In this document: piece by piece, positions 1 through 43,548 of the stretch
How positions within the stretch are numbered: position 1 is the stretch's first letter
Layout of the letters: the number at the start of each line of letters is the position of its first letter
IMG/VR virus record: IMGVR_UViG_3300034130_000030
Span: 1-43,548 of that record
Reading direction: 5' to 3' (one strand)
Origin: a virus
Lineage: Duplodnaviria > Caudoviricetes
Length of the DNA stretch: 43,548 nucleotides
Position numbers and translations under genes: made by a program
Notes under the pieces: model-generated
Seen by the model: only the letters and a program-made list of their open reading frames with translations
What the model was told of the DNA's origin: nothing
Database searches by the model: none

Positions 1-83
1 CCACAAAAAAGCCCCGGGGGCACTTTTGGCACAATGTTTCTAAAAACCGGGGGTCAAAACTAGGCCGAAAGGAGTTGCAACTA

Positions 84-437
84 GTGGTAAACCGACGGTC
101 AACACCACCTAACAGTACCGTAAGTCGTCGTCCACCGGCCCCAACTCCCGAGGCAAGAGAGAACCAGCTAATTTCTGCGGCAGTTGACCGTGCAGAACAG
201 CAGATTCGAGACGGTACGGCCTCGGCTCAGGTCATTACACATTTTCTGAAGCTCGGTTCGTCTCGAGAACGCCTCGAACAAACTAGACTCGAGCATGAGA
301 ACGCACTTCTCATTGCAAAGAAGGAACAACTCGCTTCTGCAGCTCGAATCGAAGAGCTTTACAAGACTGCGTTGGATGCTATGCGGTCTTACGCCGGCTT
401 TGAAGCTGAGCAAGGCGACATTGACTACGACGACTAG
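84..437 (+). CDS. Conserved phage protein, possible terminase small subunit
   Basis: AAGGAG at 69-74, then GTG at 84 in frame with ORF 75..437. Helical/coiled-coil protein, first gene at the genome end next to an HNH gene. Function inferred from position only. Confidence 0.45.
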   Translation: MVNRRSTPPNSTVSRRPPAPTPEARENQLISAAVDRAEQQIRDGTASAQVITHFLKLGSSRERLEQTRLEHENALLIAKKEQLASAARIEELYKTALDAMRSYAGFEAEQGDIDYDD

Positions 438-837
438 GTCCTACTGGGAGCTAAGACGATATTCCACGTTGGAAGAGCGGTTTGATTACCTAGCTCTGCG
501 CGGAGTCGTTGGAAACGAGACCTTTGGCTTTGATCGTTGGATCAACCAAGCGTTCTATCGTTCAAAGCAGTGGAGAGACCTTCGGCATGAGATCATAGTT
601 CGAGACATGGGTTGTGATCTCGGTGTAGAGGGTTATGAGATCCACGAAAGAGCGATAATTCATCACATGAACCCGATGACTTCCGAAGCGATCGAAGAAG
701 GAGACGAGTCGATACTCGATCCTGCGTTCTTGATCACTACGACGCTTCGAACACACAACGCAATTCACTACGGAGACGCAAGCCTGCTCCCTCGCGCTCA
801 AATCGTTCGCACTGCAGGTGATACGAAACTGTGGTAG
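421..837 (+). CDS. HNH endonuclease (packaging-associated type)
   Basis: FYRSKQWRDLR..IIVRD.GC...IIHHMNP...HNAIH motif pattern. Start moved to TTG 421, overlapping the gene 1 stop. Confidence 0.8.
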   Translation: MTTTTRSYWELRRYSTLEERFDYLALRGVVGNETFGFDRWINQAFYRSKQWRDLRHEIIVRDMGCDLGVEGYEIHERAIIHHMNPMTSEAIEEGDESILDPAFLITTTLRTHNAIHYGDASLLPRAQIVRTAGDTKLW

Positions 838-852
838 CAGAAAGGAGACGAC

Positions 853-975
853 ATGGTTGACGAATTCCCGAATCAGACCCCGGTGGTCGATGGAATCGTT
901 CCGGTTGAGGATGTGCCGCAGGACGCGGTGCTTCTCGACGAGGACGCTGACCTGGATGAGGAGATGACTGACTGA
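853..975 (+). CDS. 40-aa highly acidic peptide (not in ORF track)
   Basis: AAAGGAG RBS, ATG 853, MVDEFPNQTPVVDGIVPVEDVPQDAVLLDEDADLDEEMTD. The stop overlaps the endolysin start (TGATG). Confidence 0.7.
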   Translation: MVDEFPNQTPVVDGIVPVEDVPQDAVLLDEDADLDEEMTD

Positions 976-1865
976 TGACCACCCAAGCACAAGCCATCAA
1001 GTCAGTTCTCGACCGAATCCGTGGCGCCATCGGAACTGGTGAGACGCCGAACGGGTCCAACCACAACTTCATCACTGAGTGGTACAACGCTCAGGTTGCC
1101 AAGATCGGTGACGGTCCTTGGTGCGAGATGACGAACACCTGGGGGATGTGGACCGGCGGAGCGAAGGCTCTCAAGGTCGGCCGAGCCTATACGGTCTACG
1201 CTGTCGAGGATGCTCAGAAGGGCGCCAACGGCAGTTCGTGGCACTGGGGTGTTTCTGGCATGAAGGCCGGCGACCAGGTCTACTACGACTGGTCGGGCAA
1301 GAAGATGTCAGCCGGCATCGTGGATCACACCGGAACCGTGGAGCAGATTCTCGGCGACGGGACGTTCTACGTCCTCGAGGGAAACACCACGGGCAATGTG
1401 CTGAAGCGTCAGCGTCGTGACAAGACCTTCGTGGTCGGCTACGCCCGATTCGACTGGGCCAAGCTCGTCACTGCCGATCCGCCTCCGCCGGTGACTCCCT
1501 CAAAGCCTTCGACCAAGCCGACTCCGAACCGCGATCTGACCAAGCACATTCAGGTTTCGCTCGAGGTGCCCTCGGATGGTCAGTGGGGCTCGACTACGGA
1601 CGCTCGAGCTCAGCTCATGCGAACCGCAGCGCAGGCTCACGCCGGTTACCCGAAGCGGATCGTCAAGAGCTTCAACATCAAGACCGCACAGAACGTGATC
1701 GACACGACTCCGGACGGTGTCTGGGGACCGCGTTCGCAGGCTTCGCTCTACCACTGGGTCAAGGAATTCCAGGGTGTGCTCGGGCAGACCAAGGACGGCC
1801 AGTGGGGCCCGAAGACCGACAACGCATATCTGGCGGCTCGTCAGAAGAATCTCAACAACTTCTAA
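975..1865 (+). CDS. Endolysin: CHAP/NlpC-P60-like peptidase plus peptidoglycan-binding repeats
   Basis: PWCEM (catalytic Cys), DHTGTV (His), VLEGNT, Pro-rich linker, three DGxWG repeats. Confidence 0.85.
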   Translation: MTTQAQAIKSVLDRIRGAIGTGETPNGSNHNFITEWYNAQVAKIGDGPWCEMTNTWGMWTGGAKALKVGRAYTVYAVEDAQKGANGSSWHWGVSGMKAGDQVYYDWSGKKMSAGIVDHTGTVEQILGDGTFYVLEGNTTGNVLKRQRRDKTFVVGYARFDWAKLVTADPPPPVTPSKPSTKPTPNRDLTKHIQVSLEVPSDGQWGSTTDARAQLMRTAAQAHAGYPKRIVKSFNIKTAQNVIDTTPDGVWGPRSQASLYHWVKEFQGVLGQTKDGQWGPKTDNAYLAARQKNLNNF

Positions 1866-1884
1866 GTCAAACGGGAGGTGAACC

Positions 1885-2280
1885 ATGACCGACAGCATCC
1901 TTGCTAGTACAAAGCATGTTCTGAACCTGGAAGAAGACTACACCCCGTTCGATCAAGACATCATCATGCACATCAACTCTGTGTTCTTCACTTTGAACCA
2001 GTTGGGAATCGGGCCAGTAGACGGATTCCGGATTGAGGACGGTGCTGCGGTTTGGTCCGACTTCACTGGTGACGACATTCGATACGACGCAGTCAAAACC
2101 TACATGTACTTGCGGGTTCGACTGCTCTTCGATCCTCCTCAGACGTCATATCTCATCCAGTCGTTCAAAGAACAGCTCGAACAGCTCGAGTGGCGACTGA
2201 ATGTGCATCGGGAGGACAAGATTCTGATCGCGGCGGCTGCAGCAGAAGCTGCACTGGAAGCTTCGGAGGAGTGCGTGTGA
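1885..2280 (+). CDS. Head-tail adaptor/connector-like protein
   Basis: GGGAGGTG RBS. SIL.STK..L...FDQDIIMHINS...L.QLG and RLLFDPP pattern recognised from siphophage connector-like proteins. Confidence 0.6.
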   Translation: MTDSILASTKHVLNLEEDYTPFDQDIIMHINSVFFTLNQLGIGPVDGFRIEDGAAVWSDFTGDDIRYDAVKTYMYLRVRLLFDPPQTSYLIQSFKEQLEQLEWRLNVHREDKILIAAAAAEAALEASEECV

Positions 2281-3878
2281 CTACACTCCCCACAGCGACA
2301 ATCAAGGGTAACCTAACTGCGGTTTCCTTGATGGGTACCGGTAGTACCTACACGGTGAACATGTCCGGAGGTACTACCGGTACTGCGTTGGCCACTGGTG
2401 ACTACGTGTTCCTGATGGTCGACTGTTCTGCCGGCGATTCGACCGCAATCACGCCAGCTCCGCCCACAGGTTTCACTCAGATCTTCCCGTGGGCTGCGAT
2501 GGGAACGTCCATCACTTCTTCAGTCGCTCTGTGGGTGAAGAAGCGGGAAAGTGGCGACAGCAACTACGTCATTTCTCAGACGAACACTGGACGAGCGAAC
2601 CAGTGCTACGTCAGAGCGTTCTGGATTGACGGCGCGAACATCGACGACATCGCCAACTGGGTGACTGGCACGGTTCAGTCTCGTGCGGCATCTGGCGGAA
2701 CGTTCAGCAGCATCGCGCCAAGCGTCACAACGGCACATGCAAACTCGATGGCTTTCGGTTTCGGATTCGAGCGGACTTCTGCTTCGGAGACGACATCGCA
2801 GTTGACAGTTTCAGGCACAGGTTGGACAAAGCAGTACGCCCAACTCGGCCACGACGTCACATTCGCAACCATCACCATCGCCAGCAAGGCCATGGCAACC
2901 GCCGGCGCCACAGGTGCAGTCACATTCACCAACGTGAACACCCAGGCAACAAACGGTATGGCTTTCCAGCTCATCATTCCTCCGACTCCGGATGCTCCTC
3001 CGCCGGCTGTTGCGGGAAAGATCTGGGATGGCACCAGTTTGATCGATGGACACTGGTACCTCGCGGGCGCGGGAGACACGATCGACGGAACTACTTGGGC
3101 CGGAATGATGTGGCCTGGGTACGAGTCCATCAGCGCGATGCTTGCCGAAGATTTCTTCTGGTGTGGGCATCGTGGAGGCTCTGCAAACTATCCTGAGATG
3201 AGCATGCAGGGATACACCCAGGCAGTTCTTCGAGGGTATGGGGCGCTTGAGGTCAGCCTCGCGCGCTCGAGCGATGGCGTGTGGTTCGGTCTTCATGATG
3301 CAAGTCTTGATCGAACTTCTCTCGGAACTGGCGGAGGAACGGGAACCACTTACGTTGCTTCGTCGATGACGTGGGCTACGATCCAGACTCATGACGCATT
3401 GCCCGGCGTCGGTGCTCCAGTGAATTCACTTCATCAGCCGTACATGGCGCTGGACGACATTCTTGATGCTTACATGGACAGTCACGTTCTGTTCATCGAT
3501 CCGAAATCAGCAACATCTCATCGCACCGAACTCATCGGCATCCTGAAGAATCGTCCAAACTGGGCTGAGAAGATTGTTGCTAAAGCTGTTCCCGGCAACA
3601 GCAACAACTCTTTCCTCTCCGATGCTCGTGCAGCTGGATTCGTGACCAATGCCATGTTCTATGACACGGACACGTTCTCTAGCTACCAGGCACAGGCCGA
3701 TATTCTGGGTATGGAATACGGCGCAACAGCTCCGCACTGGACCGCGATAAAAGCATACGGGAAACCCGTCATGTGTCACGTGATTCCGAACTCCACTGCA
3801 CTAGCCACAGGGGTTGGTAAGGGTGCCGACGGCGCAATCGTCAGCGGCATCGTCCAACTTCCCCAAATCACTTTGTAG
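2277..3878 (+). CDS. Virion-type protein with C-terminal glycerophosphodiester phosphodiesterase (GDPD) domain
   Basis: Thr/Ser/Gly-rich beta N-terminus and Pro linker, then GHRGG...PEMS, ALEVS..RSSDGVW...HDASLDRT (GDPD signature). GGAGGAG RBS with GTG at 2277. Confidence 0.8.
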   Translation: MTTLPTATIKGNLTAVSLMGTGSTYTVNMSGGTTGTALATGDYVFLMVDCSAGDSTAITPAPPTGFTQIFPWAAMGTSITSSVALWVKKRESGDSNYVISQTNTGRANQCYVRAFWIDGANIDDIANWVTGTVQSRAASGGTFSSIAPSVTTAHANSMAFGFGFERTSASETTSQLTVSGTGWTKQYAQLGHDVTFATITIASKAMATAGATGAVTFTNVNTQATNGMAFQLIIPPTPDAPPPAVAGKIWDGTSLIDGHWYLAGAGDTIDGTTWAGMMWPGYESISAMLAEDFFWCGHRGGSANYPEMSMQGYTQAVLRGYGALEVSLARSSDGVWFGLHDASLDRTSLGTGGGTGTTYVASSMTWATIQTHDALPGVGAPVNSLHQPYMALDDILDAYMDSHVLFIDPKSATSHRTELIGILKNRPNWAEKIVAKAVPGNSNNSFLSDARAAGFVTNAMFYDTDTFSSYQAQADILGMEYGATAPHWTAIKAYGKPVMCHVIPNSTALATGVGKGADGAIVSGIVQLPQITL

Positions 3879-3890
3879 GAAGGAGGATAA

Positions 3891-4736
3891 ATGACGACGG
3901 TCGACGACATCCTTGCGCACCATGGCGTTAAAGGTCAGAAGTGGGGCGTTCGACGTGCTGCTGCGAAAGTTGCCAAAGGCGATGCCAAGTTTGCCAAGAA
4001 CGCCGGCTCAAACGCGGTAACGTTCAAGATCTACAACGCCATGGCCAATCAAATGAACCACACCGAACTTCCGCGAATCAACAGCAAGCCCCAGTATCAA
4101 GACATGACGGGGAAGCCGGCGGTTCAGAAGAAATACGACGCAGAAGTTCAAAAATCGTTCATCGCAGCACTGGACAAAGGCGCGCAGGGTCTCGGAACCA
4201 ATGCGTCAGGCACCAAACGCTACGGAGTCGTCGAAACTGACGGTGGCGGATGGGACGTTGTTCTGCACGACGTGCAGCATGCAGCCGATGTTCTGACTCA
4301 TGTGAATCTGACTCGGAACAACAAGGGCCACATCATCGCCATGAAATTGGTTGCTCCACTCGAGCATTCCGCAGATCTCGTCTCCGACTTCTTGGAGCAT
4401 CACGGAGTCAAGGGTCAGAAGTGGGGCGTTCGACGTAAGTTGTCTGAGCTTCGGACAGGTTCGAACAAGCCCCCTGCTCACGTGGACGCCGTGCTTGCCA
4501 AGGCGCACAAGCAGACGGTCAAGAAAGGATCGACCGACGCTCTGTCGACGAAGGAACTTCAGGCTCTGGTGACTCGAATGAACCTCGAGAAGCAGTTCAA
4601 GAGTCTGAAGCCTGCCACGCCGGCGGAGCAGATCAAGAAACAGATCGAGAAGACTCTGGTCGATGCAGGAAAGCAGCATCTGTCCGAGATCATCACGAAA
4701 GAGGCATCAAAGCAAATCGCAGGGTTGTTCAAGTAG
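3891..4736 (+). CDS. Protein with two HHGVKGQKWGVRR modules (phage DUF7211-like motif)
   Basis: L(A/E)HHGVKGQKWGVRR occurs twice. AGGAGG RBS. Confidence 0.75.
   Translation: MTTVDDILAHHGVKGQKWGVRRAAAKVAKGDAKFAKNAGSNAVTFKIYNAMANQMNHTELPRINSKPQYQDMTGKPAVQKKYDAEVQKSFIAALDKGAQGLGTNASGTKRYGVVETDGGGWDVVLHDVQHAADVLTHVNLTRNNKGHIIAMKLVAPLEHSADLVSDFLEHHGVKGQKWGVRRKLSELRTGSNKPPAHVDAVLAKAHKQTVKKGSTDALSTKELQALVTRMNLEKQFKSLKPATPAEQIKKQIEKTLVDAGKQHLSEIITKEASKQIAGLFK
3933..4436 (+). repeat. 24-bp exact direct repeat encoding the GQKWGVRR motif
   Basis: ggtcagaagtggggcgttcgacgt at 3933-3956 and 4413-4436. Confidence 0.9.
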
Positions 4737-4751
4737 AAGGGAGGGTTGGCG

Positions 4752-6497
4752 ATGGCGCTATCGAACAAAGCAGTACCAAAATACTACGGTGAATTCCGTG
4801 ATCAGGTTCTGCGGGGAGAGATCCCTGTGAATCGAGAGATCGCCATGGAGATGAACCGTATCGATTCGCTCATCGCCAACCCTCACATCTATTACGACGA
4901 CCTCGTAGTCGAAGGCTTCATTCAATACTGCGAGAAAGAGCTAACACTCACTGATGGTGGAGATCTTCATCTGCTTCCGTCCTTCAAAGTCTGGGCGGAA
5001 CAGATCTTCGGTTGGTACTACTTTGTGGATCGAAGTGTTTACGTGCCCGCGTCGAACAATCGCGGTGGCGGTTACGTAAAGAAGACAATCAAGAAGAGAC
5101 TTACGACAAAGCAGTACTTGATCGTGGCCCGTGGGGCAGCGAAGTCAATGTACGCATCGTGCATCCAGAGCTACTTCTTGAATGTAGACACTCAGACCAC
5201 CCACCAGATCACGACAGCTCCAACAATGAAGCAGGCGGACGAGGTAATGTCTCCGATCCGCACTGCTATCACCAGGAGCCGAGGTCCTCTGTTTGAATTC
5301 TTGACAGAGGGCTCGATGCAGAATACAACAGGGTCAAAAGCCAATCGGGTCAAGCTGGCTTCGACTAAAAAGGGAATTGAGAACTTCCTAACGGGATCAA
5401 TTGTCGAAGTTCGCCCGATGGCAATCAATAAGCTGCAAGGGCTAAGACCAAAGATCTCAACTATCGATGAATGGCTTTCCGGCGACGTTCGCGAGGACAT
5501 TGTCGGCGCCGTTGAGCAAGGTGCGTCGAAGTTGGACGACTTCTTGATCATCGCCATCAGTTCCGAAGGAACGGTCCGGAACGGTTCAGGCGATACGATC
5601 AAAATGGAGCTTGCTCAGATCTTACGTGGGGAGTATCTCGCTCCTCACATTTCTGTTTGGCACTACAAGCTGGACGAAGTTGAAGAAGTAGCCGATCCAG
5701 CTATGTGGGTGAAGGCAAATCCGAACCTCGGCAAGACTGTTACGTACGATACGTATCAGTTGGACGTCGAACGAGCTGAGAAAGCACCTGCTTCCCGAAA
5801 TGACATCCTCGCGAAACGATTCGGCCTTCCAATGGAGGGCTACACGTACTTCTTCACGTACGAAGAGACGCTTCCTCACCGTGCTCGTGTGTTCTGGAGC
5901 TTGCCTTGCTCTATGGGTGCCGACCTTTCGCAGGGAGACGACTTCTGCGCGTTCACATTCCTCTTCCCTCTTGGTAACGGATCCTTCGGAGTAAAAACCC
6001 GGAGTTACATTACTTCTCTGACGCTGATGAAGCTCCCAGGAGCTATGCGTCAGAAGTATGAGGAGTTCATCAAAGAGGGAAGCCTCGTTGTGCTCGAGGG
6101 AACCATCCTCGACATGATGGAGGTATACGAAGATCTCGATCACTTCATTCTTGAGAATGAATACGACGTTCGCTGCTTCGGCTTCGACCCGTACAACGCG
6201 AAAGAGTTCGTAGCTCGTTGGCAAGCTGAGAATGGAGACTTCGGAATCGAGAAAGTGATTCAGGGAGCTCGAACTGAGTCTGTTCCTCTCGGTGAACTGA
6301 AGAATCTGAGTGAATCTCGACTGCTGATCTTCGATCAGGCATTGATGACTTTCGCTATGGGGAACGCCATCACGGTTGAGGATACAAACGGCAACCGAAA
6401 GCTCTTGAAGAAACGTCAAGAGGACAAGATCGACAACGTGTCAGCAATGATGGACGCGTTCGTGGCATACAAACTCAATAAAGAGGCCTTTGAGTAG
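4752..6497 (+). CDS. terL: Terminase large subunit
   Basis: Walker A ARGAAKS, Walker B TIDEW, ISS coupling motif, nuclease motifs GADLS, FDPYNA and KIDNVSAMMDA. Confidence 0.95.
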   Translation: MALSNKAVPKYYGEFRDQVLRGEIPVNREIAMEMNRIDSLIANPHIYYDDLVVEGFIQYCEKELTLTDGGDLHLLPSFKVWAEQIFGWYYFVDRSVYVPASNNRGGGYVKKTIKKRLTTKQYLIVARGAAKSMYASCIQSYFLNVDTQTTHQITTAPTMKQADEVMSPIRTAITRSRGPLFEFLTEGSMQNTTGSKANRVKLASTKKGIENFLTGSIVEVRPMAINKLQGLRPKISTIDEWLSGDVREDIVGAVEQGASKLDDFLIIAISSEGTVRNGSGDTIKMELAQILRGEYLAPHISVWHYKLDEVEEVADPAMWVKANPNLGKTVTYDTYQLDVERAEKAPASRNDILAKRFGLPMEGYTYFFTYEETLPHRARVFWSLPCSMGADLSQGDDFCAFTFLFPLGNGSFGVKTRSYITSLTLMKLPGAMRQKYEEFIKEGSLVVLEGTILDMMEVYEDLDHFILENEYDVRCFGFDPYNAKEFVARWQAENGDFGIEKVIQGARTESVPLGELKNLSESRLLIFDQALMTFAMGNAITVEDTNGNRKLLKKRQEDKIDNVSAMMDAFVAYKLNKEAFE

Positions 6498-6512
6498 GAG
6501 GAAGGAGAGTCA

Positions 6513-7484
6513 ATGGCACTGCCCGAAGGTTTTAACGGCGTAGCTGTAACCGCGTCGATGCTTATTGGTCCTGATGGTACTCCGCTCAATGGCCACATTG
6601 ATTTCACTCCGATTCCGCCAAGATTGACGTCGTCTTTGGGTAACGTCATATCTGCCGGCGCATCGAGAATGACCATCACCAATGGCGTGGGCAGCATCAC
6701 GGTTCTGGCTACCGATGACCCTGATATTGTCCCAACCGGCTGGTCATATCGAGTCTCAGAGCGTCTAGTCGGTGCTAGGGATCGGGATTACTTCATCCAA
6801 TTGCCGTCAGCTAGCCCGACGGTCTACTTGGCTGACATCGCGCCGACTTCACCTGCCGGCGGAACATATCCAGGAGGTGGAGATGGAGCACCAGGAGACA
6901 AAGGTCCACCCGGCGATAAAGGAGCACCTGGGGATAAGGGACCTCCCGGAGATAAAGGCGCCCCAGGCGACAAAGGTCCTCCGGGAGATGATGGCGACCC
7001 TGGCTCAGCAGGTGCGCCAGGTGACAAAGGTCCTCCTGGAGATAAGGGAGATCCTGGCGACCAAGGTGATCCAGGTCCTGACGGAAATCCAGGTGCGGAT
7101 GGCAACCCGGGCCCTGACGGTAATCCTGGAGCCGATGGAGCTCCGGCTGCAGCACGTAGAACGCCGAGGACTTACTCGACTGCATCTGCTGGAACTCTCA
7201 CGCCAGAGATTGACACCTACGATCTCCTCACCCTTACCGCCCTTGCCGTTGATCTGACGATCGCCAACCCTTCAACGTCTGTTCCGACAGACGGAGAGTT
7301 GATGAAGATCAGGATTCTCGACAACGCAACTCCTCGAGCTCTGACGTTCGGAACGGCTTACGTCGCACGCGCGGGAATTCCTTTGCCGACCACCACAGTG
7401 GCTAGCAAGCTTCTCGAGATCGCTGTCGAATACAATTCTGCCCTAGCAAAGTGGAATTTGATCGCGATCGCTCAGGAGGCGTAA
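6513..7484 (+). CDS. Collagen-like fibre protein
   Basis: About 30 G-X-Y triplets ([12 protein letters not shown]) between a beta-sandwich N-terminus and a C-terminal domain. Confidence 0.8.
6884..7145 (+). repeat. Collagen-coding 9/18-bp periodic repeats
   Basis: Repeated ggN-gaY-aaR-ggN-(c/g)cN-ccN units. Confidence 0.85.
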
Positions 7485-8023
7485 TGCCTGAGCAGAACAT
7501 ATTCACGACTGAACTCCCAGCGATTTCTGATCAACAGGACAGCACATACACGCTAGGGACATTGTTTAGTTCCGATGTTGATGGATACATTCTAGGTGTT
7601 CGTGTATATGTGACTGGGATTCCGTCGACAGGTCCTTTTGGAGCACTATACGAATGGACCAGTAACGACACCGGAGACTATCTAAATAGTCGAGAATTCG
7701 AAGATCTGGAACTCGGATGGAATGAAGTTCGATTCGTAGATCCGGTTCCGATCACAGCGGGGACGACCTACGTTACTGCATGGGGCCCAACGAATAATTA
7801 CTGCGCAACCAGTAATTTCTTCGCTTCAGCGCCGACCGTGAATGGTCACCTCACAGCTCCGAAAACAGAATCGTCGGCTTTGAACGGGAAATTCCACGTT
7901 GGGGGTTCACTAACATACCCCGACGAGTCGTTCAATGATGGATGTTACTTCATTGACACCATATTCGTCGAAAGTCTCGACGAAACCCCGTCATACACCA
8001 AAAACAGCTTCTTCTTTGGCTGA
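7484..8023 (+). CDS. DUF4082-like beta-sandwich protein (likely virion decoration)
   Basis: YTLGTLFSSDVDGYILGVR...GWNEVRF..PVPITAGTTYV...YFID pattern. ATG overlaps the upstream stop. Confidence 0.65.
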   Translation: MPEQNIFTTELPAISDQQDSTYTLGTLFSSDVDGYILGVRVYVTGIPSTGPFGALYEWTSNDTGDYLNSREFEDLELGWNEVRFVDPVPITAGTTYVTAWGPTNNYCATSNFFASAPTVNGHLTAPKTESSALNGKFHVGGSLTYPDESFNDGCYFIDTIFVESLDETPSYTKNSFFFG

Positions 8024-8055
8024 CAAACATTCAAACGATTGAAGGGAGGTGACTA

Positions 8056-9315
8056 GTGGCACGAATTGGCGACAGACTGAAGCATGCGTGGAACGCCTTC
8101 GTTAACGAGGACGTCAAAAGCCGTATCCATTCTTTTGCTGAAATGGGTCCCGCCTATGGCTCACGCCCAGACCGTGTCAGGCTTCGGGTCTCGAATGAGC
8201 GCTCAATCATCGCCTCCATCTACAATCGTATTGCCATTGACGTTGCTGCGATTCGGTACCGACACGTTCGTCTAGATGACGATGAGCAATTCGTAGAAGA
8301 GATTGCTAGCGGGTTGACCAACTGTCTGTCGGTCGAAGCCAACATCGATCAGGCCGCTCGGGCTTTCCGGCAGGACATCGTGATGACCATGTTCGACAAG
8401 GGCGTCATAGCAATCGTCCCTGTCGACACAACCATCAATCCGGCAACATCGGGCAGCTTCGACATCAAGACCCTGCGAATTGGCGAGATCGTAGCTTGGT
8501 ACCCAACCAGAATTCGGGTCTTGCTGTTCAACGAAGCCCTCGGTCGGAAAGAAGAAGTCACACTCGACAAGAAGTTCGTTGCGATCGTAGAGAATCCTCT
8601 CTACACGGTCATCAATGAACCGAACTCGACGATGCAGAGGCTTCTCAGGAAGCTCAACCTGTTGGATGCCGTAGATGAAGCATCTAGTTCGGGAAAACTC
8701 GATCTGATCATTCAGCTTCCTTACGTCATCAAGTCCGAAGCCCGAAAACTACAGGCGGAACAACGGCGTAAGGACATCGAGTTCCAGCTCAAGGGCAGTC
8801 AGTATGGCATCGCCTATACTGATGGAACCGAGAAGATCACTCAGCTGAACCGGCCGGCCGAGAACAACCTCATGAGTCAGATCGAATACCTCATCAAGAT
8901 GCTTTATGGGCAGCTTGGTCTGACTGAAGAGGTCATGAACGGCACGGCCGACGAGAAGACCATGATCAACTACTACAACCGTACAATCGAGCCAATCCTC
9001 GGTGCAGTTGCAGAAGCCATGGCCCGAACCTTCTTGACAAAGACTGCTCGTGCTCAGGGACAGTCCGTTGCCTACTTCCGAGACCCGTTCAAGCTTGTTC
9101 CGATTGCCGATCTGGCTGAGATCACTGACAAGTTCACTCGGAACGAAGTCCTTTCGGCGAATGACATTCGGTCTGCGATCGGAATCAAGCCGTCGAAGGA
9201 TCCGAAGGCTAATGAGCTCAAGAATAGCAACATGCCAGACCCAACACAGCCGGCTCCGTCGGGGCCAGCAGATCCACAACCAGTAACGGAAGGAGACAGT
9301 CAAAATGGGACCTGA
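8056..9315 (+). CDS. Portal protein
   Basis: 419 aa, between terminase and capsid genes, with HK97-like portal features (IYNRIAIDVA...NEVLSANDIR). GGGAGGTG RBS. Confidence 0.9.
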   Translation: MARIGDRLKHAWNAFVNEDVKSRIHSFAEMGPAYGSRPDRVRLRVSNERSIIASIYNRIAIDVAAIRYRHVRLDDDEQFVEEIASGLTNCLSVEANIDQAARAFRQDIVMTMFDKGVIAIVPVDTTINPATSGSFDIKTLRIGEIVAWYPTRIRVLLFNEALGRKEEVTLDKKFVAIVENPLYTVINEPNSTMQRLLRKLNLLDAVDEASSSGKLDLIIQLPYVIKSEARKLQAEQRRKDIEFQLKGSQYGIAYTDGTEKITQLNRPAENNLMSQIEYLIKMLYGQLGLTEEVMNGTADEKTMINYYNRTIEPILGAVAEAMARTFLTKTARAQGQSVAYFRDPFKLVPIADLAEITDKFTRNEVLSANDIRSAIGIKPSKDPKANELKNSNMPDPTQPAPSGPADPQPVTEGDSQNGT

Positions 9316-11272
9316 TTTCAGCGGTTATGCCACGAAGGCTGGGCTCAAGTGCTCCGACGGGCGAACGATCACGGCTGAAGCTTTCAAGCACCAGGACAAG
9401 ATGATTGTTCCGCTTGTTTGGCAGCACGGTCACAATGTCCCGGAGAACGTCTTGGGCCACGCCGTTCTCGAAGCTCGACCGGATGGCATCTACGCCCAGG
9501 GGTTCTTCAACGACACCAGCTCGGGCGTGAATGCCAAGAAGCTGGTGAAGCACAAGGACATCACCAAGCTGTCCATCTACGCCAACCAGCTGGTCGAGAA
9601 GACCAAGACCGTTCTGCACGGAATGATCACCGAGGTCAGCCTCGTTCTCGCCGGCGCAAATCCCGGTGCGGTGATCGACTGGGTGCAGATCGCCCATTCC
9701 GACGGCGAAATCGAAACCCTCGCTGACGAGGCCATCATCCACACCGGTCTCGACTTCGGTCAAGAGGGAGAGCCGGAGGAGAAGGCCGAGAAGGACGAGT
9801 CGGAGGAGTCCAAGGAAGACGAGAAGATCGAGCACGCCGACGATCCGACCGCCAAGGACATCTACAACACTCTGAACGCCGACCAGAAAGAACTGGTCAA
9901 CATCCTGGTCTCCGCCGCTTTGGAGGACGCAGGAGCTCCCGCTCAGCACTCCGAAGAGAAGTCCGACGAGGAAGACCTCACCCACAAGGAAGGAAACGAC
10001 GACATGCCGCGGAACGTCTTCGAGCAGAACGACAACTCCGGCTCTACTCAGCGTCCGACGCTGACTCACGCTCAGCTGAAGACCATCGTCGACGACGCGC
10101 AGAAGCTGGGTTCCTTCAAGGAGTCCTTCCTGCAGCACGCCGTCGAGTACGGGATCGAGAACATCGACTACCTGTTCCCGGACGCCCGGAACGTGCTGGA
10201 TTCCCCCCAGTTCGTCTCGAGGAAGATGGAATGGGTGGCCGGCGTGATCAACGGCACCAAGCACTCCCCCTTCTCGCGGATCAAGACCATGTCCGCGGAC
10301 ATCACCCTCGACACGGCCCGCGCCAAGGGCTACGTCAAGGCCACGCTGAAGAAGGAGGAGTGGTTCACTCTCTCGCAGCGGACCACCACCCCCACCACGA
10401 TCTACAAGAAGCAGAAGCTGGACCGTGACGACATCATCGACATCACGGACCTGGACGTGGTGGCCTGGCTCAAGGCCGAAATGCGGGTGATGCTGGACGA
10501 GGAAATCGCCCGGGCGATCCTGGTCGGTGACGGTCGTGAGGTCGACGACGACGACAAGATCAACGAGGCCAACATCCGGCCGATCGCGTACGACGACGAC
10601 TTCTACAACGAGAAGGTCGTCATCCCCTCGAACGTCGTGGGCGACGCGCTGGTCGAGGCGATCCTGCGGGCCCGTCCGAAGTACCGCGGCACGGGTTCTC
10701 CGTCGCTGTACATCCTCGAGGACACCCTGACCGACCTGCTGCTGGTCAAGGACGGAATGGGCCGCCGGCTCTACCCGACCTCAACCGATCTGGCCGCGGC
10801 TCTTCGGGTCAAGGAGATCATCACGGTCCCGATCATGGAGGACCTGACCAACGACGGCGGGGACATTCTCGCTATCATGGTCAACCTGGTCGACTACACG
10901 CTGGGCGCCGACAAGGGTGGCGCAATCTCGATGTTCGACGACTTCGACATCGACTACAACCAGTACAAGTACCTGATCGAGACCCGGCTGAGCGGCGCGC
11001 TGACGCTGTTCAAGTCCGCGATCACGTTCTCCCGTGGCGCCGGCACCCTGGTGGCATCCATCACCGCGCCGACCTTCGTTGCCGCAACGGGTGTCGTCAC
11101 GATCCCCACCGTCACCGGTGTGGTCTGGAAGATGAACGGTGTCACCAAGAGCCCCGGGGCTCAGACCGCCATCGCGTCGCTCTCGAGCGTCGAAGTCACC
11201 GCCGAGCCGGCGACCGACTACTACTTCCACCACAACATCGACACGGACTGGGACTTCACCCGTACCACCTGA
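9305..11272 (+). CDS. Fused prohead protease / acidic scaffold / major capsid protein with C-terminal Ig-like domain
   Basis: DFSGYA...PLVWQH...LGH...LSI...EVSLV..GANP (HK97-type serine protease), acidic linker, HK97-fold capsid (EEIARAILVGDG). Very high GC3. Confidence 0.9.
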   Translation: MGPDFSGYATKAGLKCSDGRTITAEAFKHQDKMIVPLVWQHGHNVPENVLGHAVLEARPDGIYAQGFFNDTSSGVNAKKLVKHKDITKLSIYANQLVEKTKTVLHGMITEVSLVLAGANPGAVIDWVQIAHSDGEIETLADEAIIHTGLDFGQEGEPEEKAEKDESEESKEDEKIEHADDPTAKDIYNTLNADQKELVNILVSAALEDAGAPAQHSEEKSDEEDLTHKEGNDDMPRNVFEQNDNSGSTQRPTLTHAQLKTIVDDAQKLGSFKESFLQHAVEYGIENIDYLFPDARNVLDSPQFVSRKMEWVAGVINGTKHSPFSRIKTMSADITLDTARAKGYVKATLKKEEWFTLSQRTTTPTTIYKKQKLDRDDIIDITDLDVVAWLKAEMRVMLDEEIARAILVGDGREVDDDDKINEANIRPIAYDDDFYNEKVVIPSNVVGDALVEAILRARPKYRGTGSPSLYILEDTLTDLLLVKDGMGRRLYPTSTDLAAALRVKEIITVPIMEDLTNDGGDILAIMVNLVDYTLGADKGGAISMFDDFDIDYNQYKYLIETRLSGALTLFKSAITFSRGAGTLVASITAPTFVAATGVVTIPTVTGVVWKMNGVTKSPGAQTAIASLSSVEVTAEPATDYYFHHNIDTDWDFTRTT

Positions 11273-11284
11273 TAGGGGAGCACC

Positions 11285-11608
11285 ATGGCAAAGTTCTATG
11301 GTGCGATCGGATACGGCACGAGCGTCGAAACTGCTCCTGGAGTTTTCTCGGATGTAATCGAGGAATTCATGTACCGCGGAGATGTCATCCGCAATACGAG
11401 AAAACTCCAGGAGGGCGAAAGTCTTAACAACGATCTGTCTGTTAACAACTCGATTAGCATCGTGGCGGACGCTTACGCCGGCGAACACTTCTTTGCCATG
11501 CGGTACATCAAGTGGGCGGGGACTCTGTGGCATATCTCAGATGTTGAGGTTCAGAGTCCCCGCCTGATCTTGAGGTTGGGAGGGGTTTACAATGGCCCCA
11601 CGGCTTGA
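11285..11608 (+). CDS. Head-to-tail stopper
   Basis: 107-aa beta protein directly after the capsid gene. Confidence 0.6.
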   Translation: MAKFYGAIGYGTSVETAPGVFSDVIEEFMYRGDVIRNTRKLQEGESLNNDLSVNNSISIVADAYAGEHFFAMRYIKWAGTLWHISDVEVQSPRLILRLGGVYNGPTA

Positions 11609-11897
11609 GCTTCAGACCGTCCTCGAGGACTTGTTGGGTAGCTCGAACGTATATTTCCAGCCACCCGCGAATGTGAAGATGGTGTATCCGTGCATTGTCT
11701 ACAAGCGAGACACTGGACGGACACAGTTCGCTGACAACAATCCGTATCGCAACACATTGCGGTACCAGGTGACGGTTATCGACAGGAATCCAGACAGTGT
11801 GATTCCGCCCAAAGTCGCACGCTTGCCGATGTGTCTGTTCAACAGATTCTTCACAGCAGGCGATCTCAACCATGATGTATTCAATCTCTATTACTGA
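11592..11897 (+). CDS. Tail terminator-like protein
   Basis: NVYFQPP...YPCIVY...ADN...YQVTVI pattern, directly upstream of the major tail gene. Confidence 0.65.
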   Translation: MAPRLELQTVLEDLLGSSNVYFQPPANVKMVYPCIVYKRDTGRTQFADNNPYRNTLRYQVTVIDRNPDSVIPPKVARLPMCLFNRFFTAGDLNHDVFNLYY

Positions 11898-11908
11898 GGA
11901 GAACCCTA

Positions 11909-12790
11909 GTGACTAAGCTCGCTTGGGACCTGATCGGCCAGAAGCGGTACGAAACTGGTGTCGATCACGGGGTCCTGTACATTCCCGACGAGACCGGCGC
12001 GTACGCCATGGGCTACGCCTGGAACGGTCTGACCACCGTCACGGAGTCGCCCTCGGGTGCCGAGGCCAACCCGCAGTACGCCGACAACATCAAGTACCTC
12101 AACCTGTACTCGAAGGAAGAGTTCGGCGGGACGATCGAGGCCTTCACCTACCCCGAGCAGTTCGCCCAGTGCGACGGTTCGGCGGAGCCTGAGACGGGCG
12201 TCTTCATCGGCCAGCAGCGACGGGTGTCCTTCGGGTTTGCCTATCGCACCCTGGTCGGAAACGACCTGCTGGGCACCGCGGCCGGCTACAAGTGGCACCT
12301 CATCTACGGCGCCACCGCGGCTCCGTCGGAGAAGGCCAACGCGACCGTCAACGATTCGCCCGAGGCCGTCTCCTTCAGCTGGGAGATCACCACGATTCCG
12401 GTCGCCGTCGGCACGATCAACTCGGTCGACTACGCGCCGACGTCGTACCTGACGGTCGACTCCACCACGGCTGATGCCAGCTCGCTGCTCGAGCTCGAGG
12501 ACATGCTCCTGGGCACCGAGGGTGGCGATCCGCATCTGCCGCTTCCGGCCGATGTCATCGCGTTGTTCGCCGGCTCTTCGGTCGAAGCCACTCCGACCGC
12601 TCCGACGTTCAACTCGGGCACTCACACCATCACGATCCCCACCGTGACCGGCGTGATCTACAAGATCGGCGGGGTGACCAAGACCGGCGCCGTCGTCATC
12701 ACCGAGGATACCGTCGTTCACGCAGTTCCGGCCGCGGGATACCACTTCCCCGAGGTCACGGACGACGACTGGTTCTTCGACTTCGTCTGA
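11909..12790 (+). CDS. Major tail tube protein with C-terminal Ig-like domain
   Basis: [42 protein letters not shown]. High GC3. Confidence 0.9.
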
Positions 12791-12816
12791 GTCGAAAACT
12801 GATAGGAGACCAGAGA

Positions 12817-13353
12817 ATGCTCACCATTATTGTGCAATTAGCGGAAGGTTTCGACGACGAAAAGCAAGAATTCGTCGACATCGAGACTTTCCAGCTCGAC
12901 CTCGAGCATTCTCTGGTCTCTCTGTCAAAATGGGAGTCAAACTTCGAAAAGCCGTTCATTTCGAGCGAGAAGACCATCGAAGAAACACTGTGGTACATCA
13001 GAGCAATGACGTTGACCCCCAATGTTCCTCCGGTGGTTTTCGAGAAACTCTCCCAAAAGCACTATGAAACAATTAACGAATACATCAACGCCAAGATGAC
13101 CGCAACTTGGTTCAGCGACACCCATGCTAAGCCAAGTGCAGAGATCATCACAGCTGAGATCATCTACTACTGGTTTGTCGCCTTGAACATTCCGTTTGAG
13201 GTCGAGAATTGGCATCTGAATCGTGCGCTCACGTTGGTTAGGGTCTGCAACGAGAAACAAACCCCCGCAAAGAAGGTCTCGCCGAAGGAAGCCGCTAGAC
13301 AAAGGCGAGAATTGAACGCTGCACGCCAAAAGCAGTACGGGACTAAGGGCTAA
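12817..13353 (+). CDS. Tail assembly chaperone-like protein
   Basis: Lies between the tail tube and tape measure genes. [13 protein letters not shown] and WHLNR.LTL motifs. Confidence 0.6.
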
Positions 13354-13365
13354 AGGAGGATCGGA

Positions 13366-14163
13366 ATGACTAGACTCAACTGGGGAACTCCCGGCGAACG
13401 ATTCTTCGAAGCTGGAGTTGACCGAGGCGTTCTTTACACCGGCGTCACTGGAGTTCCCTGGAACGGCCTCATTTCGGTCACAGAAGCTCCTGACGGTGGA
13501 TCAGCAAAGCCGTTCTATCTCGACGGCGTGAAGTACATGAATCGCACCTCCAACGAGGAATTCAAAGCCACGATCTCGGCCTTCACCTACCCGCATGAGT
13601 TCGAGCAGTGCGACGGAACTGCGTATGTTGCTGATGGGTTGTTCGCGACGCAGCAGTACCGTAAATCGTTCGGTCTCTGCTACCGGACCAAGGTAGGTAA
13701 CGATACGGCCGGCCCTGATCTTGGCTACAAGATCCATCTGGTCTATAACGCCACAGCAGAGCCGACCACTCGAGACAACAAGACTGTAGGTGACTCCCTT
13801 GATGCTTCTATATTCACTTGGGACGTCTCTACGGTGCCTGTTAAGACGCCGGGAATCAAGCCAACCGCGCATTTCGTGGTCGATTCTACGCGCACTCATC
13901 CTGACGTCTTAGCGGCTCTCGAGGATATTCTATACGGTTCAGCCGACAATATTCCGACGCTTCCGACTCAGCATGATCTGGTCGAGCTGTTCGTCGGCGT
14001 CATTGTCGAGCCAGACTTCATCGTGGTGGACAACGGTGATGGATCGTTCACAATCACGGCTCCAGACGAGCAACTTACGGACAACGGAGACGGCACTTTC
14101 GTGGTGACCGGAGACACCGTAATCGACAACGAAGATGGCTCATACACCGTTAGTTCAGAGTAG
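13366..14163 (+). CDS. Second tail-tube paralogue with C-terminal DNGDG repeats
   Basis: EAGVDRGVLY, PWNGLISVTE, AFTYP.EFEQCDG, FGLCYRT and KIHLVYNA align with 11909..12790. Confidence 0.85.
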   Translation: MTRLNWGTPGERFFEAGVDRGVLYTGVTGVPWNGLISVTEAPDGGSAKPFYLDGVKYMNRTSNEEFKATISAFTYPHEFEQCDGTAYVADGLFATQQYRKSFGLCYRTKVGNDTAGPDLGYKIHLVYNATAEPTTRDNKTVGDSLDASIFTWDVSTVPVKTPGIKPTAHFVVDSTRTHPDVLAALEDILYGSADNIPTLPTQHDLVELFVGVIVEPDFIVVDNGDGSFTITAPDEQLTDNGDGTFVVTGDTVIDNEDGSYTVSSE

Positions 14164-14171
14164 GAGGAACC

Positions 14172-14420
14172 ATGGCAACCGTTAACAGTTACACGTCGGA
14201 CCGAATTCAGGAAATCGAAAACGGTTCGATTGTTGACGCGTCCGTTGACCCGGATACCGGCGATTTGATCCTCACAAAGTTCGATACCACGACATACAAC
14301 GTCGGTGTCGTTGTCGGCGCCACTGGCGCGGCTGGTGTCTCCGGAGCGATCGCTGTGGATGACCTCGAGGACGTTCCGCCGGGAACTCCCGCAGGCACAC
14401 CAATTTTTCTCCGGGGGTAA
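14172..14420 (+). CDS. Small virion-associated hypothetical protein
   Basis: AGGAGG RBS, 82 aa, VD..GDLILT motif common in tail proteins. Confidence 0.55.
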   Translation: MATVNSYTSDRIQEIENGSIVDASVDPDTGDLILTKFDTTTYNVGVVVGATGAAGVSGAIAVDDLEDVPPGTPAGTPIFLRG

Positions 14421-14447
14421 TTTTCGGACAAACTTTTTGGAGCCCAC

Positions 14448-14825
14448 GTGTTCTCTATCGAGACCTCTGGAGACTTTGGGAAAACTCTGCGTACATTGGG
14501 TAATCTACAGAAACTCAACGTTCGCGGAATTCTTGAAGCTGCAGGACAAGCGGGTGTGACTGCTCTGGCATCAGCTACACCTCGTGAGTCGGGCTTAGCT
14601 GCGCATTCCTGGAGTTATGAGGTTACTGGAGGAGTCGGGCAAGCTCAAATAAACTGGCTTAACGTCGACGTTGAGAATGGCTTCCCAGTAGCCATCATGC
14701 TTCAATACGGCTACGGAACAGGCACGGGCGGCTACGTTCAGGGCAGGGACTACATCAATCCTGCCATCAGACCTATATTTGACAAAATCGCGAATGACGT
14801 ATGGAAGGCGGTGACCTCAGCATGA
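14448..14825 (+). CDS. HK97 gp10-like neck/tail-completion protein
   Basis: TPRESG.AA.SW...LQYGYGT...V.G..YINPA pattern. Confidence 0.7.
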   Translation: MFSIETSGDFGKTLRTLGNLQKLNVRGILEAAGQAGVTALASATPRESGLAAHSWSYEVTGGVGQAQINWLNVDVENGFPVAIMLQYGYGTGTGGYVQGRDYINPAIRPIFDKIANDVWKAVTSA

Positions 14826-17800
14826 GCGGTAGCGTTGACGAACGCATCGTTTCATTGAAGTTCGATAACGCTCAATTCGAGAATGGCGTTAAGAAGTCGC
14901 TCGACTCCCTTACGCAGTTGAACAAGGGACTCAAACTCGAAGGGGCCACCAAAGGCCTCAATGACGTTAATGCTGCGGTTGGCAAATTCTCTATGGCCGG
15001 TATGGCCAAGAGCATATCCGACATCGCCTCGAAGTTCAGCGGCTTGTCCGTCATCGCGATCACAGCTCTCACGAATATCGTCAATAAGGTCGTTAACGCC
15101 GGCCTTCAGATGGCGAAGTCTCTCACAGTTCAGCCAATCACTGACGGTCTGCATGAATATGAGACCCAGCTGAACTCGATTCAGACTATTCTGGCGAACA
15201 CAGGTCTGACAGGGCAAGCTGGCCTGAACAAGGTCAACGCAGCTCTAAACAACTTGAACCATTACTCTGACCTAACGATCTATAACTTCAGTGAGATGGC
15301 CCGGAACATCGGTACATTCACCGCTGCTGGTGTAGATCTGAATACGTCAGTGAATGCGATCAAGGGTATCGCCAACCTGGCCGCTTTGTCTGGCTCGAAC
15401 GCCGACCAGGCGTCCACGGCGATGTATCAGCTTTCACAGGCTCTCTCAACTGGAACTGTGAAGCTGCAGGACTGGAACTCGGTCGTTAACGCCGGAATGG
15501 GCGGTAAGGTCTTCCAGGAATCTCTGAAGGAGACTGCTCGAGCTCACGGTGTGGCAGTTGACAAGATCATTAAGGATGAGGGAAGCTTCCGTGACTCTCT
15601 CCAAACGGGCTGGCTCACCTCCTCGATCCTGACGGAGACCCTGAGCAAGTTCACGGGCGACCTCAATGCCCGGCAGTTGAAGACCATGGGGTATACCGAT
15701 AAGCAGATCGTCGGAATCCTCAAGATGGGCCAGACTGCTAAGAACGCAGCTACGAAGGTGAAGACCTTCACTCAGCTGATTGGGACGCTACAGGAAGCGG
15801 CCGGCTCCGGCTGGGCTACTACCTGGTCTCTGATCTTCGGTAATTTCAACGAAGCCGAGGATCTGTTCACCGGTGTTAATAATGTACTGAGCGGCTTTAT
15901 TCAGTCGTCGGCAAACGCCCGTAACAAGGTGCTCTCCGACTGGAAAGAGCTGGGTGGCCGCACAGTACTGATCAAGGCGATCGGTGAAGCCTTCACCGGT
16001 GTGCTGTCGATCCTGAAGCCTGTTAAGGACGCATTCCGGGAGATCTTCCCGGCCAAGACAGGTCAAGATCTGTTCAACATGACGAAGAGTTTCGAGCAGT
16101 TCGCTGCCGGGCTCAAAATAGGAGCACAAACCGCAGACGAACTGAAGCGCACTTTCGCTGGTGTCTTCGCTATATTTGGGATTGGCTTCGACATCGTCAA
16201 GGAGGTTGTCAAGACTCTGCTCGGGCTGTTCAAGACAGCCGGAGATGGAGCCGGCAGCTTCCTCCAGGTGACCGCCAACATCGGCGATTTCCTCGTGAAT
16301 CTGAAGAAGGCGATCGAGCAAGGCGATGGCCTAACGAACTTCTTCAAGACCATCGGCGCCATTCTGGCCAAACCGATCCAGCTCTTGGAACAGTTCGCAG
16401 GAGCCGTCAAGGACGCATTCTCTAGCGGGGACTCGGGCGCTCTGAACAAGTTTCAGCAGCGTTTCCAGCCGGTGGCTGCGGTCGGCTCTCTGATCAGCAA
16501 GGCGTGGTCTCACGTAGGCGACGTCATGAAGGCCGTATTCAAGGTCATCGAACCCATTGCGGGTAAGATATCTGATGAATTCAGCAAGGTCATCGACGCC
16601 CTGACGAATAGTTTGTCTACAGGCGATTTCAGTTCTGTTCTTGACGCAATCAACACAGGTTTGTTCGGTGGACTTGTGCTCATCATCAAGAAGTTCCTCA
16701 AGAACGGCCTGAGTGGTCTAGATGTCAGCGGCGGCATCATCGGTAAGATCAAGGACACATTCGGTGCCTTGACCGATACGTTGTCCATCATGCAAGCCCA
16801 GCTCAAAGCCAGCACTCTGATCAAGATTGCTGGAGCAATCGGCGTTCTTGTACTAGCTGTAGTAGCATTGTCCCTGATCGATTCAGGTAGTCTGACTAAG
16901 TCATTGACAGCTATCTCGGTCATGTTCGTGCAACTGGCTGCGGCGCTGGTAGTTCTGGAAAAGGCGACCGGAAGCGTCGGATTCATAAAGCTGCCAGTCG
17001 TCGCAGCCTCACTCATCCTGCTAGCTACGGCAATTGATATTCTGGCTCTAGCTGTGGCCGGTTTGGCACAACTTGACTGGAATCAGTTGGCTAAGGGTCT
17101 TACAGGCGTGGCGGTCCTCATCGGTTTGCTGGTTGTCGCAACAAAGGGCATATCTGGCAACGCTGGTGGGATGATCGCTGGATCGGCTGGACTGATCCTG
17201 ATGGCCGGGGCGATCAAGATCCTGGCTAGTGCAGTTGAGGATCTGTCCGGCATGAGTTGGGCTGAGATGGCCAAGGGGCTTGTTGGAGTAGGGGTCCTTC
17301 TGGGATCGCTTGCTCTCTTCAGCAAGTTCGCTTCCGCAGACGCTGGCGGAGTATTGGCCGGAGCCGGCATCGTCCTGCTCGCGGGCGGAATCAAGATCCT
17401 GGCTAGTGCACTAAAGGATATTTCGGACTTGTCTTGGGAAGAACTAGCCCAAGGTATGGTCGGCTTGGCCGGCGGTTTGGTGCTGATTGGGACTGCTCTC
17501 AATCTCATCCCGCCGTCGTCGGTCCTGTCGGCTGCAGCGATCCTCGTGGTGGCTGCTGGACTAGAGATATTCACCGACGCATTCGGTCGGATGGCCAACA
17601 TGAGTTGGGGCGAGATTGCTAAGGGCCTTACGGTTCTCGGCGTCTCTCTGACGCTCATATCCATTGCGATGAACACGATGATTGCCGCCCTTCCGGGGGC
17701 TGCAGCTCTGTTGATTGTCTCGGCCGCTCTTGCCATCTTCGAGCCCGTACTCAAGGGCTTTGCTGGCATGAGTTGGGGCGACATCGCCAAGGGTTTGATC

Positions 17801-19093
17801 ACGCTAGCCGCTGCACTAACTATCATCGGAGTTGCGGGCCTGCTCTTGGCCCCTGTGGTCCCTGTACTGATCGGCCTTGGCGCAGCAATCGCTCTGCTCG
17901 GCCTCGGCATGCTTGCTGCCGGCGCCGGAGTTCTGGCATTCTCGATCGGTTTGACCGCTCTGAGCGTCGCTGGGGCTGCGGCAGTAGCTGTGGTAGTGGG
18001 TAGTATTGGCGCTCTCATCGGGCTGATTCCGAAGGTAATGACAGGGATAGCTCTAGGTATTGCTGCATTTGCCAAGACAATCGCCACTGCAGCTCCCGCC
18101 ATGTTCCAGGCGATGACAGTAGTTATCACATCTCTTCTGAACGCGATTGTGAAACTGGCGCCGAAGGTCATCTCGACTCTTCTAAGCTTGCTCACATCGC
18201 TTCTAAATGCACTAGCCAACGCCATTCCAAAGATGGTTTCGGCTGGTGTGAAAATCATTCTCGGTATTCTCACGGGAATGAGCAACAATATCGGCAAGAT
18301 CGTGACAGTGGCGACGAACTTGATCGTGAACTTCCTCAATGCCATATCCGCAAATCAGGGCCGGGTAACAAATGCCGGCGTAAAGATGATCATCAGCTTC
18401 ATCAATGGAGTGGCCAATGCGATTCGGTCCAACTCCAAGGCGATGGGTGCTGCGGGAGCGAACCTGGGCTCCGCGATCGTCGAGGGTATGGTGCGTGGTC
18501 TGGCCGGCGGTATTGGTCAAATCACGTCCGAAGCAAGAAGCATCGCTAAGAGTGCTCTGAACGCGGCTAAGAATGCGCTTGGGATTCACTCACCGTCGAA
18601 GGAGTTTGAGAAGGTTGGTGCGTTCTCTACGGAGGGCATGGCCAACGGTCTCACCAAGACTTCTGGCACGGTCACCGATGCTGCTGAGGTAGTAGGTAAG
18701 GCTGCGATTCTGGCTATGCGTAAGTCGATCGGGAATATCGCAGAAATTCTTCATGGTGATCTTGACCTGAACCCGGTCATTACTCCCGTTGTCGATATTA
18801 CGGAAGCCAGAAAGACTGCCGCACAGTTGGCAGCTCTGATCAAGGCTCAGGTTGTTCCAGTTACATCTACCACATCGACTACGGCAGCCAAGGTAGCGCA
18901 AGCTGCTACGGCTGCTCGAGCTCAAGCTCAGTACGATCTGATTCATCCTCCGGGCGGATTAACACCTGGTCAGACAACGGTACGCGACATCATTTACAAC
19001 CAGACCAACAACTCGCCCAAGGCTCTGAGCAATGCTGAGATCTACCGTCTCACCAAGAACCAGCTCTCTATCGTGAAGGGACAGTTGCCTTAA
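14822..19093 (+). CDS. Tape measure protein
   Basis: About 1423 aa, Ala/Gly-rich helical, tape-measure domain (AMYQLSQALSTGTVKLQDWNS), repeated SW.E.AKGL units, LGIHSPS motif. Confidence 0.95.
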   Translation: MSGSVDERIVSLKFDNAQFENGVKKSLDSLTQLNKGLKLEGATKGLNDVNAAVGKFSMAGMAKSISDIASKFSGLSVIAITALTNIVNKVVNAGLQMAKSLTVQPITDGLHEYETQLNSIQTILANTGLTGQAGLNKVNAALNNLNHYSDLTIYNFSEMARNIGTFTAAGVDLNTSVNAIKGIANLAALSGSNADQASTAMYQLSQALSTGTVKLQDWNSVVNAGMGGKVFQESLKETARAHGVAVDKIIKDEGSFRDSLQTGWLTSSILTETLSKFTGDLNARQLKTMGYTDKQIVGILKMGQTAKNAATKVKTFTQLIGTLQEAAGSGWATTWSLIFGNFNEAEDLFTGVNNVLSGFIQSSANARNKVLSDWKELGGRTVLIKAIGEAFTGVLSILKPVKDAFREIFPAKTGQDLFNMTKSFEQFAAGLKIGAQTADELKRTFAGVFAIFGIGFDIVKEVVKTLLGLFKTAGDGAGSFLQVTANIGDFLVNLKKAIEQGDGLTNFFKTIGAILAKPIQLLEQFAGAVKDAFSSGDSGALNKFQQRFQPVAAVGSLISKAWSHVGDVMKAVFKVIEPIAGKISDEFSKVIDALTNSLSTGDFSSVLDAINTGLFGGLVLIIKKFLKNGLSGLDVSGGIIGKIKDTFGALTDTLSIMQAQLKASTLIKIAGAIGVLVLAVVALSLIDSGSLTKSLTAISVMFVQLAAALVVLEKATGSVGFIKLPVVAASLILLATAIDILALAVAGLAQLDWNQLAKGLTGVAVLIGLLVVATKGISGNAGGMIAGSAGLILMAGAIKILASAVEDLSGMSWAEMAKGLVGVGVLLGSLALFSKFASADAGGVLAGAGIVLLAGGIKILASALKDISDLSWEELAQGMVGLAGGLVLIGTALNLIPPSSVLSAAAILVVAAGLEIFTDAFGRMANMSWGEIAKGLTVLGVSLTLISIAMNTMIAALPGAAALLIVSAALAIFEPVLKGFAGMSWGDIAKGLITLAAALTIIGVAGLLLAPVVPVLIGLGAAIALLGLGMLAAGAGVLAFSIGLTALSVAGAAAVAVVVGSIGALIGLIPKVMTGIALGIAAFAKTIATAAPAMFQAMTVVITSLLNAIVKLAPKVISTLLSLLTSLLNALANAIPKMVSAGVKIILGILTGMSNNIGKIVTVATNLIVNFLNAISANQGRVTNAGVKMIISFINGVANAIRSNSKAMGAAGANLGSAIVEGMVRGLAGGIGQITSEARSIAKSALNAAKNALGIHSPSKEFEKVGAFSTEGMANGLTKTSGTVTDAAEVVGKAAILAMRKSIGNIAEILHGDLDLNPVITPVVDITEARKTAAQLAALIKAQVVPVTSTTSTTAAKVAQAATAARAQAQYDLIHPPGGLTPGQTTVRDIIYNQTNNSPKALSNAEIYRLTKNQLSIVKGQLP

Positions 19094-19914
19094 TGTTGAC
19101 ACAACTTGAAGTACGTACAGCTAAAGGCGACATCCTTACCCTTCCGTTCAATGACGCAACAGCGGGATACGTCTTCCAAGACGCACAAGGGCTCGATCCT
19201 GTCAAGGCAACTCTCGTCTCGTCCAGCTTTGCTCAGCAAGATGGAGTACAGTATCAGTCGAGTCGACGAGAAGCCCGAAACATCATCCTCACGCTGGGGC
19301 TGGAACCTGATTGGACCGTCGACGATGTTGCTTCCATCCGGAGGCGACTCTACAACTACTTGATGCCGAAATCTGCGATCACCATGCATTTGACGGACGA
19401 CAGTGGTTTGGAAGTCGATATTTCAGGTCGCGTCGAATCGTTCGAAAACACGCTCTTCTCGCAAGAACCGTCCGTCGACGTCTCGGTGATATGTTTCGAT
19501 CCTGATTTTACAGATCCGGATCCTGTGACTATCACCGGGTCGTCGACGTCCGGAACGTTCAAGGCTCCGTTCACGTACGACGGAACAGTCGACACGGGCA
19601 TTCTGTTCAAACTCATGGTCAACCGCTCCTTGTCTGAGTTCACGATCTACCACACGCTCCCGGATGGATCCGTAAGGACGATGGACTTCGTGGCGCCTCT
19701 CATCTCGGGAGACGTCGTGACTATCAGTACCATTCCGGGGAACAAGTACGCTCGCTTGACAAGAGCGTCAGTCGACAGTTCTTTGCTCTATGCAGTGGCC
19801 CCTCAAGCAAGCTGGATCGCCCTAGAAGAAGGCGATAACACGCTACGGATTTACGCGACGGGGGCTGCGATACCTTACTCGATTGTCTATACAAACCGGT
19901 ATGGAGGGTTGTAA
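19093..19914 (+). CDS. Distal tail (Dit-like) protein
   Basis: Directly follows the tape measure gene. CFDPDF and L..GDN.L motifs. Confidence 0.75.
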   Translation: MLTQLEVRTAKGDILTLPFNDATAGYVFQDAQGLDPVKATLVSSSFAQQDGVQYQSSRREARNIILTLGLEPDWTVDDVASIRRRLYNYLMPKSAITMHLTDDSGLEVDISGRVESFENTLFSQEPSVDVSVICFDPDFTDPDPVTITGSSTSGTFKAPFTYDGTVDTGILFKLMVNRSLSEFTIYHTLPDGSVRTMDFVAPLISGDVVTISTIPGNKYARLTRASVDSSLLYAVAPQASWIALEEGDNTLRIYATGAAIPYSIVYTNRYGGL

Positions 19915-21080
19915 TGGATGTTTACATTCTGGACCCTCTGCTTCGGCGAGACACACTGGTTGATCAGTATATTTCTCTGATCTGGACAGAGCGGTTCGCT
20001 GAAACCGGCGACTTCGAGCTGGTGCTGATATCCACCGTGGACAATCGTCGTCTGTTCAAGACAGGCGTGCAACTGGCCACAAATGTGTCATATCGCGTGA
20101 TGACGGTGGAGACTGTCGAAGCAACAACAGACTCTGACGGACGGGCAGTAATCACCGTCAAGGGTCTGTCGCTGGAGAACATTCTCAACGACCGCGTCGC
20201 CTTCGGCGTTCTTGACGACACCACTACAGTTCCAAAGTGGGTTCTGACTGGAACGCCGGGCGACGTGGCTCGTCAGATCTTCCACGATATTTGTGTGACA
20301 GGCATTCTCGATCCGGGAGATGTGATTCCCATGGTGATCGAGGGCACGATCATGCCTGATGACACACTGCCCGAGCCAATCGACCCGGTCACAGTGTCGC
20401 TAGATCCAACGACCGTGTACAACGCGATCAAGACGATCTGTGACACCTACGACCTGGGATTCCGACTACTCAGAAATCTCGACACTTCCCAATTGTACTT
20501 CGATATCTACCCGGGAAGTGACCGTACGACAAGACAAACGGATCTGCCTGCAATTGTGTTCGCTCCTGAGCTTGACACTTTGCAGAACACCAGCGAGCTG
20601 ACGTCTATATCCTTGTACAAGAACTGCGCATACGTCTTCTCGCCGGCCGGATTCGAGATTGTCTATCCGCTTGACGTGGACCCTGAAACAGCGGGGTTCG
20701 AACGCCACGTCCTGATGGTGAACGCGGACGATATTACGGAGGACAATCCGGACGTATCGGCCGCTCTAATCCAGAGAGGAAACGAGCAGCTTGCGCTTAA
20801 CCGATCTTTCTCCGCCTTCGATGGCGAGATCAACCAGAATAATCAATTTCGCTATGGCTTTGATTATTACCTTGGGGATCTCGTTGAGTTGCGTAACGTC
20901 GACGGGGCCAGCAACAGCATGCGGGTTACCGAGCAAATCTTCGTATGTGATTCCGAAGGGGAGCGGTCATATCCCACGCTAGCCGTTGCCCTGTTTATCG
21001 ACACAGGATCGTGGTTGTCGTGGATGGCAAGTCAGGTGTGGGCAGATGTAGACCCCGATCTCAACTGGGAGGACGCGTAA
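19914..21080 (+). CDS. Minor tail / baseplate hub protein (ReqiPepy6 gp37-like)
   Basis: SLIWTERF...GDFEL N-terminus and YG.DY.LGDLV C-terminus. Confidence 0.75.
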   Translation: MDVYILDPLLRRDTLVDQYISLIWTERFAETGDFELVLISTVDNRRLFKTGVQLATNVSYRVMTVETVEATTDSDGRAVITVKGLSLENILNDRVAFGVLDDTTTVPKWVLTGTPGDVARQIFHDICVTGILDPGDVIPMVIEGTIMPDDTLPEPIDPVTVSLDPTTVYNAIKTICDTYDLGFRLLRNLDTSQLYFDIYPGSDRTTRQTDLPAIVFAPELDTLQNTSELTSISLYKNCAYVFSPAGFEIVYPLDVDPETAGFERHVLMVNADDITEDNPDVSAALIQRGNEQLALNRSFSAFDGEINQNNQFRYGFDYYLGDLVELRNVDGASNSMRVTEQIFVCDSEGERSYPTLAVALFIDTGSWLSWMASQVWADVDPDLNWEDA

Positions 21081-21096
21081 TGAAGGAGGTGCAGAA

Positions 21097-21336
21097 ATGG
21101 CCGTAGGTGATAGCGCCGCAGCAGCCGGCTATCCGCTCGTACCTGATACGGGTGAGGAAGGCAAGGTTCGCTGGGGAGCACGGGAGATCAACCGAACGCG
21201 AGACCTCATCGCCCTCGTTGCTGCGCTGATTCCTTCGGGAAAGGGCGCCTACAGAACGGCAGCAGGAATCAGTTCCGGCACCGCGGATCCTTCAGGTGGT
21301 AATGACGGAGATATCTACTTCAAGATCCTTAGTTAG
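21097..21336 (+). CDS. Small minor tail protein
   Basis: Ends in GTADPSGGNDGDIYFK, a motif common in tail fibre/baseplate proteins. Confidence 0.6.
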   Translation: MAVGDSAAAAGYPLVPDTGEEGKVRWGAREINRTRDLIALVAALIPSGKGAYRTAAGISSGTADPSGGNDGDIYFKILS

Positions 21337-21344
21337 GAGGTGCC

Positions 21345-22334
21345 GTGACTGACTACACCAAGCCCACGGGCAGTACCGGCACCATGATGATCCGTGATAC
21401 CGGAACAAAGATCGAGTTCTGGCTTAAGGCTGGTTCGGCAACGTTCAATCACCAGTTGCCGTACGGCTACACGGTCAATGGAACCACCGACAATTCAAAC
21501 GAATTCAACTTCGTGTCCGGTGGCGCCTGGCAGATGCTCAAATCGTGGACAGTAAGTACGTCCCAGACAGTAACCTTCCGTCTGCAAGACACTGGTACTG
21601 CTGGGCTTGGTGGACCGACAACTCTTAGCGCAACGATCAGTCGTGCAAAGGTGCCCAGCGCACCCAGTACGCCAACAGCATCCGCGATAACTTCAACGGG
21701 TGTTGTGATCGCGTTCAGTGATGGTGCGTCGAATGGTTCCGCAATTGATTACCGTCAGATCGGTTACGGAACCTCCACCACAGTCCAGCAGACCATCATT
21801 GGCTCGGACGGAAATACCCCATTCTCAGGCCTACACCCCGGGACCACATACTACTTCTGGGCAAGAACCAGAAACGGTGTCGGATATTCGCCCTGGTCAC
21901 CTCGCAAGACCGTAGTGACGCTGGACGAACCAGGTACCTCAGGGATTCTGGTTCTCACCGATGTCGACCAGACCTCTGTCGTGGGTTCATTCCTCGACGG
22001 TCCTGAGAATGGCTCGGTGACCCTGCAACGCCAGATCGGATACGGGACAGATCCGATCACTCCAACAAGCACGGCAGATACATCAGGCAACGGACGCGCT
22101 CGAGAAATCGACGGCTTACTCCCAGGGACTCTATATTACTTCAGAACTAGAACCAGGAACTCTGTTGGCTGGAGTCCTTGGTCCACAGCGATTAGCGCAA
22201 CTACAGTTGCAGGAGCCTTCGTCAAAGTTGGCGCTGTGTGGTTGCCGGCAATCCCCTATGTACGAGTCGGGGGCGTGTGGAAAGTTGCTCGTCCGTGGAG
22301 TAGTGCTGTTGGCGTGTGGAAGGAGACCGTCTAA
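21345..22334 (+). CDS. Minor tail protein with two fibronectin type III domains
   Basis: Two GL.PGT.YYF..RTRN.VG.SPWS repeats, plus C-terminal VKVG.VW repeats. Confidence 0.8.
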   Translation: MTDYTKPTGSTGTMMIRDTGTKIEFWLKAGSATFNHQLPYGYTVNGTTDNSNEFNFVSGGAWQMLKSWTVSTSQTVTFRLQDTGTAGLGGPTTLSATISRAKVPSAPSTPTASAITSTGVVIAFSDGASNGSAIDYRQIGYGTSTTVQQTIIGSDGNTPFSGLHPGTTYYFWARTRNGVGYSPWSPRKTVVTLDEPGTSGILVLTDVDQTSVVGSFLDGPENGSVTLQRQIGYGTDPITPTSTADTSGNGRAREIDGLLPGTLYYFRTRTRNSVGWSPWSTAISATTVAGAFVKVGAVWLPAIPYVRVGGVWKVARPWSSAVGVWKETV

Positions 22335-22624
22335 TGTTTGAGGGCGTTCCCGTGGAGAAGTTAACCGCGCCAGTCCTTCTGGGCATCGCGATTCTGATGC
22401 TTTTGATGGGCTGGCTCGTGCCGCGTCGGACGTACAAGGACAAGCAAGACGAGTCCGAACGCTGGCGGATGGCATATGAAACAGAACAAGAGGCACGTAG
22501 GACCTCAGATGCTCAGACCACAGAACTCCTCGAGGTTGCTCGAACCACACATGCTCTGATTGTCGCCTTCTTCGGCAATAAAGATCTATTGCGGTCGACG
22601 GGAGGCAAGGATGTGGCCTCGTAA
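22334..22624 (+). CDS. Membrane protein (lysis cassette)
   Basis: One TM segment followed by GWLVPR and a coiled coil. ATG overlaps the upstream stop. Confidence 0.6.
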   Translation: MFEGVPVEKLTAPVLLGIAILMLLMGWLVPRRTYKDKQDESERWRMAYETEQEARRTSDAQTTELLEVARTTHALIVAFFGNKDLLRSTGGKDVAS

Positions 22625-22793
22625 AGAAAAGAAGGAAACCGATTCGGTCAGGGCGCTAGAAGATGCTGCCCAGCAATTGAAGCGGATACAAGAAAGAGGA
22701 CCTGCAGTTGCACAAGAATCTCGGGGCTTGCGCAGAATCAGAGAACGGAATCACTTCGTCGAGGAGCTACAAATCATAATGAGAGGTTCGTGA
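22611..22793 (+). CDS. Small hypothetical protein (lysis region)
   Basis: GGAGG RBS, MWPRK...RERNHF, 60 aa. Confidence 0.55.
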   Translation: MWPRKEKKETDSVRALEDAAQQLKRIQERGPAVAQESRGLRRIRERNHFVEELQIIMRGS

Positions 22794-23122
22794 TGCACAT
22801 GACCATTGATGACGTTGTTGCTTGGTCTCGCGTTCTACTCGTCATCGCTGCGATTTGCACCACGTCGTTCCCGTTCCTATACCTGTTCTCGCCCTGGTAC
22901 AGAACCATGCTCGGACGTACGCTGATGTTCCAATCAGCAATCGTGGCGATCACAATTGACCTGAAGTTGATTCTAACAATCAAGCCGACGAGAAATCGAA
23001 CGTTCTTGGTTTGGTTCAACTTCTGGGTCTTGCTGTTGATCACCCTATCCTCAGCAGCTCTCACAGTGTTGCTATGGGGTCTGCAACACTCACGCAAAGA
23101 CAAGGAGAAGCACTATGGTTGA
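22790..23122 (+). CDS. Three-TM membrane protein, holin-like
   Basis: Three hydrophobic segments, PWYRT.LGR loop, charged C-terminus. Confidence 0.6.
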   Translation: MMHMTIDDVVAWSRVLLVIAAICTTSFPFLYLFSPWYRTMLGRTLMFQSAIVAITIDLKLILTIKPTRNRTFLVWFNFWVLLLITLSSAALTVLLWGLQHSRKDKEKHYG

Positions 23123-23474
23123 AGAGCCGAAGCGGGATCATATCCTGTCGACCAAGATGTACGACGTCCTGAAGCCGATCACGACTACAGTGCTTCCCGG
23201 TCTGACTGCACTGTACGTGGCCCTGGGAGCTATCTGGGGTCTGCCGGCTGTCGATCAGGTGGTAGGTACGGTCGCCGCTGTGAACGTATTCCTTGGTCTG
23301 CTTCTTCAGCTGGCCACTGCGTCCTACAACAACAGCGACAGCAAATACGCCGGCACCCTGAATGTGATCGAGACGCCGGAGAAGAAGACTTACCAGTTGG
23401 ACGTCACTGGTAATCCGGAGGCTCTGGAGAAGAGTGGACCGGTGCAGTTCAAGGTCAACAAGAACGGGTATTAG
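23115..23474 (+). CDS. Holin (Dp-1 family-like)
   Basis: LS.K.YDVLK....VLP....LY.AL..IWGLP...QVVGT..AV..FLG pattern. Confidence 0.8.
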   Translation: MVEEPKRDHILSTKMYDVLKPITTTVLPGLTALYVALGAIWGLPAVDQVVGTVAAVNVFLGLLLQLATASYNNSDSKYAGTLNVIETPEKKTYQLDVTGNPEALEKSGPVQFKVNKNGY

Positions 23475-23475
23475 G

Positions 23476-23508
23476 TCGCACGAAAAACTTCTCCTATAAT
23501 GAGACCCC
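23476..23508 (+). promoter_or_regulatory. Cassette promoter-like motif copy 1
   Basis: tcgca-cgaaaaacttctccta-taatgagacccc. Confidence 0.8.
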
Positions 23509-23524
23509 CTAACTAGGAGAACTG

Positions 23525-23806
23525 ATGTTCAAGAAGACCGAACCCACGTTCGAGTTCCAGGATGTCCTCGACCAATTGCACACGCAGCTAATCCTTCAGG
23601 ATGTCCGCGGTGAGAATTTCGACAAGATTTCTGATCAGATTGTCAAGCTGTCTAAGCTGAAGAACGAAAGTTCAACGCCCAAGATTTCGCCTGACACTCT
23701 GGCCCAGATCGCCGGAAGCCTCGCTGGGATCATCCTGATCATCGGCCACGAACGTGCGAACGTCGTTGCGTCCAAGGCACTCAGCTTCGTGATGAAGCTT
23801 CGCTGA
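23525..23806 (+). CDS. Small membrane protein (cassette 1)
   Basis: TAGGAG RBS, 93 aa, hydrophobic segment near the C-terminus. Confidence 0.75.
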   Translation: MFKKTEPTFEFQDVLDQLHTQLILQDVRGENFDKISDQIVKLSKLKNESSTPKISPDTLAQIAGSLAGIILIIGHERANVVASKALSFVMKLR

Positions 23807-23831
23807 CCCAGATCCAAACAGGCAATCGAAT

Positions 23832-23874
23832 GTAGACGGCGTGTAAGAGTAATCAAAACTTACACGCCGTCTAC
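23832..23874 (+). terminator. Perfect 16-bp hairpin after cassette 1
   Basis: gtagacggcgtgtaag / cttacacgccgtctac with an 11-nt loop, followed by T-rich sequence. Confidence 0.7.
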
Positions 23875-23909
23875 GTTTCGCCACTTTTACTTTGCATGTA
23901 TTTTTTAGC

Positions 23910-23942
23910 TCGCACAAAAAACTTCTCCTATAATGAGACCCC
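23910..23942 (+). promoter_or_regulatory. Cassette promoter-like motif copy 2
   Basis: tcgca-caaaaaacttctccta-taatgagacccc. Confidence 0.8.
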
Positions 23943-23959
23943 ATCAACCAAGGAGAACC

Positions 23960-24175
23960 ATGTTTAAGAATCGTTCACTCCAGGTCAAGATGGTCAACGA
24001 CAAGACCGACCCAGCCATTACCAACGCGCTAGCCAACATTGACTTCGAACAGATCGACACGATCGTTCGTAAGTACGTGAAGGCTGCCGCCATTGGTGGT
24101 GTACTGATCTACGCCGCCGTCAAGACCATCGACACCACAAGTGAAGTGATTGTGAACATCGCCCCCAAGCGATGA
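23960..24175 (+). CDS. Small membrane protein (cassette 2), 71 aa
   Basis: AAGGAG RBS, ATG 23960, hydrophobic segment AAAIGGVLIYAAV. Confidence 0.75.
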   Translation: MFKNRSLQVKMVNDKTDPAITNALANIDFEQIDTIVRKYVKAAAIGGVLIYAAVKTIDTTSEVIVNIAPKR

Positions 24176-24180
24176 CCATC

Positions 24181-24213
24181 AAGCTTATAAACCCTAACCC
24201 GGTTTATAGGTTT
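24181..24213 (+). terminator. CTAACCC-loop hairpin
   Basis: aagcttataaacc-ctaaccc-ggtttataggttt. Confidence 0.7.
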
Positions 24214-24216
24214 GCC

Positions 24217-24249
24217 TCGCAAAAAATACATGCCCTGTAATGAGACCCC
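24217..24249 (+). promoter_or_regulatory. Cassette promoter-like motif copy 3
   Basis: tcgca-aaaaatacatgccctg-taatgagacccc. Confidence 0.8.
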
Positions 24250-24265
24250 TACAAAGGAGAATGAC

Positions 24266-24403
24266 ATGTTCAGCAGTATCAAGAACTTCAGCCTCGACCA
24301 CCCGATCATCGTCGGCTACGCTACCACAGCGGCAGCCGTCGTTGTGACGGTCGTCGTCAGCACGAAGATCGACAACTACCTGACCAAGAACGAATCCGAG
24401 TAA
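24266..24403 (+). CDS. Small membrane protein (cassette 3), 45 aa
   Basis: AAAGGAG RBS, MFSSIKNFSLDHP followed by a TM segment. Confidence 0.75.
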   Translation: MFSSIKNFSLDHPIIVGYATTAAAVVVTVVVSTKIDNYLTKNESE

Positions 24404-24410
24404 CACTCAC

Positions 24411-24439
24411 GCCTATAAACCCTAACCCGGTTTATAGGT
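24411..24439 (+). terminator. CTAACCC-loop hairpin
   Basis: gcctataaacc-ctaaccc-ggtttataggt. Confidence 0.7.
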
Positions 24440-24444
24440 TTGCC

Positions 24445-24473
24445 TCGCAAAAAATACACACTGTATAATGAGA
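24445..24473 (+). promoter_or_regulatory. Cassette promoter-like motif copy 4 (no CCCC, no adjacent RBS)
   Basis: tcgca-aaaaatacacactgta-taatgaga. Confidence 0.75.
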
Positions 24474-24549
24474 GAAGTCCTCGATTAGAAGAGGCCAAGC
24501 CGTAACAAGTATCAAATGCGGAAATAGGTTTAAGCCCTATACTTCTCTT
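24470..24549 (+). ncRNA. Candidate cloverleaf (four-way junction) small RNA
   Basis: Closing stem agagaagt/acttctct plus three internal hairpins, followed by a T run. Folded by eye. Confidence 0.55.
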
Positions 24550-24587
24550 TTAATTTTCGCCCCCCACCCTCATCAAAGGAGCACGTC

Positions 24588-25025
24588 ATGGTGGACTTCG
24601 CATTGGGAATCTGCACCGTCACAGGAGCAATCGTTCTGTGTGGACTGGCGCTCTGCGTCATCAGTCTGTTGATCTTCGGCTTGCTCATGCTGTTGGATCG
24701 TCAGATGGACAAGTGGCAGGCTCGCCATGCCGGCGAGAAGATGGAGAAGACGGAGAACTGGGAAACTCGATACGACCGGGACGCGGCCTCGCTCGAGTTC
24801 GAGGACATGATCTTCGGTCACAAGAGTGCCGCACAGGTCGAGGAAGAAGCTCGTATGATGAACTACGTCGTAGATGACGTAAAGCTCACCAACGATCTCT
24901 TCAGCCAAAAACACCCGGACAGTGGTGAGAACGCAGTACACGCAGACTCGGCCGCAACACAATTCATGGACAAGGTGGAGGTACTGGGTGATGAGCAATT
25001 TCAGGGAGCTCGCCACAAGGGCTGA
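24588..25025 (+). CDS. Membrane-anchored hypothetical protein
   Basis: AAAGGAG RBS, long N-terminal hydrophobic segment, acidic soluble domain. Confidence 0.7.
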   Translation: MVDFALGICTVTGAIVLCGLALCVISLLIFGLLMLLDRQMDKWQARHAGEKMEKTENWETRYDRDAASLEFEDMIFGHKSAAQVEEEARMMNYVVDDVKLTNDLFSQKHPDSGENAVHADSAATQFMDKVEVLGDEQFQGARHKG

Positions 25026-25755
25026 GCGGATCGTTGCGGATAACTCCCCGACGATCCTCACAGCCATCGGTGTCACAGGAACCGTAGCGACGGCGGTTCT
25101 GACCGGCAAGGCCACATACAAGTACATGGAACTACTGGAGGAACTGAAGGAGTATGACCGAGAACACCCCGTCGAACTCACAGGACGAGAGCACGTCGAG
25201 CTCGCCTGGAAGTTCTACATCCCGGCTGTGGGATCAGGAGTACTCACAATCGCGGCTATCATCGGCGCTAACCGAGTGGGAACGCGAAGAGCGGCTGGCC
25301 TTGCAGCTGCGTATGCTTTATCCGAGAAAGCATTTGTGGAGTACCGGGATAAAGTTGCAGAGCGACTGACTCCTGCAAAGGAGATGGCGATCCGTGACGA
25401 GGTTGCTCAGGATCGTCTCTCCCGTACTCCAGGCAGTTCCGAAATCGTGATCGTCGGTACGGACGTGCTCTGCATGGACGCATATTCCGGCCGATACTTC
25501 ACGAGCAACATGGAGGCGTTGAAGAAGGCTCAGAACGATCTGAACTACAGAGTCCTCAACGACATGTACGCATCGCTGTCCGACTTCTACAACCTGATCG
25601 GCCTCTCTACTACGTCGATGTCAGACGAGGTCGGTTGGAAGTCGGACAAGCCGATGGAGATCCACTTCACCACAGGCCTTGCTGAGGATGGCCGGCCGTG
25701 TATTGTCCTGAACTTCATGGTCGAGCCCATGCGGGACTACACCAGACTCTGGTAG
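24991..25755 (+). CDS. DUF6353-like protein, paralogue A
   Basis: NSPTILT.IGV.G.V.TAVL..KAT...AAAY...F.EYR...SGRYF...GW. Start set at ATG 24991. Confidence 0.75.
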   Translation: MSNFRELATRAERIVADNSPTILTAIGVTGTVATAVLTGKATYKYMELLEELKEYDREHPVELTGREHVELAWKFYIPAVGSGVLTIAAIIGANRVGTRRAAGLAAAYALSEKAFVEYRDKVAERLTPAKEMAIRDEVAQDRLSRTPGSSEIVIVGTDVLCMDAYSGRYFTSNMEALKKAQNDLNYRVLNDMYASLSDFYNLIGLSTTSMSDEVGWKSDKPMEIHFTTGLAEDGRPCIVLNFMVEPMRDYTRLW

Positions 25756-25756
25756 A

Positions 25757-25789
25757 TCGCAGGAAATACACGCCCTGTAATGAGACCCC
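25757..25789 (+). promoter_or_regulatory. Cassette promoter-like motif copy 5
   Basis: tcgca-ggaaatacacgccctg-taatgagacccc. Confidence 0.8.
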
Positions 25790-25808
25790 ATCAACCAAGG
25801 AGCCAGAC

Positions 25809-25991
25809 ATGAAGAACCCCGTTCGCATCGGCCAGACCTTCGTTGTCCGGAACAAGACCAAGATCGTCGTTGCCGTCGCCGCCACAGCCGTGGTCGTGAT
25901 TGCAGCGCAGAGAGCGGGCTTGAACCAGCACAACGAGTTTCTAAAAGAGAAGAACCTGTTCGACGAGTACTACGCCCCCCAGGAAGACTGA
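25809..25991 (+). CDS. Small membrane protein (cassette 5), 60 aa
   Basis: AAGGAG RBS, basic N-terminus, TM IVVAVAATAVVVIAA, then NEFLKEKNL.DEYY. Confidence 0.75.
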   Translation: MKNPVRIGQTFVVRNKTKIVVAVAATAVVVIAAQRAGLNQHNEFLKEKNLFDEYYAPQED

Positions 25992-26003
25992 CCCTCAACC
26001 CAA

Positions 26004-26040
26004 AAGAGCTGTAAGACGCTAATCCCGTCTTATAGCTTTT
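26004..26040 (+). terminator. CTAATCC-loop hairpin
   Basis: aagagctgtaagacg-ctaatcc-cgtcttatagctttt. Confidence 0.7.
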
Positions 26041-26057
26041 TGCCTGAAAGGAATCGC

Positions 26058-26546
26058 ATGTACAAGAAGGAAATCCATTTCGAGGACCTCGACGGCAACC
26101 CCACTTCGGAGGTGTTCTACTTCAACCTCTCCCGAGCCGAGCTGGCTGAAATGGAAATGTTCGAAGAGGGCGGCATGAAGGCCCGGCTCGAGACGATCAT
26201 CGCGTCCAACGATCCCAAGCAGATCGTGACCGAGTTCAAGAAGCTGATCCTCGCATCGCACGGTCAGCGGTCCGGCGACAACAAACACTTCATCAAGAAT
26301 GAAGAGATCACGCAGATGTTCGCCGGCACCGATGCCTACTCGGAGCTTCTGTACGAGATGTACACCAACGCCAACGCGGCCGCGGAGTTCATGAACGGCA
26401 TCGTTCCGAAGCAGCCGCAGGATCACAAGAACATCCTCGACACTCCTCTGCCGATCGAGGATGTTAAGCCGGCGGACGATCTGGTCGGTAAGTCAGTCGA
26501 GGAACTCCGCGAGATGCTCCGGGCTCGACCGGTTTCCGGAGGCTGA
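26058..26546 (+). CDS. Conserved hypothetical phage protein
   Basis: AAAGGA RBS, ATG 26058, KKEI.FEDLDGN...E.FYFNLS.AEL motif. Confidence 0.7.
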   Translation: MYKKEIHFEDLDGNPTSEVFYFNLSRAELAEMEMFEEGGMKARLETIIASNDPKQIVTEFKKLILASHGQRSGDNKHFIKNEEITQMFAGTDAYSELLYEMYTNANAAAEFMNGIVPKQPQDHKNILDTPLPIEDVKPADDLVGKSVEELREMLRARPVSGG

Positions 26547-26550
26547 TCTA

Positions 26551-26660
26551 CGAGGGTGGGGAACTGGCAAGGGCCCGTCGCGGGGTCTCACCCTTGTCCG
26601 GATGCCAGTTTTAAACGACCGCCGTAGTGCGCCCTCCCGCGAAAAGGTGCCCCTACCTCG
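26551..26660 (+). ncRNA. Candidate structured RNA with kissing-loop/pseudoknot
   Basis: Closing stem 26551-61/26650-60. Inner stems aactggc/gccagtt, aaggg/ccctt and gcgcc/ggtgc. Complementary loop segments tcgcggg (26578-84) and cccgcga (26636-42). Confidence 0.5.
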
Positions 26661-26690
26661 CAGCAAAAACACGTACTGTAATGAGACCCC
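26658..26690 (+). promoter_or_regulatory. Cassette promoter-like motif copy 6
   Basis: tcgca-gcaaaaacacgtactg-taatgagacccc. Confidence 0.8.
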
Positions 26691-26710
26691 TACGAATAAA
26701 GGATACCCCC

Positions 26711-26962
26711 ATGACCAAGATCGAACTAGCCAAAGCCGCAGTTGGATTCGTTGTTGGCGCCGGTACTTCCAAGATCGCGGGCAGCATCATCCGAAACAAC
26801 GTTTCGCCCGACAAGGTTACCGACCAGGTAGCTGTCGTCAGTGCGACCGTTGTCATCGGAATGATGGCTGCCGACGCGACCCGGAAGTACACCGACGACA
26901 AGATCGATGAAGCTGTTGCCTGGTACCGCATCAACGTACTGAAGATTCCCGCCGACTCGTAA
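26711..26962 (+). CDS. Small membrane-associated protein (cassette 6), 83 aa
   Basis: AAAGGA RBS, ATG 26711, two moderately hydrophobic segments. Confidence 0.75.
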   Translation: MTKIELAKAAVGFVVGAGTSKIAGSIIRNNVSPDKVTDQVAVVSATVVIGMMAADATRKYTDDKIDEAVAWYRINVLKIPADS

Positions 26963-26968
26963 CCACTC

Positions 26969-27003
26969 AAAACCTTAAGACCCTAAACCCGTCTTATGGT
27001 TTT
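26969..27003 (+). terminator. CCTAAACCC-loop hairpin
   Basis: aaaaccttaagac-cctaaaccc-gtcttatggtttt. Confidence 0.7.
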
Positions 27004-27020
27004 ATCGAAATGAGGACTTC

Positions 27021-27653
27021 ATGGAAAGCGAGTTTCCCAGCAACAACTACAAGGGCAAGGCTAAGCCGGCAGCCGAACCTGACGAGAAAAAGATCGAGCG
27101 TGTAACCGAGGGCGAAGTCATTCGTCGCAAGAAGCCCTTGGGTAAACGACTCAGGGAAATGTTCATCGGTGGAGACGCGTCTTCTGTTTGGTCCTACGTG
27201 GTGCTCGAGGTGTTCGTGCCGGCAGCCAGGGACATGATGGCGGACATGGCTACACAAGGTGTGGAACGGATGGTGTTCGGAGAGGCTCGATCGACCAGTA
27301 GACGTACTGGACTCGGCCCGCGAACCACGTCCGGATACACCAGCTACAATCGTTACGCCCAGCAGCCTCGGCAAGAACCACGGGCTGATCTGAGCAGACG
27401 AGCACGAGCCAATCACGACTTTGATGAGATCATCCTCGCCACCAGAGGTGAAGCTCAGGAAGTCCTCGATCGGCTGTTCGATCTGGTGGCCCGGTACGAA
27501 ACGGCTACGGTCGCTGACTTGTACGAACTGGTCGGCGTTACCGGTAGCTACACGGACGACAAGTGGGGCTGGACGGATATTCGTGACGCTGACATCAAGC
27601 GGGTCAGTCACGGATACCTGCTCGACCTCCCGAAGCCAGAACCGATCCGGTAA
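27021..27653 (+). CDS. Conserved hypothetical protein
   Basis: 210 aa, C-terminal ATVADLYELVG...DDKWGWTD. Confidence 0.75.
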   Translation: MESEFPSNNYKGKAKPAAEPDEKKIERVTEGEVIRRKKPLGKRLREMFIGGDASSVWSYVVLEVFVPAARDMMADMATQGVERMVFGEARSTSRRTGLGPRTTSGYTSYNRYAQQPRQEPRADLSRRARANHDFDEIILATRGEAQEVLDRLFDLVARYETATVADLYELVGVTGSYTDDKWGWTDIRDADIKRVSHGYLLDLPKPEPIR

Positions 27654-27796
27654 TGGCAAATCCACAAGAGGTAAGAGCGAACCTCTCTGCTGCATATCCT
27701 GGCAAGAAGTGGAAGCTCAAAGTGTCAATGATGTCAGACCTACAAGCTCTGGCCATCTATCTCAAACTCATCAAACAAGGCAAGATCAAACTCTAA
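27653..27796 (+). CDS. 47-aa basic protein (not in ORF track)
   Basis: TAATG coupling to the upstream gene. MANPQEVRANLSAAYPGKKWKLKVSMMSDLQALAIYLKLIKQGKIKL fills the gap up to the next RBS. Confidence 0.7.
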   Translation: MANPQEVRANLSAAYPGKKWKLKVSMMSDLQALAIYLKLIKQGKIKL

Positions 27797-27804
27797 GGAG
27801 AACC

Positions 27805-28680
27805 GTGAAGAATCCAATTCCCGCAGCTGCCATGCTGAAAATCAGTCGTGGCGTCCTGCAGACGCAGAAGGCATCACCCACAATCTTGTTCGGCGCGGGC
27901 GTCGTTGGGGTTGTGGCGTCCACCGTCCTGGCGTGCAAGGCGACGCTGAAGCTCGAGTCCGTTCTGAACGGCGCCGAGGACACGCTCAACGTGATCGCGG
28001 AGCTCGAGAACGAGAAGTACTCGGACAACGATCGTCGGCGCGACAAGGCCATCGTCCGTACCAAGACCGCGGTGAAGGTGCTCAAGCTGTACGGGCCCGC
28101 CATCACCGTCGGGACGATCGGCGTCACCTGCCTCGCCGGATCCCACAAGATCCTGACCACTCGGAACGCCGGCCTGATGGCTGCCTACGCGACCCTCGAG
28201 AAGGGTTTCGAGGAGTACCGTTCGCGGGTTCTCGGAGAGCTGGGCGAGGAGAAGGAGCGTGAGCTGCGCTACGGCCACGAGCTCCAGACCGTGAAGGACG
28301 AGTTCGGCGAGAAGGTCGTCAAGCGTGTCGCGGCCGGCGAGCCGTCGATCTACGCGCGATTCTTCGACGAGGTCTCTCCGTCCTGGAAGAAGACACCGGA
28401 GTACAACTTCCTGTTCGTGCGGTGCCAGCAGAACTGGGCCAACGACATGCTGAAGGCGCGGGGACACGTGTTCCTGAACGAGGTGTACGACAGCCTCGGG
28501 ATTTCTCGTACCAAGGCCGGCGCGGTCGTGGGCTGGGTGCTGCACCCGGACAACGACAACTTCATCGACTTCGGTGTGTTCGACGGCAACAACGAACGGG
28601 CCCGCGATTTCGTCAACGGCCGCGAAGGCTCGATCCTGCTCGATTTCAACGTCGACGGAGTCATCCTCGACCAGATTTGA
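27805..28680 (+). CDS. DUF6353-like protein, paralogue B
   Basis: TAAGGAG RBS with GTG 27805. SPTILFGAGVVGVV.STVLACKAT...AAYA...FEEYR...LNEVYD.LG...VGW...LDFNVDG. High GC3. Confidence 0.8.
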   Translation: MKNPIPAAAMLKISRGVLQTQKASPTILFGAGVVGVVASTVLACKATLKLESVLNGAEDTLNVIAELENEKYSDNDRRRDKAIVRTKTAVKVLKLYGPAITVGTIGVTCLAGSHKILTTRNAGLMAAYATLEKGFEEYRSRVLGELGEEKERELRYGHELQTVKDEFGEKVVKRVAAGEPSIYARFFDEVSPSWKKTPEYNFLFVRCQQNWANDMLKARGHVFLNEVYDSLGISRTKAGAVVGWVLHPDNDNFIDFGVFDGNNERARDFVNGREGSILLDFNVDGVILDQI

Positions 28681-28693
28681 AGGAACCGTGATC

Positions 28694-29425
28694 ATGAACA
28701 CAGAAGCCTTCAAGAACGTCGTGACGTCGAAGAAGGGCTTGGTCGTCCTTGCCTCAAGCATGTCGCTTGTAGGTGGAGCGGCCCTTGGCGCTGCGATCGC
28801 GATGAAGAAGCTCGAGGCGAAGTACGCTGAGATCTCTCGGATCGAGATCGAGCAGGCCAAGGAGTACTACAGCAAGCTTAACAAGATCGGCATTTTCTCC
28901 ACGCCGGAGGAAGCCGTTCAGGCTTTGATCCCTGAAACTGTGCATGAGGCCGCGAAGGCTTTGACGCAGTATCAGGGCATCGAGCCGGCGGTGGACCCGG
29001 ACATGGTCGAGGTGGCGACGAACGTCTTTGCCAAGCGCAAGGAGCGGGTCGAGTTCGACTACGCCACCGAGATGCAGAGACGCGATCCGAAGCGTCCGTA
29101 TCTCATCACCAAGGACGAGTTCTTCGAGAACGAGCCCGAGAACGAGCAGTCCACCATCACGTACTACGCCGGTGATGGTGTCCTCGCGGACGAACGGGAT
29201 CAGCAGGTTCCGGACACCGACATGCTCATCAACGACGAGAACCTCATGCGGTTCGGTGAGGGTTCGGACGACGAGAACATCGTCTATGTTCGAAACAACC
29301 AGCTCGGGGTCGACTACGAGATCTGCCACAGCGAGGGAAAGTTCTCGGTGGAGGTAGAGGGGTTCATCGAGCACGGCAATCGCAGTCGCCCGAAGCTCAG
29401 ACGCTTTCGGGAGTCTGATGACTGA
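28694..29425 (+). CDS. Membrane-anchored acidic hypothetical protein
   Basis: N-terminal Gly/Ala hydrophobic segment followed by KK. PYLIT.DEF...TYY..D.VLADE...VYVRN...DYEI. Confidence 0.7.
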   Translation: MNTEAFKNVVTSKKGLVVLASSMSLVGGAALGAAIAMKKLEAKYAEISRIEIEQAKEYYSKLNKIGIFSTPEEAVQALIPETVHEAAKALTQYQGIEPAVDPDMVEVATNVFAKRKERVEFDYATEMQRRDPKRPYLITKDEFFENEPENEQSTITYYAGDGVLADERDQQVPDTDMLINDENLMRFGEGSDDENIVYVRNNQLGVDYEICHSEGKFSVEVEGFIEHGNRSRPKLRRFRESDD

Positions 29426-29955
29426 TGGCGGAGCCACTAGATGAGCTATATCTCCAGTGGCTAAACGATCAGGTCAGTTCGAGACGAACCAAGAATCCAA
29501 AGTTCACCCACTGGAGGTTCTTAAGACAGCTCTACACAAAAGAGTTTGTCTGGCTGGTTCCGAACGATGACAACAGGGTCGAGGACGGGCGCGACCTGCG
29601 TAGCGAATTCATGGACCAAACAGATGTTGACTACGTACACGAGTGGATGTTGTTAGGCTGCTCGGTTCTGGAGATGATGGTCGGACTATCACGGAGGCTG
29701 GCCTTTGAAGCTGAGGGCCGGCCCCGTGATTGGTTCTGGATCATGGTCACTAATCTGGATCTGGGCAACGTGAGCGATGCGTCTGAGGACCACACACGGG
29801 AGATAGATCTAAAGCTCGACAAGTTGATCTGGAGAACCTACGAACCGAATGGACAAGGAGGACTATTCCCGCTAACTCATCCTGAGAAAGACCAGAGAGA
29901 CGTTGAGATTTGGTATCAACTCAACGCATATCTTCTGGAGCTAGAGCCCAGCTAG
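29425..29955 (+). CDS. Conserved hypothetical protein
   Basis: Coupled to the upstream gene. D.NR.EDG..LR, CSVLEMM, GGLFP and EIWYQ motifs. Confidence 0.7.
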   Translation: MAEPLDELYLQWLNDQVSSRRTKNPKFTHWRFLRQLYTKEFVWLVPNDDNRVEDGRDLRSEFMDQTDVDYVHEWMLLGCSVLEMMVGLSRRLAFEAEGRPRDWFWIMVTNLDLGNVSDASEDHTREIDLKLDKLIWRTYEPNGQGGLFPLTHPEKDQRDVEIWYQLNAYLLELEPS

Positions 29956-29971
29956 AACGAGAGGAGGTTGT

Positions 29972-32900
29972 ATGGATTTCTTTACTATACGTACGAAGGA
30001 GACGAAGGAAGGAATTGATGTATATCCTGACTTCATCGTCGGACGGTCAAACGATCTCATGGTCAGAGGCCGTTCGTTCTACGCTATCTGGGATGACGAC
30101 AGGGGTTTGTGGTCTACAGACGAGTACGATGTTCAACGTCTAGTGGACAACGAGCTCAATTCTTTCGTCAAGAAGGATGGCCCTACGTACAAGGTGAAGT
30201 ACCTTCAATCGTTCAATGGGCAGGGCTGGAGTCAGTTTCGTAGGTTCCTCCAGAACATCAGTGACAACAGTCATCAGCTAGATTCGTCATTGACCTTTGC
30301 AAACAGTGAAGTCAAGAAGACTGACTACGCAAGCAAGAGGCTTCCATATCCTCTCGCTCCTGGCGACTACAGCGCTTGGGACGAACTTGTAGGGACGCTC
30401 TACTCTGTCGATGAACGACGTAAGATTGAGTGGGCAATTGGGGCTGTCGTATCCGGTGACTCGAAAAAGATTCAGAAGTTCCTCGTGCTATACGGAGCTG
30501 CCGGTACTGGTAAGTCCACAATCCTGAACATCATCGAAGCAATGTTCGTTGGTTACACCACATCATTCGAAGCAAAAGCTCTTGGTAGTAACAACGGCAC
30601 GTTCGCAACCGAGGCGTTCAAGAACAACCCGCTCGTTGCAATCCAGCAGGATGGTGACTTGTCCAAGATCGAGGACAACACCAGATTGAACTCAGTGATC
30701 GCGCACGAACCGATGACCATGAATGAGAAATACAAGCCCAGCTATACCGATCATGTAAACGCGTTTCTCTTCATGGGTACGAACCAGCCAGTCAAGATCT
30801 CGGATGCAAAGTCAGGAATTATTCGCCGGCTCATTGATGTACATCCTACCGGGGTATTGATTCCTACAAACCACTACCACACGCTAATGGCTCAGATCCA
30901 GTTCGAGCTAGGAGCAATCGCCCACCACTGTCTCGAGGTCTACAGAGGTCTGGGCAAGAACTACTACAACGCATACCGTCCGCTCGAGATGATGTTCCAG
31001 ACAGACATATTCTTCAACTTCATCGAGGCAAACTACGACATCTTCAAGAGTCAAGACGGCGTGTCGCTCAAGCAAGCATACGCTCTGTACAAGGAATTCT
31101 GTGGTGAGACTGGAATTGATAAACCAATGCCACAGTACAGAGTACGGAACGAACTTCGAAATTACTTCGAAGAGTTCAAAGACAGAGTTGAGATGCCAGA
31201 CGGAACGATAGTTAGAAGCTATTACTCCGAGTTTAAAGCACAACCGTTCAAGGCTCCAGTGAACGACGACGTCCGGACTTTCTCATTGGTAATGGATGAA
31301 ACAGAATCACTTCTGGACGAAGAGTTCGCTGAACTGCCCGCTCAGTATGCGACAGAGCACGGAACACCCAAAGCAAGTTGGTCTAAAGTCAAGACCAAGC
31401 TGTCGGATATTGACACGAATGAAGTGCATTACGTCAAGGTGCCAGAGAACCACATCATCATCGACTTTGATTTGAGGGACGAAGATGGAGAAAAGTCACT
31501 CGAACGAAACCTCGAAGCCGCGTCCGTCTGGCCCGCAACCTACGCAGAACTCAGTAAATCCGGGCAAGGGGTCCATCTTCATTACAATTACCCCGGTGAC
31601 GCAACCGAACTTAACTCTCTCTATTCTGAGGGAATTGAGATCAAGGTGCTGCAGGGGAATGCTGCGCTGCGACGGAAACTGTCCAAATGCAACAATGTAC
31701 CGGTCGCGATCATAAACGGAGGCCTTCCACTAAAGGAGAAAAAAGTGCTCGGAGCCAACACCATCCAAAGTGAGAGGGGCCTTCGTGATCTGATCGGTAA
31801 GAATCTTCGTAAAGAGATTCACCCCGGTACGAAATCGTCGGTCGACTTCATCAAGAAGATTCTGGACGACGCATATCTGTCGGGGATGTCATACGACGTC
31901 TCGGACCTTCGTTCCAGGATCATCGCGTTCGCCAACAACTCGAGCAATCAGCCCTTGCAGGCACTGAAGACCGTGACTGAGATGAAGTTCAAGGGTTCGG
32001 AGATCATGGTTCCGGTGGACGCAACAGGGCCGGACGACCCCCTGGCGTTCTACGACATCGAGATCTACCCGAACCTCTTCGTGGTTTGCTGGAAATACGA
32101 GGATGATCCGACCGTCGTTCGAATGTTGAACCCGTCTGCCCAGGACGTCGAGAAGCTCATGAAGCTCAGGCTCGTCGGCTTCAACAACCGTCGGTACGAC
32201 AATCATATCCTGTACGCGGCTTACATGGGCTACGACAACAAGGGTCTGTATGAGCTGTCGCAGAAGATCATCGACGGCAAGGGTGGATACTTCGGTGAGG
32301 CGTACAACCTGTCTTATACCGACATCTACGACTTCAGTTCCAAGAAGCAGGGGCTGAAGAAGTTCGAGATCGAGTTGGGTATCCATCACATGGAGCTCGA
32401 CTTCCCGTGGGATCAGCCGGTCGACAAGAAAGACTGGACGAAGGTCGTCGAGTACTGCGTCAACGATGTTCTGGCAACCGAGGCCACGTTCAAGGCCCGA
32501 AAGCAGGACTTCGTGGCGCGTCAAATCCTTGCTGAGCTCAGTGGGCTGTCTGTGAACGATACTACGCAGCGTCACACAGCAAAGATCGTTTTCGGTAACG
32601 AAAAAACCCCGCAGGGGAAATTCGTGTATACCGATCTGAGCGAGCAATTTCCCGGGTACACATTCGACATGGGAAAGAGCCATTACAAGGGCGAACTCGT
32701 AGGAGAGGGAGGTTATGTCTACGCTGAACCGGGTATGTATAAGAATGTTGCCCTACTTGATGTTGCGAGTATGCATCCTACGAGCATTGAGGTCCTTAAC
32801 GCCTTCGGAACGGAGTTCACTAAAAACTTCGCTGACCTCAAGAGAGCCCGAATGGCGATTAAACATCGAGACTACAAACTCGCTCGGACTCTTCTGGGAG

Positions 32901-33697
32901 GTAAGCTCGAACCATTCCTGGACGATCCGGAGGTTTCTGACGGTCTTTCCTACGCTCTTAAGATCGTTATCAACATCGTCTACGGGCTTACCTCAGCCAA
33001 ATTTGACAATCCGTTTAGGGATCCACGAAATAAAGATAACATCGTGGCAAAGCGAGGCGCCCTCTTCATGATCGACCTCAAGGAATTCGTGCAGAAGCAG
33101 GGGTTCCAGGTCGTTCACATCAAGACGGATTCCATTAAGATTCCGAATGCGACAGATTTGATCGTCGAGCAGGTGATGGAGTTCGGAGAGAAGTACGGCT
33201 ACACGTTCGAGCACGAGGGTACGTACGACCGTTTCTGTCTTGTCAACGACGCGGTCTATATTGCCCTGAAGAACGGGAAGTGGGACGCGGTCGGTGCGCA
33301 ATTCCAGCACCCCTACGTCTACAAGACGCTGTTCACCGGTGAACCAATTGGCTTCGACGACCTGTGCGAGACAAAGCAGGTTACCAAGGGACTCATGTAC
33401 CTCGACTTCGACGGGGTACACAAGCCGATGTTCTCAGACAAGGGAATGCACTTCGTCGGCAGGACCGGACGATTCCTCCCAGTAACGGAGGCGTCTGGTG
33501 GAGGTATCCTCTACCGGGTTCAGGAAGGCAAGCAGTACGCAGTCACGGGCACGAAGGGATATTTGTGGATCGAGGCTGAGAATGCGAAACTGCTGGGTGA
33601 TGAGCTCGAGATCGACATGTCATATTTCGAGAACCTGGTGGACGAGGCACGCAAGACCATCAGTAAGTTCGGTGATGTGGAGGCGTTTGTAGCGTGA
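29972..33697 (+). CDS. Fused SF3 helicase / primase / 3'-5' exonuclease / family B DNA polymerase
   Basis: GAAGTGKS and FMGTN (SF3); IIDFD and SKSGQGVHLHY (AEP primase); YDIE, GFN..RYD and YCVND (Exo I-III); LDVASMHP, KIVINIVYG and KTDS (PolB motifs A-C). Confidence 0.9.
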   Translation: MDFFTIRTKETKEGIDVYPDFIVGRSNDLMVRGRSFYAIWDDDRGLWSTDEYDVQRLVDNELNSFVKKDGPTYKVKYLQSFNGQGWSQFRRFLQNISDNSHQLDSSLTFANSEVKKTDYASKRLPYPLAPGDYSAWDELVGTLYSVDERRKIEWAIGAVVSGDSKKIQKFLVLYGAAGTGKSTILNIIEAMFVGYTTSFEAKALGSNNGTFATEAFKNNPLVAIQQDGDLSKIEDNTRLNSVIAHEPMTMNEKYKPSYTDHVNAFLFMGTNQPVKISDAKSGIIRRLIDVHPTGVLIPTNHYHTLMAQIQFELGAIAHHCLEVYRGLGKNYYNAYRPLEMMFQTDIFFNFIEANYDIFKSQDGVSLKQAYALYKEFCGETGIDKPMPQYRVRNELRNYFEEFKDRVEMPDGTIVRSYYSEFKAQPFKAPVNDDVRTFSLVMDETESLLDEEFAELPAQYATEHGTPKASWSKVKTKLSDIDTNEVHYVKVPENHIIIDFDLRDEDGEKSLERNLEAASVWPATYAELSKSGQGVHLHYNYPGDATELNSLYSEGIEIKVLQGNAALRRKLSKCNNVPVAIINGGLPLKEKKVLGANTIQSERGLRDLIGKNLRKEIHPGTKSSVDFIKKILDDAYLSGMSYDVSDLRSRIIAFANNSSNQPLQALKTVTEMKFKGSEIMVPVDATGPDDPLAFYDIEIYPNLFVVCWKYEDDPTVVRMLNPSAQDVEKLMKLRLVGFNNRRYDNHILYAAYMGYDNKGLYELSQKIIDGKGGYFGEAYNLSYTDIYDFSSKKQGLKKFEIELGIHHMELDFPWDQPVDKKDWTKVVEYCVNDVLATEATFKARKQDFVARQILAELSGLSVNDTTQRHTAKIVFGNEKTPQGKFVYTDLSEQFPGYTFDMGKSHYKGELVGEGGYVYAEPGMYKNVALLDVASMHPTSIEVLNAFGTEFTKNFADLKRARMAIKHRDYKLARTLLGGKLEPFLDDPEVSDGLSYALKIVINIVYGLTSAKFDNPFRDPRNKDNIVAKRGALFMIDLKEFVQKQGFQVVHIKTDSIKIPNATDLIVEQVMEFGEKYGYTFEHEGTYDRFCLVNDAVYIALKNGKWDAVGAQFQHPYVYKTLFTGEPIGFDDLCETKQVTKGLMYLDFDGVHKPMFSDKGMHFVGRTGRFLPVTEASGGGILYRVQEGKQYAVTGTKGYLWIEAENAKLLGDELEIDMSYFENLVDEARKTISKFGDVEAFVA

Positions 33698-33951
33698 GCA
33701 TCTGGGTCACCAAGAACAACCATGACTGGGTCTCAGAAGCCACAGGGATCCCTGTGGACACGATCAATGCGTTGTACGCCGACGCAAGAGTGGAGAAGAA
33801 AATCCTCACGCTCAGGCCTCAGGAAGAAGAACCGGACGAGCAGCACTGCATCTGGTGCGGACAGAAAATCCTCGTGATGATATTCCGACTGTCCGGCTAT
33901 TGCAGTGAAATTCATCGGAAGATGCACGTAGCCTGGAAGGAGGCTAGATGA
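33694..33951 (+). CDS. Small protein with putative zinc finger
   Basis: CIWC-x13-CSEIH. Confidence 0.55.
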   Translation: MSIWVTKNNHDWVSEATGIPVDTINALYADARVEKKILTLRPQEEEPDEQHCIWCGQKILVMIFRLSGYCSEIHRKMHVAWKEAR

Positions 33952-34163
33952 AGGTTCGAGTGCTCTACAAGTCGGGTACCCATCGTCTTCCTCCTTTTGA
34001 GGAGACTGTGGAATGTAAGGCGGTTTGGAACGAAGCGAAGTGGTTGGTATTCGATCGAGACCACATGCTGATTCCTCGTCGGGCCATAGCGATGGACGAT
34101 ATCGCTGAATACGAAATACTACCGGAGGGACCACGTCCATGGTCTACAACGACAGCACCGTAG
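33948..34163 (+). CDS. Small hypothetical protein
   Basis: AAGGAGG RBS, 71 aa. Confidence 0.55.
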   Translation: MKVRVLYKSGTHRLPPFEETVECKAVWNEAKWLVFDRDHMLIPRRAIAMDDIAEYEILPEGPRPWSTTTAP

Positions 34164-34687
34164 TTCTGGAGGACATGCAAATCGTCTTCCGGAACTTCGC
34201 GGGCAAGGAAGACATGTACAACCGGGAGGGCGACCGCAACTTCGCCGTCCTCCTCGACCCGCCGTTGGCTGAGCAGATGGCCAAGGACGGTTGGAACGTG
34301 AAGCATCTCAAGGCCCGTGAGGAGGGCGACCAGCCGCAGGCATATCTGTCGATCGCGGTGTCCTACAAGATTCGTCCTCCTCGTGTGGTCCTGATCACGT
34401 CCAAGGGTCGGAACACTCTGTCCGAGGATCTCGTCATGGCCGCGGACTGGGTCGACATCGAATTCGTGGATCTCACGATCCGGCCATATTCCTGGTCGGT
34501 CAGTGGGAACAGCGGAATCAAGGCGTACCTGCAGTCGATCTTCATCAAGGTGCACGAGGACCCGCTGGAGATTAAGTACGCCCACCTGCAGGAAATCGGC
34601 ACGGGCGAGCTTCTCGCGATCGAGGCTGACGAGTACGTGGACGCCGAGATCATCAGCGAGGACGAGCCTCGAGCGATCGGACAGTAA
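34139..34687 (+). CDS. Putative single-stranded DNA-binding protein
   Basis: FRNFAG...NREGDRNF...IRPY.W...G.KAYL beta-rich OB-like pattern with acidic tail, close to the polymerase gene. Confidence 0.65.
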   Translation: MVYNDSTVVLEDMQIVFRNFAGKEDMYNREGDRNFAVLLDPPLAEQMAKDGWNVKHLKAREEGDQPQAYLSIAVSYKIRPPRVVLITSKGRNTLSEDLVMAADWVDIEFVDLTIRPYSWSVSGNSGIKAYLQSIFIKVHEDPLEIKYAHLQEIGTGELLAIEADEYVDAEIISEDEPRAIGQ

Positions 34688-34869
34688 TGTTCTTCGCCCT
34701 CGGAATTCTCACCGGCTGCGCCTGCATGCTCTTCGGAGTTCTTGTAGGCGCAGCCATCGCCCGCAACGACAAGGAGAGCACGGATGAGCACGATGTATCC
34801 GAAAGAGCCCCTCGACTCCAGCAAGGACCCGGTCACTGGGGAACCGAAGAGGGTCGAGATGTTCTCTGA
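34687..34869 (+). CDS. Small membrane protein
   Basis: TAATG coupling and an N-terminal TM segment, but an 86-bp overlap with the next ORF. Confidence 0.45.
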   Translation: MFFALGILTGCACMLFGVLVGAAIARNDKESTDEHDVSERAPRLQQGPGHWGTEEGRDVL

Positions 34870-35179
34870 GCAGCCCAACCCCTACGGCAAGATCAAGCAG
34901 CCGGTGAACTTCCAGCACCAGGCGAAGATCATCGTCCAGACGTACGTCAACGGCGTGATGGACAAGTCGGACGAGGTGCACTCGATCACGACCGATCAGA
35001 TCTACGTGGTCTGGTTCGCCAAGGCGCTGCAGAACTGGAAGGCCTTGGTCAGCACGAGTCTGTCCGACGGCATGTACTACGAGGTCACCTACAACGGTGA
35101 CGAGAGCGTCTTCTACCTGGACGCCTACAAGAAGTTCCACAACATGCGGATCCCGCTGGATATCTCCGGCGTCGTCTGA
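34784..35179 (+). CDS. DUF6275-like protein
   Basis: YVVWFAKALQNWKALVST...DGMYYEVTYNGD...YLDAYKK. Confidence 0.75.
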   Translation: MSTMYPKEPLDSSKDPVTGEPKRVEMFSEQPNPYGKIKQPVNFQHQAKIIVQTYVNGVMDKSDEVHSITTDQIYVVWFAKALQNWKALVSTSLSDGMYYEVTYNGDESVFYLDAYKKFHNMRIPLDISGVV

Positions 35180-35182
35180 ACC

Positions 35183-35425
35183 ATGTACCAAGAAATACCC
35201 AACAAAAACGGATTCATCACTCACAGAACGGAATTCAAGATGCCCAACAAGGTCACGTACTCGGACGACCGGACGCTGCCCAAGGTCTACAAGGCCCTGC
35301 ACGGCGAGAACGATCTGTCCTTCGAGCAGACCATCGGCGCGGTCGAGCGGATGCAGTCGGCCGGCATCCTGTTCGTCGAGCCCGTCCCGGCGGCCAACAA
35401 GAACGACGCCGTCGTCACCGAGTAG
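35183..35425 (+). CDS. Small hypothetical protein
   Basis: 80-aa ORF with high GC3. The true start may be downstream (MPNKV). Confidence 0.55.
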   Translation: MYQEIPNKNGFITHRTEFKMPNKVTYSDDRTLPKVYKALHGENDLSFEQTIGAVERMQSAGILFVEPVPAANKNDAVVTE

Positions 35426-35484
35426 TACCAGCTCTACCTCTCGCACCATCTCCCTCATCATAATCACAGAAACTAGGAGTCATC

Positions 35485-35988
35485 ATGCGTAAGATTTTCA
35501 ACCGTCACCCCGTCATCGCCACGATCCTGTCGATCATCTGCGGCTTCATCTTGTTCGGTGCGGTTCTGAACCAGAACGACAAGCACAACACCGCGGTTAC
35601 AATGGAGCGGGCGGCCGACGTCCCCTCGATCAGCTCGACCGAGACCCCGAAGCCGACGGTCACCAAGAAGAAAGTCCACTACACCAAGAGCCAGTCCGAG
35701 GCCATCGACGCGGCGAAGAACTACCTCTCGCTGATGCCGCTCAGCAAGAAGGGTCTGATCCGTCAGCTGAGCTCCAACGCCGGCGACGGATTCCCGAAGG
35801 CCGATGCGACGTTCGCCGTGAACCACATCAAGGTGGACTACAACAAGCAGGCATATCTGTCGGCTCAGAACTACCTCGAGCTGATGTCCTACAGCAAGGC
35901 CGGCCTGACCCGTCAGCTGACCTCCTCATACGGAGACGGTTTCACGGCAGCTCAGGCTGCTTACGCCGTCAAGAAGGTCGGACTGTAA
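35485..35988 (+). CDS. Ltp-family surface protein (superinfection-exclusion-like)
   Basis: N-terminal TM, then two A...A.NYL.LM..SK.GL.RQL.S..GDGF....A..AV repeats. Confidence 0.8.
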   Translation: MRKIFNRHPVIATILSIICGFILFGAVLNQNDKHNTAVTMERAADVPSISSTETPKPTVTKKKVHYTKSQSEAIDAAKNYLSLMPLSKKGLIRQLSSNAGDGFPKADATFAVNHIKVDYNKQAYLSAQNYLELMSYSKAGLTRQLTSSYGDGFTAAQAAYAVKKVGL

Positions 35989-36015
35989 CACTCCTCCCAT
36001 CGAAAGGCTCAACTC

Positions 36016-36597
36016 ATGAAGACCACCAAATTCAAGTACCGGCCTCAGTTCGTCGAGGCAGTCCAGGTCACCCGGGAGAACATGAACGAGGTGATGGTCT
36101 GGTGTGAGGGCGAGATCCGGGGCGGACCGACCAACCAGCATATCTGGGTGCACGTCTACCGGGCCCGGACCAAGCGGCAGCGGATGGCGTTCATCGGCGA
36201 TTGGGTCATCTTCACCGGTCGGGTCTGGAAGATCTACACCGCCGAGGCGTTCAAGGGCGTGTTCGAGGACGCTTCGCTGGATAGCCCGGAGCCGGGTCTG
36301 CAGATCCTGAGTTCGATGCAGGACATGACCCCCATGTACGAAGAGATCCGGGAAGCCATCAGCAGTGGCCAGATGCATCTCATCGCACCGGCGTTGCTGA
36401 CCGAGCCTGAGCGGATCCAGGGCGCCATTGCGGCGTTCAAGGCTGCTGGGATCAGTACGGACGGAGCGGCTTACGCCGATCAGAGAGCTCCGGAGCACCA
36501 CACCGACGTCTTCACCGAGACCGATGCGGCTGGCGAGAACCGCGTGGTCGTTCTGGACGACGGATTCCACAAGGCAGTGGTGTTCGACAAGGAGTGA
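36016..36597 (+). CDS. Hypothetical phage protein
   Basis: K.RP..VEAVQ...A.IGDWVI...F..VFE N-terminal domain common in phages. Confidence 0.65.
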   Translation: MKTTKFKYRPQFVEAVQVTRENMNEVMVWCEGEIRGGPTNQHIWVHVYRARTKRQRMAFIGDWVIFTGRVWKIYTAEAFKGVFEDASLDSPEPGLQILSSMQDMTPMYEEIREAISSGQMHLIAPALLTEPERIQGAIAAFKAAGISTDGAAYADQRAPEHHTDVFTETDAAGENRVVVLDDGFHKAVVFDKE

Positions 36598-36612
36598 GGG
36601 GAGGTGATTCAA

Positions 36613-36708
36613 ATGGTGAAGGCCCTCTTCGTCCTGTGCTACGCAATGGCACGGAACTCGGTCACGCGACCGTTCAAGGGTGCTGCGATGGATCACGGAT
36701 GTCTCTAG
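36613..36708 (+). CDS. 31-aa peptide (not in ORF track)
   Basis: GGAGGTGA RBS, MVKALFVLCYAMARNSVTRPFKGAAMDHGCL, overlapping the yidD-like start. Confidence 0.45.
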   Translation: MVKALFVLCYAMARNSVTRPFKGAAMDHGCL

Positions 36709-36956
36709 CATCCCTGGCCATCCGGTTCACTAAGTTCTACCAGAGGCATTGGCAACCAACCACCGGGTGCCTCTACGATCCAGTCTGTTCTGAGTACGCC
36801 ATCGCTTGCTTCGAAAAGTACGGGTTTCGCAACGGCGTGATCCTTGCTGCTGAAAGACTCAAGCGATGCAACCCACAAGGAAAGGCGGAATTCGATGCGG
36901 CTCTTGAAGAGTCTCGCGTTCCTGCTCTACGCCATGCTGGCGTCCAAGGGTCCTGA
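36699..36956 (+). CDS. yidD: YidD-like membrane protein insertion efficiency factor
   Basis: FYQR...GCLYDPVCSEYA..CFEKYG..NG..LA.ERL.RCNP, the three-Cys YidD signature. Confidence 0.7.
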   Translation: MSLASLAIRFTKFYQRHWQPTTGCLYDPVCSEYAIACFEKYGFRNGVILAAERLKRCNPQGKAEFDAALEESRVPALRHAGVQGS

Positions 36957-36985
36957 CGGCGGCTGTACTCCACAGCCCAGGATCT

Positions 36986-37048
36986 GACAACTGTGCGACG
37001 GCCCAGGTCTCTTCGGGGGCTTGGGTCGTCGCACTTGTCTTATATTTC
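36986..37048 (+). terminator. Strong cUUCGg hairpin, likely intrinsic terminator
   Basis: gtgcgacggcccaggtctc-ttcg-ggggcttgggtcgtcgcac followed by T-rich sequence. Confidence 0.75.
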
Positions 37049-37081
37049 TCGCGTAGGAAACATGGCGTATAATGAGACCCC
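37049..37081 (+). promoter_or_regulatory. Cassette promoter-like motif copy 7
   Basis: tcgcg-taggaaacatggcgta-taatgagacccc. Confidence 0.8.
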
Positions 37082-37097
37082 CTACGAAGGAGACGTA

Positions 37098-37322
37098 ATG
37101 TTCAACATCATCGCAACCGCCATCGTGACACTCCTGATCACAATCGTGCTCGTGACCATCTGGGAGCGTTATTACTACACCAAGGTCAACAAAGCCCATA
37201 CAGCTGCGTTGAACAAGGTGTGGTGGGACGCTTACAAGAAGGGCCAAGAGAACGGTTGGGATCACGGACATCACGCCGCGGTGCTTGAGCACCTGAGCAA
37301 ATCCGCACCCAAGAAGCAGTAA
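37098..37322 (+). CDS. Small membrane protein (cassette 7), 74 aa
   Basis: AAGGAG RBS, N-terminal TM IIATAIVTLLITIVLVTIW. Confidence 0.75.
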   Translation: MFNIIATAIVTLLITIVLVTIWERYYYTKVNKAHTAALNKVWWDAYKKGQENGWDHGHHAAVLEHLSKSAPKKQ

Positions 37323-37326
37323 TCTC

Positions 37327-37361
37327 GAAGACTAGGTGACCTAACCCGTCATCTAGTTTTT
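37327..37361 (+). terminator. CTAACCC-loop hairpin
   Basis: gaagactaggtgac-ctaaccc-gtcatctagttttt. Confidence 0.7.
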
Positions 37362-37377
37362 GCCTTAGGGAGGTGAC

Positions 37378-38553
37378 ATGGTAGAGCTATATCCTAACCA
37401 GCAAGATGCTTTGGCCAAGCTAGGCAACGGTAAGATCTTGTGGGGTGAGGTTGGCCAAGGCAAGAGTCGTGTCGCTGCCGCATATTACATGGAGAAGGAG
37501 GCAGACGCAGATGTCTATGTTATCACGACTGCGAAGAAGAGAGACTCTCTGGACTGGGAGACTGAATTTGCCGCCTTCGGGGTCGGTAAACATCTCAATG
37601 CTTCAGTCGCAGGAACGCTCACCGTCGATAGCTGGAATAATCTGGGTAAGTACAGAGATGTCCGCGGTGCATTTTTCATTTTTGACGAACAGAGACTTGT
37701 TGGAGCTGGTGCATGGTCTAAAGACTTCATCAAGATCGCTCAATCTAATGGATGGATACTACTCAGTGCAACGCCGGGGGATACTTGGCTGGACTACATC
37801 CCGGTATTCATCGCCAATGGATTTTACAAGAACCGAACTGCGTTTAAACTCGAGCACGTTGTCTATAACACCTACTCAAAGTTCCCCAAAGTCGAGCGAT
37901 ACACGGGCGTCGGAAAACTCGTACGACACCGTAACTCTTTGCTCGTCGAAATGCCGATCTTGCGTAGGACCGTGCGAAAGACGCGTGTGGTCTCGGTTGC
38001 ACACGATGTAGCTTTGTTTGAGGAGGTGTTGAAGAAGCGATGGAACCCTTACGAAAACAGACCCCTGAGGGATGTCGCAGAGCTCTTCTCGGCGATGAGG
38101 AAAGTTGTCAACTCATCCCCATCTCGCCTGGAGTACGTCCGGAATTTGATGAACACGCATCCAAAGCTCATTGTATTCTACAATTTCGACTACGAGTTGA
38201 TGGCCCTTCGCTCACTTGCCAGTGGCTATATCGTGAGAGAGTGGAATGGCCATAAACACGAAGAAATTCCCGATGGTGATTCGTGGATTTACCTTGTTCA
38301 GTACACTGCTGGGGCTGAGGGGTGGAACTGTACTAGCACGGATGCGATGCTTTTCTACAGTTTGACCTACTCTTACAAGACTTGGCATCAGGCTCACGGT
38401 CGCACAGATCGTCTGAACACTCCGTACACTGAGCTATATTACTACGTCTTGAAGAGTAATTCCGTGATTGACACCGCAATTTGGAAGAGTTTGAAGGAGA
38501 AAAAGAGCTTTAACGAACGGACATTTCTCGACAATACGGACAATCGTGATTAA
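37378..38553 (+). CDS. Superfamily 2 (SNF2-like) DNA helicase
   Basis: [31 protein letters not shown] and QAHGRTDR motifs. Confidence 0.9.
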
Positions 38554-38660
38554 CTTCCTGCCAAAAACATTATTGTGTATTACTATCTACGCGAGGAGTT
38601 TTAATATTACATAATACTAAAGTATGTACCCCATAACGGAGTTTGGAGAAAACTTTGGCA
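38554..38660. other. AT-rich intergenic region, candidate replication origin
   Basis: Most AT-rich stretch seen in the window, bracketed by tgccaaa (38559-65) and tttggca (38654-60). Confidence 0.4.
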
Positions 38661-39158
38661 AATGAAGTGCGAGAGGTTGTAGGGTTTCAAAACTATCTAC
38701 TAACAAGTGAAGGTGAGGTGATCAACAGAGATACAGGATCGCAGAGAAGAGCATTCGCCAACGAACAAGGAATAGCGTGCGTCACGTTATTTCGAGAAGG
38801 TCGTCCCTACACTAGGTCACTACCGTTGCTCATGGCTCGAACGTTCCTACCAGTCGAGAACGATCACTTCAACTCGGTAATCCAGTTGGACTACGATCGA
38901 ATGAACTGCGCTCTATCGAATCTTGCACGTCGACCAAGATGGTTCGTGGTCGAGTATTACAAGCAGAGACAGAAAGCATACTACGACGTGCCGGTGTCCA
39001 TCTGGTTACCTGCGTCAGGAGAGGTGTTCCACAAGATGAGTGAGCCGGCTGAGAAGTACGGTTTGCTCGTTCGCCATATTCTGGCCTCCTACACGAACGA
39101 ACAATCCTGCTTCCCTACCGGTCAAGAATTCCGCTTCTATGAGGAAGGTAATATTTAG
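38643..39158 (+). CDS. NUMOD4/HNH-like protein with degenerate active site
   Basis: VVGFQNYLLTSEGEVIN (NUMOD4-like). VIQLDYDRMNCALSNL has Q where HNH_3 has the catalytic H. Confidence 0.6.
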   Translation: MEKTLANEVREVVGFQNYLLTSEGEVINRDTGSQRRAFANEQGIACVTLFREGRPYTRSLPLLMARTFLPVENDHFNSVIQLDYDRMNCALSNLARRPRWFVVEYYKQRQKAYYDVPVSIWLPASGEVFHKMSEPAEKYGLLVRHILASYTNEQSCFPTGQEFRFYEEGNI

Positions 39159-39202
39159 TAGCGCAAGAATCGCAGCTTATGATAGAAGGGATAGAAATAA
39201 GC

Positions 39203-39496
39203 ATGTCATTGGAAAGCAAATTTCAGGCAAAGCTTATCATTAAGCTGAAGCGCATGTTTCCGAATTGTCTCGTGTTAAAGAACGATCCTAACTATCTGCA
39301 GGGCATTCCTGATCTTACCATATTGTGGTATGGCCGCTGGGCTGTCCTGGAGGTCAAGGGTGGAGCAGACGAGCCATATCAGCCGAATCAAGAATACTAC
39401 GTCGATCGGCTGAACAGGATGGGGTTCGCGCGATTCATATTCCCCGAGAATGAAGAGGAGGTATTGCGTGAACTTCAACAAGCACTCGAATCTTGA
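39203..39496 (+). CDS. VRR-NUC family nuclease / resolvase
   Basis: LESKFQ...GIPDL...LEVK...PNQ. Confidence 0.85.
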   Translation: MSLESKFQAKLIIKLKRMFPNCLVLKNDPNYLQGIPDLTILWYGRWAVLEVKGGADEPYQPNQEYYVDRLNRMGFARFIFPENEEEVLRELQQALES

Positions 39497-40022
39497 GGGC
39501 ATGCATTCGTACCTAAGCCCCAGCAAACACGCTTGGCTTCGCTACGATGATGAGAAGTTTGACACTGCGTATGTTGCTTCACTAGCAGCATACAAGGGAA
39601 CGCAGCTTCACACTCTTGCGCATGATCTTATTCGCTTGGGTGTCAAACTTCCTCGTAGCCAGAAGACCTTGAGCATGTACGTGAACGATGCGATCGGTTA
39701 TCGCATGACGCCAGAGCAGGCTCTGTTCTATTCGGAGTTCTGCTATGGTACTGCTGATGCCATATCCTTCAAACACAATCTGCTCAGAATTGCGGATCTC
39801 AAGACTGGGATCACCCCGGCACATGAAGACCAGCTGAAAGTCTATGCTGCGTTGTTCTGCCTGGAGTACGGATTCAAGCCATTTGAAATTCAGATGGAAC
39901 TTAGGATCTACCAGAGTGATGAAGTACGTGTGTTTGTCGGAGAGCCCGATGAGATCGCACATATCATGGATCGCATCATCACACTCGACAAGCGCATTAG
40001 AGCAATCAGAGAGGAATTTTAA
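39468..40022 (+). CDS. PD-(D/E)XK (Cas4/RecB-like) exonuclease
   Basis: HS.LSPS, GT.LH, PEQ, GTADAI, I.DLKTG and QL.VYA motifs. Confidence 0.85.
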   Translation: MNFNKHSNLEGMHSYLSPSKHAWLRYDDEKFDTAYVASLAAYKGTQLHTLAHDLIRLGVKLPRSQKTLSMYVNDAIGYRMTPEQALFYSEFCYGTADAISFKHNLLRIADLKTGITPAHEDQLKVYAALFCLEYGFKPFEIQMELRIYQSDEVRVFVGEPDEIAHIMDRIITLDKRIRAIREEF

Positions 40023-40024
40023 TC

Positions 40025-40288
40025 ATGAGCCAGGTAGAAGACATTCCGCAGGCGCGAAGCTTGATCGCCCAGATGATCGATACGATCGGCAACGTTCACG
40101 GGCAGTTGCAGTCAGTCAAGCAGTTCACTGAATCCGCAGCTGGACAGGTGGCTGAATTGCTCAGTTCGGATCACGAATCTGTCGGTCAGTTTCGTCAGGC
40201 CGGTGACCAGTGCGACACGGCGTCAGGAGCCAGTGCCGCTTACGTCGTAGAGCTGGAGGCTCTTGACGATATTCTGGCCTCGATCTGA
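40025..40288 (+). CDS. Small alpha-helical protein
   Basis: GAGGA RBS, 87 aa, heptad pattern. Confidence 0.6.
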   Translation: MSQVEDIPQARSLIAQMIDTIGNVHGQLQSVKQFTESAAGQVAELLSSDHESVGQFRQAGDQCDTASGASAAYVVELEALDDILASI

Positions 40289-40569
40289 TGAGCCAAGCAG
40301 AGCGTCATGTCGCGGCTCTAGTTGCGATTGATCAAAGTTGTGCCACCATGCGGCAGGCTTTGGGTGTCGTGATGACGGAAAACGAAGCGTCCATCGGTGT
40401 TCTAACTGAAGTATGGGGTCTTGGTGTAGATGGCCCCGCTAAGACAATTGCTGCCTTGACCGAAGCTCAGGAGAAGATGGACTCCTGTGACAAGGCCATA
40501 TTCCTGGCACAGATCACAGCAACACATGCGATGACAGTTCTGAAGAAAGCAATGGGCGGAACAACCTAA
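40288..40569 (+). CDS. Small alpha-helical protein
   Basis: TGATG coupling, 93 aa, central WGLG turn. Confidence 0.6.
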   Translation: MSQAERHVAALVAIDQSCATMRQALGVVMTENEASIGVLTEVWGLGVDGPAKTIAALTEAQEKMDSCDKAIFLAQITATHAMTVLKKAMGGTT

Positions 40570-40582
40570 CTCCACAGAAGGG

Positions 40583-43240
40583 ATGGCTATAGTGCTGATC
40601 AGCGAAGACGACTATCTGGCGCACTACGGTACCAAACGCCATTCTGGTCGGTACCCTTACGGCTCTGGTGGAGATGATCAGGCCGGCCCACGCAACCCAA
40701 CGTTCTTGGACAACGTCGCTGAGATGAAGCGCAAGGGTCTGAGTGAAACGGATATTGCTGCAGGATTGAGCATGACCACAACCCAGCTCCGTGCTCGTAA
40801 GTCGATCGAGAAGAATGCTCAGAAGCAGGCACAGATTGGTATGGCGCAGCGCCTGAAGGACAAGGGATATTCCAACGTCGCTATCGGCGATCGCATGGGA
40901 ATCAATGAGTCCTCAGTGCGCAGTCTTCTGACGCCAGGCCAGCAGGACAAGCTCGATGTTCTGCAGACCACAGCCAACATGCTTCGTGATCAGGTCACTG
41001 AGAAAGGCTTCATTGACATCGGTTCTGGAGTGGAGAACCATATTGGTGTCAGTGCCACCAAGCTGAGCACAGCAGTCGCCGTGCTTCAGGAAAAGGGCTA
41101 CACAGTACACAAGGTCAAGGTCGAGCAGTTGGGTACTGGCAATCAAACCGAGATCAAGGTACTTGCGCCTCCTGGAACTACACAGAAAGAGGTATGGCAG
41201 AATCGCGACAAGATCAATCAGATCACTGACTTCTCTGAAGATGGTGGTCGATCATATCTTGGAGTCCAGCCTCCGTTGAACATCAGTTCAAAGAGGATTG
41301 GCGTGCGGTACGCAGAGCAGGGAGGCGCCGATGCAGATGGTGTCATCTACGTCAGACCCGGGGTTGATGATATCTCTCTCGGCGCCTCCCGTTATGCCCA
41401 GGTTCGTGTGTCAGTTGATGGCACGCACTTCCTCAAGGGCATGGCAATGTACAAGGACGATTTACCAGCGGGCACAGATCTTGTGTTCAACACGAACAAA
41501 TCAGATACAGGTAAGAAGACTGATGCGTTCAAGGAACTGAAGGATGATGCAGATAATCCTTTCGGTGCTGTAGTTCGTCAGAAGATCGGGCCTGACGGCA
41601 AGGTCACATCTGCCATGAACATCGTCAACGAACAAGGGGATTGGCAGAACTGGTCTCGTAGTCTCTCTTCACAGATGTTGTCTAAGCAGAGTCCTGCTCT
41701 AGCTAAGCAGCAGTTGGATCTCGCATTCGCTGTGAAGAAGAATGATCTCGATGAGATCAAGTCTCTGCAGAATCCAGCAGTAAAGAAGAAGTTGCTTGAG
41801 GCTTATGCTGATGGCGCCGATTCTGCTTCAGTACATTTGAAGGCTGCAGCTCTACCACGTCAGGGGTCACATGTTATTCTGCCTGTGAATAGCATGAAAG
41901 AAACTGAGATCTATGCGCCCAACTACAGGAATGGCGAACGAGTTGCGCTTGTTCGTTACCCTCACGGTGGTGTATTCGAGATCCCTGAATTGACCGTGAA
42001 CAACAACCACCCTGAAGCTAAGAAGCTTCTCGGTAATGCGCCAGATGCAGTTGGTATCCATTCGAAGGTAGCAGAGCGGCTCTCTGGCGCAGACTTCGAT
42101 GGTGACACAGTGCTTGTGATTCCGAATAATCACAGGGCTGTCAAGACTGCGCCTGCCTTGGCTGGATTGAAAGGCTTTGATCCTAAGGCCTCATACCCAG
42201 CTTACGAAGGAATGCCCAAGATGACGCCTAGACAAAAGGCGATTGAGATGGGCGTTGTGTCGAACCTGATCACAGACATGACTATTCGTGGAGCTACACC
42301 ATCTGAGCTAGCTCGAGGTGTACGTCATTCCATGGTGGTTATCGACGCAGAGAAGCACAACCTGAACTACAAGCAGTCAGCACTAGACAACGGCATTGGT
42401 CAGCTGAAGGCCAAATACCAAGGCAGTAGTAAAGCTGGCGCATCTACCCTGATTTCAAGGGCTAGTGCTGAGATCCGTGTCTCTGATCGTAAGGCTAGAT
42501 CAGCTGCTAAAGGTGGTGCTATTGACAAGGCCACTGGCGAGAAGGTGTTTGAGGACACTGGCGCTACCTTTGTCAATCGTGCAGGCAAGACAGTTCCTAA
42601 AACCATCAAGTCTAGGAAGCTGGCCGAAACAAAGGATGCCAATACCCTGTCTTCAGGTACCACTATGGAGAAGGTGTATGCAGACCATAGCAATGGGTTG
42701 AAGGGTCTGGCTAACGAGGCACGCAAAGAGATGGTGAACACAAAGAGTACCCCCTATTCACCTTCTGCGAAAGCCGCCTACCATAAAGAAGTGGCCTCCC
42801 TCAACGCCAAGTTGAACGTGGCCCTCAAGAACCGGCCCCTCGAAAGACAAGCCCAGGTCCTAGCAAACACCACCCTCTCCGCAAAGCGACGTGCCAATCC
42901 AGATCTCGAACCATCAGAGGTCAAGAGATTCAAATCTCAAGCTCTTGCAGAAGCTCGTCGCAGAACGGGTGCAGCAAAGACCCAGATACAGATCACCGAC
43001 CATGAATGGGCCGCCATTCAAGCAGGTGGTGTCAGTACCAACAAGCTGGTGCAGATCCTCAACAACACAGATCTAGATGCAGTCAAGCAATTGGCTACAC
43101 CTAAGTCTACTATCTTGATGACACCTGCTAAGTCTGGTAGAGCCCATGCTATGCTAGCTGCTGGGTACACACAGGCTGATGTAGCAGATGCACTAGGCGT
43201 ATCACTCAGCACATTGAAGAAGAGTATTGGAGGATCGTGA
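40583..43240 (+). CDS. Single-subunit two-barrel RNA polymerase (YonO-like)
   Basis: LVRYPH and LSGADFDGD (DFDGD at 42092-42106), the beta-prime-like catalytic loop. HTH-like segments near both termini. Confidence 0.8.
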   Translation: MAIVLISEDDYLAHYGTKRHSGRYPYGSGGDDQAGPRNPTFLDNVAEMKRKGLSETDIAAGLSMTTTQLRARKSIEKNAQKQAQIGMAQRLKDKGYSNVAIGDRMGINESSVRSLLTPGQQDKLDVLQTTANMLRDQVTEKGFIDIGSGVENHIGVSATKLSTAVAVLQEKGYTVHKVKVEQLGTGNQTEIKVLAPPGTTQKEVWQNRDKINQITDFSEDGGRSYLGVQPPLNISSKRIGVRYAEQGGADADGVIYVRPGVDDISLGASRYAQVRVSVDGTHFLKGMAMYKDDLPAGTDLVFNTNKSDTGKKTDAFKELKDDADNPFGAVVRQKIGPDGKVTSAMNIVNEQGDWQNWSRSLSSQMLSKQSPALAKQQLDLAFAVKKNDLDEIKSLQNPAVKKKLLEAYADGADSASVHLKAAALPRQGSHVILPVNSMKETEIYAPNYRNGERVALVRYPHGGVFEIPELTVNNNHPEAKKLLGNAPDAVGIHSKVAERLSGADFDGDTVLVIPNNHRAVKTAPALAGLKGFDPKASYPAYEGMPKMTPRQKAIEMGVVSNLITDMTIRGATPSELARGVRHSMVVIDAEKHNLNYKQSALDNGIGQLKAKYQGSSKAGASTLISRASAEIRVSDRKARSAAKGGAIDKATGEKVFEDTGATFVNRAGKTVPKTIKSRKLAETKDANTLSSGTTMEKVYADHSNGLKGLANEARKEMVNTKSTPYSPSAKAAYHKEVASLNAKLNVALKNRPLERQAQVLANTTLSAKRRANPDLEPSEVKRFKSQALAEARRRTGAAKTQIQITDHEWAAIQAGGVSTNKLVQILNNTDLDAVKQLATPKSTILMTPAKSGRAHAMLAAGYTQADVADALGVSLSTLKKSIGGS

Positions 43241-43482
43241 TGGTAGTTCACATGCTAACAACAATAGACAATCCATTCGATCCCTTCACTCAGTTCGATG
43301 AGTGGTACAGTTGGGACGAAGCATCTGGTTACCATACATCATCGTTCCTTGCAAGGATTGTGAAGACTTCTGATGAACTGTCTGAGGCCGACCAAGACCT
43401 TGCCATCGAGGATGCAATCGATGAGATCATCAAACAGAATGTTCAGGGCAACTACAAAAAAGTTGCGTCCACTTCTGTCTGA
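43237..43482 (+). CDS. Small acidic conserved protein coupled to the RNAP gene
   Basis: MLTTIDNPFDPFTQFDEW..WD...GY.T...LAR. GTGA overlap with the RNAP stop. Confidence 0.7.
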   Translation: MMVVHMLTTIDNPFDPFTQFDEWYSWDEASGYHTSSFLARIVKTSDELSEADQDLAIEDAIDEIIKQNVQGNYKKVASTSV

Positions 43483-43505
43483 TCGATGATGGGGAGATGA
43501 TGAAG

Positions 43506-43548
43506 GTGTAGGGGGGAGGGGTCTCGCAAATAGACCCCCCCTCTGCAT
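43506..43548 (+). repeat. Terminal imperfect inverted repeat
   Basis: gtgtaggggggaggggtct-cgcaaat-agaccccccctctgcat, running to the last base. Confidence 0.75.

Follow-up and report, generated by a model that had tools for sequence, protein, structure and literature searches.

In the phage genome analysed here, one of seven copies of a repeated promoter is predicted to drive a structured RNA of 80 nt in place of a protein (Table 1), and cassettes of this build are, as sequence comparison shows, a recurrent type in the phage group, alternating with protein cassettes behind the same promoter. The window, i.e., the whole stretch of DNA analysed, is a viral record of 43,548 bases with an estimated completeness of 73%; its genes and relatives place it in a group comprising Streptomyces cluster BI, Gordonia DJ, Rhodococcus CC, and Arthrobacter AM/AU phages. 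For this group, a putative RNA polymerase bearing the motif DxDGD has been described (accessible part of 10.1101/842583), and the product of ORF 40583-43240 is the candidate reader of the promoter copies.

The predicted RNA unit behind promoter copy 4

The motif TCGC-N7-ACW-N7-TAAT occurs seven times in the window, always on the + strand. Six of the copies are followed by a GAGACCCC leader and then by a ribosome-binding site (RBS) and a small ORF, whereas copy 4 runs on into GAGAGAAG and lacks both the leader and the RBS, which bears out the original prediction that this copy alone (one of seven) is without the CCCC leader and an adjacent RBS. In none of the other six does the 5' end pair with a strand further downstream. 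Copy 4 has its predicted +1 at 24470 and is a likely site for the phage RNA polymerase. The hairpin that ends the preceding protein cassette has a second copy near 24184-24213, 90% identical (repeat D4).

Table 1. Features of the RNA cassette, its surroundings, and the candidate polymerase
Feature	Position	Strand	Basis or characteristics
Terminator-like hairpin and T run, end of the preceding protein cassette	24412..24441	+	Repeat D4, sequence
Promoter copy 4, TCGC-N7-ACA-N7-TAAT	24445..24469	+	Copy comparison, stem register; predicted +1 at 24470
Predicted small RNA, 80 nt	24470..24549	+	MFE/centroid fold, class statistics
Closing stem, 9 bp	24470-24478 with 24541-24549	+	MFE and centroid
Arm 1, 4 bp, 8-nt loop (GAUUAGAA)	24479..24494	+	Place and size of a D-arm, without GG
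Arm 2, 5 bp, 12-nt A-rich loop	24500..24521	+	MFE, pair probabilities
Arm 3, 5 bp, 7-nt loop UUUAAGC	24524..24540	+	Stacked straight on the closing stem
U-rich tail TTTTAATTTT	24548..24557	+	Sequence
RBS (24575-24581) and ORF 24588-25025, 145 aa	24575..25025	+	Hydrophobic N-terminus
Candidate phage RNA polymerase (phrog_4291)	40583..43240	+	DFDGD at residue 504; C-terminal HTH

The MFE and centroid structures of the unit coincide and reproduce the four-way junction proposed earlier, the closing stem of 8 bp gaining a terminal G-U pair. The 80-nt fold has a free energy of -21.9 kcal/mol (z -2.75; 1 of 200 shuffles equally stable), and all 23 predicted pairs have probabilities of 0.73-1.0 and are free of bulges. 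The 62-nt interior without the closing stem is not significantly stable (z -1.26; 57 of 500 shuffles as stable), and four-way folds also arose from 607 of 5000 shuffled interiors; the fold signal of the RNA stems mostly from its closing stem. Loop-loop pairing within the 80 nt amounts to at most 3 bp, internal repeats of at least 9 nt are absent from it, and it matched none of the ribozyme, YrlA, ToxI, or abiF families of Rfam. The U-rich tail is likely to provide the 3' end by intrinsic termination, and a simple terminator scan made no call there. No small ORF lies inside the unit: each of the three + frames is interrupted by a stop, and an RBS is missing. The claim that a non-coding RNA takes the place of a protein after copy 4 is supported. 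We hold with good, sequence-based confidence that the unit represents a real stand-alone RNA.

Other elements of the window were observed alongside. A YidD domain (PF01809, E 3.8e-17) lies in the phage gene 36594-36956, directly upstream of promoter copy 7. A long, nearly perfect inverted repeat (23829-23876), far longer than the other terminators, separates cassettes 1 and 2, and similar repeats were seen in the phages Bilo and RosaAsantewaa. A second conserved structured element (26558-26624) precedes the promoter copy at 26658 and carries a loop antisense to the GAGACCCC leader. In an alignment of 16 phages picked from 25 pattern hits, GGGTCT is invariant, the complementarity to the leader stops at +1 (4 of the 16 have A at the next-but-one base past it), and all 16 can form a pseudoknot of 3 bp, with one compensatory change; the element has no Rfam match. 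A role in silencing or processing the early transcripts of protein cassettes is conceivable; the target of its antisense loop is missing from the RNA cassettes.

Cassette class and transcription start

We defined a class of closed-stem RNA cassettes by the group promoter, a stem from +1, a U tail, and no RBS or ORF, a definition that the RNA of the window fits. Screening viral contigs in 15 of 64 parts of the collection for a promoter that continues with GAGA and then two purines yielded 134 loci with 145 distinct copies, 143 of which had enough downstream sequence: 74 were closed without an ORF and had a T-rich tail, 48 had an ORF only, one had both, and 20 had neither, while dinucleotide shuffles closed in 53 of 715 cases. 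A census independent of this motif, in which a promoter profile was applied to the best 80 of 574 polymerase relatives, found 440 promoter copies in 79 of the 80 loci, every one on the + strand (322 with an ORF only, 59 closed without an ORF, nine with both, and 50 with neither); at least one closed unit was present in 35 of these 80 loci. These counts are lower bounds, because several of the cases scored as neither are visibly closed; the strict caller also missed visible units in Pepy6 and Conley. In the fetched loci analysed for closure, 166 of 343 distinct promoter copies were closed without an ORF, with a median length of 78.5 nt; across the class, the 8 nt after the stem contain a median of 6 T. 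Contigs binned with gut Firmicutes likewise carry closed units; the strict caller found none in the stretches examined of Scapunavirus Scap1, Bilo, RosaAsantewaa, and Bingvirus Kardashian.

The closed stems also bear on the start site, which had been placed at the G after TAAT. This placement is supported by stems that pair from +1 in 166 units and by 3' strands that follow changes in the 5' strand: GAGAAG faces CTTCTC in 63 of 85 cases and GAGAGG faces CCTCTC in 13 of 47, and among rare starts the same holds for AGAAGA/TCTTCT (2 of 3), GGAGAG/CTCTCC (1 of 2), and GAGAAC/GTTCTC (1 of 1). Of the 166 units, 101 have C and 61 have U opposite G+1, and Watson-Crick pairing occurs at -4 in 13/166 and at -6 in 29/166. 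The base opposite T-1 is A in 72/166, which fits a start at -1 and a preferred 3' overhang alike, and pairing at +2 to +5 is no evidence, because closure was the selection criterion of the caller. A start at +6 to +9, of the sigma-70 type, would abolish the closing stem (-12.5 to -13.2 kcal/mol). The stem register thus argues for a +1 start by the phage RNA polymerase and against sigma-70 spacing, and we infer that the phage enzyme starts there. The polymerase of PhiKZ initiates at the G of TATG (accessible part of PMC7618050). The genome notes on the cluster DJ Gordonia phages Vardy (PMC9671010) and Conley (accessible part of PMC10868162) describe, in the same genome region, a 43-50-bp intergenic motif that is the same promoter repeat; they differ from our reading in taking it for a sigma-70 -10 box upstream of protein genes and, in the text accessible, report no tRNAs. 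In Vardy, we found an unannotated tRNA-like cassette near 32548.

As to whether the repeats act as RNA, mismatches in the closing stems of 61 copies are G-T at 13 of 155 G positions and A-C at 1 of 209 A positions, a G-T excess such as an RNA on the + strand would show, the T-rich 3' strand explaining part of it. By a weak test of strand, 110 of 193 interiors fold better on +, 79 on -, and four tie, with equal shares of G-U pairs (307/3461 vs. 296/3381). The cargo enclosed by the stems provides what we consider stronger evidence for RNA than either the strand test or the closing-stem mismatches.

Cargo families and likeness to tRNA

Clustering of 158 closed units (45-140 nt), of which 33 have four-way folds, gave 99 clusters, and since 83 of these are singletons, the RNA of the window among them, singleton status is the norm in the class. 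One family is clearly derived from tRNA: it retains the D and T loops, has a longer closing stem and no CCA, and shows another structure, often a tetraloop, in place of the anticodon loop. In 12 hand-picked members, 82.7% of cells are paired, and covariation is 0.521 vs. 0.262 in shuffled alignments (0 of 500 as high), a comparison in which relatedness is uncontrolled. Members with a GCAA tetraloop, mostly without annotation, are present in cultured phages (L357:226-310, i.e., Rickmore, MK376953, 30598-30728; L717:429-510, Vardy; L514:8199-8286, Pepy6), and GenBank contains one version in 34 records from cultured Gordonia phages, Vardy among them; it is unannotated in 25 of 25 among the records listed. 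The largest family (25 members in the clustering; 85-130 nt) carries two loops, ACGAAU-like and UUCGAU-like, which remain complementary despite variation; 26 pattern-extracted members gave 117 paired loop bases vs. 93 when permuted (0 of 2000 permutations as many). Rfam has no match to this family. Loci of this family include L125, L134, L147, L185, L253, and about 20 more, as well as Pepy6 (L514 near 8322) and Conley (L515 near 1550). Internal repeats of at least 9 nt occur in 20 of 193 units vs. 2 of 965 shuffles. The cargo of these sister families appears to be under structural selection. What sequence comparison shows is the build of the cassettes, how they alternate with protein cassettes, the covariation of the scaffold, and the structured nature of cargos in sister families.

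Several further observations were made in the relatives. Cassettes with two to four tandem copies of one short bulged hairpin, and runs of several consecutive RNA cassettes, were seen at L527 (2114-2900 and 15225), L154, L253, L295, L536, and L585, and an ACCAG or CCGCCAG motif resembling a tRNA 3' end recurs in loops or junctions of otherwise unlike cargos (L146, L245, L567, L004, L241, L247, and L326). In 40 sister loci, Rfam recognised only tRNA (L210 with 51.3 bits; L126 with 26.8, below threshold), apart from sub-threshold miRNA/snoRNA noise. The 80 relatives also yielded 22 tRNA calls skewed to A/U-rich anticodons (Lys(UUU) nine, Leu(UAA) four, Ile(UAU) three, Thr(UGU) two, Met two, Glu(UUC) one, uncalled one), with real tRNAs at L518:3657-3730, L519:3257-3330, L537, L540, L547, L548, L562, and L584.

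The structural conservation in relatives on which the original prediction was made to depend is thus found for the scaffold, whereas the cargo of the window has no homologue. Blastn against phage records returned promoter-only or chance matches, and viral scans by the closing stem (81 and 49 loci) gave a best local score of 24 against a null maximum of 29. A viral scan by arm 3 gave 63 loci, none with a full promoter, one of which (L398) resembles a cassette with a variant promoter and a different cargo; a metagenome scan with one narrow pattern, which homologues changed in arm 3 would escape, gave 12 loci, none with the promoter. With a single-sequence covariance model run on 98 sources, the only other match was a real tRNA (E 2.5). 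The three inner arms have no covariation support, because the cargo has no close homologue.

In agreement with the original prediction, the RNA is not a canonical tRNA: neither ARAGORN nor Rfam, including RF00005, called it. It shares with canonical tRNAs a size of about 80 nt, the four-way junction, a 4-bp first arm with an 8-nt loop, and a 5-bp last arm with a 7-nt loop stacked on the closing stem. It differs in its 9-bp closing stem without encoded CCA (a 7-bp acceptor stem with CCA in tRNA), in its 12-nt middle loop, in its connectors of 0, 5, and 2 nt (2, 1, and 4-5 nt in canonical tRNA), and in lacking the D-loop GG and carrying U for C56. Arm 3 shows the features of a T-arm, namely a 5-bp stem closed by G-C and a stacked 7-nt loop with U54, U55, a purine at 57, and A58, and its loop equals the T-loop consensus except for the U at position 56. 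Arm 1 has A-G at the G-G position of tRNA, and the combination of G18G19 in the D-loop with U54U55C56 in the T-loop is not found. A folded G-UUNRANY-C loop on the closing stem occurred in none of 5000 shuffles, a pattern picked after the sequence was seen; it is present in 14 of 193 class units, 13 of which keep C56, the exception being the U of the window RNA.

With a covariance model of the tRNA-like cassettes (R2), the window RNA scores 18.5 bits and is the top match within the surrounding 3.7 kb. Clear tRNA-like members score 36.8-82.8 (some of them training sequences), real tRNAs and tRNA-like genes of relatives 24-52, and one non-tRNA cassette 22.3, while the remaining full-length matches across 130 loci reach at most 13.9. 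By this model, the tRNA likeness of the window RNA exceeds that of most of the class, a result that is not decisive. The proposal of a tRNA mimic is accordingly supported in part: the T-loop-like arm stacked on the closing stem and the clear tRNA derivatives among sister cassettes favour it, whereas the missing D-loop GG and C56, the swapped connector lengths, and the low score speak against it. The cargo may be a degenerate tRNA-like cloverleaf.

Proposed role and alternative explanations

In the reading that we prefer, and to which we give slightly less than an even chance, the RNA of the window is a stand-alone small RNA, carried in an interchangeable early cassette, that acts as a protein-binding decoy. 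The phage RNA polymerase would transcribe 80 bases, starting with the G after TAAT and ending at the U run; the closing stem would conceal the 5' end and double as the terminator helix, and because it does both, it could serve as a universal scaffold for exchangeable cargo. Displayed on it would be the degenerate cloverleaf with its T-loop-like arm. Produced early and in excess, the RNA may bind a host protein whose usual ligand is tRNA or a different structured RNA, and keep it from its real target; a defence nuclease or a toxin is the likeliest candidate. The original prediction had named anticodon nucleases as a possible target of such a decoy. Three considerations lead us to favour this role: tRNA elbows that lack an anticodon, like repeated hairpins, are unable to decode and resemble surfaces for protein binding; the units have small and variable early genes around them; and RNAs that neutralise defence proteins have precedents, i.e., pseudo-ToxI of phage PhiTE, an RNA mimic that blocks defence (accessible part of PMC3475682), and the two-motif antitoxin RNA RCd22, which neutralises AbiF (accessible part of 10.1101/2025.04.15.648962).

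According to the accessible parts of those two sources, the precedents share a model in which neutralisation of a defence protein comes about through binding by a small structured RNA that has both a promoter and a terminator to itself. The repeated hairpins of 20 of 193 sister cassettes resemble them in this respect, whereas the RNA of the window differs in having no internal repeat, no ToxI or abiF match, and no adjacent toxin gene, and the class differs in placing many unrelated cargos on one scaffold. The nearest known tRNA mimic, to judge from the accessible part of PMC4201824, is the bacterial Y RNA YrlA, present in some phages, which imitates the D and T arms of tRNA without decoding; it is, like the window RNA in its tRNA-like reading, a non-coding RNA of this kind. 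It differs in having a Ro60 (TROVE) gene within 4 kb and a GNCGAAN0-1G motif (PMC4201824, same part), neither of which was found here: the motif is absent from the window RNA, and no Ro60/TROVE gene is among the 30 ORFs scanned against PHROGs or the 25 scanned against Pfam, which include the neighbours of the RNA in a record estimated as 73% complete.

ORF 24588 bears on a stand-alone function: it has an RBS, but no promoter copy belongs to it, the gene scans assign it to no family, and it has no relative in the fetched loci. It may depend on read-through, which is likely in the window, and the RNA unit may have a dual role. The unit could be a leaky terminator or structured leader that sets how much transcription reaches the DUF6353 gene and ORF 24588, its inner arms mattering little; an RNA unit indeed follows the last promoter copy before a DUF6353-like gene in 19 of 56 census loci, and 44 of 54 distinct census RNAs have no directly following promoter. 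However, a protein cassette holds that place in 27 of the 56 loci (10 being unclear), so the downstream genes need no such leader, and since, in addition, a new promoter follows within 45 nt after 10 of the 54 RNAs, members of the class are not bound to a gene downstream. A promoter also comes at once after the Gordonia tRNA-like unit, the RBS region of the read-through transcript undergoes no obvious switch-like change in a single MFE fold, and termination needs no covarying cargo, yet sister families show such cargo. We regard a leader function as unlikely.

It is rather unlikely, too, that the RNA is what is left of a tRNA-like cassette in decay, its transcription continuing although its cargo has drifted and lost function. 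Its score below all clear members of the tRNA-like model, the loss of D-loop GG and C56, its singleton status, and its interior z of only -1.26 would be expected of a remnant, but the promoter is intact, the predicted pairs are uniformly probable and unbulged, and singletons prevail in the class.

Two other readings that leave the RNA a function are improbable. The original prediction had denied the RNA a 7-nt anticodon loop; this holds for the middle arm, with its 12-nt loop, whereas the loop of arm 3 has anticodon-loop form. The 15-nt hairpin of arm 3 is the tRNA-Leu(UAA) anticodon arm in 37 of the 108 viral loci that hold the 15-mer, so that some phage tRNA-Leu(UAA) genes have an identical arm; real tRNA-Leu(UAA) genes occur in 4 of 80 relatives, and the phage has eight TTA codons in 30 ORFs, one of them in the polymerase gene. 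Arm 3 might therefore mimic this anticodon arm and protect or replace a rare UUA-reading tRNA of a high-GC host. We rank this low, because the arm 3 stem accompanies that loop in only 1 of 120 loci selected by the loop alone and because any T-loop fits the anticodon pattern YUNNNRN by default (of the 11 loops in the class with this pattern, 10 are ordinary T-loops); moreover, the real loops of relatives read CUUAAAA or CUUAAAC, not UUUAAGC, and arm 3 occupies the T position. No better placed is a small RNA that acts by base pairing between its loops and mRNAs of the host or the phage, a role that the open 12-nt loop and the C-rich loops of some sister units would allow, but the loops here are A-rich, and a search confined to the window found no antisense stretch of at least 11 nt in the rest of it.

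Most improbable of all, we consider, is a DNA-level inverted repeat, such as a hairpin or a recombination site for cassette exchange, behind a host sigma-70 promoter: copy 4 does score as TTGCCT-18-TATAAT, as the published -10 reading would have it, and the A opposite T-1 could extend the repeat into the promoter, but the sigma-70 scan found one site vs. 2.0 in shuffles, several copies read TGTAAT, AGAT, or CTAT, the U tail is always one-sided at the 3' end, and the D- and T-loop sequences of tRNA, pairs of G with U, and covariation between loops are characteristic of RNA.

The decoy reading can be extended to the phage group in two parts, a joint proposal that we regard as possible but doubtful. 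The group, spanning Actinobacteria and gut Firmicutes, would hold a library of interchangeable RNA decoys, about a hundred unrelated folds (tRNAs lacking an anticodon, loop-loop folds, and tandem hairpins) displayed on a single scaffold that the first bases of the promoter encode, each directed against a different host RNA-binding defence or regulator, and a second conserved RNA, antisense to the leader that the protein cassettes share, would control these cassettes while the RNA cassettes escape. If this is true, the cargos would be a read-out of undiscovered RNA-sensing defences.

A member of the class has already been annotated as an unassigned tRNA, namely 'tRNA-OTHER' of Rhodococcus phage ReqiPepy6 (GU580941, 41206-41278), which shares the promoter, closing stem, and U tail and differs from the window RNA in having full D and T loops and a GCAA tetraloop for the anticodon loop. 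The promoter motif and the polymerase are already in print, whereas the RNA cassettes appear new: no description of them was found in the literature searched, most subscription journals lying outside its scope. The original Pepy6/Poco6 genome paper may comment on 'tRNA-OTHER'.

Few phage RNA decoys are known, and here a large phage group appears to hold dozens of unannotated small RNAs in a variable early region, built on one common scaffold. Since 34 records of cultured Gordonia phages contain a tRNA-like member, laboratory hosts allow an immediate test of the class. From the stem register, one can further predict where a phage RNA polymerase that is still uncharacterised starts, and with it the promoter logic; its motif has hitherto been read as sigma-70. 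If these RNAs are decoys, each cargo would point to a host protein worth finding.
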